64,000 nucleotides of DNA from Chloroflexi bacterium RBG_13_51_36 (GTDB lineage Bacteria > Chloroflexota > Dehalococcoidia > GIF9 > AB-539-J10), in NCBI GenBank assembly GCA_001796515.1, contig MGMS01000028.1, positions 4,355 to 68,354 of the forward strand, read 5' to 3'. The notes below the pieces were generated by a model, which was given only the letters and a program-made list of their open reading frames with translations, made no database searches and was not told the origin of the DNA. The translations under genes and the position numbers were made by a program. Below, piece after piece: positions 1 through 64,000 of the stretch. Numbering within the stretch: the first letter of the stretch is position 1; each line of letters opens with the position of its first letter.

Positions 1-1115
1 ATATTCATGTCACCTTTTTACCGCATATCGCTGCCACTGATGAAATTAAGACCAAGCCCACTCAACACAGCGTGAACGAGCTAAGGAGAATCGGAATTCA
101 ACCGGATGCTATACTATGCCGTAGCGATAAGGAAATATCTTCTGGGATAAAGGACAAGATATCGCTATTCTGCGATGTAGATAAAGAGGCGGTTATCTCC
201 CTTGTCACCAGCGAGACCATCTATGAAGTGCCCTTGCTGCTTGAGGACGCGGGACTGGGAGAATTCATAGTTCACCGATTGGGATTGAGGGCTGAAAAGA
301 GCGACTTGGGGGAATGGCGGGACATGGTGGCTAGGCTGAAAGCTTCAAAGGAGCCTGTGATTATTGGACTGGTAGGCAAATACGTTGGGCTCCGCGATGC
401 TTACTACTCCGTGCGCGAGGCGTTATGCCATGCAGCATTAGCTCACAACCGCGATGTGAGAATTGAGTGGTTGGATTCAGAACAATTGGATGGCATGGCC
501 GATGACAAGCTAAGGCAAGTTCAGGGCATAATCGTTCCTGGTGGCTTTGGCTATCGAGGGATTGAAGGTATGATAAAAGCTGCTAAGTTCGCTCGAGAAA
601 GACGAATTCCCTACTTGGGTTTGTGCTTGGGGATGCAAGTTATGGTCATCGAACTCGGTCGTGACGCTTTTCATACCGACAAGGTAAATTCCACTGAGTT
701 CGATGCCAGTAGTAGTTATCCTGTTATCGACCTTCTGCCGGAACAGAATGGCGTGAAAGAGAAGGGAGGTACTATGAGGTTAGGGACTTATCCTTGCCAT
801 CTAGTAGAAGGAACAATGGCGGCCCGTGCCTATGGCTCTGAAGTTGTCTATGAGAGGCATCGCCACCGTTATGAGTTCAACAATGATTTCCGCCAGCCAT
901 TGCAGGAAGCCGGTCTTGTGGCCTCCGGGCTGTCCCCGGATGGGAGATTAGTGGAAATTGCTGAAGTACGGGATCATCCCTGGATGGTAGCCTGTCAATT
1001 TCACCCCGAGTTCAAGTCTCGTCCCGATTCTCCCCACCCATTATTCGTAGGGTTTATTGGGGCGGCTAAGGAAACGCTTGTTGAAGGTGCTCAAACCAGC
1101 CTGCCTCTAAACTAA
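1..1115 (+). CDS. pyrG: CTP synthase, C-terminal ~370 aa (5' end lies upstream of window)
   Basis: Frame 3 translation from nt 3 reads IHVTFLPHIAATDEIKTKPTQHSVNELRRIGIQPD..., continuing into the glutamine amidotransferase domain (GLCLGMQ...HRHRYEFN), which matches conserved PyrG blocks. The listed ORF start at 72 is an internal Met. Confidence 0.9.
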   Translation, partial: IHVTFLPHIAATDEIKTKPTQHSVNELRRIGIQPDAILCRSDKEISSGIKDKISLFCDVDKEAVISLVTSETIYEVPLLLEDAGLGEFIVHRLGLRAEKSDLGEWRDMVARLKASKEPVIIGLVGKYVGLRDAYYSVREALCHAALAHNRDVRIEWLDSEQLDGMADDKLRQVQGIIVPGGFGYRGIEGMIKAAKFARERRIPYLGLCLGMQVMVIELGRDAFHTDKVNSTEFDASSSYPVIDLLPEQNGVKEKGGTMRLGTYPCHLVEGTMAARAYGSEVVYERHRHRYEFNNDFRQPLQEAGLVASGLSPDGRLVEIAEVRDHPWMVACQFHPEFKSRPDSPHPLFVGFIGAAKETLVEGAQTSLPLN

Positions 1116-1119
1116 GAAA

Positions 1120-1782
1120 ATGAAGATATTTCTGGATACCGCTAACATAGAACATATTCGTCATGGAGTCGGATTGGGGGTGGTAACTGGGGTTACTACC
1201 AACCCCAGCCTCGTATCGAGAGAAGGCAAAGTTGACTATCGGAAGTTGGTACAGGAAATCTGTGCCATTGTTCCTGGTCCAGTATCAACTGAAGTATTGG
1301 GCCAAGACGTCAAAACGATGGTGACTCAGGCCAGAGAAATAGCGAAATGGGCAGACAATGTGGTGGTCAAGATACCAGCGAGCCTTGAAGGAGTGGAGGC
1401 TACGGCGGTGCTAGCCAAGGAAAACATAAAGGTGAATTTCACTTTGTGCTTCACTTTGAACCAGGTTGTGTTGGGGGCGGCAGCAGGTGCCACTTTTGTG
1501 AGTCCCTTTGTGGGTAGATTAGATGATATCGGTGAGGATGGCATGGGTGTGGTGAGTGATATCGTGGAATACCTCGATTACTATAAGCTGCCTACCCAGG
1601 TTATAGCCGCCAGCATCAGACATCCTCAGCATTGTTTGATGGCAGCGAAGATGGGCGCTCATATTGCAACAGTGCCTTACGAAGTGTTACTACAAATGAT
1701 ACGACACCCTTTAACAGATAGAGGCATCGAGCGTTTTAGAGATGACTGGAAGAACGTGATGGCGAGAGAGGAGTTATTATAG
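1120..1782 (+). CDS. tal: short-type transaldolase / fructose-6-phosphate aldolase family (220 aa)
   Basis: N-terminus MKIFLDTANIEHI...GVTTNPSL is typical of the ~215-aa Tal/Fsa subfamily. It starts 4 nt after the pyrG stop. Confidence 0.8.
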   Translation: MKIFLDTANIEHIRHGVGLGVVTGVTTNPSLVSREGKVDYRKLVQEICAIVPGPVSTEVLGQDVKTMVTQAREIAKWADNVVVKIPASLEGVEATAVLAKENIKVNFTLCFTLNQVVLGAAAGATFVSPFVGRLDDIGEDGMGVVSDIVEYLDYYKLPTQVIAASIRHPQHCLMAAKMGAHIATVPYEVLLQMIRHPLTDRGIERFRDDWKNVMAREELL

Positions 1783-1838
1783 AAGCCCCCCGCAGTACCA
1801 TTGATACATAAAGAAAAGACACTTAGAAAGAGGTCAGT

Positions 1839-3104
1839 ATGTCAACTATAACGCAACTGGAAAGCAAAAACCGGGATGAACTGGAAGCGATGGCTAAAGA
1901 ATGTGGCATTGTTGGGTACACCAATTTAAAGAAATCCGAGCTTGTCTATCGAATACTGCAGGCGGAGGCAGAACAACAGGGAAATATCTTCATAACAGGC
2001 GTTCTTGAAACCATCAGCGAAGGCTATGGCTTCTTGAGGCAAGATACCTTCAGGCGTGGTGCCAATGATGTCTACGTATCAAACTCACAGATTCGGCGTT
2101 TCAACTTGAGGGACGGCGATGCTGTTTGTGGCCAAGCTAGACCTCCCAAGGAAGGCGAAAAATATTACAGTTTGCTCCGAGTAGACGCCATCAACGGGCT
2201 TGACCCTGAATTAGGGAGGACGCGCCGCAATTTCGGTTCGTTGACGCCCACTTTTGCAGATAAGCTCATTGATCTAGAGACAACATCAGATGAGTTATCC
2301 ACTCGTCTGATCAATCTGGTGGCACCTATAGGCCGGGGGCAGAGAGGTCTTATCGTATCGCCGCCTAAGGCAGGCAAGACTGTGCTTCTTCAAAAGATTG
2401 CCAACGCGGCAGCCGCTAAGTACGAGGATATTCACCTTATGGTTTGCCTTATCGGGGAAAGACCCGAAGAAGTCACTGATATGAAGAGGTCAGTTAAGGC
2501 CGAGGTCATTGCTGCCACTTTCGACGAACCGGTAGAAAGCCAGACTAGGGTGGCGGAGTTGGCGTTGGAGAGAGCCAAAAGGTTAGTGGAAATGGGCAAA
2601 GATGTGGTCATACTCCTTGACGGGATCACCAGGCTGACGAGAGCTTACAATTTGGCCTTGCCACCTAGTGGGCGTACCTTATCGGGTGGCATTGATTCAA
2701 CAGCGTTGCATCCTCCCAAGCGATTTTTTGGTACTGCTCGCAACCTTGAGGAGGGAGGGAGTCTGACCATTATTGCCACTTGCCTGGTGGATACCGGCAG
2801 TCGCATGGATGACCTCATCTATGAAGAGTTTAAAGGAACAGGCAATATGGAACTCCACCTCGACAGGAAGTTGGCCGAGCGAAGGATCTTTCCGTCAATA
2901 GATATTATGCCGAGCGGCACGAGGCGAGAGGAGCTTCTGCTGGACGAAAATACCTTGAAGCAAGTGTGGCTGCTCAGGCGTGTGATCAGTATGATAGATA
3001 GCGACTCACCTAATCACGGCGAAGCTACGCAGAGAATCTTGGAACGGTTGGGCAAAACGAAGAATAACGCCGAATTTTTGGCGACTCTGTCTAAAGATAT
3101 CTAG
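1839..3104 (+). CDS. rho: transcription termination factor Rho
   Basis: N-terminal RNA-binding domain, Walker A (SPPKAGKT) and RecA-like ATPase core. 421 aa. A GAGG ribosome-binding site lies upstream. Confidence 0.95.
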
Positions 3105-3205
3105 TGAATCTTATGGCGCTCGTCGCCACTCCCGCCGAAGTGAACAAACGAAGCAATCCCACCTGGCTGAGCAAGCTCAAACTGAAGCTTAGAAGGAGCC
3201 TGGGC

Positions 3206-3316
3206 ATGAATATAGTCCTCTGTGAAAGCTGTCAATGGAACTGGAGGACTGCTTGTCACCGCCCGGAACGCCCGAATGCTATCTGGTGCCCTGACTACAG
3301 CAAGAAGGGCAAGTAG
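3206..3316 (+). CDS. hypothetical 36-aa Cys-rich small protein (zinc-ribbon-like CxxC...CH...C)
   Basis: An AGAAGGAGC ribosome-binding site sits 7 nt upstream of ATG 3206. It encodes MNIVLCESCQWNWRTACHRPERPNAIWCPDYSKKGK. It lies inside the longer listed ORF 3104..3316, whose first 34 codons overlap the rho stop region and have no RBS. Confidence 0.25.
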   Translation: MNIVLCESCQWNWRTACHRPERPNAIWCPDYSKKGK

Positions 3317-3328
3317 CCAGGTTCCCCC

Positions 3329-4525
3329 TTACCGGAGCTGGTCTCTAGAGTAGTCGAGAACCCTTCTGGCCACGATGAGCATATTAATCTGACCCGTTCC
3401 TTCAAAGATGTCATTTATTTTGGCATCCCGCATCCACTTCTCCAACAGGTATTTTCGAGAATAGCCCAACGGTCCCATGATCTCGACTGCTTTCTGAGTG
3501 ATTTTGGTAACGGCAAGGCCAGCTTTTGCCTTAGCCATCGATGCCTCCAGATTATTGGGTTGAAGCTGGCTCATCATCCAGAGAGCTCGTAGCGTAAGCA
3601 GCTTGGCTGCTTTGAAATTTGCTTCCATTTCTATTATATCCCGTTCTAGCGCAGTGAGCTTCTGCTTGGGTACGCCATAGCGTATCGTGACGCCTTCCTT
3701 CTCCACTGTTTCCTCAACGAAATCGAGGGCGGCGCGTCCGACACCAATGGCCATAGCAGCCACGATAGGCCGTGTGGCATCGAATGTTGCCATTGCGCCT
3801 TTGAAGCCTTTGGTTTCGCTCCTGGCTACCTTTTTAACCTCCGGGCTGCCCAGTATGTTTTCAAAGGGAATACGACAATTGTCGAAAATGAGAGTAGCTG
3901 TATCACTGGCCCTGATCCCGAGCTTCTTCTCGAGCTTCTCCACTCTCATTCCCGGAGTTCCAGCTGGCACCACGAAGGATTTCATTCCGGCTCGTCCTGC
4001 CGATTTGTCCACAGTCGCCCAGACTACCACTAGGCCGCCAGGATTCTCTGCGGCGCGCTTCCCCCAGGTGACAAAGATCTTCTCGCCATTGAGCACCCAC
4101 TCGGGACCGTCACGGACAGCGGTGGTACTGATGGCAGAAGTGTCTGAGCCGCAACCGGGCTCTGTCATCGCCATGGCTCCCCATTTCGGTTCTCCTTCAT
4201 TGAAATTGCCCAGAAAACGCTGCAGTTGCTCTTTTGTGCCCGAGGCAAAGATAGCAGCACCCCCAAGTCCCGGACCGGGAACGCACAAGAAAAGACCCGC
4301 GTCTCCCCAACACAGCTCTTCGATTCTGAGAGATGCTGTAACATCCAGACCAAGGGCTAATGTACCTTTGTTTCTTTCCCCCCAGGTCTTGTCAATGAGT
4401 TCCTGAGGGCTTTCGTGTTCATGTTCATCGTAATGACGGCTTATAGGCCGAAATAACTCTTCGGCAAACTGGTGAGCTACCTTCACCGCTTCTTTTTGCT
4501 CGGGAGTCAGTTCAAAATCTATCAT
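3329..4525 (-). CDS. acyl-CoA dehydrogenase (398 aa; catalytic-base Glu retained in IFEGTGQI)
   Basis: ACAD N-, middle- and C-terminal domains are present. An AAGGAGGT ribosome-binding site lies in the 16-nt gap after the upstream ACAD gene. Confidence 0.85.
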   Translation of the reverse strand: MIDFELTPEQKEAVKVAHQFAEELFRPISRHYDEHEHESPQELIDKTWGERNKGTLALGLDVTASLRIEELCWGDAGLFLCVPGPGLGGAAIFASGTKEQLQRFLGNFNEGEPKWGAMAMTEPGCGSDTSAISTTAVRDGPEWVLNGEKIFVTWGKRAAENPGGLVVVWATVDKSAGRAGMKSFVVPAGTPGMRVEKLEKKLGIRASDTATLIFDNCRIPFENILGSPEVKKVARSETKGFKGAMATFDATRPIVAAMAIGVGRAALDFVEETVEKEGVTIRYGVPKQKLTALERDIIEMEANFKAAKLLTLRALWMMSQLQPNNLEASMAKAKAGLAVTKITQKAVEIMGPLGYSRKYLLEKWMRDAKINDIFEGTGQINMLIVARRVLDYSRDQLR

Positions 4526-4541
4526 TATCCAGTACCTCCTT

Positions 4542-5636
4542 CTATACTATAGCCATGCCGTCAAAGGTGACAAAACCGCGCCCATTCCTCAACCAAAGCT
4601 CCACAGGGTGCTCGCGGACATAACCATGTCCACCCAGAATCTGCACGGCACGATCAGTCGCCATCATAACCATATCGTCGGCGTACGCCTTTACCAGGGA
4701 TGCTTCTTTGGTCGCATCTTCGTTTCGATCCAACTTCCAGGCGGCCTCCCAGGTCATTAGTCTGGTGGCATCGATTTCAATTGCCATCTCTGCCAGCATG
4801 AAGGCAATTCCTTGACGGGAAGCGATTGGCTCTCCAAAGGCAACACGCTCTTTGGCATAGTCTCTTGAATATTCCAAGGCAGCTTTGGCTACCCCTACAG
4901 CCATTGCCGAGAGTGCCACGCGCGACCGATTCAGGATACGGTTATAATCGCATCCCTTTTCACCGCCCAACCGGTTCTCCTTAGGAATGCGGCAGTCTTT
5001 CAAGCCAATCTCGTACGTGGCCAGAGCTCTTATGCCCATATTCTTCTCCCGCTCACCGACTTCAAGGCCGGTTGCACCTTTTTCAACGACGAAAGCCTGA
5101 GTGTTGCCATTTTCTGCTGCGTAGATAAGGAACAAGTCAGCTGCAGCAGCCATTGGCACGTAGCACTTCCCGCCATTAAGAACATATTCGTCGCCGTCAG
5201 GTCGGACAACGGTTGACAGAGAGTGAGGGTCGAAACCGAATCGTGGCTCGATGAGTGCAGCAGTAGCTGTCTTGTACCTCTCACCACCGAAAAGGGGCAA
5301 GTATTTCTCTCTCTGCCTCTCAGTACCCATCTCGAGGATGGGATAGGCAAACAGAGCCGGACACAGAATGTGCAGTGCCATTGAAAGATCGCCCCAGGCG
5401 AGCTCCTCTGCTATCAACGAACCTGTGATGGCTGAATGCTCCCCACCGGGTCCACCGTAGTCCTCAGGTATGCCGCTGGAAACAAATCCCATGTTCCAAG
5501 CGGTATCTATAACAGTGTCGGGAATCTCGCCACTCTCGTCGCATTGCCGGTAGATTTTGCGCATCTCATCATTGGCAAACTGTTTTGCCATGCTCACGAT
5601 CATTTGCTGTTCTTCCGTTGGGCTAAACGAAATCAT
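4542..5636 (-). CDS. acyl-CoA dehydrogenase family protein, short variant (364 aa; YEG motif replaced by FDG and the last helix is absent)
   Basis: ACAD fold throughout, but the protein ends ...LRNGRGFVTFDGMAIV right after the position of the catalytic Glu, which is Asp here. It is the first gene of a two-gene ACAD operon. Confidence 0.8.
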   Translation of the reverse strand: MISFSPTEEQQMIVSMAKQFANDEMRKIYRQCDESGEIPDTVIDTAWNMGFVSSGIPEDYGGPGGEHSAITGSLIAEELAWGDLSMALHILCPALFAYPILEMGTERQREKYLPLFGGERYKTATAALIEPRFGFDPHSLSTVVRPDGDEYVLNGGKCYVPMAAAADLFLIYAAENGNTQAFVVEKGATGLEVGEREKNMGIRALATYEIGLKDCRIPKENRLGGEKGCDYNRILNRSRVALSAMAVGVAKAALEYSRDYAKERVAFGEPIASRQGIAFMLAEMAIEIDATRLMTWEAAWKLDRNEDATKEASLVKAYADDMVMMATDRAVQILGGHGYVREHPVELWLRNGRGFVTFDGMAIV

Positions 5637-5919
5637 ATTACGCTCCTTTCAACGCGGGTCGTGGCTTGAATGCTTGCAGTTGGCAGCATGTCTTTGATCA
5701 GCAATTGGCCGGGACGCTGTATTATATATGATGCGGCGAAAACTTCCAAAGGGTATATGATGCCCTGATTGACATTAAAGCTAACAACTTCTAAAATCAA
5801 GAAAGCGGGTAAGTCATCCCATGAGAATTCTGCAGTTTTCGTGGGGACCTGCTCTGGTCCAAACTGAGTTTGCTGAAGGTCCCAGAAGGTCGCAGGACAC
5901 ATTGGAGTTGATTTAGTAA

Positions 5920-8568
5920 GTGACTGGTGACGAACTTAGGCAAGCGTTTCTGAGTTTCTTTCAGAACAGAGGACACAAGATCATACCTAGCTCTTCCTTG
6001 GTGCCTCATAAAGACCCCACTTTACTATTGACTAGCGCAGGCATGGTACAAATCAAGCCATATTACCTGGGATTGGAGACCCCACCTGGCCCACGATTAG
6101 CTTCCTGCCAGAAGTGTTTCCGCACCACTGATATAGATTCGGTCGGCGATAGCAAGCATCTTACCTTCTTCGAAATGCTGGGCAATTTCAGTGTCGGTGA
6201 TTATTTCAAGAAGGAAACTATTGCCTGGGCCTGGGAGTTCGTCAGCAGATATTTGAAACTGCCCGAGGAGCGGCTATGGATAACCATCTACCTCGACGAT
6301 GACGATGCCTTCGCTTACTGGCGAGAAATTGGCATTCCTGCCGGTAAGATATTGCGATTCGGTGCAGAGGATAATTTCTGGGGGCCCGTAGGCGATTCCG
6401 GCCCGTGCGGACCGTGCAGCGAAATTCACTATGACCTGGGTGAGGAATTTGGCTGCGGTAAGGCTGAATGTGGGCCCAATTGTGGGTGCGGCCGCTTCTC
6501 GGAAATATGGAATCTGGTATTTACTCAATATAATCAGGGGAAGGACGGACAGCGCACTCGTTTGCCAAAGCCTAACATTGATACAGGCATGGGACTCGAG
6601 AGGACTCTGGCTGTTATCCAGGGCAAGTCAACGCCTTATGAAACAAACCTGTTCTCACCTTTGATAGACCACATCTGCAGCTTATCTGACAAAGCGTATG
6701 GTCGCGATGAGAATGCCGACCGGGCAATCAGGATTGTGGCCGAGCATTCACGCGGCATTGCATTTCTTATCGCCGACGGCGTGATGCCTTCCAACGAGGG
6801 TAGAGGATATGTATTGCGACGAATACTGAGGCGCGCTGCGCTCTTCGGCAGGAAACTGGGATTGGACGGCCCTTTTCTTAATGCGATGGCTGAAGTTGTC
6901 GTTGGTACGATGAGCCACATATATCCTGAGCTTACCGCTAACCAGAGCTTGATTGACGAGGTAATTAGAGTTGAGGAAGGCAAGTTCATTGCCACGCTGG
7001 ATTCTGGACTTAACCTGGTGGAAAAGGTGATTGGCGAAGCTTCAGCGCAGGGGAGAAACGAACTGACAAGCGACGAAATATTCAGGCTCTATGATACCTA
7101 CGGCTTTCCCGCGGAGCTAACCGCTGAGATTGCCCGAGAAAGAGGCCTGACTATAGACTGGGAAGGCTTTCAGGCTGAGATGGAGAAGCAGCGAAAAAGG
7201 GCTAGAGCAGCGCGGAAAGCAGGTGTAACGGTGGGCCTAAAGGTCGAGGCTTCTGCTGTGTACACTCGTGGTGGTCCCGAGTTTGTTGGTGATAGAACTC
7301 TTAAGCATCGTTCTACCGTTGCGGCCTTACTTCTTGAGGGCAAATCGCTGGAAGATCAAGTGAACTCTGCGTGTCAAGGTCAGAACGTGCGGGTGGTATT
7401 GCGTGCGACACCCTTCTATGGCGAGATGGGTGGGCAGGTAGGCGATATTGGGGAAATCCGTGGCGAAAGGGGAAAGATCGTGGTTTCTGATACTGTGAGG
7501 TATGCAGTCAAGGGCAAGGAACGCATAGTCCATCTAGGGAAGGTTGTCGAAGGGCAGATATCAGTGAAGGACTCTGTGGAAGCCGAAGTCGAGCAAGAAC
7601 GCCGACTGGATATTGCTTGCAACCATACGGCCACTCATCTTCTCCAAGCTGCTCTGAGGCAGATTCTGGGCAGCCGTGTTTATCAGAAAGGATCTCTAGT
7701 AGGGCCGGACAGGTTTAGATTCGACTTCTCTCATATGGCTTCAATAACCAACGAAGAACTCAAGGGAATTCAGAGACAGGTTAATGAATGGATACGCCAG
7801 AACCTGAAAGTGAAGTCAAGAAGACTATCCTACACACAGGCCGTTGCTGAGGGTGCTATCGCTTTGTTCGAGGAGAAGTACGGAGATGAAGTTCGGATGC
7901 TGGAAATCGGTGAGCCGCCGATAAGCAAAGAACTCTGTGGTGGTACTCATGTGAGTTCGACGGGACAAATCGGCATGTTTATGATAACCAATGAAAGCAG
8001 CATCGGCACGGGATTGCACCGTATCGAGGCGCTAACAGGCAGGAAAGCCGAATCTCTGATCGAGTCTCGCCTAACTGCCTTGGAAGATGTGGCCAAGCAG
8101 ATAGAAAGTTCGCTGGACGAGGTTTCCGGCAAGGTGAAGGTCATCATTGATGAACTGGAGGTGGAGCGCAAGAGAGCGCTGGCGCTGGAAAGGGAGCTAT
8201 CGCGCAGAATAGCCGAGGATTTGCTTGGCCAGGCACAGGAGGTCAGCGGTGTGAAAGTTTTGGTTGCCAGAGTACAATCGTTGACTGTGCCTACTCTGAG
8301 GGAAATGGGCGATATGTTACGGGAAAGGCTAAAGAGCGCCGTGATTGTCCTGGCCACGGTCTATAATGGTAAGCCTAACTTCTTGGCCATGGTAACTCCT
8401 GACCTGATAGCCAAGGGGTTTCATGCCGGCGACATTATTAATCAAGTAGCTAAGGTTACTGGTGGGGGTGGTGGTGGCAAGGCTGGTATGGCTCAAGCTG
8501 GCGGTAGAGATACCGCCAAAACTGACGAAGCGTTGAAATTAGTCCATAAACTGATTCAAAAGGTTTGA
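5920..8568 (+). CDS. alaS: alanine--tRNA ligase
   Basis: 882 aa. Class II aaRS core, editing domain HxxxH motifs (CNHTATHLL) and a C-terminal Gly-rich DHHA1-like tail. Confidence 0.95.
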   Translation: MTGDELRQAFLSFFQNRGHKIIPSSSLVPHKDPTLLLTSAGMVQIKPYYLGLETPPGPRLASCQKCFRTTDIDSVGDSKHLTFFEMLGNFSVGDYFKKETIAWAWEFVSRYLKLPEERLWITIYLDDDDAFAYWREIGIPAGKILRFGAEDNFWGPVGDSGPCGPCSEIHYDLGEEFGCGKAECGPNCGCGRFSEIWNLVFTQYNQGKDGQRTRLPKPNIDTGMGLERTLAVIQGKSTPYETNLFSPLIDHICSLSDKAYGRDENADRAIRIVAEHSRGIAFLIADGVMPSNEGRGYVLRRILRRAALFGRKLGLDGPFLNAMAEVVVGTMSHIYPELTANQSLIDEVIRVEEGKFIATLDSGLNLVEKVIGEASAQGRNELTSDEIFRLYDTYGFPAELTAEIARERGLTIDWEGFQAEMEKQRKRARAARKAGVTVGLKVEASAVYTRGGPEFVGDRTLKHRSTVAALLLEGKSLEDQVNSACQGQNVRVVLRATPFYGEMGGQVGDIGEIRGERGKIVVSDTVRYAVKGKERIVHLGKVVEGQISVKDSVEAEVEQERRLDIACNHTATHLLQAALRQILGSRVYQKGSLVGPDRFRFDFSHMASITNEELKGIQRQVNEWIRQNLKVKSRRLSYTQAVAEGAIALFEEKYGDEVRMLEIGEPPISKELCGGTHVSSTGQIGMFMITNESSIGTGLHRIEALTGRKAESLIESRLTALEDVAKQIESSLDEVSGKVKVIIDELEVERKRALALERELSRRIAEDLLGQAQEVSGVKVLVARVQSLTVPTLREMGDMLRERLKSAVIVLATVYNGKPNFLAMVTPDLIAKGFHAGDIINQVAKVTGGGGGGKAGMAQAGGRDTAKTDEALKLVHKLIQKV

Positions 8569-8569
8569 T

Positions 8570-9061
8570 ATGCGTAGCCTGGGACTAGATGTGGGAGATA
8601 GAAGGACCGGGGTGGCGATAAGCGACCCTCAGGGCATCTTAGCTACTCCCTTGTCCGTGCTTGTCAGCAAAGATGATGGTGCCCTGATAGATGAAGTTCT
8701 GGGGCTTGTGAAGCAGCACAAAGCCGAGCGCCTTGTAATTGGTCTGCCCCGCCACCTGACCGGGGAATTGGGTAAACAGGCTGGCAAGGTGGCGAGTCTT
8801 GTGGACAGATTGTCGTGCGCGGCGAGGGAACGGGGTCTCAATCAGCTTGATATTCAGCTATGGGACGAACGACTCTCTACTAAAGCCGCGGAGCGGCTAA
8901 AGAGAGGCGGTGATGGAGCGACGAAACTGCGGACCAGGGCGAAACGGGGAACCAGAGGCCACAGTTCTTTTGTTAAGGCCGGAGTGGATGCCATAGCGGC
9001 GGCCCTTATCCTCCAGGGTTTTCTCGATAGACACCGCCAGAATGACAGCGGAGCACCTTAA
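8570..9061 (+). CDS. ruvX: putative pre-16S rRNA nuclease / Holliday-junction resolvase-like YqgF
   Basis: MRSLGLDVGDRRTGVAISD...LVIGLP is the YqgF/RuvX signature. It carries a basic C-terminal extension. The ATG lies 1 nt after the alaS stop. Confidence 0.85.
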   Translation: MRSLGLDVGDRRTGVAISDPQGILATPLSVLVSKDDGALIDEVLGLVKQHKAERLVIGLPRHLTGELGKQAGKVASLVDRLSCAARERGLNQLDIQLWDERLSTKAAERLKRGGDGATKLRTRAKRGTRGHSSFVKAGVDAIAAALILQGFLDRHRQNDSGAP

Positions 9062-9064
9062 ACG

Positions 9065-9955
9065 ATGTCGAAATACATCGGTCTAATTGGTTATCCCCTT
9101 AAGCATTCTATCTCTCCTTATTTCCAGCAGGCGGCTCTTGATTACTATCATCTTGATATCTGCTATGAGGCCTGGGAGAGAGAGCCGGCCCAGCTTGGAA
9201 ATGTAGTGAATGATTTGAGAGGGCCTCAAAATGTTGGCGCCAACGTAACTGTGCCGCATAAGGAAACGGTTTTGCTTCTGTTAGACGAAATCGATGACCT
9301 GGCAAGCTCCATCGGGGCTGTCAACACTATAGTCAAAAAGGATGACAGGCTTGTCGGCTCTAATACCGACGCGTATGGTTTTGCCGAGGCGCTAGAGAAA
9401 GAAGGGCACTTTGTCCCGGCAGGAAAACGGGTGGTCCTATTGGGCGCTGGTGGAGTCGCTAGAGCAGTCGGGTTTATTCTGGCACAGAGGAAAGCTGCCT
9501 CACTATCCATTACAGATGGTGTCTTTGAGCGCGCCACGGCATTGGCCGAGAATCTGGCGAGGTATGTTGAGCGGACTGTACCGGGTCACAAGTACCGGGA
9601 GCCGGATATCAGCGCTTTTCGGTGGCAGAGCTTGGAATCCGGCAAGGCCCTTGAAGATTGCCATTTAATAGTCCATTGCACTACCTTAGGAATGAAGGAC
9701 GGTCCTCAAGAGGGACAATCGCCTTTGAATTTCGAAGTGATTCCTAAGAATGTCCTGGTTTATGACGTTGTATACAATCCCCGGATGACGCCATTGCTGG
9801 AGTTGGCACAGAAGGCTGGAGCGAATATACTTGGCGGCTTGGCTATGTTAGTATATCAGGGAGCGGCTTCGTTCAAGCTGTGGACAGGAAGGGAACCTCC
9901 GGTGGACATAATGTTTACCAAAGCTAAAGAAGCGTTGGCAGGGGGAAAGGCGTGA
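9065..9955 (+). CDS. aroE: shikimate dehydrogenase
   Basis: GLIGYPLKHSISP plus NVTVPHK substrate motifs and a GAGGVARA Rossmann motif. Confidence 0.85.
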   Translation: MSKYIGLIGYPLKHSISPYFQQAALDYYHLDICYEAWEREPAQLGNVVNDLRGPQNVGANVTVPHKETVLLLLDEIDDLASSIGAVNTIVKKDDRLVGSNTDAYGFAEALEKEGHFVPAGKRVVLLGAGGVARAVGFILAQRKAASLSITDGVFERATALAENLARYVERTVPGHKYREPDISAFRWQSLESGKALEDCHLIVHCTTLGMKDGPQEGQSPLNFEVIPKNVLVYDVVYNPRMTPLLELAQKAGANILGGLAMLVYQGAASFKLWTGREPPVDIMFTKAKEALAGGKA

Positions 9956-10875
9956 AGAAAAAGGCAATCATCATCAGTGTATGCATATTGGCATTGCTTG
10001 CGGCAATACTGACTCCAATTATCCTACTTTGCAGGCCGGCGGCAGATAAGGTGGTTGTAATTCCTCTGACTGGAACTATCACCACCGGGGATTATTCATC
10101 GCTCTCTAGCTCGACCATTACCCCGGGGTTGATGAGATACTATTTGTCGAAAGTGAAGAAAGACAAATCCGTCAAAGCGATTGTTTTACGTGTAGAAAGC
10201 CCCGGCGGTGAGATAGAGCCCTGCCAGGAGATCCTGCTGGAGATAGAGAGAATCAAGGAAACGATGCCTATCGTGGTGAGCATGGGAGGGACGGCTGCCT
10301 CAGGCGGGTACTATATTTCAACCCAGGCTGATAAGATTGTCGCCCTTCCCACCACACAGACGGGGAGCATTGGGGTCATCTCCGCAATAATAAACATCGA
10401 AGAGCTTCTGGAGAAATTGGGTATCCGGATAGAAGTATTCAAGGGCGGCAAGTATAAGGACATGTATCGGGGATTCACGGAAATGACGCCGGAGGAGCAG
10501 GAAATCATGCAGGGAATGATTGACGAGTATTACGAGCAGTTTGTCGATGTCGTGTCTGAGGGCAGAGGGCTGAGCAAGGAAGAAGTCAGAAATCTGGCCA
10601 CGGGGCAGCTTTATAGCGGTACCGAAGCCAAAGAGTTGGGTTTGGTTGATGAACTGGGAGATTTGCAGACAGCCATAGATTTGGCTACCGAACTGGCCGG
10701 CTTGGAAAGTGGGACAGTGGAGTACTACCAGCCACCCAGGCTCACACTATGGTCGCTGCTGGGGCTTGTCGATGCCATAAAGGCGAGGATATCGGGGTTG
10801 AGTGCCCAGGATGTAGTTTTGCTGGAAATCTTAAACCACAACTATCAACAACCTCTATTTCTGTATCAAGGCTGA
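9952..10875 (+). CDS. sppA: signal peptide peptidase SppA (36K type, S49 family)
   Basis: N-terminal TM anchor followed by an S49 ClpP/crotonase-like fold (GGTAASGGYYIS). The GTG start overlaps the aroE stop as GTGA. Confidence 0.8.
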   Translation: MKKKAIIISVCILALLAAILTPIILLCRPAADKVVVIPLTGTITTGDYSSLSSSTITPGLMRYYLSKVKKDKSVKAIVLRVESPGGEIEPCQEILLEIERIKETMPIVVSMGGTAASGGYYISTQADKIVALPTTQTGSIGVISAIINIEELLEKLGIRIEVFKGGKYKDMYRGFTEMTPEEQEIMQGMIDEYYEQFVDVVSEGRGLSKEEVRNLATGQLYSGTEAKELGLVDELGDLQTAIDLATELAGLESGTVEYYQPPRLTLWSLLGLVDAIKARISGLSAQDVVLLEILNHNYQQPLFLYQG

Positions 10876-12044
10876 TGGGGCAATTTCGCTTTCTTACCGG
10901 TGGAGAATCCCACGGAAAGGGGTTGGTAGCCATAGTGGAAGGGATGGTGGCTGACCTTCCTTTGGAGGAAGGATATATCAACAAGGAGCTCAAGCGCCGC
11001 CAGCAGGGCTACGGGCGTGGGCCCCGCATGAAGATTGAAGAGGATAGGGCGGAGATTGTGGCCGGCGTTCGGTATGGGCGCACTATGGGTAGCCCGATCG
11101 CTCTATTCATCACGAATCGGGATTGGCAAAACTGGCGGGAAGAGTTGAGCGTTGCGCCTGTCGAGAAAGAGGTTGAGCCTGTAACCTGTCCCCGCCCGGG
11201 ACATGCCGACCTGGCCGGAGTGACCAAATATGGGCTCAAAGATATCAGGGTGATTATAGAAAGGGCCAGTGCCCGGGAGACAGCCGCCAGAGTAGCTGTG
11301 GGAGGCATAGCCCGAAGATTTCTGGAGGAGTTGGGCACTACCATTCACAGCCACACTGTGGCGATTGGCCCGCATCACTGGAAGCAGAGCAGAGTGAGCC
11401 CCATAAACTGGCAGCAGGTAGAAACCTCGCCAGTCCGTTGTACTAATGCCAAACTGGGAAGGGTGATGATGGCAGCCATTGATGAGGCCAAAGCTGATGG
11501 AGACACGTTGGGGGGTGTTTTCGAGGTGATAGCTACTGGTATTCCCGTCGGTCTGGGCAGCCATGTTAATTGGGACCGTCGTCTCGACGGCAGGATTGCC
11601 CGGGCGATGATGAGCATCAATGCCGTAAAAGGAGTGGAAATCGGAGCGGGATTCGCTCTGGCCGGGCTCAAAGGCTCGCAGGCACACGACGTTATCGAGC
11701 CCAATCTGCGTAGAAAAACAGAGGAGCTGCCGTGGCGACATATCACCAACCGTGCCGGTGGTATCGAAGGTGGTATAAGCAACGGCGAAGATATAACAGT
11801 GAGGGGAGCAGTCAAACCTATTGCCACGTTGGCTACGCCTTTACGTTCTATAGACCTTGGCAGCGGTAAGGCAGCCAAGGCTCACTATGAGCGCAGCGAC
11901 ATCTGTGTTGTGCCGGCCGCCGGGGTAATCGCCGAAGCCATGTTAGCCATTGTCCTGGCCGATGCTTGCCTGGAAAAATTCGGCGGAGATAACTTGAAGG
12001 AGACTCTGACGAATTACCGTAACTATCTAGGCGACCTCTCTTGA
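10875..12044 (+). CDS. aroC: chorismate synthase
   Basis: MGQFRFLTGGESHGKGLVAIVEG... is the canonical AroC N-terminus. Start ATG 10875 overlaps the sppA stop as ATGA. The listed ORF start at 10749 is an upstream extension in the same frame. Confidence 0.9.
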   Translation: MGQFRFLTGGESHGKGLVAIVEGMVADLPLEEGYINKELKRRQQGYGRGPRMKIEEDRAEIVAGVRYGRTMGSPIALFITNRDWQNWREELSVAPVEKEVEPVTCPRPGHADLAGVTKYGLKDIRVIIERASARETAARVAVGGIARRFLEELGTTIHSHTVAIGPHHWKQSRVSPINWQQVETSPVRCTNAKLGRVMMAAIDEAKADGDTLGGVFEVIATGIPVGLGSHVNWDRRLDGRIARAMMSINAVKGVEIGAGFALAGLKGSQAHDVIEPNLRRKTEELPWRHITNRAGGIEGGISNGEDITVRGAVKPIATLATPLRSIDLGSGKAAKAHYERSDICVVPAAGVIAEAMLAIVLADACLEKFGGDNLKETLTNYRNYLGDLS

Positions 12045-12122
12045 TTGAGCGACTAGTATCCCGGAGCGGACTCCGTGGCGACATACGAAAGAGGTGATGT
12101 ATAGGGCCTCCAATGTCGATAA

Positions 12123-12797
12123 TCACTGGAGGAAGGGATTTCCCCGGCGTTCGTCGCCAATAGTTGTGGACGGTCCGTGGCCGGGGTAGACGACGGTTTC
12201 ATCAGGCAGAACCATAAGTTTTTCACGAATGCTCTTCATCAGACGTTCGTGGCTCATTCCGGGAAAGTCGGTCCTGCCCACGCCAAGATTGAACAAGGTG
12301 TCGCCGCTGAAGACCACTCCGTGCCCGGAAAGACAGATCCCGCCGGCGCTATGCCCCGGGGTATAGAGGACTTCAAAGGACAAATCGCCTACGTCTATGC
12401 GGTCACCGTCTTTGAGTAGTCTGTCCGGCCGGGGCGGTGATTTGACGGGAGAGATACCAAGCGAAGTCAGCATACGTATGGGCGCGGAGAACGCTAACCC
12501 TTTTTCTGCCTCGTGAATGGCAAACTGGGCACCGGTGTTTTGTTGAACTTCGCGAAGGGCGCCGACGTGGTCTATATGGGCATGGGTTATCACGATTATG
12601 GCTATGGATAGTCCCGTTTGTCGCACCGTTTTCAAAATAGTGTCAGCTTCAGCACCGGGGTCGATAATCATACCCTGTTTGGTTGTGGATGAACCGACGA
12701 TATAGCAGTTGGCTGCGAAAGAACCGACCACCAGCATCTTTATAATCATGGCTCTTTTCACCGGCGAGTTCGCAGCCGAATCCGCTAAGTATAACAT
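12123..12797 (-). CDS. MBL-fold metallo-hydrolase (glyoxalase-II-like)
   Basis: THAHIDHVG metal-binding motif and downstream His/Asp ligands. The true start may be the internal Met at 12749 or 12737 (MLVVGSFAANCYIVG). Confidence 0.75.
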   Translation of the reverse strand: MLYLADSAANSPVKRAMIIKMLVVGSFAANCYIVGSSTTKQGMIIDPGAEADTILKTVRQTGLSIAIIVITHAHIDHVGALREVQQNTGAQFAIHEAEKGLAFSAPIRMLTSLGISPVKSPPRPDRLLKDGDRIDVGDLSFEVLYTPGHSAGGICLSGHGVVFSGDTLFNLGVGRTDFPGMSHERLMKSIREKLMVLPDETVVYPGHGPSTTIGDERRGNPFLQ

Positions 12798-12843
12798 GGA
12801 TTCGCGTCAGGTGAACAAACGAATCCGGAAGAGGGTTACCAGT

Positions 12844-13890
12844 CTACAGAGGGTGAAAGCACGCGACGTAGTGGTCGCTGCTGACAGGCCTGAGCTCCGG
12901 CGCAAGTTCGCGGCACTCGTCGCTTGCCCGGGAACATCTGGGGTGAAAAGCGCAGCCGGGTGGTGGGTTGGCTGGACTGGGTACTTCACCTGGCAGGACA
13001 ATGCGGCCGACCCTTCTGCTGGGGTCAGGGACTGGCGTCGCCGCTATCAAGGACTGGGAGTATGGGTGACGTGGCGAGTGAAATATCTCCTCCGGCCTGC
13101 CCATCTCTACCACCTTGCCCAGGTACATCACGGCGATATAATCGCAGACGCTCTCCGCGATTAAGAGCTCATGGGTGATGTAGAGGTAGGTAAGACCGAA
13201 CTCTTTCTTGAGGTCCTTCAGAAGGTTGAGAATCTGGGCCTGGACAGAGACGTCCAGAGCAGAAGTCGGTTCGTCAAAGGCGATAAACTCCGGTTTGGTA
13301 GCCAGGGCACGAGCGATGGCGATACGCTGGCGCTGGCCGCCGCTGAATTGGTGGGGATAACGCTCCAGTTGTCCGGCGCTCAAGCCAACCCTCTCCAGCA
13401 GCTCCTTGACGGCACTCCGTGCTGCCTCTCCAGATAGGACATGATGTATCCTCAGCGGCTCACCGACCGTGCTCTTTATCTTCATGCGCGGGTCCAGAGA
13501 GGTAAACGGGTCCTGATGGACAAGCTGGGCACGGCGGCGCAATGAGCGCAGCCTGTTGCCGGAAAAGGTCGCCAGGTCATTTTCATTGAGAAGGTAGTTG
13601 AGCTTGCTGCCGTTCTTGCCCTGCGACTCTAACTCCTCTATTAACGCCTTCGTCTCATCGGGGACATCGAAGTAAATATGGCCGCTGGTTGGTTTCCAGA
13701 GGCGGATAACTGTTTTGGCCAGTGTCGTCTTGCCACAGCCTGATTCGCCGACCAGTCCCAGCCATTGCCCTCTCCTGATCGCCAGACTGACGCCATCAAG
13801 GGCTTTGACCATTCCCACCGGTCTCCTGAAGACGCCCCCCAATATTGGAAAGTGTTTCTTCAGCTTCTTGATATCAACTAAAGTATCCAT
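12844..13890 (-). CDS. peptide/nickel ABC transporter ATP-binding protein (OppF/DppF-like)
   Basis: Walker A GESGCGKTT, LSGGQRQR signature and an oligopeptide-transporter C-terminal domain with a Cys cluster. Start chosen at MDTLVDIKKLK, which sits 3 nt after the upstream ATPase stop. The 97 upstream codons of the listed ORF 12844..14181 overlap the neighbouring ATPase gene. Confidence 0.85.
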   Translation of the reverse strand: MDTLVDIKKLKKHFPILGGVFRRPVGMVKALDGVSLAIRRGQWLGLVGESGCGKTTLAKTVIRLWKPTSGHIYFDVPDETKALIEELESQGKNGSKLNYLLNENDLATFSGNRLRSLRRRAQLVHQDPFTSLDPRMKIKSTVGEPLRIHHVLSGEAARSAVKELLERVGLSAGQLERYPHQFSGGQRQRIAIARALATKPEFIAFDEPTSALDVSVQAQILNLLKDLKKEFGLTYLYITHELLIAESVCDYIAVMYLGKVVEMGRPEEIFHSPRHPYSQSLIAATPVPDPSRRVGRIVLPGEVPSPANPPPGCAFHPRCSRASDECRELAPELRPVSSDHYVACFHPL

Positions 13891-13892
13891 AA

Positions 13893-15050
13893 TTAGTACA
13901 GATGACAGGCCACCATGTGGTCCTTGGAGACCTCTTTCAGTTTGGCTCTCTCTTGCCCGCAAATCGGCATGGCGCTCGGGCACCGCGGGTGAAAGCGACA
14001 GCCCGGCGGGGGATTCAAGGCGTCGGCCAGAACGCCCGGGATAGTCTCCAGTTTCTTGCCGGGCATGGGCACAGCATTCAGCAAAGCCTTGGTGTAAGGA
14101 TGCAAGGGGTGGACGAACATTTCCCCGACTGGAGCTACTTCGCAAAGCCTTCCGGCGTACATAACCGCCACCCGGTCGCAAACTTCGGAAGCCACCCCCA
14201 GGTTATGAGTAATGAAAAGAATGGAAGCTCCCTTATCCACCTTGATGCGCCGGAAGAGTTCCAGCATCTGTGCCTGAATGGTGACATCAAGCGAGGTAGT
14301 GGGTTCATCGGCGATGAGAAGCTCCGGAGAACAGGCCAGCGCCATGGCAATCACCGCCCGCTGTTTCATTCCGCCGGAGAGCTGATGAGGGTACTGAACA
14401 GCCACCCGAGCGGCGTCGGGGATTTCCACATCCTTCAACATATCAACCGTGAGCAACTTGGCCTCGTATCCCATCCGCCAGAGAAGGCGCCTGAACAGCG
14501 GAAGGCGGCCCAACAGGCGGGGCTCAAAAGCATGAGACTCCTTGGCTATCTTGTCGTAAATCCTTCTCTGCCACCCCCAGAAAGGTCTCTTCACACCGGC
14601 GGCCAGGCCGTTTCCATCGCTGAGCAAACTGTCCAGCCGCTGTTTGGCCCGCTGGGCCAGCTCCCGGCGGCGGTGAAGCAGAAAGACTTCCGAAATCTGG
14701 TCACCGATGGTATAGACCGGGTTCAAGGCAGCACCGGGCTCCTGAAAGACCATGGATATCCTGTTGCCGCGGATGGACCTCATCCTGTCATCCCTCAATT
14801 TCAGCAATTCGAGTTCCTGGTCGATGCTTTTGTCGAAGAAGAGAATGCTCCCCGATTCTATCTTGCCGGGATAGGGGATGAGGCGGAGGATAGCCAGGGC
14901 GGTCATTGTCTTTCCCGAACCGGTCTCACCCACTATTCCCAACGTTTCTCCCTGCCTTATTTCCAGGTCCAGGTCGTCAATGGCGTAGACTATCCCTTCA
15001 TACGTATAGAACCTGACTGCGAGGTCTCTTATCTTGATAAGGTCTTTCAT
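13893..15050 (-). CDS. peptide/nickel ABC transporter ATP-binding protein (OppD/DppD-like)
   Basis: Walker A GETGSGKT, LSGGMKQR signature and a C-terminal oligopeptide domain. Start at MKDLIKIRDL (ATG 15050) is adjacent to the permease stop at 15052. Confidence 0.85.
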   Translation of the reverse strand: MKDLIKIRDLAVRFYTYEGIVYAIDDLDLEIRQGETLGIVGETGSGKTMTALAILRLIPYPGKIESGSILFFDKSIDQELELLKLRDDRMRSIRGNRISMVFQEPGAALNPVYTIGDQISEVFLLHRRRELAQRAKQRLDSLLSDGNGLAAGVKRPFWGWQRRIYDKIAKESHAFEPRLLGRLPLFRRLLWRMGYEAKLLTVDMLKDVEIPDAARVAVQYPHQLSGGMKQRAVIAMALACSPELLIADEPTTSLDVTIQAQMLELFRRIKVDKGASILFITHNLGVASEVCDRVAVMYAGRLCEVAPVGEMFVHPLHPYTKALLNAVPMPGKKLETIPGVLADALNPPPGCRFHPRCPSAMPICGQERAKLKEVSKDHMVACHLY

Positions 15051-15051
15051 C

Positions 15052-15921
15052 TTAGCGTCTGGCCAACCTCGGATCAAAGATATCCCTGAATGCATCGCCC
15101 AGAAGGTTCCAGCCCAGCACAAAGAACAGGATGAACACGCCGGGCGTGATTACCGCGTACCAGTATTTCAAGGGGTCATTCTGCGGTCCTACGATCCAGT
15201 TGCGGGCAAACTCGGTCATCTGCCCCCAGTCGGCATATCCTTCGGGAGCGCCCAGGCCCAGAAAGCTCAGTGCCGCCGCTGAGAGGACCACCGCCCCTAT
15301 GTCAAGCGAAGCCATGATAAGCGTGGGGTAGATGGCGTTGGGCAGGACGTGCCGCAGTATGACTCTGGCGCTTGAAGCACCGAGGCCCCGAGAAGCCTCG
15401 ACATAGTCCTCTTCGCGCAGCGCGAGTATGTCGCCACGGATAAGACGCGCGTAGGAGGGCCACCACACAACGCAAAGAGCGATAATAACGGTGTTGATGC
15501 TGGGCCCTATGGAAGCGACGATTGCCATGGCCAGAATGAGGGCCGGAAAAGCCAGGAAAACGTCGGTGATGCGCATGATGACTTCATCAATCTTCCCCCC
15601 GAAGTAGCCTGACAGGCTCCCCAAGACGAGGCCGATGAGAATCGTGATGGCCATGACTAAGAAGGCTACCCGGAACGCAGTGCGGGCGCCCCAGATACAG
15701 CCGTAAAAGATATCGTACTGCCCCTGGGTGGTGCCGAAGATGTGCTCCTCACTGGGAGGCTGTGGCGTAATCGAGTAACCGTCGTGGGGTATCAGATAGG
15801 GATCTCGATGACCCTCAGGCACCGGAGCGATAAGAGGAGCGAAGATGGCGAGTGTGATAAAGATGAAGATTATTATGACGCCGGCCAGAGAGAGCGGGTT
15901 CCTGACAATCTGGCGCAGCAT
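15052..15921 (-). CDS. peptide ABC transporter permease (OppC/DppC-like)
   Basis: Six-TM BPD_transp_1 family with an EAA-like loop. Start chosen at Met (MLRQIVRNPLS), preceded by a GGAGGAGG ribosome-binding site in the 14-nt gap after the upstream permease. The longer listed ORF would overlap that gene. Confidence 0.8.
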   Translation of the reverse strand: MLRQIVRNPLSLAGVIIIFIFITLAIFAPLIAPVPEGHRDPYLIPHDGYSITPQPPSEEHIFGTTQGQYDIFYGCIWGARTAFRVAFLVMAITILIGLVLGSLSGYFGGKIDEVIMRITDVFLAFPALILAMAIVASIGPSINTVIIALCVVWWPSYARLIRGDILALREEDYVEASRGLGASSARVILRHVLPNAIYPTLIMASLDIGAVVLSAAALSFLGLGAPEGYADWGQMTEFARNWIVGPQNDPLKYWYAVITPGVFILFFVLGWNLLGDAFRDIFDPRLARR

Positions 15922-15935
15922 GAGCTTCCAGCTGC

Positions 15936-16982
15936 TCACTGCACTCCTCCTCCTAGCCTGACCCGCGGGTCGACGCGGGTGTAGAGGATATCCACCACCA
16001 GGTTGACCAGGACAAACATGACGGCCATGAACAGGGCGAAGCCCAGCACCGATGATATGTCCAGGCGGAGCGCCGACTGCGAGGCCCACCAGCCCATGCC
16101 TTTGAAGCTGAAAATGGTCTCGGTAATGACAGCGCCGCCGGCCAGGGCGGCAAATAGATAGCCCGATACGGTTATCACCGGGATGAGGGCATTACGGCGG
16201 GCATGCTTACTGATAACCAGTTTCTCCTGAACACCCTTGGCCCTGGCGGTGAGAATGTAGCCCTTGCCCAGAGACTCCAGCATGCTGGAGCGCATCAGCC
16301 TCATAATGAAGGCCACGTTGACCGTGGAAATGGTGATTACCGGCAGAATAAGATGCCTCAAGGCATCCAGGAGGACCGGCCCGTTCAGATTGAGGATGGC
16401 GTCGAGGGTGTTGATGCGGGTGTAGCGGATGAAGTCCCCCGAAGTGACCATGATTTCCATCGCGCTGCTTAGTCGGCCCGGCGGCAACAAGCCGCGGAAA
16501 TAACCGTAGAAAATCATCATCAGTAGCAGCCCCAGCCAGAAGGTGGGCAGCGACCATCCCAGGATGGCGACTACCCGTGTGGCATGGTCAACGGGCTTGT
16601 CCTTGTGGGCGGCGGCCCTACTGCCGAAGAAGATGCCGGTTAGAATGATAATCGGCGTGGCGAATATGGCCAGCTCCAGCGTAGCGGGCAGATAATGAAA
16701 GATGGCCCGCCCGACGGGCATCGAAACCACGTTTGACCAGCCCAGATTACCGTGAAATACCTGATTGAGCCAGGTGCCGTACTGTACGAAGAATGGCCTG
16801 TCGAGGCCGTACTGCTCTATGATAGACGGCAGGTCCCGCATCCCCTGCGGACTGGTGACGTAGAGAGTCGCCCGCTCTGTTGGGGAGAAGAACATGGTGA
16901 TGGCGAAGATGAACACGGTTACCCCGAACAGCACGGGGATAAGGAGAAGCAACCGGCGGGCGATGTAAGCTCTGAGTTCCAC
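15936..16982 (-). CDS. peptide ABC transporter permease (OppB/DppB-like)
   Basis: MELRAYIARRLLLLIPVLFGVTVF is the typical OppB N-terminus. GTG start. Confidence 0.85.
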   Translation of the reverse strand: MELRAYIARRLLLLIPVLFGVTVFIFAITMFFSPTERATLYVTSPQGMRDLPSIIEQYGLDRPFFVQYGTWLNQVFHGNLGWSNVVSMPVGRAIFHYLPATLELAIFATPIIILTGIFFGSRAAAHKDKPVDHATRVVAILGWSLPTFWLGLLLMMIFYGYFRGLLPPGRLSSAMEIMVTSGDFIRYTRINTLDAILNLNGPVLLDALRHLILPVITISTVNVAFIMRLMRSSMLESLGKGYILTARAKGVQEKLVISKHARRNALIPVITVSGYLFAALAGGAVITETIFSFKGMGWWASQSALRLDISSVLGFALFMAVMFVLVNLVVDILYTRVDPRVRLGGGVQ

Positions 16983-17080
16983 GGCACACCTTTATACCAT
17001 AGAGAGACCCCCGCCTGCAAGCGGGGGTCTCTCGGCTTATCTCACTGTGCACACAAGGCGCACTTCAACATTGTCCCTGC

Positions 17081-18880
17081 TTATGATTCCGACTTGCTCA
17101 TCTCGTACAGGGGGCCCGGAGTGCCGGGAATTGTCGGGTTGAAGTAGAAGCCTGATATGTACTTGGTGAAGAACCGCCTGCCCAGCGGCTGGGCCAGCAT
17201 GATTCCACCTGGGTCGTCGTGGTAAGCGTTGTGGATGTCCGCGTACGCCGCATCCCTGGCAGGCCCATTGGCCATAAATCTGGCCGCCTCGATCATTGCG
17301 TCGACTGTAGGCGAGCCATAGTCCTGGAAGTAGGCGAAGTCACCCTCGCTGAACATGAAAGGAGTGATGAAGTTGTCCGCGTCGGGGTAGTCGGCTATCC
17401 ACCCTATCTGGAACAGGGGCAGAGGTCCCTTGGAGGTCTCTGTCTCGGTGAAGATGTTGTCCAGAATGGTCGGCCATGCCATGGGCAGGATGCTGACCTG
17501 GTACAGGGGGTTGATGCTGTACAGGGCCTCGGCCAGGATCTCACAGGCGGTCTTGCGCGGTATATTGCCGCTGTTGTAGACCATGGTGAACTTGAAGCCC
17601 AAGCTTGTGAGGTTGCCGCCCCAGGCCAGGTCTAGTTCTGCCGCAGCTTCGACTAGGTCCTGCTCGTACTTGGGGAGATCAGGGTCGTAGCCCGCAAGAC
17701 CGTTGACGAGCGGCGAACCGAGCATGGTACCCTCGCCCAGCAGGGCATCGGCAAGGTACGTGTCGTAGTCGAAGGCCAGGGAGAAGCCCTTGCGGACGTG
17801 TATGTCGGTGAAGAAGTCCGACGGGATGCCCTCGCCGTCAAGCATGCCACTGCCAATCAGGTCGCTCTCGGGGTCGATGTTCATGTTGAAGAACAGGCAG
17901 TCATTGGAAAGCTCGGGTAGGGCGGAGATTTTGAGAAGGTCGTCAATATCGAGCAACTCACCGATGTACGCTCTCGGCACGTAGACATGGTCGGCGTCGC
18001 CGTTCAGGAGCGTCAGCTTTCGGGAACTCCATTCATCTACCCACTGGGTGATGACCGTGTCGAAGGGCGGGGCGCCGCGCCAGTAGTCGTCATTGGCTAT
18101 GAGCCTGATGTACTCGCCAGCTTCCCACAGGTCGAGTTTCCAGGGCCCGGTGCCGTTGGCATGGTTGTAGAGGTAACTGTCCTGTTTGTCCGGGTTGTTG
18201 TAGGCTTTCCATCCCTCTCCCGACAGGTCGCCGTCCCACTCTCCGTTAGCCACGCACCATTCCTTGTCGAGGATGGAGCCCCAGGACTGGACCAGGATCT
18301 GCTTCCACTGGATCGCCGGGAACTCGAACGCGAAGTTGAACTGCACCCAGTCGGTGTCAACAATTTCCACGGCTGCGTCGATCTCTGCACCAGTGACCGT
18401 GATGTTTCCAGCACTGCGGGTGCGGAATTTGCCCAACAGCGGGTAGTTGAACATCCAGGTAGGCCCACCGGCCCTGTCCTGAACCAGCGCCCGCTCGAAG
18501 GTGTATTCGACATCTTCGGCCGTCAGGTTGCCACCCTCGTGGAAGGTGATGCCTGAGGCGATATGGAACTTCATCGCCGTGGTACTCACTTCTGTCCAAT
18601 TGGTAGCCAGACCCGTTATGAAGTCGGTTGTGCTTTCTTGGTCGTAGGAGAGGAGTGTGTCATAAATATAATCCGTCTGCTCGCCGCTGGCCGTGTCATA
18701 GCCCCAGGCAGGATCGAGGGAGTCGACTTCTCCGATGGTCTGCTGGATAAACTGGCCGTCGTGCAAGTATGGAATCGGCTCGCTACCGCCGCCGTCACCT
18801 GTACAGGCTGGAAATACAACAAGAGAAAGGCAGAGGACTGCCACGATTATCCAGCCCATTTTTGAAAACATCTTACTCAT
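17081..18880 (-). CDS. ABC transporter substrate-binding protein, family 5 (peptide/nickel)
   Basis: 599 aa with a signal peptide followed by Cys (lipoprotein-like) and an SBP_bac_5 architecture. It is the first gene of the SBP-permease-permease-ATPase-ATPase operon. Confidence 0.85.
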   Translation of the reverse strand: MSKMFSKMGWIIVAVLCLSLVVFPACTGDGGGSEPIPYLHDGQFIQQTIGEVDSLDPAWGYDTASGEQTDYIYDTLLSYDQESTTDFITGLATNWTEVSTTAMKFHIASGITFHEGGNLTAEDVEYTFERALVQDRAGGPTWMFNYPLLGKFRTRSAGNITVTGAEIDAAVEIVDTDWVQFNFAFEFPAIQWKQILVQSWGSILDKEWCVANGEWDGDLSGEGWKAYNNPDKQDSYLYNHANGTGPWKLDLWEAGEYIRLIANDDYWRGAPPFDTVITQWVDEWSSRKLTLLNGDADHVYVPRAYIGELLDIDDLLKISALPELSNDCLFFNMNIDPESDLIGSGMLDGEGIPSDFFTDIHVRKGFSLAFDYDTYLADALLGEGTMLGSPLVNGLAGYDPDLPKYEQDLVEAAAELDLAWGGNLTSLGFKFTMVYNSGNIPRKTACEILAEALYSINPLYQVSILPMAWPTILDNIFTETETSKGPLPLFQIGWIADYPDADNFITPFMFSEGDFAYFQDYGSPTVDAMIEAARFMANGPARDAAYADIHNAYHDDPGGIMLAQPLGRRFFTKYISGFYFNPTIPGTPGPLYEMSKSES

Positions 18881-19545
18881 TCAAACCTCCTTAACTGAAT
18901 TCTTTCGACCTATAGTTTGGTTCTCCGTACTCTCACTCGATAGGCATCACCTCCCTTTTTTTATGTTGTTTTATCTTTAAGAATACACTAAGAGTATTAA
19001 AATCCTGTTAAGTAAACCTGCAACAAAAAATTGTTCAGAGCTTTCTTTACAATTTGCCGGCATTCGCAGGGAAGCCGGCCGGGCTCAGGGACAGATGCCG
19101 GTCACGGCTCCGATACCGATTTCCAGAACCAGCGTCACGAATATGAACATCACTCTCTCTCGGACAGACAAAGGGATTGCGCTTTCGCGCAGCTAGTCTG
19201 AACTTATATGGTAACCCGCCCTCGAGAATTTGTCAACTAGTGTTACCAGTTCATATCATCGGGGGGACTTTTTTGGAGATTGTGAGGGCAAGATTCCTCT
19301 GTCACGCTTCGGAAACATGGTGCAGAAGCCCGGGTGCACTATAGAGAAACCGAAGGCGACGAAGCAGCGGTGGCAGGTCGGGAGATTGCCCGCTCCCGCC
19401 TGCCAAGGCCTGACGGGCAGGTCGCTCGCAATGACAAAATGAACAAAGGGCTGGCAGCAGCATTCGGTAATTGATAATCGCGGCCTGCAAATGCGGTTCT
19501 TGCTCTATTTCACGTTTTTCAATATACTGACATCTATAACCGGAC

Positions 19546-21294
19546 GTGGACAGGCGAATAGACAACCTCGTTATTACAGGTTTCTCAGGCACCGGTAAAT
19601 CTCTGGTAGCCAAAGAGGCAGCCCGGAGGTTGAACTGGGATTATCTGGATACCGACGAAGAGATAGCCAGACGGACAGCCAAACCTGTCGCCGAGATTTT
19701 TCGCCAGGATGGGGAGGGCAGGTTCAGGGAATTGGAACGCGAGGCGATTAGAAGGGCCTGTCAGAAGAGACAGACAGTTATAGCTATTGGCGGTGGTGCC
19801 ATAGTTGACCCCCAAAATTATGAATTGCTTGCCAGGACAGGCTTAATCTTTTGCCTGGAGGCCAAACCTGAGACAATCTATGAACGCCTATTCCGTGCGG
19901 CCGCCCGAAGTCCTAAGACGGAGGTTCGCCCTCTTCTGGCGGTCGATGATCCGCTGGAGCGCATCAGGCAGCTTAAAGCCTCCCGACAACCCCACTATGC
20001 CAAGGCTGATTGGACTATTCACACCGACGACTTAAGTATCGATGAAGTAGCAGAGGAGGTAGTAAGGGCCTGGAGATTGCTTAGTGGCACTCACCCTCAC
20101 CCTAATCCTCTCCCGTCAAGGGAGAGGAAATCAGGCTCGCGGCTAAAGGCTAATGATGACGTTGCCTGCGTGGTGCAGACTAAGACGCAAAGTTATCCTG
20201 TCTTTGTTGGCTACGGGTTATTGAACAAGCTTGGTGAAAAGATGAAGCAAGCTGGTTTATCCGGCACAGCCACCATAATTAGCGACGAGAACGTCTTTTC
20301 TATCTACGGCGACACGGTTGAGAGAATCCTGAAAGAGGCCGGCTTTGCGGTCAATTCTTCTGTAATGCCGCCCGGTGAAGAAACGAAGAGCATGGATCAT
20401 GCTGTCAAGATATACGACTTCCTGGTCGAGCATCGAGCGGAGAGAGATGATATTATCGTCGCCTTAGGTGGCGGAATGGTAGGCGACCTGGCGGGTTTTG
20501 TGGCGGCGACCTTCTTAAGGGGCATGCCCTGGGTGCAGGCGCCGACCAGTTTGGTGGCTATGGTTGATGCCAGCATCGGGGGCAAGGTTGGAATTAATCA
20601 TGCGAAGGGGAAAAATCTCGTTGGTGCCTTCTATCAGCCTAATCTGGTTTTGGCTGACCCCGAGACTCTGAACACCCTCCCTGAGCGTGAGTTGACTTCA
20701 GGCTGGGCTGAAATCGTCAAACACGGCTTGATTCTAGACGAGGAGTTTTTTGAGTTTCTGGAGAGCAACGTTAGTAAACTGGCAAAGCTAGAGCCGAAGT
20801 TGCTTGCCCGAGCTATTGCCCGCAGTGCTGCTATTAAGGCTCAGGTCGTCAGCCAGGACGAAAAAGAAAGGGAAGGCAAGCGCACCATCTTAAATTATGG
20901 GCATACCGTAGCTCACGGCCTGGAGGCGGCTACCCGGTATAAGCGGTTTCTTCACGGGGAAGCGGTGGCCATTGGCATGGTGGGGGCCGCTAAACTCAGT
21001 CAACGATTGGGGTTTTTGCCTGCAGCGGCAGTGGAGCGCCAGCAAGCCCTACTGCAAAAATTCGGCCTACCCACGTCATTACGAGCCGAAGCTGCGAGCC
21101 AAAGGCGTGGCAGACAGCGAAGCAATCTCAAGTTGAGCCTTGCCGAGGTAACCAGTGCCATGGAACTCGACAAGAAGATGAAAGGGAAGGAGATTCGCTG
21201 GGTGCTGTTGCAGGATATCGGGCAAGCAGTAATTCGTAGTGACCTGCCCAAGAAAGAGGTGCTGGCCGTCCTTCGGGAACTGGCAGGGCGGTAG
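19546..21294 (+). CDS. aroKB: bifunctional shikimate kinase / 3-dehydroquinate synthase (AroK-AroB fusion)
   Basis: N-terminal ~185 aa has a P-loop kinase motif (GFSGTGKS) with shikimate kinase layout. A Pro-rich linker (THPHPNPLPSRERKSG) follows. The C-terminal ~360 aa is DHQ synthase (GGGMVGDLAGF..., HGHTVAHGLE). GTG start. Confidence 0.85.
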   Translation: MDRRIDNLVITGFSGTGKSLVAKEAARRLNWDYLDTDEEIARRTAKPVAEIFRQDGEGRFRELEREAIRRACQKRQTVIAIGGGAIVDPQNYELLARTGLIFCLEAKPETIYERLFRAAARSPKTEVRPLLAVDDPLERIRQLKASRQPHYAKADWTIHTDDLSIDEVAEEVVRAWRLLSGTHPHPNPLPSRERKSGSRLKANDDVACVVQTKTQSYPVFVGYGLLNKLGEKMKQAGLSGTATIISDENVFSIYGDTVERILKEAGFAVNSSVMPPGEETKSMDHAVKIYDFLVEHRAERDDIIVALGGGMVGDLAGFVAATFLRGMPWVQAPTSLVAMVDASIGGKVGINHAKGKNLVGAFYQPNLVLADPETLNTLPERELTSGWAEIVKHGLILDEEFFEFLESNVSKLAKLEPKLLARAIARSAAIKAQVVSQDEKEREGKRTILNYGHTVAHGLEAATRYKRFLHGEAVAIGMVGAAKLSQRLGFLPAAAVERQQALLQKFGLPTSLRAEAASQRRGRQRSNLKLSLAEVTSAMELDKKMKGKEIRWVLLQDIGQAVIRSDLPKKEVLAVLRELAGR

Positions 21295-21307
21295 CTTCTT
21301 TATTCAA

Positions 21308-21336
21308 TTGAAAGGCCCTCTTTTATAGGCTATAAT
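21308..21336 (+). promoter_or_regulatory. sigma70-type promoter for aspS-tig-clpP operon (TTGAAA-17nt-TATAAT)
   Basis: TTGAAA at 21308-21313, a 17-nt spacer, then TATAAT at 21331-21336. GGAG at 21352 and TTG start at 21363 follow. Confidence 0.5.
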
Positions 21337-21362
21337 TGCCAATCCCGAAAAGGAGACTATCT

Positions 21363-23165
21363 TTGCTCAAAAACCATAACTGCGGCCAATTAAGGGAAAA
21401 GGATACCGGACAGAAGGTAACCCTGGCGGGCTGGGTGCACCGGCGTCGCGACCATGGCGGGAAGGTATTCATTGACCTGCGTGACCGGGATGGTGTGGTC
21501 CAGGTAGTATTCAATGCCCAGGTATCACAAGAGGCATACGAGGTAGCTGGTTCGCTCCGGAGTGAGTATGTAATTCAGGTTACCGGTGAAGTTGCTCTCC
21601 GCCCCAAGGGGACGGAAAATCCCAAACTGGCTACTGGAAACATCGAAGTGACCGCCACCGGGACTGTCATCCTTAATCCATCGAAAACGCCGCCTTTCTA
21701 CATAAATGAGGACACAGAGGTGGAGGAAACGTTGTGTCTCAAGAACCGCTACCTCTATCTGAGAAGGCCCAGGATGACGGACAATCTCATCCTGCGCCAC
21801 AGAGTGATAAAGTTCATCCGTGATTTTCTGGATGTTAAGGGCTTTGCGGAAATCGAGACACCTTGTTTGATTAAGAGCACACCAGAGGGAGCTCGTGACT
21901 ACCTCGTGCCCAGCCGTATCAATCCCGGCAAGTTTTATGCTTTGCCTCAATCCCCACAGCAGCTCAAGCAAATCCTGATGGTAGCCGGGTTTGATAAGTA
22001 CTTTCAGATAGCTCGTTGTTTCAGGGATGAAGACCTAAGAGCGGATCGCCAGCCCGAGTTCACCCAGCTTGACCTGGAGATGAGCTTTGTTGAGGCGGTA
22101 GATATACTGCGGCTAATGGAGGAACTTTTCACATCCCTTGTGAAGGCGGTGAAGCCCGGTATGCGATTACCGGAGCCCTTTCCGCGCCTCTCCTACAAGG
22201 AAGCTATGGAAAGATACGGCACAGATAAACCGGACATCAGGTTCGGCTTGGAGATCAAGGATATGTCTGATATCGCTGCCAGCACAGAGTTTCAGGTTTT
22301 TCGTTCGGCCCTCGAGGACAACGGCAAGGTGAAAGGAATATGTGTCCCGGGTTGTGGTCATTATACCCGGCATCAACTCGATGAACTGATTGGGTTTGCC
22401 AAGGATTGTGGTGCCCGGGGTTTAATGACGATGGCCTTTACGGGTGAATCAATAAGCCTCAATGAGGTGAAATCAGCGGCCGCCAAATATGTGACTCCTG
22501 GCCAGCTGGAGGAAATAGCCGGTAGATTCGGGGCGAAACCTGGCGACCTTCTGCTCATCGTGGCTGATAGGCCAGGTGTAGTCAATAAGACACTTGATGA
22601 ATTGAGGCGCGAGATGGCGCACCGGCTCAGCTTGGCTGATGCCAACCTGCTGGGTTTTGCTTTCGTGGTCGATTTTCCGTTTCTGGAGTGGAACGAAGGT
22701 GAGCATCGATGGGAACCGATGCACCATCCGTTTACTGCCCCTCGCTGGGAAGACACGGCGCTTCTGGGTAGGGAACCGGCCAAAGTCCGCGGTCAACACT
22801 ATGATGTGGTCTGCAACGGTTCTGAACTCGGTAGTGGCAGCATCAGGATTCACAATCGTCAGTTCCAGGAAGAAATATTTGGACTCCTCGGTTATAGCAA
22901 GGAGGAGACGGAAAGCCGATTTGGAGGTTTCCTGGAGGCACTGGAATATGGCGCGCCGCCTCACGGAGGCATCGCCATAGGATTGGACCGCCTGGTGATG
23001 TTGTTGGCGAGAGAGCGGAGTATCAGGGAGGTCATTGCTTTTCCTAAGAATCAGAATGCCGTTGATGTGATGCTGGATAGCCCCTCTTACGTTGACAAGC
23101 GACAGCTCGATGAATTGAACATCAAGCTAAAACACGAAGTTCTTCATCACAATGATAAGGAATGA
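21363..23165 (+). CDS. aspS: aspartate--tRNA ligase
   Basis: Class IIb aaRS with OB-fold anticodon-binding N-terminus (LLKNHNCGQLR...VTLAGWVHRRRDHG) and class II motifs. Start assigned to TTG 21363 on two grounds: a GGAG ribosome-binding site 7 nt upstream, and alignment to E. coli AspRS, whose N-terminus has the form MRTEYCG. The listed ORF start at 21336 overlaps the -10 box. Confidence 0.9.
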   Translation: MLKNHNCGQLREKDTGQKVTLAGWVHRRRDHGGKVFIDLRDRDGVVQVVFNAQVSQEAYEVAGSLRSEYVIQVTGEVALRPKGTENPKLATGNIEVTATGTVILNPSKTPPFYINEDTEVEETLCLKNRYLYLRRPRMTDNLILRHRVIKFIRDFLDVKGFAEIETPCLIKSTPEGARDYLVPSRINPGKFYALPQSPQQLKQILMVAGFDKYFQIARCFRDEDLRADRQPEFTQLDLEMSFVEAVDILRLMEELFTSLVKAVKPGMRLPEPFPRLSYKEAMERYGTDKPDIRFGLEIKDMSDIAASTEFQVFRSALEDNGKVKGICVPGCGHYTRHQLDELIGFAKDCGARGLMTMAFTGESISLNEVKSAAAKYVTPGQLEEIAGRFGAKPGDLLLIVADRPGVVNKTLDELRREMAHRLSLADANLLGFAFVVDFPFLEWNEGEHRWEPMHHPFTAPRWEDTALLGREPAKVRGQHYDVVCNGSELGSGSIRIHNRQFQEEIFGLLGYSKEETESRFGGFLEALEYGAPPHGGIAIGLDRLVMLLARERSIREVIAFPKNQNAVDVMLDSPSYVDKRQLDELNIKLKHEVLHHNDKE

Positions 23166-23168
23166 GAT

Positions 23169-24461
23169 ATGAAGGTAAGCACGGAAAGTCTGGAGAATTG
23201 CCGGATAGCTCTTAATATAGAGGCTGAAGCTGGTGAGTTGGATAAATCACTGGATGAGGCTTATCGTCATCTGGTGAATGAGGTGTCTGTACCCGGTTTC
23301 CGCAAAGGCAAGGCGCCACGGGCTATTCTGGAACAACATGTAGGGAAGAGATATCTGCTGGAGGAAGCACTGGAGCATCTGATACCGCAGCTTTACGGAC
23401 AGGCGGTCGAATCTCAAAAACTCGAGCCCATTGCCAGACCGGAAATAAAGATTAGTCAAACTGAGCCTGTAATCTTCAAAGCCGTGGTGTCTCTGAAACC
23501 TGAGATTAAGCTTGGCGATTACCATGACTTGAAACTGGAGGCTACTCCACCGGCAGAAATCAGCGAAAAGGAAGTTACTGCTGCCTTGAATGAATTCCAG
23601 GAAAGACAGGGAGCATGGGTGCCTGTAGACCGCGCTGCTCAGCTCGGCGACCTGGTTGCTATAGATATCCAGGCCAGCGTTGATGGCAAACCGTGGTTGA
23701 ATCATAAAAACATATTGTATGAGATGAACAAAGATTCACGTTCACCTGTGCCAGGATTTGCCTCTCAGTTACAGGACACTGAGAGGAATAAAGAAAAGAG
23801 CTTCAGCTTGACCGTTCCCGTTGATTACCCGATTGAGGAAATGCGTGGCAAGGAGGGCACTTTTCAGGTCACTGTTGCCGAGGTAAAGGAGAAACAGTTG
23901 CCGGAGCTCAATGATGAGTTAGCTAAGGGTGCCGGATATGACAATCTGGAGGATATGAAAAGGAAGGTAAATGACGACTTAAAAGCTAAGGCTGGGGCGA
24001 GGAATCGGCTGGAGTTGAGCCAGAAGGCGCTTGACGGGCTGGTGGAGATCAGTGAAGTGAAGTACCCGCCTGTGCTGGAGGACGAGGAAATTAACGAACT
24101 TCTCAGAAACCAGGCACAGCGCCTGGGTTTTAGAGAACTGAACGATTACCTCAAGAAAACCAATAGGAAGGAGGAGGAAATTAGACAGGAACTGCGTCCT
24201 ATAGCAAAGAGACGGCTTACTGAGAGTCTTGTCCTGGGGAAATTGGCCGAAGAAGAAAAGATTGAAATTAGTTCTTCAGAGGTAGATAATAGGATAGGCG
24301 AGATCGCCAATGATTCTGAAGACAAGGAAAAAGCGAGGGAGTTCTTCTCGCTGCCCCAAATCCGGCAGTCGATTGAACAATCGCTGCGTACTCAGAAGAC
24401 CATGGACCGGTTATTACAGATAGCAGTTGGCAAGAGTGAAAATATGACAAAGGGGGAATGA
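23169..24461 (+). CDS. tig: trigger factor
   Basis: Ribosome-binding N-domain with GFRKGKAP motif, an FKBP-like PPIase middle domain and a C-terminal arm. Confidence 0.9.
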
Positions 24462-25066
24462 TGGAAACAAAATCTCAAGTGATAATTCCTACGGTAACCG
24501 AGACCAGTGCCCGGGGCGAACGTATTTTTGACATATATTCTCTATTGCTCAGGGAAAGAATCGTTTTTTTGGGCACGCCGATCAATGATCAGATAGCTAA
24601 TCTTATTATTGCTCAGCTCCTCTATCTGGAGAGAGAAGACCCGGAAAAAGACATAAACCTTTATGTCCATTGTCCCGGTGGCATCATCAGCGCTGGCCTG
24701 GCTATTTATGACACCATGCAGATCCTTCGCTGCCCCGTGTCCACCATCTGTGTTGGTATGGCAGCCAGCATGGGTACCGTGCTTTTGTGCGCTGGGAGCA
24801 AAGGCAAGAGGTACGCTTTACCGAACTCGACCATACATTTGCACCAGGCCGTCGGTGGCGCTCAAGGGCAGGCGGCGGACATTGAAATTGCCGCCAGAGA
24901 AATCATGAGGATGCAGGAAATGCTACGTAACATCATAGCCAAGCACACCGGGCAGTCGGTGGAGAAGATTGCCCACGACACCGACAGAGATTTTTATCTG
25001 AACGCCGAACAAGCAATAGAATATGGCATTATAGACGAAATACTTAGCAAGCCCGCGAAGAAATGA
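24458..25066 (+). CDS. clpP: ATP-dependent Clp protease proteolytic subunit
   Basis: ERIVFLG...[15 protein letters not shown]...GMAASMG contains the Ser-His-Asp triad context. Start overlaps the tig stop as ATGA. Confidence 0.9.
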
Positions 25067-25067
25067 A

Positions 25068-25235
25068 ATGATGGGGGGGGTGCCGGGCTGGATTGGGGTA
25101 AGTGTTCAAGCTTATACCGCGGCGGAAGCATTCGGCAGACTGGGCAGGGGAGGGTTAATTGCCATCGTCGTTGTCTCCATAGTTGCTATTGCTGCCTTCG
25201 TGTGGATTTTCCGTGAGACCGGAAGGCGAGATTAG
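25068..25235 (+). CDS. hypothetical 55-aa single-TM small protein
   Basis: ATGATG start 1 nt after the clpP stop, followed by a G8 homopolymer. Encodes MMGGVPGWIGVSVQAYTAAEAFGRLGRGGLIAIVVVSIVAIAAFVWIFRETGRRD. It is below the 60-aa cutoff of the ORF track. Confidence 0.3.
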   Translation: MMGGVPGWIGVSVQAYTAAEAFGRLGRGGLIAIVVVSIVAIAAFVWIFRETGRRD

Positions 25236-25486
25236 GTAATCTGAGACAACCGTAAGAATCTTACCGCGTTTTCAGGCCCGGGATGAATACGATTCCGAGT
25301 TAATGAGTGGTTCGGATTAGCCCAGTTTTGCAGCTTCTTCTCTAACCAGGCGACGTATTCTTCTACGGATTTCCAAGGCCGGTCTGACATGCTTAGCTCC
25401 GTCGAACCAGTGCAAGCACTCTCTATCTTCGCCTCTTCCGCCCTTCCTCCTGTGCGTGAGCAGTGTTCGAACAGCTTGACACTCAC
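25232..25486 (-). CDS. hypothetical protein (84 aa)
   Basis: GTG start preceded by a GGGAGA ribosome-binding site. No recognisable domain. It occupies the gap between clpP and the PHP gene. Confidence 0.25.
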   Translation of the reverse strand: MSVKLFEHCSRTGGRAEEAKIESACTGSTELSMSDRPWKSVEEYVAWLEKKLQNWANPNHSLTRNRIHPGPENAVRFLRLSQIT

Positions 25487-25543
25487 TTTTTCTCCCGGTG
25501 CCCAGAACTGTCCACCGATGAAGTAATCTAATGGATACCAGGC

Positions 25544-26215
25544 TCATGGCGAAGTCCGTGTGGAATCACCAAGTGTCCGTTTTCTTATCTTGGCCCACGT
25601 GCTGGCAAAATGAGCTAAATAACTGGATCTCTGCCCGAATATTTTGCCTTGAGCCAGGGAGTTCAGAAAGTCGGTGGGGCCATCGAATTCGGGCATTTCC
25701 ACATATGCTCGGCCAATTTCGCCCGGAGTATGGGCGTCGCTGCCGACGCTGGCAACTTTCCCGTGCTCTCTGGCTAATCTCCCTGCTCTGGCGATACTAC
25801 CAGAAAATGGCGTGCGAGAATTGAAAGTCTCAACGATATCGACCTGGGACAAGATGTCTACCGACGTTAATGGGCGAGCATTCCAGGGCAGCGACCTGCC
25901 AAATGGATGAGGAATAGCCACCAGACCGCCCTGGCTCCGGATTCTGGATATTGTTTCCTGAGGAGATAATCCTTGGGAAATTCTTTCGGTAAGAAAGAGC
26001 CCCATTATTTCGCCCGCGGGCGTTAGTATTTCTTCAGCAATGATTACCTTGAACGGCGCAATTTCCCTCAACCTCAGAGCGCCGGCAATAGTGTTATGGT
26101 CAGCGACAGCAATACAATTTATGGCCAACTCGAGGCACCGCTCGATTATCTTATCCAAAGGTGTAAGAGAGTCTATGGAATAGCAGGTATGGATATGTAA
26201 ATCAGCTCTTATCAA
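25544..26215 (-). CDS. PHP-domain metal-dependent phosphoesterase
   Basis: All four PHP motifs are present: HIHT, ADHN, E..H and GSDAH. Confidence 0.75.
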   Translation of the reverse strand: MIRADLHIHTCYSIDSLTPLDKIIERCLELAINCIAVADHNTIAGALRLREIAPFKVIIAEEILTPAGEIMGLFLTERISQGLSPQETISRIRSQGGLVAIPHPFGRSLPWNARPLTSVDILSQVDIVETFNSRTPFSGSIARAGRLAREHGKVASVGSDAHTPGEIGRAYVEMPEFDGPTDFLNSLAQGKIFGQRSSYLAHFASTWAKIRKRTLGDSTRTSP

Positions 26216-26231
26216 CTAGCCTACCTGAGTC

Positions 26232-26792
26232 TTAGCTAACTTTCTCCTGGTATGCCCCGGTTCGCGTATTGACTTTGATGAGATCGCCGGTATTGATGAA
26301 AAGAGGGACCTGAATAGTCACTCCCGTTTCCAGTTTGGCTGCTTTGGTGCCCGCTGTGGCCCTATCTCCCTTGAAGCCAGGCTCTGTCTCCGTAACCCGA
26401 AGTTCCACAGAAGCGGGCAGCTCTACGGCTATTGTCTCTCCCTTACAGGTCACGATTTCCAACGCCAGGCCTTCTTTCAGATATTTTGTATCATCTCCTA
26501 CCTGAGCGGTAGTCAACACGATTTGCTCGTAGGTTTCGTTGTCCATGAAGTAGTAAAGGTGGCCGTCCTTATAAAGGTACTGAACCGGTCGATGTTCCAG
26601 AAATACCGTTACAATCTTGTCCCCTGACTGGAAATTCCTTTCGACAAAACTACCGCTACGAACACCACGAAGTTTCAACTTAACCACTGGTTGCCTCTGT
26701 TGCATCTTGACATGCTGGTATTCTAGGACCTGGTATATGTCGCCCCCTAGTTCTATAACGACTCCCTTTCTCAATTCGCCGGCATCAATCAT
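26232..26792 (-). CDS. efp: elongation factor P
   Basis: 186 aa with the KOW-like N-domain and OB domains. Conserved loop KLRGVRSG. Confidence 0.9.
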   Translation of the reverse strand: MIDAGELRKGVVIELGGDIYQVLEYQHVKMQQRQPVVKLKLRGVRSGSFVERNFQSGDKIVTVFLEHRPVQYLYKDGHLYYFMDNETYEQIVLTTAQVGDDTKYLKEGLALEIVTCKGETIAVELPASVELRVTETEPGFKGDRATAGTKAAKLETGVTIQVPLFINTGDLIKVNTRTGAYQEKVS

Positions 26793-26867
26793 CTGGGAAC
26801 CTCCCGGTTATGCGTTCTGCCCTCAGCACCAGTCTTGTTGTTGGTCACAGAGACTTCCGGCTGAAGA

Positions 26868-27968
26868 CTATTTTTCTGCCTTGCTGAGCACCCTAAGTCT
26901 CCCGTTTTCCAGAACTGCCATGTCCTCTATTCTAACACCACCTTGTCCTGCAAGGTAAATTCCCGGTTCCAGGGTAAACACCATGCCATCGGCAAGTGAA
27001 TCAGAGGAACTGAGACCAAGCCTGGGAAATTCATGTACGGCTAGCCCGACGCCGTGTCCCAGACCATGCCCGAAGGCATCTCCATAGCCGGCTTGGTCAA
27101 TAACTGTTCGGGCCAATCGGTCTGCCTGAGAAGCAGTCATTTCTGATGTAGTCCCTTCTATAGCGCTGGCCTGTGCCTTGAGCACTACATCGTAGATTTC
27201 CTGAAAGGTTTTGTTTGCTCTGCCTAGGAATAACGTGCGACTAAGGTCGCTGCAATAACCATCGATTCTGGCCCCCATGTCGATCAACACCGGCTCACCG
27301 GAGCGAATTGCCTTCTCTGTAGGTCGAGCATGAGGCAGAGCTGCATTGGGGCCTGAAGCTACGATGATTTCAAAAGGTACTCCTTCACTGCCTTTTTGGC
27401 GTAGGATTGTTTCTATCTCCCAGGCTATCTCCTTCTCGGTCACGCCAGGGCGAATCATCTTGTTTGCCTGTTCGAAAGCGGCGTCGGCTAGCCGTGCTGC
27501 TTTTGTGATTAACACCAGCTCTTCGGGCCCTTTTATGGAACGAAGCTGTTCTACTATGCCGGCGGCAGGAACAAGCTCAAGATTAATTTGTCTGGCTGTT
27601 ATTGCCGCGCTGAGCCTATTATGACTATCATAAGAAACGAGATTTGCCTCGAAGCCCAGTTTGTGCCATCCCAGATCAGAGACCAAACCGGGAAGCCAGC
27701 CGTGTAACTCCTGCTTGATCCGTATAATCTCAAAGCCTGGCGACTCTATCTTGGCTTGCTCTTCGTAGAGGAAGTCAACGGCCAGAATAGTATTCTGTTT
27801 CGAAATGAGCAGCCAACCGGAGCCTGTAAACCCAGAAAGATAGCGAAGGTTCTCCGGTTGGGAGATCAAGAGGGCGTCTAATTCCTTTTCGGCGATGGAC
27901 TTTCGCAGCTTACGCAGTCGCTCCATGCTGGAGCTTCTATTCTGGCCTTCGGCAATTTCATTCGTCAC
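26868..27968 (-). CDS. pepP: Xaa-Pro aminopeptidase (M24B family)
   Basis: Creatinase-like N-domain plus the pita-bread metal ligands (D...D...H...E...E; HGLGHGVG). GTG start. The efp-pepP adjacency is common. Confidence 0.85.
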   Translation of the reverse strand: MTNEIAEGQNRSSSMERLRKLRKSIAEKELDALLISQPENLRYLSGFTGSGWLLISKQNTILAVDFLYEEQAKIESPGFEIIRIKQELHGWLPGLVSDLGWHKLGFEANLVSYDSHNRLSAAITARQINLELVPAAGIVEQLRSIKGPEELVLITKAARLADAAFEQANKMIRPGVTEKEIAWEIETILRQKGSEGVPFEIIVASGPNAALPHARPTEKAIRSGEPVLIDMGARIDGYCSDLSRTLFLGRANKTFQEIYDVVLKAQASAIEGTTSEMTASQADRLARTVIDQAGYGDAFGHGLGHGVGLAVHEFPRLGLSSSDSLADGMVFTLEPGIYLAGQGGVRIEDMAVLENGRLRVLSKAEK

Positions 27969-28373
27969 TTCGAATCTCCTCTACCCATAAGGTATGCATC
28001 TTGCCCTGCGGGGCTCACTACAGTGGTTCGGGTGAGAGCCTGCCCGAAAATCTTTGCTCATGTTGCAGGGAAACAAAAACCCCACGTCCACGGGACGCGA
28101 GGTACACATGTCCCAATTCAGGACCTGTGCTGAAACGGGCGCCACCGCTGAGATAAAGGAACAATACACCGCCCTTTGTGGGTAGTGGCTGGCGGTGATT
28201 CCATTTTCGTGTCGTATGTCCCGTTCCCGAAAGGATTATAGTGCGCCAATATTGATGATGTCAATCATGGAATGCTGCGGTTAACAGCATCATGAAAGAA
28301 ATTGTTCATATCAATTTCTTAACATTTTTGGTATAAAATAATAGGGCTGGAAGAAATCCTCAGGAGGCTAGGG

Positions 28374-29063
28374 ATGGCAGGTAAAAAAGTTCTGGTAGTT
28401 GATGACGACATGAAGACTGTGGAACTGGTCAGGCTGTATTTGGACCGGGACGGGTATCAGGTTCTAACTGCCTATGACGGGGTAGAAGCTCTACGTCAGG
28501 CTCGTGAAAACTACCCCGATTTAATTGTTCTTGACCTCATGCTGCCGGACATCGATGGATTGGAGGTGTGCCGCTCGTTAAGACGTGAATCCGACGTGCC
28601 AATTATTATGCTTACGGCCAGGACTACTGACCGGGACAAGCTGGCAGGTTTGGACCTAGGAGCCGATGACTACGTTACCAAGCCTTTTAGCCCGAAGGAA
28701 CTGGCAGCTCGCGTGCGGGCGGTGCTGAGACGTCTCCCGGGAGAACGCGGTCCTGAAGAGATTAAGAGTGGTGAACTCACCATGAACTTCACGACACATG
28801 AAGCGTGGCTTGCAGATAGACCGCTGGGCTTGACCAGCGTTGAATTTAAGCTACTGGGAGTTCTCGCTAAAGAGCCAGGCAGGGTCTTCAGTCGCGCAAA
28901 TCTCATTGAAGAGGCTCTGGGCTATGATTTTGAAGGATTCGACCGCACCATCGATGTTCACATACTCAACCTACGCCGGAAAGTGGAGCCAGACCCCGGC
29001 CGTCCTAAGTATATAAAGACGGTATACGGAGTTGGCTATAAGTTTGCGGGAGGGGAACAGTGA
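28374..29063 (+). CDS. OmpR-family two-component response regulator
   Basis: Receiver domain (DDD...D...K) plus a winged-helix trans_reg_C domain. A GGAGG ribosome-binding site lies upstream. Confidence 0.9.
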
Positions 29064-30412
29064 CACACCGGTTGTGGTTCCGGCTGTCATTGACTTTCGC
29101 GGTCATAATCCTGGTGACCGTCGTCACCATATATTTCTTCGTTAGCGAGCGCATCGCTGATGAAATGGAATACTACAAGACAATAAGTGCGCAATATCGT
29201 TCCGATCAAATACTATCCAGGCTATATCTCTTCTATTGGAAGGGGCGAAGCTGGGAGAGTGTCCAAACTGTGGTTGAAGACACAGCGCGCGTCTCAGGGA
29301 CACGTATCATATTGGTGGCTGCCAATGGGACGGTGGTGGGCGATTCAAAAACAGAACTCTTGGGGACAAACTACACTGATTCATCAGAGAGTCCTGTCGA
29401 GATGTTTCTGGGAGCGCAGTTCTTGGGAGATGTCTATATCATAGCTGACCCGCAGGCAGAGCCGTATGTTGCTCCCTTCCTGAGGCTGTCTGCGTCAATC
29501 AATCGCTCTCTTCTCTTGGGAGGCTCGGTGGCAATCGCTATCGCTTTGATACTGACTTTTGTTTTGTCGCGTAGAATAACATCGCCGATCGGCGCCCTTT
29601 CCAAGGCTGCCAGACGATTAGGGCATGGAGAGTTGTCCCAGAGGGTGCGCGTACGAGGCGAGGGCGAAGTTGCAGCGCTGGCTCAAGCGTTTAATTCCAT
29701 GGCAGGTGACCTGGAGTACGCTGAACAGCTGCGACGAAATATGGTTGCTGATGTTGCTCATGAACTGAGGACGCCCCTCTCGAATATTCAGGGCTATTTA
29801 GAGGCTATTCGTGATGGAGTGGTAGAGCCAGACGCCGCAGCCATTCGCTCGCTGAATGAAGAGGCATCTCTACTTTCGCGACTGGTCAATGAACTCCAGG
29901 AGCTAAGTCTCGCTGAAGCTGGCGAACTTAAGCTGGTTTTTCAGGCGGAAGATATCACCAAACTGGTGAGGCAGGCAGTACCTCCCTGGCAGCCGCAGCT
30001 GGCGGGAAAGGAGATATCGCTGTTCCTCGATTTGCCCGACGATCTGCCGCTGGTTAATATTGACTGGCAACGAATCAACCAGGTACTGCATAACCTTCTG
30101 GAAAATGCGGTGGCTCATACTCTGAGGGGAGGGGCTATTAACGTGGCTGCTGGCGTGGCCACTAGCGGAGGAGGTAGATGGGTAGAGGTCAGTGTGTCCG
30201 ATACTGGCGAAGGCATTCCTGCTGAGGATTTACCTCACATTTTCGAGCGCTTCTATAGAGTGGACAAATCTCGTGCCAGAGCCACTGGAGGTAGTGGCCT
30301 GGGACTTACCATCGCCAGGCGGCTCGTGGAAGCCCATGGCGGAAGAATCACAGTCCAGAGCAAGCCGGGAAGAGGAAGCCGTTTTTCGTTCACTCTCCCT
30401 GTGGCGGAGTAG
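29060..30412 (+). CDS. sensor histidine kinase (2 TM, HAMP, HisKA, HATPase_c)
   Basis: H-box [13 protein letters not shown], plus N, G1 and G2 boxes ([14 protein letters not shown]). Overlaps the response-regulator stop by 4 nt. Confidence 0.9.
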
Positions 30413-30440
30413 CATCCGCGATTGCTCACATGTTGTGCAC

Positions 30441-30474
30441 CGCCATTGAGTATGGCGTCAGTCCTTTCTTTTTG
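30441..30474 (+). terminator. putative intrinsic terminator after the two-component operon
   Basis: Hairpin CGCCAT-TGAGT-ATGGCG followed by a T-rich tract (tcagtccTTTCTTTTTg). The stem is short and the U-tract is displaced, so this is weak. Confidence 0.4.
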
Positions 30475-30682
30475 CCTGGCGTTCTAGTATCATACGGGCC
30501 AACTGTCAAAATGTGATTACATTCTTATGAATAAGAAGCTGATGATCGGTTTGTTGGCTCTAGGTGTGGCAATGATAGTAGCGGGGTTAGTGATAGTGTT
30601 TGTGGGCTTGCCCTAGCTTAGTCGATTATGCAATCTATTGGTTTCTTGACGCCTCGAAAATCCTCGTCAAGTACTGAACAAG

Positions 30683-31816
30683 TTACCACTGGACGAACAT
30701 AGGCATGACCACATGAACATAGTTGTCTACGCCTATGGGGCGGATAGTGCCCGGGCTCGAGGGAGTGGTGACTTCCAGAGCGACCTGCGCTTGAGGAAGG
30801 ACAGATAGAACATCTGATAGGTATTTGACGTTGAAAGCGATTTTTGCCTCTTCTCCGTCGGTGAGGGCATCGACCTCGCCGACGTTGTCTCCGACTTCTT
30901 CAGCCTGAGCGGAAAGAGTAATCTTGCCGGGAGTAAGCTCGGAACCCGGGGTAATCACCAGACGAACTATACCACTGGCGTCGCGAGCAAATATGGAGGA
31001 CATCTTAGTAACCCGCAGAAATTCATTGACGTCCACGACGGCTCGCGTGGTATAGCTTTGAGGGATAACCTGAGAGTAATTGGGGAAGGATCCTTGGATA
31101 AGCTGGGAGACTATTTCGGCATCCTTGAGGCGGAACAGGATCTGGCTCTTTTTCTCGTTTACAGTGATTTCTACAGGCTCCTCTTGCTCGCCAAGAAGAC
31201 GACTGAGCTCACTGAGAGTCCTGGCCGGGATGATAACCGTGGTTTTTCCCTTGACTGGAGAGCTGAGAGTTGTCTTGTGAACGGCTAATCTGAAGCCGTC
31301 GGCGGCCACCAGGTTGAGCTGGTCACCGTCGAACTCAGTATTGATTCCGGTTAATACGGGGCGGGATTCCTCAGTGGCAGCAGCAAAGACGACCTGCCCG
31401 ATCCCTTCTCTGAGGCTGGGTACTCCAATGGTGGTAGTTAGGCCATCGTTTATCTGAGGGATAGGTGGAAAATCCGCAGCATCTATGCCGTGAATGTGGG
31501 CTTGAAAATGGCCGCTCTTGAGCTCCAGGATGCGACCATTGGCGGGAAGATTGATTTCAATCAAGTCGTTGGGCAGAGAATTGACGAAGTCGCTGAGCAG
31601 GCGAGCAGGTACAGTTATCTCTCCCTTCTGTTTCACTTTGGCGCCAATCCAGCACGTGATAGCCATTTCCAGATTGGTGGCTGCCAGCTTGAGACGCGAT
31701 TGTTCAGCGGACACAAGGATATTCTGGGTGACAGGCAGAGTTGACCTGGTGGCGACAGCTCTCCCAACCGTGCTTAGTCCCTTGTTTAGGTTCTCCTGAA
31801 GACAAGATAATTTCAT
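30683..31816 (-). CDS. dnaN: DNA polymerase III beta subunit (sliding clamp)
   Basis: Three-domain beta-clamp. Start at MKLSCLQENLNKGL (ATG 31816), preceded by a GGGGGAGG ribosome-binding site. The listed ORF has a 14-codon upstream extension. Confidence 0.9.
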   Translation of the reverse strand: MKLSCLQENLNKGLSTVGRAVATRSTLPVTQNILVSAEQSRLKLAATNLEMAITCWIGAKVKQKGEITVPARLLSDFVNSLPNDLIEINLPANGRILELKSGHFQAHIHGIDAADFPPIPQINDGLTTTIGVPSLREGIGQVVFAAATEESRPVLTGINTEFDGDQLNLVAADGFRLAVHKTTLSSPVKGKTTVIIPARTLSELSRLLGEQEEPVEITVNEKKSQILFRLKDAEIVSQLIQGSFPNYSQVIPQSYTTRAVVDVNEFLRVTKMSSIFARDASGIVRLVITPGSELTPGKITLSAQAEEVGDNVGEVDALTDGEEAKIAFNVKYLSDVLSVLPQAQVALEVTTPSSPGTIRPIGVDNYVHVVMPMFVQW

Positions 31817-32009
31817 GACGTGCCTCCCCCTCTGTGAATAATGACAGTATACTATCAAGAGGTGTAATAATCAATGATTGTATTTGACATAATACTAGAT
31901 TTGCCAGACCACATTATCGCCGGCTGTTATGACCAGGCCGGGTTGCTTCTAGCGCCCGGCCAGTGTCTGCAAGCTCCAAATCTTCTGCTGCAAAGCCATC
32001 AGGTTGTTG

Positions 32010-33533
32010 TTACCGTCCGGAGAGTGCAGTTAGTTTCTTCAGCCTGCTTTTGACTTCTTCAGTCAGCATATCGCGTGTGAGTCGCCAACACCAGTTTCCC
32101 TGGGCTTTGCCCGGGGTGTTCATCCTGGCTTCGCTGCCCAGTCCCAGAATGTCTTGCATAGGGATAACCGCGGTATCGGCGGCAGACGTCAGGGCCAAAC
32201 GGATGAAATCCCAATTTATCTCGCGGCCATTTGTGCCCAGGTATGTCAGGGCTGCTTGTTTTTCCCTGTCCCTTTCTTCTTTGCTCTGAGTGCTGTCTTC
32301 AACGTCATCGCCTGTGAACCAGCCAACAGTGGTATTGTTGTCATGTGTGCCAGTGTACACGACGCAATTTCGCGGATAGTTGTACGGCCTATACTCATTG
32401 GCTTTCGGGCCACTGCCAAAGGAGAAGTGGAGAACTCTCATGCCGGGAAGGCCGAATTGATCCCGCAAGGCCTCAACTGCGGGTGTAATCATTCCCAGGT
32501 CTTCAGCAATTATGGGCGGAGAGCCTAACGCATCCTGCACTGCTTGAAACAGTTTGGCTCCCGGTCCGGGAACCCATCTGCCATTTGCGGCAGTAGTATC
32601 CGTTGCCGGGACTTCCCAGTACTCTTCATAGCCGCGAAAGTGGTCCAACCTGATGATGTCCGCGAGGCGGCTCGCTGCCCGGAAGCGGTCAATCCACCAG
32701 GCATAAGCATCCCTGGCCATCACATGCCAGCGGTAGAGAGGATTTCCCCATAACTGTCCTGTTTCACTGAAGTAGTCCGGCGGCACCCCAGCGACCACAG
32801 TCGGTTTGCCGCCGTCGTCCAGATAGAACATGTCGGGATGTGACCAGACTTCGGCGCTATCGAGGGCAACAAATATAGGCATATCACCAATGAACTTGAT
32901 TTCGTGCTTGTTGCAGTACTTCTTGAGCTCCGACCATTGTTTGAAGAACTGGTATTGCTGATACTTGTGGTAACGGATCTCTCGACTCAACTTCTTGCTC
33001 CAGTGTTTCAGAGATTTCGGCTGGCGATTCCTGATATCTTGTTCCCAAGTATTCCAGGCGGCGAGGCCATGGGCCTCCTTTAGTGCCATAAACAACGAGT
33101 AGGTGTCGAGCCACTTGGCGTTTTGGCGACAGAAAGTCTTGAATTGTTTCTGCTCACGCCGGGCAGCTTTTCCTTCGAAGGTCTCAAAGGACTTCTTCAA
33201 TAAAGGCATCTTGAACTTGATGACTGAGCCATAGTCGACTGTCTTTTCAGGGAAGGGAGGCGTATTTTCCAGGTCAGCAGATTCCAGAAAACCGTCTTCG
33301 ACCAGTCTCTCCAGGTTTACAAGCAACGGATTGCCAGCGAAGACCGAAAGGCACTGGTACGGTGAATTGGCATAGCCTGTGGGGCCCAGTGGCAAAGTCT
33401 GCCAAAGATGCTGCCCGGTGCTGACCAGAAGGTCTACGAATTCGCGAGCTTCACTTCCCAGGTCACCTATTCCAAAGCGGCCCGGGAGTGAGGTCGGGTG
33501 CAGTAGTATACCACTTGCTCTGGGAAAGTTCAT
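32010..33533 (-). CDS. malQ: 4-alpha-glucanotransferase (amylomaltase, GH77)
   Basis: 507 aa. N-terminus SGILLHPTSLPG...GIGDLG and the GH77 catalytic regions. Confidence 0.9.
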   Translation of the reverse strand: MNFPRASGILLHPTSLPGRFGIGDLGSEAREFVDLLVSTGQHLWQTLPLGPTGYANSPYQCLSVFAGNPLLVNLERLVEDGFLESADLENTPPFPEKTVDYGSVIKFKMPLLKKSFETFEGKAARREQKQFKTFCRQNAKWLDTYSLFMALKEAHGLAAWNTWEQDIRNRQPKSLKHWSKKLSREIRYHKYQQYQFFKQWSELKKYCNKHEIKFIGDMPIFVALDSAEVWSHPDMFYLDDGGKPTVVAGVPPDYFSETGQLWGNPLYRWHVMARDAYAWWIDRFRAASRLADIIRLDHFRGYEEYWEVPATDTTAANGRWVPGPGAKLFQAVQDALGSPPIIAEDLGMITPAVEALRDQFGLPGMRVLHFSFGSGPKANEYRPYNYPRNCVVYTGTHDNNTTVGWFTGDDVEDSTQSKEERDREKQAALTYLGTNGREINWDFIRLALTSAADTAVIPMQDILGLGSEARMNTPGKAQGNWCWRLTRDMLTEEVKSRLKKLTALSGR

Positions 33534-33743
33534 GCTCGGTTATCCATTGTGTGGGTCATGCAAGCCGGAAATCTGTGAGTTGGTGATTTCCCTGTCCTTC
33601 CGATCGTCCACGACGAATCAACATCTTGGAATCTTTGTTTACACCAGTATACAATAGAGTATAGCAGCAAACAATGCTTGTTGGTGTTGCTAGGGCGGAC
33701 TGCAAGTGGAAAGGGGATTAGGTTTGCTGACGGGAGAACAGAA

Positions 33744-34736
33744 ATGTCAGAAGACTTGGAACTACTGACTCTAGGCATTGACCTTGGAGGCAGTAAGATA
33801 CTAACGGCAGTAGTTGACACTCGAGGTGAAATGTTTTCGAATGATGAGAGTGCAACGCCTGCCACAAAGGAGCGAGAGGCACTGATACAATCGATTCTGG
33901 ACTCGGCGGATCGGGCCTTGAAACAGGCGAACGTCGCAATGTCGCGGATCTGTGCCATAGGAGTTGGGGCCGCCGGCATCTCTAATCCTGAGGCAGGCAT
34001 CTTGTTCACCTCACCGAATCTGCCGGCGTTGCGGAATGTTCTACTGAGAGACATAATGCAGGAGAGGCTAGGTAAGAAGACCTTTCTCATCAATGATGCC
34101 GACGCCGCTGCCCTGGGGGAATTCTACTTCGGTGCGGCTCGGGGCGTCGGTAATTTCATTTACATTACTCTTAGCACGGGTATCGGTGGGGGCGTTGTCA
34201 TCGACGGCAAGATTTATACAGGAGCCATTGGCGCTGCTGGAGAGGTGGGGCACATGACCATTGATGTGAATGGCCCTGTCTGTAACTGTGGAAACAGAGG
34301 TTGTTGGGAAACGCTAGCCTCAGGGACAGCGCTGGCCAGGGAGGCAAAGAATCGGATTAAGGAGGGAGGTAAGACATCGATTCTGGAATATGCTGACGGA
34401 GACATAGAAAAGGTGACGGCACAAAGCGTTCATAGTGCCGCCGAGCAAGGTGACAGATTGGCTAAAGAACTGATTGTTCGGATTGGTGGCTACGTAGGTG
34501 TAGGACTAGCCAATTTAATAAACATATTCAACCCTGAGTTAATAGTCATTGGCGGCGGTCTATCAACCATCGGTGATATGCTGCTCAAGCCGGCCTTTAA
34601 GGTGGCTGGAGAGAGAGCCTTTAAGGAGGCCTTTCAGGCTGTACGCTTTGCTTCTGCCGGGCTGGGTCGAAATTCCGGAGTGCTGGGTGCCGCCGCCTAT
34701 GCCTTTCAGGAGATGAAGAAGCTTTCCACCAAATAA
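33744..34736 (+). CDS. glk: ROK-family glucokinase
   Basis: Sugar-kinase fold lacking an N-terminal HTH, with GIDLGGSK and the ROK Zn motif CNCGNRGCWE. Start at MSEDLEL (ATG 33744) has a GGGAGA ribosome-binding site. The listed ORF 33678 is an in-frame extension. Confidence 0.8.
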   Translation: MSEDLELLTLGIDLGGSKILTAVVDTRGEMFSNDESATPATKEREALIQSILDSADRALKQANVAMSRICAIGVGAAGISNPEAGILFTSPNLPALRNVLLRDIMQERLGKKTFLINDADAAALGEFYFGAARGVGNFIYITLSTGIGGGVVIDGKIYTGAIGAAGEVGHMTIDVNGPVCNCGNRGCWETLASGTALAREAKNRIKEGGKTSILEYADGDIEKVTAQSVHSAAEQGDRLAKELIVRIGGYVGVGLANLINIFNPELIVIGGGLSTIGDMLLKPAFKVAGERAFKEAFQAVRFASAGLGRNSGVLGAAAYAFQEMKKLSTK

Positions 34737-34763
34737 TACAAAGGGAGTGTAGGTTTAGGTGAT

Positions 34764-35678
34764 TTGATGAACATGTCCATCGGAAAACTAAGAGGACTCC
34801 AGCAGTTGGCTGATTCCAAGGGCATGATGACAATGTGTGCCATTGACCACAGAGGGGCCCTCAAGCGAGCCCTGAACGAAAGAAGCCCCGTCGCGGTGAG
34901 TTATCAGGATATGGTTGATTTCAAGCTGGACCTGTGTCAGGCGGTAGCACGTTTTGCCAGTGCCATACTGCTTGACCCGGAGTACGGCGCGGCTCAGGCT
35001 ATAGCTGGGGGCGTCTTACCCGGGTCAAATGGGCTTCTGGTCAGCATGGAAGAGACCGGCTATACTGGAGATAGCGCGGCTAGAATCACTGAGCTGCTGC
35101 ATGGCTGGAGCGTGAAAAAGGCGAAAAAAATGGGCGCTTCGGCAGTCAAGCTTCTAATCTACTTCCGGCCTGACCTAAAAGATGTCGCCTCAAAACAACT
35201 CGACTTGGTGGCAGGGCTGGCCGACGAGTGCATTGAAGAAGACATAGCCTTTCTGGTTGAGCCGGTAAGCTATTCTATCGAGGAAGGTGAGACATCTGCA
35301 AAGAGATTTGCCAAGCTAAAACCTAGTCTGGTAGTCGAAACAGCCCGTCAGGTCACTGCCTTGCCCATCGATGTGTCGAAAGCGGAATTCCCAGCGGATA
35401 TTAGGTTTGAACAAGATGAGGAAAGACTGTTCGGATTTTGCCGCGAATTGAATCAGGCATCCCGGCTGCCGTGGGTTCTGCTCAGCGCTGGTGTGGACTT
35501 TGAGTCGTTTAGGAAACAGGTGCAAATGGCCTGCAAGGCGGGAGCCTCAGGTTTTTTGGCTGGGCGTGCTCTATGGCAGGAGGGCGCCCAAATTCGCTCG
35601 AGGGAAGAAAGGTTTGACTTCTTCCAAAATACAGCTGCTGTGAGATTGAGGGAATTAGCTGAAATAGCTGATAAATAA
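34764..35678 (+). CDS. class I aldolase of the LacD/tagatose-bisphosphate aldolase family
   Basis: AIDHRGALKRAL resembles the LacD AFDQRGALK motif in a TIM-barrel aldolase. Its exact substrate is unknown. The start could be TTG 34764 or ATG 34767/34773. Confidence 0.65.
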   Translation: MMNMSIGKLRGLQQLADSKGMMTMCAIDHRGALKRALNERSPVAVSYQDMVDFKLDLCQAVARFASAILLDPEYGAAQAIAGGVLPGSNGLLVSMEETGYTGDSAARITELLHGWSVKKAKKMGASAVKLLIYFRPDLKDVASKQLDLVAGLADECIEEDIAFLVEPVSYSIEEGETSAKRFAKLKPSLVVETARQVTALPIDVSKAEFPADIRFEQDEERLFGFCRELNQASRLPWVLLSAGVDFESFRKQVQMACKAGASGFLAGRALWQEGAQIRSREERFDFFQNTAAVRLRELAEIADK

Positions 35679-35804
35679 GGCAAGCCTTGGTATTCGAGGC
35701 TGGTGGCTGAAAATGGTAGATTCGCCTCGGTGGCAGAGGGCTGGTATAGGAGCTATTGATCTCAGTTCCGTCTCGAAGATGGAACGAAGATAAGGGTACA
35801 TTTC

Positions 35805-37253
35805 ATGGTGAAGCGGGATATGAAACGATCGGGCTTTTGTGAACGGCGGACCAAGATAGTGTGCACTATCGGTCCGGCTACTCGTTCAGCCGCTGTGATT
35901 GAGCAACTGATAAAGGCAGGCATGAATGTCGCCAGATTCAACCTATCCCACGGCACCTTCGAGGAACATCGCCGTTATATCCATACCGTGAGGAACCTAT
36001 CACGCCGTCTGGCAGTGCCTGTTGCCGTGCTTATAGATTTGCCCGGACCAAAGTATCGCACGGGCAAGCTGCAAGAGGGCCAAGTCAGACTCAAGAAGGG
36101 TGCGCGGGTTACGCTCACCACAAGGCAATTGAAGGGTGATGACGAGTTGATACCAGTTAATCTTTCTACGCTTCCTCAAGACATAGAAGTGGGAGATACC
36201 GTGTTGATCGATGATGGTGCCATGCAACTGAAGGTGATTGAGAAGCAAAGCACGGAGATTGAATGTAAGGTGATGGTCGGGGGCATACTCACCGAGGAGC
36301 GAGGGTTAGTGGTGCCTGGGATGCGGATTTCCAGTCCTTTTGTTACGGATATCCTGCGAGAATGCATTCTCTTCGCTGTGGAACAACGACCTGATTACCT
36401 GGCTCTGTCTTTCGTCAGCGAAGCCAACGATGTGAACAGTGCAAGAGCCATATTACGTGAGAACGATGTGGATATACCGATCATCGCCAAGATTGAAAGG
36501 GGCGTGGCGGTTGACAGATTTGACAGTATACTTCTTGCCAGCGATGGCGTTATGGTAGCGAGAGGAGACCTCGGTGTGGATATCCCCTTAGAGAGGGTAC
36601 CGCTGGTGCAGAAAGAGACTATCAGGAAATGTAATCAGGCAGGCAAGCCGGTAATTACCGCCACGCAGATGATGGAGTCAATGGTGAATGCCCCGCGGCC
36701 AACTCGTGCCGAGGTCACTGACGTCGCTAACGCCATATTTGATGGCACCGATGCAATCATGCTATCGGCGGAGACGTCTATCGGAAAATACCCTGTCCAA
36801 GCAGTTAGAATGATGGCGAGAATTGCTCAAGAAGCAGAAAACAAACTACCCTATGGCAAGATGCTAGTAGAAAGAGGAGAGTGGTTGAAACCGAAGACGG
36901 ACGAGCTAATAAGCTACAGTGCCTGTTATACGGCTCAGAGTCTCGGCGCAGTGGCGCTCGTGGCTTTTACGCAGTCTGGCAGCACAGCGGCGCGCGTGTC
37001 AAAATACCGTCCCAGAGTACCCATTGTGGCCATAACGCCCGATGCTGAAGTCGCGGGGAGATTAATGCTGCAGTGGGGTGTCTACCCTTTTCAGATAGCG
37101 CGAGCTTCATCGGTGGACGAGTTATTTGCGGCAGCGTCTAAGCTTTCCAGGGAACTGGGACTGGCCAAGTCGGGTGACTTGATAGTCATTACCGGTGGCA
37201 TTCCTATTGGGGTAGCTGGTTCCACGAATCTGCTCAAGGTGGAGAGAGTTTAG
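35805..37253 (+). CDS. pyk: pyruvate kinase
   Basis: RRTKIVCTIGP and the MVARGDLG motifs. 482 aa. Confidence 0.9.
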   Translation: MVKRDMKRSGFCERRTKIVCTIGPATRSAAVIEQLIKAGMNVARFNLSHGTFEEHRRYIHTVRNLSRRLAVPVAVLIDLPGPKYRTGKLQEGQVRLKKGARVTLTTRQLKGDDELIPVNLSTLPQDIEVGDTVLIDDGAMQLKVIEKQSTEIECKVMVGGILTEERGLVVPGMRISSPFVTDILRECILFAVEQRPDYLALSFVSEANDVNSARAILRENDVDIPIIAKIERGVAVDRFDSILLASDGVMVARGDLGVDIPLERVPLVQKETIRKCNQAGKPVITATQMMESMVNAPRPTRAEVTDVANAIFDGTDAIMLSAETSIGKYPVQAVRMMARIAQEAENKLPYGKMLVERGEWLKPKTDELISYSACYTAQSLGAVALVAFTQSGSTAARVSKYRPRVPIVAITPDAEVAGRLMLQWGVYPFQIARASSVDELFAAASKLSRELGLAKSGDLIVITGGIPIGVAGSTNLLKVERV

Positions 37254-37329
37254 TCGCCGTGCTAAGGCAAACTCTTTCTATTCTGCATACAGAAGTTTTG
37301 CGGCCTACCATCGGAACAGCTATGTCATC

Positions 37330-39294
37330 TTACTCTGAGGACTTCAAAAACACAGCGGCTAGAGGTGGTAGGGTAATGGTCAAGGTATAGGGACGGCCGT
37401 GGCAGGGCTTTGGCGCTGCTTTCACCCCACCTAAATTGCCTTGACCGCTCCCTCTGTACTCCTTGGCGTCGCTGTTTAGTATCTCTCTCCAGAGTCCCGG
37501 CTGAGGCACTCCGATTCTGTAGTTGAAATGGGTCACGGGGGTAAAATTACACACCACAGCGATGACGTCAGCTCGAGATTGCCCCTTGCGGATGAGACTG
37601 ATGACGCTGTTCTCTATATCATTACAATCAATCCATTCGAAACCAGTCGAATCGAAGTCAACCTGGTAAAGAGCAGGCTGACTCCGATATACACGGTTTA
37701 AGTCACTGACCCATTGCCGAAGGCCGGAGTGGGGTGAGTACTGGAGGAGGTCCCATTCGAGGCTCTCATCATGTGCCCATTCCCGCCACTGGCCAAATTC
37801 ACTTCCCATAAACAAGAGTTTCTTCCCGGGCTGGGCATACATATATCCCAGTAGGAGCCTCAGGTTAGCGAATTTCTGCCAGTCGTCTCCCGGCATCTTT
37901 CCCAAAAGTGATCCTTTGGCATGTGTTACCTCGTCGTGGGAGAGCGGCAGGACAAAATTCTCAAAAAAGGCGTATAGCAGGCGAAATGTCAGGTTATTAT
38001 GATGATACTTTCGATATACAGGGTCATTGGTTATGTACTCGAGAGTATCATGCATCCAGCCCATGTCCCACTTCAGGCCGAATCCGAGGCCTCCCAAATA
38101 AGTTGGGCGAGATACCATGGGCCAGGCAGTTGACTCCTCGGCAATGGTTTGCACGCCAGGGCTTTCTCGATAGATCACCTCATTGAGGCGACGCAAGAAG
38201 GCGATGGCTTCCAGGTTCTCCCGCCCTCCATACTCATTGGGTATCCATTCGCCTTCTTTACGGCCGTAATCCAGATAGAGCATGGAGGCCACTGCATCTA
38301 CACGCAAAGCATCAACGTGATATTTGTCGAGCCAGAACAGTGCACTGCTAAGAAGGAAACTCTTTACTTCGTGGCGGCCATAATTGAAGATAAAACTGTT
38401 CCAATCCGGATGAATGCCCTGTCTGGGATCACCGTGTTCATAGAGATGGGTTCCATCGAAATACCCCAGCCCGTGTTCATCATTGGGGAAGTGAGAAGGC
38501 ACCCAGTCGAGGATGACACCTATGTCATACTGGTGGAGATAATCTACGAGGTACATAAAATCCTCCGGAGTGCCATAGCGGCTCGTGGGGGCGAAGTATC
38601 CTGTGGTCTGATAACCCCACGAACCATAGAAGGGGTGCTCCGTCACCGGTAGAAACTCAACATGGGTGAAGCCCGTTTGCTTCACATACTCGGCCAGCTT
38701 GGGAGCCAGTTCCCGGTAGCTAAGGTAGCGATTCCCTTCGTCGGGCACTCGTTGCCACGAGCCCAGATGCACTTCGTAAATAGAGATGGGAGCATTGAGG
38801 GCATTGTGAGCGTGTCGTGTCTCCATCCATCTCTGATCTCGCCAGTCATAATTCAAACCCCAGACAACAGAGGCTGTTTTGGGAGGCGTTTCATCATAGA
38901 AGGCGAATGGGTCAGCTTTCTCCGCACAATAGCCTCGATGGTGGGAGACAACATAATATTTGTAGATTGTGCCCTTAGCCACCCCAGGGACGAATCCTTC
39001 CCAGATGCCGGACTGTCCTTTTGACCGAAGCAGGTGACTTGACTTATCCCAATAGTTAAAGTCACCTACGACAGACACTTGCCTGGCACTGGGTGCCCAG
39101 ACGGCAAAATAGGTTCCCTCCACTCCATCCACCGTCATGGGATGACTTCCAAGCTTCTCGTAAAGGCGATGATGGGATCCCTCATTGAACAGGAAGAGAT
39201 CATCGCTGCTTAACAAGCTTACATCGTAGCGCACGGATTGAGCATTCGGCTTAGCCCTTGGAGATACCTCTTTTCCTTTAGTCTTCTCCTTCAT
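37330..39294 (-). CDS. glgB: 1,4-alpha-glucan branching enzyme (GH13_9)
   Basis: CBM48 N-domain plus GH13 catalytic regions (DWVPSHF, GFDGFRVDAV-like [16 protein letters not shown]). Start placed at ATG 39294, which forms an ATGA overlap with the otsB stop and follows a GAGGAAAG ribosome-binding site. The listed ORF extends 10 codons further. Confidence 0.9.
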
Positions 39295-40178
39295 CGTCTT
39301 TCCTCTAGTAACTGCTCCAGCCAATGATACAGTTGCTCGGGGGAGTCCAGGTAATAGTCTGCGGTGCTTGAGGGTGCAGCCTCGCCAATAAGGATGGAAA
39401 TACCGCCAATCCGGCGCAAAACCTGGAAACCATCTTCATCGGTGACGTCATCACCTGCAAAAATAGGCAGGTCTCCTGGGGTTCCATAGATTTCCATAAG
39501 CCACTCGACAGCCTTGCCTTTGTTCCAATCAACAAGTGGTTTCACTTCGAACACTTTCTTGCCTTCGGTCACCTGCAGTTTGTTTTTTATTTCTCCGTCT
39601 TCAATAGCTTCAAGGAGAAGTTTTTCTATTGTCGTTGGTGCGGTTCGTTTCGCCAGACGATAATGGAGGCTCAGAGTGAGCCCTTTGTTTTCGATCAGAA
39701 GGCCATCAATCCCCACCAGTCTTTCTTTGAGTTTTTGTTCCAGCCTTTTCATGTCAGGCTTGAACTGCCTAGCTATTGGATGGATGAATGTGGTTGTTTC
39801 AGGACTCCGCTCTTGACAATAGTAAGGAGGACATTCAATCTCCAAACCATGGTTGCCAGCGTATGTTATGTTTTCGAGTCCTATCAACATTTTGATGTCA
39901 TCCAGGCTCCGGCCGCTGACTATTACTAACCTGAACATGTTGTTGTGACTTATTTCTTCCAGCACCTCTCTTGATTCAGATGACAGGACGGCCATTTCGG
40001 GGCTAGCTGCTATCGGCGTCAGGGTACCGTCATAGTCCAGGAAAAGCAATATCCGCGTTGCTTTTTTGACCCGCTCGGCCAAGTCATGCCAGCACTGAAA
40101 CAAATGGCGCAATTCTGGTGCCTCACGGGAATTCTGCAATTCTTTTGGTGCTCCCGTCAACTCGGCATTAGAGTTCAC
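39291..40178 (-). CDS. otsB: trehalose-6-phosphate phosphatase (HAD-IIB)
   Basis: LDYDGTL motif I and TPP-family layout. Confidence 0.85.
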
Positions 40179-40218
40179 CGAGTAGGACCAAGGAGGTTCG
40201 GAGTTTCTTGGGGACGAA

Positions 40219-41694
40219 TTAGCTCACGGGCAGCCGAAATTTAGCTATTTCACAGATAATATTCCCGGCCCAAGAATAGATATCGTTTTCCTGCACAATT
40301 CCTCGCATTAACGACATCCGCTTCTGTCGTTCTTCTTCAGGCATATTAACCGCGACATCGATAGCCTGAGCTATATCGTCCACAGAATAGGGGTTGATCA
40401 GCAAAGCGTCAGTAAACTCCCGAGCGGCGCCGGCGAATCGGCTCAAGATGAGCACGCCGTCCCCATCAATTCGAGATGAGACGAACTCTTTGGCTACCAG
40501 ATTCATACCGTCATGGAGTGGACTAACAATGCAGAAGTTAGCCAGCCTTTCTAAAGCAATTAGAGTGACGGGAGAAAGATGCTCCTTAATGTAGAGTATG
40601 GGCTTCCAGCGACTTCTCCAGCGGCGCCAATTTATCTCTTCGACCAGTTCATCAACTTCTTCGTTTATTTTCTTGTATTCCTCCACATGGACTCTGCTTG
40701 GTTCAGCAGCCTGCACAAAGGTGAAGCGCCCTTCGTACTGGGGGTTCCTGCTCAGAAACAGGTCGATTGCTTTGAGCCTTTCAGGGATGCCCTTTGTGTA
40801 ATCCACGCGATCAATGCCGACACCGATGAATTCTTGCCTCAAATTATACTCGTGTCTCAGCCTGGCCATTTCTCCAGCCACTTCCTCCCTGCTGGCCCGA
40901 TCCGATATTCCGGCAAAATCAACGCTTATAGGGAAGGCACGCACCGAGGTGCCATGCCCACCTCTAACGATGGCATACTTTTCGCGTTCTATCCTGCATT
41001 CCAGAACGCGGTCGACAGTCTCCAGAAAGTTGTTGCAGTGGTAGAGGGTATGGAACCCTATGAGGTCGTTGGCCAGAAGTCCTTCCAGAATCTCCTCCTT
41101 CCAGGGACAGATCCTGAACGCCTCGTAGTTAGGCCATGGTATGTGCCAAAACTGGGCAGTAATTACGTTGAGGCACCGCTCTTTAATCATTCTCGAGAGC
41201 AGAGCAAGGTGATAATCCTGGATAAAGACAAAGGCAGCTTTATCACCTATCTCGGCGTGTACGGCATCGGCAAATCGCCGGTTGACTTCTTTATAGGTAT
41301 CCCAATCCTTCTGACGGAATATCGGTTTGACATAGACAATGTGACATAGAGGCCAGAGGGCCTGATTAGAGAAACCATCGTAATAACCTGCTTCTTCATC
41401 TTTCGATAGCCAGAGGCGCCGTAGAGTATATCGGGGGGCTTCAACAGGTACCTGGATCTTGCCCTCTTTGTCGACCACATCGGGGTCGGCATCTCCGCTG
41501 CCATGGGCGATCCACGTGCCCCCACAAACTTGCATCACCGGGTCCAGAGCCATGGTGAGCCCGCTAGCCGGACGTAGACATTTTATTTCTTCGCCAACCC
41601 AGCTATGGATATAAGGTTCCCTATTGGAGACTACCACAAACGGGTAATCCTTGAGCTTGTTACGGACCAACCCTTGCAGTTCTTCTTTAATCAT
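40219..41694 (-). CDS. otsA: alpha,alpha-trehalose-phosphate synthase (GT20)
   Basis: GT20 motifs VVVSNREPY and FIQDYHL. Start chosen at MIKEELQG (ATG 41694) by alignment. The listed ORF has a 33-codon extension and neither start has a strong RBS. Confidence 0.85.
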
Positions 41695-41808
41695 AATCAA
41701 CTCTAGACACTGGGAGTGGTACTGTATCTTCCTCGCCCATCCGGCGCAATGTGAAGAATGAGGTACCTCCAATGATTTGTCTAATTCTAACAAGCCCTGG
41801 AGACTATC

Positions 41809-43038
41809 TCAAAGATAAATAATGTCTTCTCTACGGCCCAGTGTAAGAAATATCAACATGTAGTCCCGAATTTCTCGAGTAATGAGGAAATGTTGACGGA
41901 CATGCTCCTTGCCATTACGCCCCAGCCAGTGACCATAATCAGGGTTAGCTAGAATCTGCCTTAGGGCATAAGCGGCTCCTTCTATACTGTGACATAGAAG
42001 CCCAGTAAGCTTGTCTTTCACTTGCAGGGGTATGCCACCGACGGCACTTGCTACTACTGGCTTTGCCTTCCACAGAGCCTCGGTTATGGTGAGGGCGAAG
42101 CCTTCTCTCAGGGATTTCTGCATAATTACGGTGGCTGCTCTCTGTAATGCATTGATGTCAACATCACTCCCGGGTGGTATATCCAATATATGGATGTCAG
42201 AGTTGTCTCCAGCCCGTTCTTTTACCTCTTTCAAGACTTCCTCAGACTCCGGGTCATCGGTGGCGGTGCCACCAGCCAGGACTAGCTGGCAGGCAAAATT
42301 CCTCCTTACCAGCTGAAACGCTCGGATCACTCCTAAGGGGTCTTTTAACCGGTCGAAGCGCGAGACCTGAAGAATCAATGGTTTGTCCGCGTCCAAACCA
42401 TATTTGGTCAGTACAGTCTCCAGGGCCTCAGGGGGCAATTCCTTATTCTTTTCGCTCAGAGGATCGATGGATGGCGGAGCGAAAAATTGAGGTATCGGCA
42501 ATTCTTGAGCAAAATTCGGGGAAGAGAAAATTCCCGCATCGTAATTGACTACAAACTGTTTCAGGAAGTTCCATACTCTGTTGTCCGGTTGAGAAATATC
42601 AATATGACATCGCCACACCCAGTCTTTACCAATATCGCTTTTCTTAGTTATCAGAGCTGCCGGCTGGGGGTCATGGATGAACAAGATATCTCCGGAGAAA
42701 TCAATCTGGCTTGCATTCTTTGCCGTCGTTTCCAGAAAAACAGAGAAATCGTCATCCGAGATAGACTCGACTTTACCATGAAGGGCATTATGAAATTTTT
42801 TCGTCACCTTAAAAAACTGTGCCTCACCCGGGATGACCTGCCATCTGACATCGACTCCCAGTTGGTTGAGCAGTGGCACAAGGCGAGATAGTATTTCTGC
42901 CACGCCTCCGCCCACAAAGGTGGAATTAATGTTCAGGATAGTCTTGCCTGACAATCTATTTGCCAGCATTCTTAGCTCTTCAATGTAGTTTTTGCCTACG
43001 ACGGATTCATAATCCTTAATGTTTATTTTGGGATTCAT
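41809..43038 (-). CDS. treT: trehalose glycosyltransferring synthase (TreT-like GT4)
   Basis: Blocks INSTFVGGGVAEIL, HDPQPAAL, WRCHIDIS, PPSIDPLSEKN, QVSRFD and REGFALTITEALWKAKPV match my recollection of archaeal/Thermotoga TreT. This is memory-based and not searched. Confidence 0.75.
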   Translation of the reverse strand: MNPKINIKDYESVVGKNYIEELRMLANRLSGKTILNINSTFVGGGVAEILSRLVPLLNQLGVDVRWQVIPGEAQFFKVTKKFHNALHGKVESISDDDFSVFLETTAKNASQIDFSGDILFIHDPQPAALITKKSDIGKDWVWRCHIDISQPDNRVWNFLKQFVVNYDAGIFSSPNFAQELPIPQFFAPPSIDPLSEKNKELPPEALETVLTKYGLDADKPLILQVSRFDRLKDPLGVIRAFQLVRRNFACQLVLAGGTATDDPESEEVLKEVKERAGDNSDIHILDIPPGSDVDINALQRAATVIMQKSLREGFALTITEALWKAKPVVASAVGGIPLQVKDKLTGLLCHSIEGAAYALRQILANPDYGHWLGRNGKEHVRQHFLITREIRDYMLIFLTLGRREDIIYL

Positions 43039-44402
43039 AGCCTTTTCTCACAAAGCTTAATGATGATTTCTCTGAGATTTTCCATGGTGTAATTGTAAGG
43101 GTCAAGTCGGGTAATTTGCTCCGCCAATTCTTTTTCTTCCAGGCAGTCCTCAAGCCAGAGGGAAAAATCGTTTGTGCCCCGCTGCAGTCTTAATTTGGCC
43201 TCGAAAATATGGAAGTAGAGTGAGCCTATGCTGATTCTCTTTAGTATGCCAACAAATTCCCGCAGGTTATGAGCGACGTATGGAGTAGGCAGGACAATGC
43301 TTATGGACTTGATGAAATGAAATTCGTTGCCCGGTGGTGCCTCACGTTCGTGGGTTATCTGAGCCAAAGAATCTCGAATGACCCCGACAATCATTTGCCT
43401 CAGTGCCCCGATAGTGGGAAATTCAAAGGTATCAATACTTGCTAGCCTTTCAGCTAAGATATCGTAACCCAGGGCATCTTGTACCCATAAAGCAAAATCA
43501 TTGGTTGGCTCAGGAGTAAGAAATTGGTATTCCTCAACAAAATTATGGGTGTGGTAATAGACCACTGCATCAGGAACCTCATTTAATCTGCTGACCAACT
43601 GGGACAAATTGCGGGCGTTCAGGCCAGTCAATTCCTTCAGATGAAGTCTGGTGGAAAATTGAAACGGCTCCTTGGCCACTTTGGGTTGTTTTCCATAATT
43701 GACGATAGTAGTCTGCATTAATCTGGTATTAGGGATGATGATTATACTGCCATCCAGGGTTTTTATCTGGGTATTTCTCCAGGTTATCTCCTCCACGCGA
43801 CCTTCCTCCCCAGATTCCAGTCTAATACAATCACCGGCCTTGATTTGCTTCTGTTGTGTTAATTGAAGCCCGGAAACCAAGCTGGGGAAAATGTCACGAA
43901 GGGCTAGAATGGCAATTACTATGACCGCAATTGCAGCGATAAGGATGGGTGTCGTAGGCAATCTCCAAAGTTCCAAAAGGATCAGGATACCGATCACTAT
44001 AATCGCTACCTGAATAATGCTCGTAGTGACCGTGATTGCCCTTTGAGGGACTTTTGCCTTATTCAGATAAAGCTGGACGAGATCCCTGCCCAGGCGGATC
44101 AAAATCCAGCCAAGGTGAGCGATGAAAATGCTGGCCAGGATTTTGCCACCGTCGCTCTTCCATCGTGGCGTGAGGACTGAAACCTGAATAGCAATGTAAG
44201 CGCCTAGTATTAAGAGCCAGTGGAGAAATGGTCCTCTGGTGACTGAAATGATGATTTTGCCAACTTCACTCTTTCTTTCCTTCAGCCAGCGCTCGAGGGC
44301 ATTATAGGCGATCCGTCTGAGCCACAAGGAAACAAACAAGACGCCGAGAAAAACCAACACCGGCACCGCTATGTTTGCTCTTACCCAGTCCATAACGTCC
44401 AT
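43035..44402 (-). CDS. MscS-family mechanosensitive channel with a ~200-aa C-terminal extension made of two tandem copies of an uncharacterised domain
   Basis: N-terminal TM helices, an MscS beta-domain (IKAGDCIRLESGEEGRVEEITWRNTQIKTLDGSIIIIPN), then two ~85-aa repeats sharing the pattern NL+E...Y[FY]H...NDF[AS]LW[VL].D.L...LAE. ATGA overlap with treT. Confidence 0.8.
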   Translation of the reverse strand: MDVMDWVRANIAVPVLVFLGVLFVSLWLRRIAYNALERWLKERKSEVGKIIISVTRGPFLHWLLILGAYIAIQVSVLTPRWKSDGGKILASIFIAHLGWILIRLGRDLVQLYLNKAKVPQRAITVTTSIIQVAIIVIGILILLELWRLPTTPILIAAIAVIVIAILALRDIFPSLVSGLQLTQQKQIKAGDCIRLESGEEGRVEEITWRNTQIKTLDGSIIIIPNTRLMQTTIVNYGKQPKVAKEPFQFSTRLHLKELTGLNARNLSQLVSRLNEVPDAVVYYHTHNFVEEYQFLTPEPTNDFALWVQDALGYDILAERLASIDTFEFPTIGALRQMIVGVIRDSLAQITHEREAPPGNEFHFIKSISIVLPTPYVAHNLREFVGILKRISIGSLYFHIFEAKLRLQRGTNDFSLWLEDCLEEKELAEQITRLDPYNYTMENLREIIIKLCEKRL

Positions 44403-44434
44403 AGCCCTCTATAATGTCTCCCCCAGTCTGTCAG

Positions 44435-45862
44435 TCACTGCAGCTGCTGAACCCTGGACATCGTCCGCGCTCGTAGATAGATTTCTTGGTATTTCCTGGC
44501 CGAAGTTCTCCAGGAGAAATCTAGCTTCATGTTATGTCTCATCAAGTTTTTCCAGTCCATCTGGTGGTAGAAGCTTTCCTCGGCTCTTTTTATCGCCTCC
44601 TGCATTTCGGAGGCGGTGAAATCTTGAAACACAAAGCCGTTTCCGTTTCCGTCAGTCAAATCCTTCACTGTGTCAGCCAGCCCTCCGGTATGTCGTACCA
44701 CAGGAATGGCACCGTAGCGCATGGCGATTAACTGACCCAATCCGCAAGGTTCAAAGCGCGAGGGCATCAGGAATATGTCGCATCCGCCGTATATGAGGCG
44801 AGCTAATCGTTCATCCCTGGCAACGAACACCGAGATACGGTCGCGGTATTTTAGTGCTGCCTCGCCAAGCAATCTATGGTAGTGCTCCCTTCCCTCACCA
44901 AGAATAACCAATTGGGCTCTTGTTTGTGCAATAAGTCGGTCAATGGACTGAAGTATTAGGTCAATCCCCTTCTGCTCTTCGAGACGAGACACCATGCCAA
45001 TCAGAGGGATGTCAGGGTTCTGTGGCAGCCCAGCTTTTTTTTGCAGGGCAAGTTTGTTCCCAACTCTTCTTTCTACTGTAGAGGAATCGTAGTTTCTTTC
45101 CAGGTAGAGGTCGGTAGCTGGGTTGTACTCATCACTGTCAATGCCATTGATTATGCCGAAAAGTTCCTTGCTACGATAGTCTAATAGGTGCTCCAGGCCC
45201 ACACCATATTGCGGCGTCAGTATCTCTGAGGCGTAAGTAGGACTGACTGTGGTCAGTATGTCAGCAAGAAGAATTCCCTGGCTCATGAAGTTTAGGGATG
45301 GTTCGGGAGAACTAGGCGAGATAGATTTCTGCCACACGGAAGAGAGTCCAGACTCTAGGAAAAACTGCTGGTCAAAGGAGCCCTGATAAGCCAGGTTGTG
45401 AATGGTAAATATGGAAGGCACCTTCATCTTTGCTTTCTTGAGCCACAAAGGGATCAGTGCAGTATGCCAATCATGGCAGTGAATAATATCTGGATGAAGG
45501 CCGGCCTGGGAGATGAGGGCCGGGACGGTCAGTGAAAAAAAGAGAAAACGTTCTAAGTCGTCACGTGTATAGATCTCCTTGGTTCCAAAGTAATGGTCGT
45601 TTTCCACCAGATATACAGGTATCCTCTTTTTTAAGCTGGTTACTTTCAGGGAAACTGGTTCGTAGTTTCCCATGAAATTGACAGTAATATTCCCCTTCGG
45701 AACGTTCTGGGCAGGCACTGTAATGTCACTGTACCTGGGCAACATCAAGTGAAGCTCATGTCCTAAATCATGGAGAGCTATGGCAAGAGAGCTTGTGACA
45801 TCTGCGAGTCCACCTACCTTAGCTAAAGGGAAGGCCTCAGCGGCAACGAACAGGACCTTCAT
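44435..45862 (-). CDS. glgA: glycogen synthase (GT5)
   Basis: MKVLFVAAEAFPLAKVGGLADV (KxGGL motif) and a GT-B fold. Confidence 0.9.
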   Translation of the reverse strand: MKVLFVAAEAFPLAKVGGLADVTSSLAIALHDLGHELHLMLPRYSDITVPAQNVPKGNITVNFMGNYEPVSLKVTSLKKRIPVYLVENDHYFGTKEIYTRDDLERFLFFSLTVPALISQAGLHPDIIHCHDWHTALIPLWLKKAKMKVPSIFTIHNLAYQGSFDQQFFLESGLSSVWQKSISPSSPEPSLNFMSQGILLADILTTVSPTYASEILTPQYGVGLEHLLDYRSKELFGIINGIDSDEYNPATDLYLERNYDSSTVERRVGNKLALQKKAGLPQNPDIPLIGMVSRLEEQKGIDLILQSIDRLIAQTRAQLVILGEGREHYHRLLGEAALKYRDRISVFVARDERLARLIYGGCDIFLMPSRFEPCGLGQLIAMRYGAIPVVRHTGGLADTVKDLTDGNGNGFVFQDFTASEMQEAIKRAEESFYHQMDWKNLMRHNMKLDFSWRTSARKYQEIYLRARTMSRVQQLQ

Positions 45863-45870
45863 CGTTGGGG

Positions 45871-47145
45871 TCAGGCTCTGAGAACCTCTTTGCCTCCTAC
45901 GGAACTACCACTGGGAATGGAGAGTGTAGAGAAATCACTCTCCTTTACCCCAGGGTCAATCTTGCAGTTTCGCCCGACTCTCAATCCCTGGGGTAGCCTT
46001 GCTGCGATGCCAATTACGGTGATGCCGGAATTTAAATAATCGGGTTCGTCCTTGTTGGGAGTATAGTCCTCGCCGCAGCCAATCCAACATCCGGAGCCAA
46101 TGTAGCATTCTTTATCAATGATTGAGCGCTGCACAACGGCGCCTTGAGCGATAGTAGTATCATGAAAAATTATAGAGTCAATCACATGGGCTCCCTCCTC
46201 CACGTATACATGAGGGGAAAGGACGGAACTAACCACGCTGCCGTTTATGATACAGCCATTACTGACGAGGCTTCTGTTAATCTGAGCCCTAGGTCCCACT
46301 TTTACAGGGGGCATATCTACGGAAAGCGTTTTCACCCCGCTCTCAGGATCATAGAGATTAAACGGCGGCAAATCGACAACCAGGTCCATATTGGCTTGCC
46401 AGTATGCTTCAACTGTGCCGACATCGCGCCAGTAGCCTTCATACTTATAGCCATAAATCTGGTATCTGTCTATTGCATCCGGTATGACCTCGCTGCCAAA
46501 ATCCTGCAAGCCGCGCTGATGGGCTTCTTCCAGAACGTTGAAGAGGATATCCTTGTTGAAAACGTAAATGCCCATAGAAGCCAGGTTGCTTTTTGGCTGT
46601 GATGGTTTCTCTTCAAAGGCAACTACCTTCTTATTGCCATCGAGAAGCATAATGCCAAACCGATTTGTTTCGTACCAGGGCACTTCAGTTACCCCAATAG
46701 TAATAGCGGCTCCCTGTTGGCGGTGAAACTTAATCATCTCTTCGTAGTGCATGGTATAGACATGGTCTCCCGAGAGGACGAGAACTTCATCAACGCGGCT
46801 ATCTGTTATGAATTGCAGGTTGTGATAAACAGCGTTGGCGGTGCCTTTGTACCAGTGCATCTCCCCATTGGTGCTTACGAAGGGGTAGAGCAGAGTGATT
46901 CCTCCCGCTACACGATCGAGGTCCCATGGTTTGCCGACGCCGATATGGCGTGCTAATGAGCGAGGGTTATATTGGGGTATGACAGCTACTGTGTTGATCC
47001 CGGAGTTAATACAATTGCTCAAAACAAAGTCAATTATTCGGTATTTGCCGCCGAAGGGGACAGCTGGCTTAGCGCGGTCGTGGGCCAACACACTCAGTCT
47101 TTTCCCTTCTCCGCCGGCAAGGACTACCGCCAATACCTTTTTCAT
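45871..47145 (-). CDS. glgC: glucose-1-phosphate adenylyltransferase
   Basis: [23 protein letters not shown] and a C-terminal left-handed beta-helix. Confidence 0.9.
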
Positions 47146-47253
47146 TTACGTTTTGCCTGACCCAGCCAAATCGTAACAGCCTCGTAATTATTGTAGCGGT
47201 TCGGAGTTGGTATGTCTAATTCTACTCGAAATGGTCTCAGGTCGTGGCCAATT

Positions 47254-49455
47254 CTACTTACGGGCTGCCGGTATATACATTTGCTCGACATATTCCTTCA
47301 ACATGCGCCGTGTGCAGAAGCGCGGCACAATCGAGTTAATTGCCTCTTTCACCATATGTACCCAACCGTGGGGTAGCCCATTTCTGTCTCGTTGGTAGTA
47401 GAGAGGCACAATTTGCTCTTCCAGAAGACGGTAGAGCGCCTCGGCATCCGATTTATCTTCCAGCATCGGGTCATATGCATCGACCTCATCTCCGATGGCC
47501 CAGCCATTAAGGCCATTATAGCCTTCGTACCACCAGCCATCTCGAACGCTGAGATGGAGGACACCATTCACCGTGGCTTTCATTCCGCTGGTGCCGCAAG
47601 CTTCATAAAGGCGGCGAGGCGTATTTAACCACACGTCTACCCCCTGAACTAGGTAGTGAGCCATATGTATATCGTAGTCTTCAACGAACGCTATTCGCCC
47701 CTGGAATTCACGGTTCGTGGCTAGACCGTATACATCGCGCAACAGTTGCTTTGAAGGAAGATCCGCCGGGTGAGACTTGCCGGCGAAGATTATCTGGACT
47801 GGATGCCATCTATCTGTGACAATACGTTTGAGATGTTCTATGTCATGGAAGATTAGCTCTGGCCGCTTATATGCTGCAAAACGGCGGCCAAAGCCAATGG
47901 TCAGAGTATCTTGATCAAGCAAAGAGCCCATGACCAGCACCTGCCTGGCTTTGCATTCACGTTCAGTGGAACATTGGCGAGCTCGCTCTACCATGGCGCC
48001 GATGAGTTTACGCTTGAGAATTTGATGCACCGCCCAGAGTTCCTCGTCGGGGATATTTAGCACAAGCTCTCGGAGGCCGATGTCATCATATCTTTCTGAG
48101 ACATCTTGGCCCAGGTGTTTCTCGTAAAGGCGGCCCATCTCGCGCGCAACCCAGGTGGGTACATGAATTCCATTGGTGATGTAAGAGATCGGCACTTCGT
48201 CTTCTTTAACTTCTGGCCAGAGCGCATGCCACATCCTGTGAGTAACTTTTTCGTGAAGCTGGCTGACGGCATTGCGATGGTCAGCCAGCCTTAAGGCGAG
48301 CACCGTCATATTGAAGTTCTGATCGGATGGCCCATCCTGTCGTCCCAGCTCCAGGAATGTTTCCCGATTGATTCCCAGGGACTCCCAATAACTGTAGAGG
48401 TATTTATCTACAAGTGATAGGGGGAAGACTTCATGCCCTGCAGCGACTTTAGTATGGGTGGTGAAAACTGTAGCTGTCTGCACTTTTCGGAGGGCTTCGG
48501 GGAAGGTGGAACCTTTCTCTACCTCTTCCCGGACACGTTCCAGCATCATAAAGGCGCAATGTCCTTCGTTAGCATGCCATACGGAGGGTTTGATGCCCAG
48601 AGCTCGCAAGGCACGGACCCCACCAACTCCCAGCACGATTTCTTGCTGGATACGTTGCTCTTGGTCAGCGGTATAGAGACGAGCACAGAGTTGTCGCTCC
48701 TGAGGCATATTGCCTTCAACATCAGAACATAGCAGATAAAGGTTGTCCCGACCCAAGCGCACCTGCCATACCCCGATATAGAATGGCGTGTCACTCAGGT
48801 TAAGCTGAATCAGCGGGCCGCACCACTTAGAACGAGGGACTGGATTGATTGGGGTGATTGGCGCTTCATCAAAATCCAATTGTCCATAGACCTCTTCCTG
48901 CGAGCCCTCAGCGGAGATACGCTGATGGAAATACCCCTGCGGGTACATGAAGCCGACCCCGACGAGCGGCAGTCCCAGGTCACTGGCCTCCTTACAGATG
49001 TCGCCGGCTAGAACTCCCAACCCTCCGGCATATATGGGAAGGGAATTATGTATGGCAAACTCCATGGAAAAGTAGGCAACAGGGCCGTCTAAAACGTTGG
49101 GATGCTTGGTAGAAAACCAGCTGTGTTTGTCTGACATGTCGGCATCGAAGGCTGATATTACGGAATCATATAGATTGAGAAAAACAGGGTCAGTGGCAGC
49201 AGCCTCGAACTTATCAGTGCTGATTTCCCGTAATTGTTTGACCGGGTTGTGTCCACTCAGCCTCCATAGTGGATAGTCCAGGACACGGAACAGCTCACGC
49301 GCCTTGGGATGCCAGCTCCACCATAGATTATTGGCTAGCTCTTCCAGTCGGCCTATTCGTTCCGGTAACTTCAATTCTGATAACATGTTCTCTAAGATAT
49401 GTTGTTTAGACGCTCGCTTGGTATCCGTCACCAACCGTGAGGCAGGTTTTGCCAA
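47254..49455 (-). CDS. glgP: alpha-glucan phosphorylase (GT35, GlgP/maltodextrin phosphorylase-related short type)
   Basis: 733 aa. WWSWHP N-terminal motif of the short alpha-glucan phosphorylase family plus PLP-site regions. TTG start. Confidence 0.9.
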   Translation of the reverse strand: MAKPASRLVTDTKRASKQHILENMLSELKLPERIGRLEELANNLWWSWHPKARELFRVLDYPLWRLSGHNPVKQLREISTDKFEAAATDPVFLNLYDSVISAFDADMSDKHSWFSTKHPNVLDGPVAYFSMEFAIHNSLPIYAGGLGVLAGDICKEASDLGLPLVGVGFMYPQGYFHQRISAEGSQEEVYGQLDFDEAPITPINPVPRSKWCGPLIQLNLSDTPFYIGVWQVRLGRDNLYLLCSDVEGNMPQERQLCARLYTADQEQRIQQEIVLGVGGVRALRALGIKPSVWHANEGHCAFMMLERVREEVEKGSTFPEALRKVQTATVFTTHTKVAAGHEVFPLSLVDKYLYSYWESLGINRETFLELGRQDGPSDQNFNMTVLALRLADHRNAVSQLHEKVTHRMWHALWPEVKEDEVPISYITNGIHVPTWVAREMGRLYEKHLGQDVSERYDDIGLRELVLNIPDEELWAVHQILKRKLIGAMVERARQCSTERECKARQVLVMGSLLDQDTLTIGFGRRFAAYKRPELIFHDIEHLKRIVTDRWHPVQIIFAGKSHPADLPSKQLLRDVYGLATNREFQGRIAFVEDYDIHMAHYLVQGVDVWLNTPRRLYEACGTSGMKATVNGVLHLSVRDGWWYEGYNGLNGWAIGDEVDAYDPMLEDKSDAEALYRLLEEQIVPLYYQRDRNGLPHGWVHMVKEAINSIVPRFCTRRMLKEYVEQMYIPAARK

Positions 49456-49583
49456 TTGTTTCCAGTTGGTCGGCTATTATAACAGAACACTGGCTGGGTC
49501 ATCATGCGGGCAGACAACCTTGTTCCTGTGAGCTAGGAGACGGATTATCCCACATGTCCGACTGTCTACAGTCGTGTCCGATC

Positions 49584-49610
49584 CTGACTCAGCCGTGGTT
49601 ATGATATAAT
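49584..49610 (+). promoter_or_regulatory. putative extended -10 promoter for the standalone domain gene
   Basis: CTGACT (-35-like) at 49584-89, a 15-nt spacer, TGaTATAAT at 49602-49610, then a GGGAGG ribosome-binding site at 49628-33 and ATG at 49643. Confidence 0.4.
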
Positions 49611-49642
49611 GCAAACAAGTATCAACTGGGAGGTGTGTGAAC

Positions 49643-49954
49643 ATGGTCAGGATTATCAAGATTAGCCACGAGGAGGCAAAGAGACGTTTAGAAGATGTGC
49701 CGGATGGTAAACGCTTCTGGTGTCATGATGGTAAGGTTATTAGAAATCTCAAAGAGCTCAGTAAGGCTTTGAATGATATGAGTGACGAAACCTTCCATTA
49801 TCATTTGAGCGGGGCGAGAAACGATTTCAGCAAGTGGATTAGAGAAGTGGTGGGAGATGATAAACTGGCAGAGGACTTCAGTAAAACCAAATCTCGTACG
49901 CAGGCCAGCCAGGTAGTGGCAACGAGCATTTCCTTCCTTCAGCGTAAGATGTAG
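49643..49954 (+). CDS. hypothetical 103-aa protein consisting of one copy of the MscS-C-terminal repeat domain
   Basis: RNLKELSKALNDMSDETFHYH...NDFSKWIREVVGDDKLAED matches the motif of both MscS C-terminal repeats. ATG 49643 is preferred over the listed GTG 49637 because of RBS spacing. Confidence 0.6.
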   Translation: MVRIIKISHEEAKRRLEDVPDGKRFWCHDGKVIRNLKELSKALNDMSDETFHYHLSGARNDFSKWIREVVGDDKLAEDFSKTKSRTQASQVVATSISFLQRKM

Positions 49955-50080
49955 GGGAGTCGTGAGGCTTCCTCAGAGATGCACCGTATCGGGGACCTAA
50001 ACTAGGCTGGGAATTATCACACTTCGCTCTCTGAGTGTTTGGTATCACTGTCCAGGGTAGGGAGAATTGTTCTTCTACCA

Positions 50081-51376
50081 CTACTGTGCAAATAGTCTAT
50101 CTTCGAGTTTGCTTCTGATTTCCCTGGCAGCAACGGCGCGGCGATAATAGTCCCGTTTCGTCTCTTCGTGGGCCCCACTCTTATTTATGGCCCGGTAGGC
50201 ATTGACCACAGTTCGACATTGGTCAAGCAAGCCCATGTGGATGAGGTTAATGTCCCACATGGGGCGATTGCTGGCCCACCACATCTGGCAACTGTGCTCA
50301 GCCCGGTCCAGAAGTCCCCGGGCAATAGTGGCGGAGCGCCGACTTTCCTCATTATCGGCGCACTCCAGCGCTTTGTTCGTCAAATCAATGCATATGCCCA
50401 GGTGTTCCCACTGAAGCCTGTGCACCTCATTATTCTTGTCTTGCCAAAGAGGGTAATAGTTGGCGACTTTTATGTCATCGGCTGTCGTGCTCCATGAGGA
50501 TGGCTTAGGTTCTACCGCTGGCGCTGAGGGAAAGAGATCAAGAAGTTGGCTGACCGTGACCATCTGGATTTTGCCGGCAGTTTCGCCATTCGCCAACAAA
50601 GCGGTATGTTGTCCAGCCAGGACATTAGCTTGCTTAACCTCTTCAAGGGGTTCTGCAGCCGATTCTAGCTCCTCGTAAACCTTAGCCAAGAATATCCTCT
50701 CCCACCCCTGGATGTGGTGGCCGTAAGTTTCAGCATCCATAGCCGTGACCACATAAATATTCTCTCTGTTACCCTGCCACTGTTCCAGGTGGGCAATGAA
50801 CTCCTTGGCTCCCAGGGCTTGGAAGCTTATCCTATTGCTGAGCACATCATCGCGGAAGAACACCGCTATGTCCTGCCCATGACACTCTGCTCTGTAAATG
50901 ATATCCATAGGCCACTGTGAGGGGCAGGCGATGCCGCTCACGACAATCCAGCGATAACCTGACTTGGTGACGGGCTGGAGGATGTCCTTGCTGTAGCACA
51001 TCTCTGGGGGGAAAAATCCTTGAGGAGCGTAGGACCTACCGAAGAAGCGGCCATTGGTTTGCGCGTTTAAGTTTATCTGTCTTTCTACTTCCTCTCTGGG
51101 TATCAAGGGCAGAATAGGGTGGTACTTGCCGGTTCCGGTGAATTCAAGCTGACCACTCTCGGCGAGGCTTCTCAAGCCATCGATTACATCTCTGTGGCCA
51201 CAGTCTATCAGCATGTCTGTCAGGACCCCATTGAAGTTTATGGTTAACCTGGCGTTCGGATACTCTTCAAAAACGTGGATCAAGGGACGATAAGATTCGT
51301 TGCATATCTTCCGTAGCACCGATGGTACTTGGGTCGGTGGCTGATAGAAATGCAGCAACTGAGCCCAATAGATCAT
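50081..51376 (-). CDS. glycoside hydrolase family 57 protein (alpha-glucan-active; amylopullulanase/branching-enzyme-like)
   Basis: N-terminal LHFYQPP motif characteristic of GH57 and TAMDAETYGHH in the catalytic region. A GGGAGG ribosome-binding site lies upstream. Confidence 0.8.
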   Translation of the reverse strand: MIYWAQLLHFYQPPTQVPSVLRKICNESYRPLIHVFEEYPNARLTINFNGVLTDMLIDCGHRDVIDGLRSLAESGQLEFTGTGKYHPILPLIPREEVERQINLNAQTNGRFFGRSYAPQGFFPPEMCYSKDILQPVTKSGYRWIVVSGIACPSQWPMDIIYRAECHGQDIAVFFRDDVLSNRISFQALGAKEFIAHLEQWQGNRENIYVVTAMDAETYGHHIQGWERIFLAKVYEELESAAEPLEEVKQANVLAGQHTALLANGETAGKIQMVTVSQLLDLFPSAPAVEPKPSSWSTTADDIKVANYYPLWQDKNNEVHRLQWEHLGICIDLTNKALECADNEESRRSATIARGLLDRAEHSCQMWWASNRPMWDINLIHMGLLDQCRTVVNAYRAINKSGAHEETKRDYYRRAVAAREIRSKLEDRLFAQ

Positions 51377-51544
51377 GTATACCTCCCGGCAAAAATATTG
51401 TCTGTGTGTTTCAAGGAAGGTGAAAAATCCTGGTTATTCTAGCATATGTAGTCGACCACATAAATGTCATTCGAATCTTAACCGCCGTTGTGAGAGATGG
51501 GAGTTGCCAAGCAGTACGAGTGGCATGTTGTGGCTGAATATTGA

Positions 51545-51568
51545 CAGGCCCCGATGAGTCGGGGCCTG
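51545..51568 (-). terminator. putative terminator hairpin downstream of the RCC1-repeat lipoprotein gene
   Basis: Perfect 10-bp stem CAGGCCCCGA-tgag-TCGGGGCCTG, 55 nt past the stop. Flanking U-tracts are weak on both strands. Confidence 0.45.
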
Positions 51569-51622
51569 TAATGACAATGTACCCTTACCCCCGTCTCTGA
51601 TGGCGGAGGTATGAGAGAAAAC

Positions 51623-53263
51623 TCAATTCAGATTCCACTCATTCACACTGCACTGCCCGTCGGTGTTGAATCCTGTGGCGACGACAGCCGCGTCAGATTC
51701 GAGCCCTACCGTGTGATAATAGCCTGCGGTAACCTGGACAATGTCTGCCCACGCGTCGACATTGCACTGTCCGCTGTTGTTGAGTCCCACAGCGACCACG
51801 GTGCCATCGGACTTGAGTCCTACGGTGTGATAGTAGCCTGCGGAGACTTGCGTGATGTTTTCCCAGCTACCGACACTGCATTGTCCGAAGTCATTCCATC
51901 CGACGGCGACCACGGTGCCGTCAGTCTTAAGCCCCAAGGTATGATATCCGCCTGCGGCAACCTGCGTGATGTTTTCCCAGCCGTCGACGCTGCACTGCCC
52001 GAAGTAGTCATCACCCATGGCGACCACTGTCCCGTCGGACTTGAGCCCCAGGGTATGTCTATAGCCTGCCGCGACCTGGACGATGTCATACCATTCATCT
52101 ACATCACACTGTCCGTAGCCATTGTCTCCCACGGCAACTACCCTACCGTCAGACTTGAGCCCTACGGTATGCCTATAGCCTGCAGTGACTTGAACGATGT
52201 CCGTCCAGTTACCGACATTGCACTGTCCGTAGTTGTTGAGTCCAACGGCGACCACCGTGCCATCGGTCTTAAGCCCGACGCTATGATATCCGCCTGCAGC
52301 GACGTTGATAGTGTTCTCCCAGCCATCGACATCGCACTGTCCGCTGGTGTTGAGTCCAGTAGCCACCACCGTGCCATCAAACTTGAGTCCCACAGTGTGA
52401 TACCCGCCTGTGGCAACCATCGGGTCGACTTCGAAGTTGGCCGTGACGGTCACAGCTTGACCGGGCATGGTGAATGTAGTCTCCACTGCATTCGCATCAC
52501 TGAATATGCCTGCTGGTGCCGTCCAGTTGACGAAATGATAGCCTTGGCTGGCTTCCGCTTGAATATTGACTACAGTTCCTTCCGCATAAGGTGACCCATC
52601 GGTCATGTCGATCGCTGTGCCGCTACCCATGGGAGATACTGCCATGGTAAGTTCGTAGGTCGGTATCAGTTCGAAATTGGCGGTGACAGTTACAGCTTGA
52701 CCGGGCATGGTGAAAGTAGTCTGTGTTTCATCTGTATTGCCGAACACACCGGCTGGCGCTGTCCAATTAACAAATCCGTAACCTAAGTTGGCTACGGCTT
52801 CTATACTGATCAAAACTCCTTCCTGGTAAGGGCCGGCATTCGTTTCATCGGTTGCCGTTCCGCTGTCGAGGGGAGACAGAGCCATGGTCAATTCGTAAGT
52901 TGGCACCGGCGTCAATTCCTGAAAGATGGCAGAGATTTCGTAATCGTCTTGCATGTCGATGACAGTCACGGGACTCATGACACCCGCTACGGGTTCACCC
53001 AGCCACTGAACAAACTCGAACTCCTCACTCGGGCTGGCCGCGAGGTTGACATCTGTACCCGCAGCAATATCGAATATGATCTCCATCTCACCCGGACCGA
53101 TCGCCGTCTCTTCTCCATTGACTGTGACGGTAACTGAACCTCCAGCAGTGCTGGAGATACTGAGGGCGTATGGAACAGGTTCCTCAGGTGCGGGAGTAGA
53201 TCCACAGCCTATCACCCCGGCAATCAAGGCTGCCATAATCAAAAAGATACCAATTCTTTTCAT
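51623..53263 (-). CDS. secreted/lipoprotein with two tandem Ig-like 'bacterial repeat' domains and a C-terminal RCC1-type beta-propeller
   Basis: Lipoprotein-like signal MKRIGIFLIMAALIAGVIGC. Two ~82-aa repeats follow (YELTMA[LV]SP..SGTA.D...G.Y.EG....I.A.A..GY.FVNWTAPAG.F......TTFTMPGQAVTVTANFE). Six or more RCC1 blades come next (GYHTVGLKSDGTVVAVG.N..GQC.V..W). A GGAGGAGG ribosome-binding site lies upstream. Confidence 0.8.
   Translation of the reverse strand: MKRIGIFLIMAALIAGVIGCGSTPAPEEPVPYALSISSTAGGSVTVTVNGEETAIGPGEMEIIFDIAAGTDVNLAASPSEEFEFVQWLGEPVAGVMSPVTVIDMQDDYEISAIFQELTPVPTYELTMALSPLDSGTATDETNAGPYQEGVLISIEAVANLGYGFVNWTAPAGVFGNTDETQTTFTMPGQAVTVTANFELIPTYELTMAVSPMGSGTAIDMTDGSPYAEGTVVNIQAEASQGYHFVNWTAPAGIFSDANAVETTFTMPGQAVTVTANFEVDPMVATGGYHTVGLKFDGTVVATGLNTSGQCDVDGWENTINVAAGGYHSVGLKTDGTVVAVGLNNYGQCNVGNWTDIVQVTAGYRHTVGLKSDGRVVAVGDNGYGQCDVDEWYDIVQVAAGYRHTLGLKSDGTVVAMGDDYFGQCSVDGWENITQVAAGGYHTLGLKTDGTVVAVGWNDFGQCSVGSWENITQVSAGYYHTVGLKSDGTVVAVGLNNSGQCNVDAWADIVQVTAGYYHTVGLESDAAVVATGFNTDGQCSVNEWNLN
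52431..52922 (-). repeat. two tandem ~246-bp intragenic repeats encoding the duplicated Ig-like domains
   Basis: Copy 1 at 52431-52676 and copy 2 at 52677-52922 align at roughly 75% nucleotide identity (ggtgacggtcacagcttgaccgggcatggtgaa... versus ggtgacagttacagcttgaccgggcatggtgaa...). Confidence 0.5.
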
Positions 53264-53372
53264 ACAATTCCTCCTCCGTTCTTGTTCATATTTCTTCTCC
53301 TTTGTTAAATTTCACAAGATCCAATCTCGACAATATTTGACTATATTAAATATAGCAGAGCTTCGTTTAGCG

Positions 53373-54365
53373 TCAATCGCCCATCAGTAATAGGAATCCA
53401 GTACCATTTGACCACACACTCCCGAACTCATTAAGGAATGATGTAGAACGACACGCTGCGACCCTCTTCTCTCGAACCAGAACAGGCAAATGCTCGTCGG
53501 TGCTGCCAGACGCGAGACCTACTGCGTGATAGTAACGTGCAGACACCTGAACGATGTCTGTCCAGCCAGTGACATTGCACTGACCGGAGTCATTCCACTC
53601 CACCGCACCTACGGTGCCGTCCAGCTAACAAGCCGGTAACCTGGGCTAGCTACTGCCTTAATGCTGACTAAGGCCCCTTGCGGGTAAGGGCCAGCGTTCA
53701 TTTCATCGGTTGCCGTTCCTCAACCGGGGGATATGCAGCCATGGTAGGTTCGTAAGTCAGAGTGGTACTATCTCAAAATTGGCGGTGACGGTTACAGTTT
53801 GGCCGGGCATGATGAAGGTAGTCTCCGCTGCATCCGCATTACCGAATACACCGGCTGGCGCTGTCCAATTAACAAACCCGTAACCTAAGTTGGCTACGGC
53901 TTCTATACTGATCAAAACTCCTTCCTGGTAAGGGCCGGCATTCGTTTCATCGGTGGCCGTTCCACTGTTGAGAGGAGACACAGCCATGCTCAATTCGTAA
54001 GTCGGCACCGGTGTCAATTCCTGAAAGACAGCAAAGATTCTGTAATCATCCTGCATGTGGATGGTAGTCACCAGACTGTCGACATATTGTATCGGTTCAC
54101 CTAGCCACTCGACAAACCCATACTCCTCACTGGGACTGGCCGCCAGCTCGACATCTGTACCTGCGGGAATATCAAGTATGGTCTCCGTCTCACCCGGACC
54201 AATCACCGTCTCTTTTTCATCAACCGTGACGGTAACCGAACCTCCAGCAGTGCTGGAGACGTCGAGGGCGTACACAAGGGGTGTAGCAGTATCAAGAGCG
54301 GACCCACAGGCCATCATCCCTACAACCAAGGCTACCATAATCAAAAACATGTTAAATCTTTTCAT
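53373..54365 (-). pseudogene. decayed tandem paralog of the RCC1-repeat lipoprotein (signal peptide + two Ig-like domains intact, propeller lost)
   Basis: ORF 53757..54365 (MKRFNMFLIMVALVVGMMACGS...) is ~80% identical to the N-terminal 200 aa of the 51623..53263 protein. A frameshifted copy of the repeat follows at 53620-53760, then a single RCC1 blade remnant (53373..53603). The upstream regions of both copies are also homologous. Confidence 0.55.
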
Positions 54366-54804
54366 ATCATTCTCCTCATTTCTCGTGCATGTTTCTTCTA
54401 ACGTCGCAAATCCTTCGAGACCCAATCTCTAATGAATTTGGACTATATCAAGTATGGCACAGCCTTGCTTGGCGTCAATCACCCATCGGTAGGGCGTACT
54501 TCGGTTTTGTTTACGGCCCCTTCTTTGAGTCCGTTAAGTGACGATGTAATGCAACATTGCATATACCATCGCCTGTGGCGGAGAAGCGAATCTTCACCCA
54601 CACGCTTAATGTCATTTCCAGCCCCGACAGGTGGCAAATCGACAGCCGCGTAGTCTTCCTGCCGACGTTGCTCCATCATTTTGATCTCAGCAGCGACAGA
54701 GAGAAAGCCAAACAAGCTGAATGACCGTATTGTTAAACAACAGCAGGCTCAAAACTATCGAACAACTTCCGGGTCTTTAGAAAAATCGAAACGCGAGAGT
54801 CAGG

Positions 54805-56478
54805 CTAACTTATCCTGCCAAACTCTTTCTCCAGTTGATGAGAACTCAAGTGAATCATGGTCGGTCTGCCATGAGGACAGGCGCGAGGTTGCTTCGTTTG
54901 TTCTAGCTGCTTCGTCAGCTCCCGCATCTCTTCATTGGTTAGCTGCTGTCCCGCCCTGACAGCGCCATGGCAAGCCAAGGATTCAGCTATCTTCTCTTCC
55001 CAGGGAGTGAGACTTTCCTTGCTGGCAAGGCTATCAAGAAGTGCAGTTATTATCTCAATAACATTGGCGCCAGCCATCAGCGCAGGTATGGCACGTACCA
55101 AATGGCTCCTATTTCCAAAAGGCTCGATAGCGAAGCCAAACTCAGCCAGAGACTCTTTACTAGTTCTCAGGGTCTCTTCTTCTCTGGGGCTAAACTCCAT
55201 AGTTATGGGTTGGAGCAAGCCCTGGATTTCAACTGTCTTTTGTGACCACTGCGCCAAGATTCGATCGTAAAGTATGCGCTCATGAGCGGCATGCTGGTCA
55301 ATGAGGTATAGTCCATCAGGTCCCTCGGCGATGATATAAGTGTTGGCTAGCTGACCCAGCACTCGCAAAAGCGGCAGTTCTATCGTCGGCAACTGGGAGA
55401 CGGCAAAAACCGGCTCGTTATCCATTATCATGCGGGGACTCTGCCACTGCCCTGAACCGCCCGAGAAAGGCACCGTTTTTTGGGTAGCTATAGATGTTTT
55501 GCCTAATGCCTTGTCTATGGCTTCCCTTACCACAGTGAAGACGGGTTGGTCCTGGCAAAACTTTATCTGGGCTTTGGCAGGATGAATGTTGACATCAAGC
55601 TGTTGAGGCGGCACGGAGACATTGATTACAACGATGGGATGCTGGCCGTCCATGAGTAAACCATGATAGGCTTCCTCCGCGGCCCGCGTTAGCAAAGGAG
55701 TGTGCACCCATCTGCGGTTGACGAAGAAGGTAAGGTAGTTGCGATTCGATCTAGCCAAAGAAGGCGGGCTTGTCAGGCCACTCACTTTAGCCAGACCGTC
55801 CTTTTGTTCCACCTTTAGCATCCTTTGAGCTAGCTCGAGACCATGTATCTTGCTTACTACCTCGCGCAGGTCCGCATTGCCTGTAGTCTGCAGGCTAACG
55901 CGTTTGTCAAGGACCAGGCTAAATCTCACCTCGGGGAAAGCCAGAGCATACTGACTTACTAAATGGGCAATGTGACTATTCTCGGTATTTGCTGACTTGA
56001 GAAACTTAAGTCGCGCCGGGAAATAGCGGAATAGGCGATGGACGGTTACGGTAGTACCCTGCGATCTGGCGCGGCTCTCGTTGCGAACTACCTCGCCGTT
56101 TCTCAAACACATGTAGCTGCCCACAGTCTCCGAAGATGTTTGCGTGAAGATTTCCACTTCAGCGACAGCGGCTATGCTGGGCAATGCTTCGCCTCGAAAG
56201 CCAAGGCTGGAGATTTTCTCCAAATCGTTCAGGTTATTGATCTTGCTCGTGGCATATCGGTGAAAGGCAAGGTCTAACTCCGATGCTGGAATACCCACTC
56301 CGTTATCGCTCACCTTGATTAGCTCCACCCCACCGCCTTGGGCTTCTACTGCAATTTGGGTAGCTGCAGCGTCCAGGGAATTTTCTACGAGCTCCTTGAC
56401 CACTGAGGCCGGCCTCTCGACCACCTCCCCCGCAGCAATCTTGGAGACTACGTCGGTTGCTAAAACCTTGATCGGCAT
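54805..56478 (-). CDS. mutL: DNA mismatch repair protein MutL
   Basis: GHKL ATPase N-terminus IAAGEVVERPASVVKELVENSLDA and a C-terminal dimerisation domain. 557 aa. Confidence 0.9.
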   Translation of the reverse strand: MPIKVLATDVVSKIAAGEVVERPASVVKELVENSLDAAATQIAVEAQGGGVELIKVSDNGVGIPASELDLAFHRYATSKINNLNDLEKISSLGFRGEALPSIAAVAEVEIFTQTSSETVGSYMCLRNGEVVRNESRARSQGTTVTVHRLFRYFPARLKFLKSANTENSHIAHLVSQYALAFPEVRFSLVLDKRVSLQTTGNADLREVVSKIHGLELAQRMLKVEQKDGLAKVSGLTSPPSLARSNRNYLTFFVNRRWVHTPLLTRAAEEAYHGLLMDGQHPIVVINVSVPPQQLDVNIHPAKAQIKFCQDQPVFTVVREAIDKALGKTSIATQKTVPFSGGSGQWQSPRMIMDNEPVFAVSQLPTIELPLLRVLGQLANTYIIAEGPDGLYLIDQHAAHERILYDRILAQWSQKTVEIQGLLQPITMEFSPREEETLRTSKESLAEFGFAIEPFGNRSHLVRAIPALMAGANVIEIITALLDSLASKESLTPWEEKIAESLACHGAVRAGQQLTNEEMRELTKQLEQTKQPRACPHGRPTMIHLSSHQLEKEFGRIS

Positions 56479-56559
56479 CTACGTTTCAGTTTACACGGTT
56501 GCGGGTAGTGGGTCAATTTCATTTTCTATCTAATCATTCGGAAATGATAGAATTAAAAC

Positions 56560-57327
56560 ATGAAATTGGCCAGAATAATCTTCTATAAAGGAGTTAGGAT
56601 TGCTAGTTTTATAGTGGGGGCATTCGGCTTTGCCTTTAACGCTGTTGGTGGGAATTGGCATAGTATATCGTCTAACAACTGGGGGAAGACAGGGGTAATC
56701 GCTTTTGGTGTGTTTGCTATCTTAACACTAGTGAAGGAAATTGATTTGATGTGGCAGCATAAACCTAATATCGTAGTAATACCAGAGATTCACGATGGTA
56801 GAGCCACGTTAGTGGTTAAAAACACTGGTGGCGTGGCGGGCGATTTTACTGCTAAGGCAAGGGTAACAGCGTGTAGACCAGAGGCAGCATTGTATTCCAT
56901 GTGCTGGGAATCATTGTCCGATGCTAGTTGCCATACAGATGGCGATGGTGGCACAGCTTCGATTCTTGTTGCCGAAAAATCAAGAGCAAGGCAAAAGACC
57001 GATGACATTGACACCACTTTCTTCGAGGGAGACCTTGTGTTGTTTAGGATAGGGCAATCGGGGGTAGAGAGATTCCCCACCTTCTCGCAGAAATCTTGGA
57101 AAACCATAAAAGGCGAGAAAGAGATTATGACATACACCCTTACGGAAAGATGTATTCTAGACGTTACGATTACCGCAACGCCAACACTAAAGAACAAGTG
57201 GGAAGGGCAGAAATACCTCTGCGAGATAGAAAAGGGACGTTTGGCTTTATCTAAGACTAGATTATCAAGCCCTCATGTCAGTGGTCAGCCTGACGATTTC
57301 CCCGATATTCCAGATATGGTTGTCTAG
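56560..57327 (+). CDS. hypothetical membrane protein (2 N-terminal TM helices + ~190-aa soluble domain), low GC
   Basis: Region is about 40% GC, against about 53% for the rest of the window. No recognisable motifs. The last ~35 codons overlap the 3' end of the IS1 transposase gene on the opposite strand, so the C-terminus is probably IS-derived. Confidence 0.5.
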   Translation: MKLARIIFYKGVRIASFIVGAFGFAFNAVGGNWHSISSNNWGKTGVIAFGVFAILTLVKEIDLMWQHKPNIVVIPEIHDGRATLVVKNTGGVAGDFTAKARVTACRPEAALYSMCWESLSDASCHTDGDGGTASILVAEKSRARQKTDDIDTTFFEGDLVLFRIGQSGVERFPTFSQKSWKTIKGEKEIMTYTLTERCILDVTITATPTLKNKWEGQKYLCEIEKGRLALSKTRLSSPHVSGQPDDFPDIPDMVV

Positions 57328-58130
57328 GCCTGCTGCCATAGCGGGCGATTTGGGATATGGACTCGTGAGTGTCTTATGTGGTCTGGCAAAGTTATAATAC
57401 ATAAAGTGGAGAGCTACGGCATATTCTAGATTCTCCACCTTCTTCGAGAACGCATTGGTTAATCTTGTAAATCGCCTCATGCTCATTCGCATAGTCAGAT
57501 TTTGCCGTTCTACATAGCTTGTTGAAACCTTTCTCATATCTGGAGAGCCATTGATAGGTTTTGTCTGTGTGCTAGTACACTTTGGCGGACTATAGTGTCC
57601 AAACTTATCCTGATCAATGCCATAGTATTTGACCAGCATAGCGTAATCTATATCATCGCCAAAGGTACGTCTTACCGCTTCATAGTACATTCTGTGTCCG
57701 TCGGTAGTAAGTTGCACACGATTTGAAAGGCGTTCCTTAATATCCCTGAAAAACTCGCAGGCACATTCGGGATTTCGTAGACCTACAAGCCAGCTTACAA
57801 CTAGTTTTGTATCGGCATCAATCGCTACAAATGTCCAAACATCGCCATATCCAAATTGGTTCTGTTTGTCTTGAGGCACATTCTTTGCCTTCGCATAGCA
57901 GAATGACCAGATTTCGTCACATTCTATCCTTTGACAAGATAGATTCCTTAGAGTCTTATCCTGGTATTCAGCACAAACCTTACCAACATCACGCAATAGC
58001 CTGATGACTGTGCCTTTCGCTGTATTTGTTATCCTGCAAGTGGCACGTATTGAGTTCCCTTCGACAAGTGCTTTTATCACTTGGGTTTTACGCTCCAGAC
58101 TTAACTTGTTCATTATCCTATCCCCTTTCT
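57216..58130 (-). mobile_element. putative IS1-family insertion sequence (boundaries tentative)
   Basis: Imperfect terminal inverted repeat: ATAGAAAAGGGAC at about 57219 pairs with the reverse complement of ATCCCCTTTCTAT at about 58110. No target-site duplication could be identified. Confidence 0.4.
57265..58113 (-). CDS. IS1-family DDE transposase (single-ORF InsAB-like)
   Basis: CDEIWSF...AIDADTK...TTDGHRMYYEA and the C-terminal VERQNLTMR...AFSKKVEN block align with IS1 InsB ([46 protein letters not shown]). A PAMAAGL tail is present. Confidence 0.8.
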   Translation of the reverse strand: MNKLSLERKTQVIKALVEGNSIRATCRITNTAKGTVIRLLRDVGKVCAEYQDKTLRNLSCQRIECDEIWSFCYAKAKNVPQDKQNQFGYGDVWTFVAIDADTKLVVSWLVGLRNPECACEFFRDIKERLSNRVQLTTDGHRMYYEAVRRTFGDDIDYAMLVKYYGIDQDKFGHYSPPKCTSTQTKPINGSPDMRKVSTSYVERQNLTMRMSMRRFTRLTNAFSKKVENLEYAVALHFMYYNFARPHKTLTSPYPKSPAMAAGLDNHIWNIGEIVRLTTDMRA

Positions 58131-58205
58131 ATTTGATTATATTATACATGACCGCTCAAGCATTGTCAAGGGGTTTGAGGATAATTAGGGAGGAATTATT
58201 TTGAT

Positions 58206-58793
58206 ATGTATGATATAATTAGAGAAGAAGAATCAAAGACCTTATGGGAGATAATTATGGATAATGCTGAATCTACCTCTAACGATTTGAGCACGAAACT
58301 GCGACAGCGAATTACTGAATATCTCACAAGTGAAGGTTGGAGAGTCGGTGGCGCAAGATACCCGCAAGGTACTCAATGGGTAATTGATGCTAACGATGGT
58401 AAGGGAAGGCCTATTACTATTTATCAAGAATCAACCCCATTGAGAATAGTAGAGCGGATACTGATTATAACTGCTCTAAAATTGGGTGATGAGCATCAAG
58501 AGAAATATGCAGACCTTGGCATTGAAGATAGGCGTGATTTGATTTATGACCTAAGGCAACATCTTATACTTTTAGGCATAGGATATGGAGGGCTTATAGA
58601 CCCATTAACAGAAATGTTGTTTGAGGATATAATTTATCTAGATGAGTTGTCTAAGGGAGGATTCCTGAAGTCTGTCAGAAAAGTTCGGGACGCAAGTATT
58701 TTAGTTGCTACGATTATAGCTAGAAGATTTAACGAACCGCCTCCCGCCGAACCGCCAAGACCTGCGCTGGGCTTCCAATTGCCAGAGAAATAG
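58206..58793 (+). CDS. hypothetical protein (195 aa), low GC
   Basis: A GGGAGG ribosome-binding site lies upstream. About 38% GC. Pro-rich C-terminal tail. No recognisable motifs. Confidence 0.5.
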   Translation: MYDIIREEESKTLWEIIMDNAESTSNDLSTKLRQRITEYLTSEGWRVGGARYPQGTQWVIDANDGKGRPITIYQESTPLRIVERILIITALKLGDEHQEKYADLGIEDRRDLIYDLRQHLILLGIGYGGLIDPLTEMLFEDIIYLDELSKGGFLKSVRKVRDASILVATIIARRFNEPPPAEPPRPALGFQLPEK

Positions 58794-59012
58794 CTATATT
58801 TCTTTACTCCACCTAGCCCTAGCTGCTTTACTTGCTATTTCCTTGCGTTGTTCATTAGTAAGACTTTTAGCTCTAGCCTTACCACCTTTTAAGCCACCAA
58901 GTCTGCCAAGTGTTACAGCAGCAGGGTTTTTGACAACCTGAGCCTCATCAATAACTTGCCCAACAACATTAGCAGCTATTACATTTATATCTTTACTTGA
59001 CCGCTTAGGCAT
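58794..59012 (-). CDS. hypothetical small basic protein with KGG-type C-terminal motif
   Basis: 72 aa. GRLGGLKGGKARAKSLTNEQRKEIASKAARARW resembles a widespread motif (GGKARA...ERR.EIA.KAA.ARW) of unknown function. Low GC. Confidence 0.4.
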   Translation of the reverse strand: MPKRSSKDINVIAANVVGQVIDEAQVVKNPAAVTLGRLGGLKGGKARAKSLTNEQRKEIASKAARARWSKEI

Positions 59013-59101
59013 ACTTTAATTGTAGCATATTATACTAAGCTGTCAAGGTTTTGGAATTTCAAATTGACCCACTACCCGGTTGCGTGTATCTTGTCAATAG
59101 G

Positions 59102-61306
59102 TTATGAGGAAAAATCCAAGTCTTTATCGATTCTCTCCAGTGGTGCCAGGCTGGCGAGGAGTTTCTTAACTCCAAACTCTTCAAAGACTACAGTCAATTC
59201 TTGGTCATCCCTGGTAGGACTGCAATTCATTACAATGCCTGGGCCAAATCTGACGTGGCGGACATGATCACCGACCTTCAGTGTCAAAGTGCTGGAATGT
59301 CGAAGTGAAGGCCCGAGGCTTTGGCTAAAATCGAGACTAGCTACAGGAGTCGGGCTGTCTTCCCATAAGCCTCTCGGGCTTATCAGGTGAGGTGAGATAT
59401 CCCGGAGAAAACGGGATGGCGGGTTTGCTGTGCTGCCGCCGAATAAGTTCCGACGGTAAGTGCGCAAAAGGTAGAGATGCTTCCTAGCCCTGGTTATGCC
59501 CACGTAGCAAAGACGACGCTCTTCTTCCATTTGTTCCGGGTCGTCGAATGACTTTCTGTGTGGGAGCATCCCTTCCTCCATGCCAACAATAAAAACCGCG
59601 GCAAACTCCAGGCCTTTGGCTTGGTGTAAAGTTATCAAAGTCACCGCATCGGCCTTTTCATCCAGTTCATCTATATCTGATACCAGGCTTACTTTCTCCA
59701 GGAATGCCGTCAAAGCTTCTTCAGGGGCAAGCGCATCATATTCGCTGGCGACACTGCGCAGCTCCATTACGTTCTCCCATCGTTCCTCACCATCGTCTTT
59801 GCCCAGGATGAATGCCCTGTACCCCGTGCGCTCCAGTATTTCATCGAGTAGACCAGAAAAGCTTGACTCACAACTCTGGTTGGTGAGCTTAATCATAAGA
59901 GCATCAAATCCGGCCAGAGCCTGGACAATGCGCGCGGACAGGGATTGTTTCGCTTCGCCGGCAGTCACATTCCGGCCCATCTGTTTCAGGGCTTCGAAAA
60001 GGGATGTGTCGTGGTCTCTTGCCCAGGATCGAAGCAGGCTGATGGTTTTTTGCCCGATACCTCTGCCGGGCACATTTATGATTCGAGTCAAACTGATATT
60101 GTCCTGTGGATTATGGATGAGCCTGAGGTAGGCAACAATGTCTTTAATCTCTTGCCTCTGGTAGAATCGGGTGCCGCCAACAAGCTTATAGGGCACTCCA
60201 TACCTCAGGAAGGTCTCTTCTAAAGCTCGTGATTGGGCATTAACCCGATACATAACAGCGCAATCCTTGAGGGATATTTGCTCCTGACCAATCAACTTCT
60301 CTATCTCGTTGGCCACGGATTGCGCTTCTTCTTCGGCACTGTAACTTTCGATAACCATTATCGGCGCTCCATCTTCGTTTTCCGTCCACAACTTTTTGGG
60401 CTTGCGCAGCACATTGGTCGAGATTACATCTGACGCTACCTCTAGTATTGTCCTGGTGGAGCGATAATTCTGTTCCAAAAACACAACTTTGGCTTCGGGA
60501 TAATCTTTTTCGAAACTCAGGATATTGCGCAAATCAGCAAATCTCCAGGAATAGATGGATTGGTCAGGGTCGCCGACTACACACAGATTCCGGTATTTTC
60601 CTGCCAGTTGTTTCATGAGCTCATACTGGGCGATATTGGTGTCCTGAAACTCGTCGACAAGAATATGAACGTATTTTGACTGGTATCTGTGGAGGATTTT
60701 AGGATGGTCACGGAACAACTGGACCGTCCTCATCAGTAAGTCGTCGAAATCTACTGCCACACCCTGCCTAAGTAATTGTTCATAGCGTTGATAGACCCTC
60801 TGAACAATTTCTTCAAAATAACTACCGACCCACTGGCCATAGTTCTCAGGGCTAATGAGACGGCTCTTTGCAGAGCCGATGGCTGAACGTATCGCCTGAG
60901 GGGCATACTGCTTGGCATCGAGGTTCAATTCTTCCATGGTTTGTTTCATCAACCTTAACTGGTCGTCGTCATCATAGATGACGAAATTAGACTCAAGCCC
61001 AACAGCTCCACCTTCATGACGGAGAATCCGAGCGCAAATTGCATGAAATGTGCCCAAGGTCAAGGCGGCTGCCATCTGGCCCAGAAGTTGCTCCAATCTC
61101 TCTTTCATTTCTCTGGCGGCTTTGTTGGTAAAGGTGACCGCCATAATGTGGTGAGGGGCAACGCCGCAGACCTTAACCAGATAAGCAACTCTGTGGGTGA
61201 TCACTCTGGTCTTGCCGCTGCCGGGTCCAGCCAGTATAAGTACAGGGCCTTCGATGGACTCCACAGCTTCTCTTTGGGCAAGATTAAGCGCGGCCAAGAT
61301 ATCCAT
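59102..61306 (-). CDS. pcrA: ATP-dependent DNA helicase PcrA/UvrD
   Basis: Superfamily-1 motifs (LAGPGSGKT, DEFQDTN, VGDPDQSIY, ...) and a C-terminal Tudor-like RNAP-interaction domain (KVGDHVRHVRFGPGIV). 734 aa. Confidence 0.9.
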   Translation of the reverse strand: MDILAALNLAQREAVESIEGPVLILAGPGSGKTRVITHRVAYLVKVCGVAPHHIMAVTFTNKAAREMKERLEQLLGQMAAALTLGTFHAICARILRHEGGAVGLESNFVIYDDDDQLRLMKQTMEELNLDAKQYAPQAIRSAIGSAKSRLISPENYGQWVGSYFEEIVQRVYQRYEQLLRQGVAVDFDDLLMRTVQLFRDHPKILHRYQSKYVHILVDEFQDTNIAQYELMKQLAGKYRNLCVVGDPDQSIYSWRFADLRNILSFEKDYPEAKVVFLEQNYRSTRTILEVASDVISTNVLRKPKKLWTENEDGAPIMVIESYSAEEEAQSVANEIEKLIGQEQISLKDCAVMYRVNAQSRALEETFLRYGVPYKLVGGTRFYQRQEIKDIVAYLRLIHNPQDNISLTRIINVPGRGIGQKTISLLRSWARDHDTSLFEALKQMGRNVTAGEAKQSLSARIVQALAGFDALMIKLTNQSCESSFSGLLDEILERTGYRAFILGKDDGEERWENVMELRSVASEYDALAPEEALTAFLEKVSLVSDIDELDEKADAVTLITLHQAKGLEFAAVFIVGMEEGMLPHRKSFDDPEQMEEERRLCYVGITRARKHLYLLRTYRRNLFGGSTANPPSRFLRDISPHLISPRGLWEDSPTPVASLDFSQSLGPSLRHSSTLTLKVGDHVRHVRFGPGIVMNCSPTRDDQELTVVFEEFGVKKLLASLAPLERIDKDLDFSS

Positions 61307-61603
61307 GGGGATTACGAGTTATTATAGCATTGAAGGGAGAAAGCCCCCAACACCTATAAATCATGGAGTCCGGGAAGACATTGCAGAAGCCCCTCAGATG
61401 GAAACATACTAGTCGAGGTGGAGAGAGTGTCGCCGATGACAGAGATCTGTCAGCTCTTTGCTGAATGTGCGAAGTCCTCGGAGTCGATGATTGGCGTGAC
61501 GCAATATGAAGGGATATAATCTCACTATGGGCTGCTACAATTGCCCGGTGGATGAAGGGCAATCACTGCATTGTCGGTACAGGACGAAGAAGGGAGGCCG
61601 GTG

Positions 61604-63016
61604 ATGAATGGCTTCAGTGACTATGATAAATATGACGGCCTTGGTCTGGCCGAACTTGTACGGAAGCGGGAAATCAAACCGAGTGAATTGATTGACGAAG
61701 CAATAAGCCGCATCGAAAAACTCAACCCACAGCTCAACGCAGTAATCTGCAAAATGTATGAGCTGGCTAGAAAGGCCGGGGATGGAGACCTCCCGAATGG
61801 TCCCTTCAGAGGCGTTCCCTTCCTGATGAAAGATATCCTGATGGCTTATGCCGGAGTTCCCCTAACCAATGGCCGCCGGTTCTTCAAAGACTTCATACCT
61901 GACCATGATAGTGAACTGGTGAAACGGTTCAAGGCAGCCGGCATCATCGTTCTTGGCAAGACCAACACACCGGAGTTCGGGCTGGTGCCGATTACCGAGC
62001 CAGAATTATTTGGTCCCACCAGCAACCCCTGGGACCTGAGCCGGATACCAGCTTCCTGCTGCGGGGTATTCGGTCTGAAGCCGACGCGAGGTCGCACACC
62101 GATAAGCCCTGATTTTGGTGAGGCTTGGCGCGGCTTGACTTGTGATCATGTATTAACCCGCTCGGTCCGTGATAGTGCTGCCATGCTTGATGCCACCGCT
62201 GGCCCGGACATAGGGGCTCCCTACTATGCTGTATCACCAGCTCGGCCCTTCCTGGAAGAAGTCGACACTGACCCGGGAAAGCTGCGAATTGCCTTTACCT
62301 CAGAGCCTTTTCTTAGTGCCACTGTCTACAAGGATTGTGTGAAAGGATTAGAGGCGACAGCTAGGCTATGCCGAGACCTGGGTCATGAATTAGTGGAAGC
62401 AACACCCCAGATTGATGGCAAAGCCTTTGCCAAGGCCTTCTTGACGGTAGTCTGTGTCGAAACGAGAGCCACAATTGAGGAAGGCGAGGTACTGTTGAAC
62501 CGGAAAGCTTCGTTGAAGGATTTTGAACCAAGTACATGGGCGCTTGGCTTGCTTGGCAAGCGATGCCGGGCCACCGAATTCTCCAGGTCTCTTAACCTAA
62601 CCCAACTTGCGGCTCGACAAATTGGCCAATTCTTCACAAAGTACGATGTCTTGCTGACTCCCACGCTGGCCATGCCACCAGTGCCCACAGGTGAGCTTCA
62701 ACCCGATAGGCTATGAACGGTGGCCATGAAATTATTAGGTAGCATTAATGCTGGTGGGTTGATTGACATGCTGAGTGGAATAGATGCTCTTTCTCAGCAC
62801 GTCTTTGGGTTTATGCCTTACACCCCTCTGTTTAATGTGACAGGTCAGCCGGCCATGTCGGCCCCACTCTACTGGAACGATGAAGGGTTGCCTATAGGGA
62901 TGCAGTTTGTCGGACGGTATGGGGACGAAGCCACGTTGTTCCGTTTGGCCGGGCAACTGGAAAAGGCAAGGCCGTGGTCTGGGCGCATTCCTCCAATCTG
63001 TGCGAGGGCCAACTAG
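61604..63016 (+). pseudogene. amidase-signature-family amidase, degenerate (catalytic Ser-cisSer region deleted in frame; internal TGA)
   Basis: ATG 61604 is preceded by a GGGAGG ribosome-binding site. The protein goes from NPWDLSR straight to [17 protein letters not shown] and lacks the universal GGSSGGSAAAVA...GGSIR block. An in-frame TGA at 62714-16 separates the C-terminal 98 codons ([18 protein letters not shown]...). This reasoning is based on established amidase motifs. Confidence 0.7.
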
Positions 63017-63184
63017 TCGGCACATAGATCTTTGAAGCTTCAAAATGCTTTCCCACGCAGCACTGGAGACCTTAGCATCAAATACATCGAGTCTGGACAC
63101 AACTATCTACCTGACGCCGTGAGAATTTGTAAGAGAAGGACAGGTTGAGCTAGCTAGGCTTTGTTGCTATACTTAATCGCGAGA

Positions 63185-63883
63185 ATGATTGATTGGAACG
63201 GTTGCCAGAGGAGCCTGGGAATATCTTTCCGCCAGGAGTCTTTGCTGGAGCAGGCTTTCGTGCATTCATCTTATTGTAACGAGAATCCTGGGTGTCCATT
63301 GCCTAGCAACGAGCGCCTAGAATTTCTTGGCGATGCCGTACTCAACTTTGTCGTAACGGAGGGACTGTATAAAGAGTTCCCTAATTCACCTGAAGGAGAG
63401 TTGACTGAGATTCGGGCTTCTTTGATTTGTCGCGATACTCTGGCTAGCCTAGCTTCTTCACTCAATCTTGGCGATTGGCTGGTATTGGGACGAGGCGAGG
63501 AAGCAAGCGGAGGAAGAACAAAGGCCAGTAACTTGGCAAATGCTATGGAAGCGCTGATCGGTGCTTTCTATTTGGATCAGGGATTAGCTAGGACCAGACG
63601 ATTCATCCTCAAACAACTGAAGCCGGAACTGGAGGAAATAAAGTCAGGTAAAATACCGAGGAATTACAAGGCATTAGTGCAAGAGTTCATCCAGGGAGAG
63701 AAGAGACCGACGCCGGTTTACCGTTTGGTGGAAGCCAGTGGTCCTGATCATCGCAAACGATTTACGTCTGAGATTTTGGTCGAAGGGGAGGTATTGGGCA
63801 AGGGGACAGGAAAGAGCAAGAAGATTGCGGAGAGTCAGGCAGCAAGAGCAGCTTGGGAAAGACTGAGGTGTAGCCATGGGTAG
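63185..63883 (+). CDS. rnc: ribonuclease III
   Basis: ERLEFLGDAVL signature, catalytic acidic residues and a C-terminal dsRBD. Start ATG 63185 chosen by alignment to the E. coli Rnc N-terminus. Confidence 0.9.
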   Translation: MIDWNGCQRSLGISFRQESLLEQAFVHSSYCNENPGCPLPSNERLEFLGDAVLNFVVTEGLYKEFPNSPEGELTEIRASLICRDTLASLASSLNLGDWLVLGRGEEASGGRTKASNLANAMEALIGAFYLDQGLARTRRFILKQLKPELEEIKSGKIPRNYKALVQEFIQGEKRPTPVYRLVEASGPDHRKRFTSEILVEGEVLGKGTGKSKKIAESQAARAAWERLRCSHG

Positions 63884-64000
63884 ACGAGACTATCGACGAC
63901 GAGAGCCAAAGAAACCCAAGAAGGGAACCCAGAAGGGCCGACCCATTTCGGAACTCGTGCCACAGGTGGAGGTAGAGGTAATTAAGAAGAAGAGGAAGCC
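63876..64000 (+). CDS. 5' end of a gene encoding a highly basic N-terminus (partial, runs off window)
   Basis: ATG 63876 overlaps the rnc stop. Encodes MGRRDYRRREPKKPKKGTQKGRPISELVPQVEVEVIKKKRK.... Identity unknown. Confidence 0.25.
   Translation, partial: MGRRDYRRREPKKPKKGTQKGRPISELVPQVEVEVIKKKRK

Follow-up and report, generated by a model that had tools for sequence, protein, structure and literature searches.

A probable IS1-type transporter IS with two passenger slots in the mutL-pcrA spacer

Overview of the island

In the window, the whole 64-kb stretch of DNA analysed here (64,000 nucleotides), the spacer between mutL and pcrA is filled by four open reading frames (ORFs) over approximately 2.6 kb, with a GC content below that of the surroundings (Table 1). 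This island is very probably a single autonomous transposable element of the IS1 type, a "transporter IS" (tIS) of 2573 bp at positions 56504–59076. A preliminary description had recorded the same four ORFs, which were all recovered, as a foreign island between mutL and pcrA that carried an insertion sequence (IS) and three uncharacterised neighbours. The location stands, and both flanking genes have strong Pfam matches. The terminal inverted repeats (IRs) and target-site duplication (TSD) that bracket the island were absent from that description; instead of an IS with neighbours, they delimit one transposon. ORF1 is convergent with the transposase gene and overlaps its 3′ end by 63 nt, and ORF3 and ORF4 abut stop-to-stop.

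Our check of windowed GC and of GC3 agrees with the sharp fall in GC described earlier. In 400-nt windows, the GC fraction drops from approximately 0.52 outside to 0.39–0.47 across the island, and the whole element has a value of 0.42 compared with 0.515 for the remainder of the 64-kb window. The GC3 values of the island genes are 0.23–0.45, whereas those of four host genes are 0.54–0.59 (0.585 at finer rounding).

Table 1. Coordinates of the element, its genes and its flanks in the window
Feature	Position	Strand	Remarks
mutL	54805–56478	−	Strong Pfam support; flank of island
TSD, left copy, CGGTTGCG	56496–56503		Identical 8-mer directly outside IR
Terminal IR, transposase-distal (slot-2) end, GGTAGTGGGTCAATTT	56504–56519	+	Perfect 16 nt; similarity to ~56526
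Palindrome ATCATTCGGAAATGAT (ATCATT-cgga-AATGAT, 6-bp arms), upstream of ORF1	56533–56548		Present
ORF1, slot-2 cargo, 255 aa	56560–57327	+	Two N-terminal TM helices and all-beta domain
IS1-type DDE transposase, 282 aa	57265–58113	−	Single ORF, N-terminal HTH
Candidate promoter of transposase gene, TTGACA-17-TATAAT (12/12)	58141–58169	−	Consensus scan, pattern match only
ORF3, slot-1 cargo, 195 aa, DUF2299	58206–58793	+	Chaperone/YbjN-like fold, Pro-rich tail
ORF4, core accessory gene, 72 aa, "KGG" protein	58794–59012	−	pI 10.8
Candidate promoter of ORF4, TTGACA-16-(TG)TACAAT	59019–59046	−	Consensus scan; ends 7 nt before ATG
Terminal IR, ORF4-proximal end, GGTAGTGGGTCAATTT	59061–59076	−	Perfect 16 nt
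TSD, right copy, CGGTTGCG	59077–59084		Identical 8-mer directly outside IR
pcrA/UvrD	59102–61306	−	Strong Pfam support; flank of island

Element ends and insertion site

The 16-nt IR occurs exactly twice in the window, at the two ends of the island and in inverted orientation; even when three mismatches are allowed, only 0.52 matches are expected by chance. The TSD encloses the entire unit from IR to IR, with both ORF1 and ORF3 inside it. The element contains one transposase gene and self-BLAST revealed no second copy, so that it is not a composite of two ISs. The insertion point is a hairpin-containing spacer of approximately 42 nt between pcrA and mutL. In-silico removal of the element together with one copy of the TSD yields the hairpin spacer TTACA-CGGTTGCG-TGTAT, which is intact in 65 relatives with an empty junction. 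The mutL genes of these 65 genomes are 67–89% identical to that of the window, their pcrA-mutL spacers are 38–69 nt long, and neither the IRs nor the 8-bp repeats belong to their native spacer sequence. During insertion, the transposase would bind both IRs and connect them to target DNA cleaved at positions staggered by 8 bp.

The TSD of the window centres on the hairpin loop, yet 47 reconstructed targets of the family are without dyad symmetry, and a palindromic target was rejected as a family rule. The palindrome ATCATTCGGAAATGAT, to which attention had been drawn earlier, does exist, but its frequency is at chance level: the element contains five palindromes of this kind (6-bp arms, 3–8 nt loop) compared with 4.2 ± 2.7 in shuffled sequences. 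It overlaps TGaTAGAAT, an extended −10-like sequence spotted by eye.

Transposon family and transposase

Fifty-seven relatives of the element were delimited across phyla, and 46 of them have perfect 8-bp duplications. Relatives from many phyla end in the IR consensus of the window element, and the IR of the family reads GGTAGTG(GG/TC)TCA(A/G)TTTGA. The family layout is an IR, a gene for a small basic KGG protein, cargo slot 1, the transposase gene, an optional cargo slot 2 and the second IR, where slot 1 lies between the KGG and transposase genes and slot 2 extends from the transposase stop codon to the far IR.

The transposase matches Pfam PF03400 with 28.5 bits (cutoff, 24.1) over only residues 195–233 (39 residues), and the NCBIfam model transpos_IS1 with an E value of 1.2e-17 and 64.6 bits, which is under the cutoff of 100. 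Weaker matches were obtained with IS481, IS6 and IS1595 models. At least 8000 homologues match significantly, and they are labelled "IS1 family transposase" by NCBI and JGI. Profiles and homologue names thus point to IS1, as did the preliminary description. Of 56 family members, at least 97% retain the residues D66, D138 and E202. The gene is one uninterrupted ORF in which the insA/insB′ −1 frameshift arrangement is absent, and it is separated from the small upstream ORF4 by an opposite-strand gene. This organization is therefore consistent only with the single-ORF subgroups of IS1.

The KGG core gene

Based on the conserved layout, we designated ORF4 as a core gene of the element and not as cargo, in place of its former standing as an uncharacterised "KGG-like" gene of the island. 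In a clustering analysis, the KGG gene was present in 57 of 58 elements, and its start was usually 64–68 nt from the element tip. In a tblastn search covering 80 loci, more than 45 had a homologue that lies upstream of the transposase gene and in the same orientation. The protein has the motif ..KNPAAVxLGRLGGLKGGKARAxxLxxEQRxEIAxKAAxARW and is represented by 5184 clusters. A homologue in Mesorhizobium loti is annotated as "histone H1", and one PHROG of unknown function is matched at 4.4e-7. Among Pfam families at E ≤ 1, ORF4 matched nothing but an irrelevant bHLH model (E = 0.11). The profile of the KGG stress-protein repeat (Pfam PF10685) matched none of 37 family members, and one member matched LEA_5 (0.0033); "KGG-like" is a description only. 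A sequence search of the PDB returned just artificial alphaRep/HEAT repeat proteins at per-stretch E > 50, which were discarded, and the family profile had no match in the PDB.

The position of the candidate promoter of ORF4 suggests that its mRNA is probably leaderless. The same geometry of IR, −35, extended −10 and ATG is kept among 36 family elements, and the KGG protein would be expressed from this conserved IR-adjacent promoter. Its position, which corresponds to that of InsA in IS1, and its charge and conservation suggest that it would most likely bind DNA and act as a transposition regulator or cofactor.

Passenger genes of the window element

The preliminary description recognised no domain in the island proteins other than the transposase. 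However, ORF3 is a member of DUF2299 (Pfam PF10061; E = 8e-10; score, 39.1 bits; cutoff, 22.8), and the match covers most of the domain. Its fold is that of type III secretion chaperones (CesT) and YbjN-like proteins and is protein-binding. The identity of ORF3 to type III secretion chaperones of the CesT/SycE class is 7–13%, and a secretion system was not found nearby. ORF3 does not qualify as a member of this class, in which the fold is accompanied by a cognate effector and T3SS genes. The DUF2299 structure in the PDB (3CXJ) is itself without an assigned function, and the Pro-rich C-terminal tail is an addition of ORF3 relative to DUF2299/3CXJ and the CesT/YbjN fold. The structure model of ORF1 is of low confidence. 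The ORF1 family is very rare and was found only beside the 3′ end of IS1/IS1595-type transposase genes (3/3 contexts), always in a convergent orientation. Queries of gene neighbourhoods with the window proteins themselves recovered just this locus, from metagenomes.

Searches of PADLOC, PHROGs and NCBIfam with ORF1, ORF3 and ORF4 gave nothing significant apart from the PHROG match of ORF4, and the best PADLOC-DB v2 score among ORF1, the transposase, ORF3 and ORF4 was E = 0.046, with no model matched. In contrast, genes for defence or toxin-antitoxin functions make up most of the family cargo (RosmerTA antitoxin, PD-Lambda-2, PDC-S42, HEC-09 and RES-Xre). The sister elements at the pcrA-mutL site carry PD-Lambda-2_B (1.9e-41), PDC-S42 (2e-99 and 4e-72), HEC-09 (1e-69) and a HigB-like gene (1.7e-9). 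Family-wide, we observed RmrA (up to 6e-145), PD-Lambda-2_B in 12 ORFs, PDC-S13 (1.5e-111), a RES-Xre pair in Acidiphilium, and SDH protease, NYN, HNH, Fic and SocA/Panacea domains. The two slots would act as cassette positions for exchangeable passengers. Most of these in the family are modules for anti-phage defence or of the toxin-antitoxin type, from which the host would profit and the element would gain stability.

The earlier guess of a defence or toxin locus is plausible from the context, namely the PADLOC matches in sister slots and the hotspot junction; the window's three proteins themselves have no PADLOC match. Judged by position only, the most likely role of ORF1 and ORF3 is defence or exclusion, to which we give less than an even chance. 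They are candidates for new defence genes, as occupants of slots that carry defence genes in relatives.

Alternatively, the passengers may serve the transposon, in transposition control, target choice or immunity, or post-segregational addiction, and not the phage defence of the host. The restriction of the ORF1 family to the neighbourhood of transposase genes and the toxin-antitoxin-like nature of many family cargoes are compatible with such roles, as is the failure of ORF1 and ORF3 to match PADLOC; the chaperone fold of ORF3 could bind the transposase. However, sister elements with near-identical transposases have unrelated genes in both slots, indicating that neither ORF1 nor ORF3 is needed for transposition, and in other elements the slots are filled by defence systems, either bona fide or candidate ones. 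We regard self-serving passengers as unlikely.

History of the pcrA-mutL junction

In this clade of Dehalococcoidia, the pcrA-mutL junction is empty or is occupied by restriction-modification systems, a HEPN-nucleotidyltransferase pair or a defence-carrying tIS. Because other relatives carry restriction-modification systems there, we consider the junction a defence hotspot. Six lineages have a family element at one exact 8-bp target, CGGTTKCG, in this junction, and both orientations occur.

This recurrence could also reflect an ancient, vertically inherited and domesticated fixture of the junction, serving for example as the mutL promoter, which is not currently mobile and has changed through in-place inversion and cassette replacement. 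Recombination between IRs can invert an IS in place (PMC3004938). Every DUF2299-carrying copy that we found is at the pcrA-mutL junction, and the 64-kb window contains one copy only; given both observations, this particular copy may or may not be mobile at present. The IR read outward contains TTGACC, at both ends, and at the mutL end this hexamer has a −10-like counterpart, TAAACT, at a distance of 17 nt in the flank and just upstream of the mutL ATG (56478).

Nevertheless, the IRs, TSD, transposase ORF and promoter-like sites of the window element are all intact, and the 65 empty-site relatives are interleaved within the identity range of the occupied ones. Both sides of the element invariably have the matching variant of the TSD (G or T), which fits insertion after the target had diverged. 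Two close hosts (L005 and L098) have 94% identical mutL and 92% identical pcrA genes but very different elements (transposase, 81%; KGG, 66%; different cargo), whereas distant hosts share a 94% identical DUF2299 gene. These incongruent identities rule out vertical co-divergence of element and host. The element modules are mosaic, the host and element phylogenies disagree, and the current data point to occupied lineages that are scattered among empty ones. A domesticated fixture is thus rather improbable, and the foreign origin proposed for the island in the preliminary description holds.

Independence of the two passengers

ORF1 and ORF3 had been viewed earlier as a membrane protein with a soluble partner. 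They could be the two components of a single system for defence, abortive infection or toxin action, next to which the IS just happens to lie, given that both are uncharacterised and share one island of foreign composition. Defence systems often combine a membrane effector with a soluble sensor. However, the ends of the IS enclose both genes, which occupy separate cassette positions, one on either side of the transposase gene. In the close relatives of the DUF2299 gene (81–94% identity), slot 2 holds NYN/HEC-09, a second NYN protein or PDC-S42 instead of ORF1, and relatives of ORF1 are found inside IS1595-type elements without DUF2299. This distribution already largely refutes a joint system, which we consider highly improbable; ORF1 and ORF3 are separate, independent cassettes and not partners. 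Finally, short repeats are common and the palindrome ATCATTCGGAAATGAT is itself at chance level, but the idea that the IR and 8-bp repeat arose by chance around a small IS in a patchwork of independent acquisitions is refuted by the two inverted 16-mers at the island ends, the 46 independent relatives bracketed by the same IR and an 8-bp TSD, and the precise regeneration of the spacer of 65 empty sites, leaving it a negligible probability.

Implications

What appeared as an island of unknowns becomes a mobile unit with exact ends, containing one core transposon gene and two swappable passengers. The enrichment of the family slots for defence and toxin-antitoxin functions provides a handle for gene discovery, and the unrecognised occupants, ORF1 and DUF2299, are therefore cheap and well-delimited candidates. 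The junction adjoins DNA-repair genes and is filled in other lineages by restriction-modification systems; the repeated use of a single exact 8-bp target there by a DDE transposon links transposon target choice with the formation of defence hotspots. The insertion also parts mutL from pcrA, and a hybrid promoter for mutL may result that could affect mismatch-repair expression.

Comparison with known systems

The RosmerTA, PD-Lambda-2, PDC-S42 and HEC-09 models of PADLOC are found in the cargo slots of sister elements, some at the identical chromosomal site, but are not matched by ORF1 or ORF3 of the window. The pcrA-mutL junction resembles defence islands between core genes in its variable defence occupants. 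However, one class of its occupants is a DDE transposon and not an integrase-borne island; this transposon inserts in either orientation at a single exact target of 8 bp.

The IRs of the IS1 family have the tip GGnnnTG, which the GGTAGTG of the window IRs fits and which is kept across the family of the window element. The target duplications of IS1 are 8–9 bp long, and those of the window element and 46 of 57 relatives are 8 bp. The transposase matches the IS1 DDE profile partially, and its homologues are named IS1. ORF4, a small basic protein without detectable similarity to any Pfam family, is encoded first, next to the left IR, in the place that InsA has in IS1; this is an analogy of position. 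Classical E. coli IS1 is approximately 0.77 kb and uses the insA-insB′ frameshift, whereas the window element has a single-ORF transposase, 2.6 kb and two passenger slots.

The tIS is an established concept (PMC9330008, PMC7986276 and PMC3129680). It was defined for the IS1595 family, with its relation to IS1 (Siguier, Gagnevin & Chandler, 2009, cited in PMC3129680). Our literature search on ISMhu11, on DUF2299 and on defence cargo in the IS1 family yielded nothing relevant within the searchable literature. We tentatively suggest, as a doubtful extension, that the window element belongs to an undescribed cross-phylum clade of IS1-type elements dedicated to shuttling defence and toxin-antitoxin genes, with ORF1 and DUF2299 as new defence genes. 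This candidate clade would be defined by its IR, 8-bp duplications, leaderless "histone-H1-like" KGG protein and two cargo slots. Similar to a tIS, the window unit has its own IRs and TSD enclosing passenger genes unrelated to transposition, and its clade differs from the tIS of IS1595 by a fixed KGG gene, two defined cargo positions and a cargo dominated by defence and toxin-antitoxin genes.

Delimitation of the element

The low-GC island of the window is flanked by mutL and a UvrD/PcrA helicase gene (pcrA), both with strong Pfam support, and ORF calling confirmed the four ORFs and the coordinates given for them in the preliminary description. The GC drop it reported was also reproduced: windowed GC falls from ~0.52 to 0.39–0.47. 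The GC content of the element is 0.42 compared with 0.515 in the remaining window, and GC3 is 0.23–0.45 in the island genes compared with 0.54–0.585 in four host genes. In a repeat search, we observed an imperfect 35-nt inverted repeat (IR) enclosing the whole island; within the 64-kb window, its perfect core occurs only at the two ends of the island, and an 8-bp target-site duplication (TSD) lies directly outside. Such inverted ends with an 8-bp direct repeat outside them are typical of DDE transposons; therefore, we designated 56504–59076 (2573 bp) as the unit. In silico excision of the element and one 8-mer restores a 42-nt pcrA-mutL spacer with a hairpin (TACACG-GTTG-CGTGTA). The structure of the island is fully explained, and we are highly confident that it is foreign and consists of a single IS1-type transporter IS whose ends are exactly defined, sited in a defence hotspot. 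The palindrome previously noted upstream of ORF1 is present, but it does not stand out as a signal (5 in the element compared with 4.2 ± 2.7 in shuffles).

Two similar putative lipoproteins (546 and 222 aa) that contain Flg_new_2 and RCC1-type repeats are encoded downstream of mutL, on either side of a short RCC1-like ORF fragment. This arrangement looks like a pair of paralogues that arose by duplication and has partly degraded.

Coordinates of features in the window and, where a locus is named, in related loci
Feature	Position	Strand	Remark
Putative lipoprotein genes	51623-54425	-	
RCC1-like ORF fragment	53373-53603		
mutL	54805-56478	-	
TTGACC-17-TAAACT, outward	56488-56516	-	one half in IR, other in flank; ~10 nt before mutL ATG (56476-56478)
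TSD CGGTTGCG, copy 1	56496-56503		directly outside IR
IR core GGTAGTGGGTCAATTT	56504-56519	+	repeat search
Palindrome	56533-56548		
ORF1	56560-57327	+	slot 2
Transposase	57265-58113	-	
Promoter-like TTGACA-17-TATAAT (perfect)	58169-58141		upstream of transposase gene; consensus match
ORF3 (DUF2299)	58206-58793	+	slot 1
ORF4 (KGG)	58794-59012	-	
Promoter-like TTGACA-16-TACAAT, TG upstream	59046-59019		ends 7 nt before ORF4 ATG; consensus match
IR core GGTAGTGGGTCAATTT	59061-59076	-	repeat search
TSD CGGTTGCG, copy 2	59077-59084		directly outside IR
pcrA (UvrD/PcrA helicase)	59102-61306	-	
P63C-domain protein	L004 slot 1, 1471-2550	-	P63C 8e-16; pcrA-mutL junction
HTH and M78 peptidase	L005 slot 1		PADLOC PD-Lambda-2_B 1.9e-41; pcrA-mutL junction
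HigB-like toxin and 158-aa protein	L005 slot 1		toxin 1.7e-9; pcrA-mutL junction
PDC-S42	L005 slot 2		4e-72; pcrA-mutL junction
NYN protein	L092 slot 2		HEC-09 1e-69; pcrA-mutL junction
PDC-S42	L098 slot 2		2e-99; pcrA-mutL junction
2333-bp unit	L084, 4465-6797		22-nt perfect IRs CGGGATTATATACTTGACAAAG; ORF1 relative inside, overlapping transposase gene by 56 nt
ORF1 relative	L089, 2333-3786		region of ORF1 relative and convergent IS1595-type transposase gene, 144 nt apart

A cargo-carrying transposon family

The transposase has at least 8000 relatives, all significant, which the source databases name 'IS1 family transposase'. We examined 80 genomic loci from Dehalococcoidia, other Chloroflexota, Actinomycetota, Acidobacteriota, Planctomycetota, Proteobacteria, Nitrospirota and archaeal bins, and an IR-pattern search delimited 57 elements (1961–6324 bp), 46 of which have perfect 8-bp duplications. 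There is no bare IS among the 57, since at least 1060 nt always separate the left IR from the start of the transposase. ORF clustering revealed a common layout of IR, small basic KGG ORF, variable slot 1, transposase, optional variable slot 2 and IR. The KGG ORF is found in 57 of 58 elements, usually starts 64–68 nt from the tip and lies on the transposase strand; the cargo genes of the window, ORF3 and ORF1, are both on the opposite strand. In one 6.3-kb member (L072, 2108–8431), slot 2 contains an ORF of 1099 aa, and a matching TSD is absent.

Copies in cultured organisms have a similar layout and are annotated piecemeal. The Mesorhizobium loti copy (L212, CP050295.1) is labelled as 'histone H1' (the KGG homologue, 1575–1784), a hypothetical protein, an HTH protein and an 'IS1 family transposase', each annotated singly without a mobile-element feature. 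In Acidiphilium multivorum, slot 2 holds a RES toxin and an Xre antitoxin, overlapping the 3′ end of the transposase gene.

The PADLOC matches of 121 family cargo ORFs include PD-Lambda-2_B (12), RmrA, the RosmerTA antitoxin (9–11, best 6e-145), PDC-S13 (1.5e-111), PDC-S05, PDC-M69, capP/capH-like regulators and a type I specificity subunit. Pfam matches comprise SDH/ClpP-like proteases, NYN, HNH, a type ISP enzyme (one ORF matching its specificity domain, PF18135), Fic, SocA/Panacea and dCTP-deaminase-like domains, a STAND/AAA ATPase and a methylase-HNH fusion. Other ORFs match the unrelated transposases PF13701 and PF01609, hits that are assigned to the cargo set and not to single ORFs; this suggests IS-in-IS nesting.

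Passenger proteins of the window

The model of ORF1 (255 aa) is weak (pLDDT 57) and shows an all-beta domain preceded by two helices at the N-terminus; a structure search with it gave generic fold matches. ORF1 is rare, with only seven clusters in 5.8 billion proteins. In both other contexts recovered (L084 and L089), a relative faces the 3′ end of an IS1595-type transposase gene in convergent orientation. These transposases share only 39% identity with each other, and neither has BLAST similarity to the window transposase. Given this placement beside IS transposases in the contexts recovered, ORF1 seems to be a dedicated IS passenger. At the ends of the L084 unit, a TSD was not obvious, and the ~515 nt that separate the ORF1 homologue from the IR are apparently non-coding.

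The preliminary description regarded ORF1 as a membrane protein with ORF3 as its soluble partner. We rejected this pairing: three other slot-2 genes also accompany ORF3, and ORF1 occurs in places where ORF3 is absent. They are independent cassettes. Its suggestion of a defence or toxin locus draws support only from the position and neighbouring company, and from no match of the window's own proteins.

ORF3 and ORF4 are convergent and meet stop-to-stop with zero spacer, a geometry kept in three other elements (L092, L098 and L102). This arrangement implies that cargo and core gene may be linked by transcriptional collision or antisense coupling.

The KGG gene and predicted expression signals

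ORF4 (72 aa, pI 10.8) has two conserved blocks, DxNxLAxxIV and KNPAAVALGRLGGLKGGKARAxKLxxExRxEIAxKAAxARW. Pfam and PDB searches gave no relative of ORF4. Its relatives form 5184 representative clusters and are small proteins nearly throughout. The C-terminal KGG/ARW block is also the N-terminus of the P63C-domain protein of L004, and ORFs of 331–366 aa cluster with ORF4 in L011, L042, L049, L066, L075 and L077. ORF4 also matches the N-terminus of an unknown-function PHROG of 338 positions. ORF4 is placed where IS1 encodes InsA, and both are small, basic products of a first gene whose promoter adjoins the IR. By this analogy, ORF4 is most likely a transposition regulator or cofactor.

At the ORF4 end, 36 elements belonging to many phyla conserve the spacing of IR, -35, extended -10 and ATG, which suggests that the ORF4 mRNA would be leaderless. 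Both IRs carry an outward TTGACC, and that at the ORF4 end (TTGACC-17-TATCTT) is antisense into the 3′ end of pcrA. At the other end, a hybrid IR-flank promoter for mutL is possible from the sequence and could compensate for its separation from pcrA.

Empty sites and repeated use of one target

Because the flanks are conserved across lineages, we scanned a metagenome collection with the reconstructed empty site (TTACACGGTTKCGTGTATNNTGTCAAT). In all 107 loci found, pcrA and/or mutL adjoins the match. Among the 90 loci with both genes, the gap is only 38–69 nt in 65 and 200 nt in 4, and the other 21 have a 1–4 kb insert of another kind next to the intact hairpin. Thus, 65 relatives have the empty mutL-pcrA junction by which the preliminary description proposed to check horizontal acquisition. 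The mutL gene is 67–89% identical to that of the window in 51 empty-site loci (those with a long enough mutL match) and in the same range in occupied lineages.

Family elements occupy exactly the same 8-bp hairpin target in six Dehalococcoidia lineages (the window, L004, L005, L092, L098 and L102), in the window's orientation in four and inverted in two. The TSD is CGGTTGCG or CGGTTTCG, and its two copies beside any one element are always identical. The hosts of L005 and L098 are close (mutL 94%, pcrA 92% identity), whereas their transposases are 81% and KGG proteins 66% identical, and the cargo is unlike. The window and L102 hosts are ~79% identical, with DUF2299 at 94% and KGG at only 67%; the closest KGG to that of the window is from L098 (82%). 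This disagreement indicates that the elements are mosaic, are exchanged horizontally and colonise the site repeatedly. Together with the shared target, it suggests that the site is either strongly preferred or recolonised again and again. Recombination between the IRs, by which other IS are documented to invert in place (PMC3004938), may also play a part.

Among 47 reconstructed targets (L004–L081 and the window), there is in general no dyad symmetry. GTCAA is enriched 5–9 nt left of the TSD and TTGAC 8–12 nt right (at most 26 of 47 targets per position). The same pentamer is present inside the IR; therefore, the transposase may favour targets flanked by sequence that resembles the IR or a -35 element.

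The 21 non-IS inserts lie on the mutL side of the hairpin in 20 cases and on the pcrA side in one. They encode restriction-modification systems, comprising type II methylases with TdeIII, BsobI, EcoO109I or BglII endonucleases and type I/IIG parts, and one HEPN-nucleotidyltransferase pair. These inserts and the defence cargo of the elements mark the junction as a clade-wide defence hotspot, and the transposon family is one among the vehicles filling it.

Comparison with known systems

A search of the available literature library found no paper on this clade, the KGG gene or the defence cargo. We consider it less likely than not that the clade is novel as a defence shuttle and that both cargo genes are novel defence genes. 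IS derivatives that enclose passenger genes between their IRs form a well-established kind, the transporter IS (PMC3129680, PMC9330008, PMC7986276), which Siguier et al. (2009, as cited in PMC3129680) first discussed with respect to the IS1595 family and how it relates to IS1. The window element belongs to this kind. It shares with IS1 the IR tip and the 8-bp duplication. Its transposase matches the IS1 DDE profile in part, with an NCBIfam IS1 score under the cutoff; in contrast to classical IS1, the element has no insA/insB′ frameshift. The structure of the element is of a known kind; the pattern across the family and two clearly delimited candidate genes merit follow-up.
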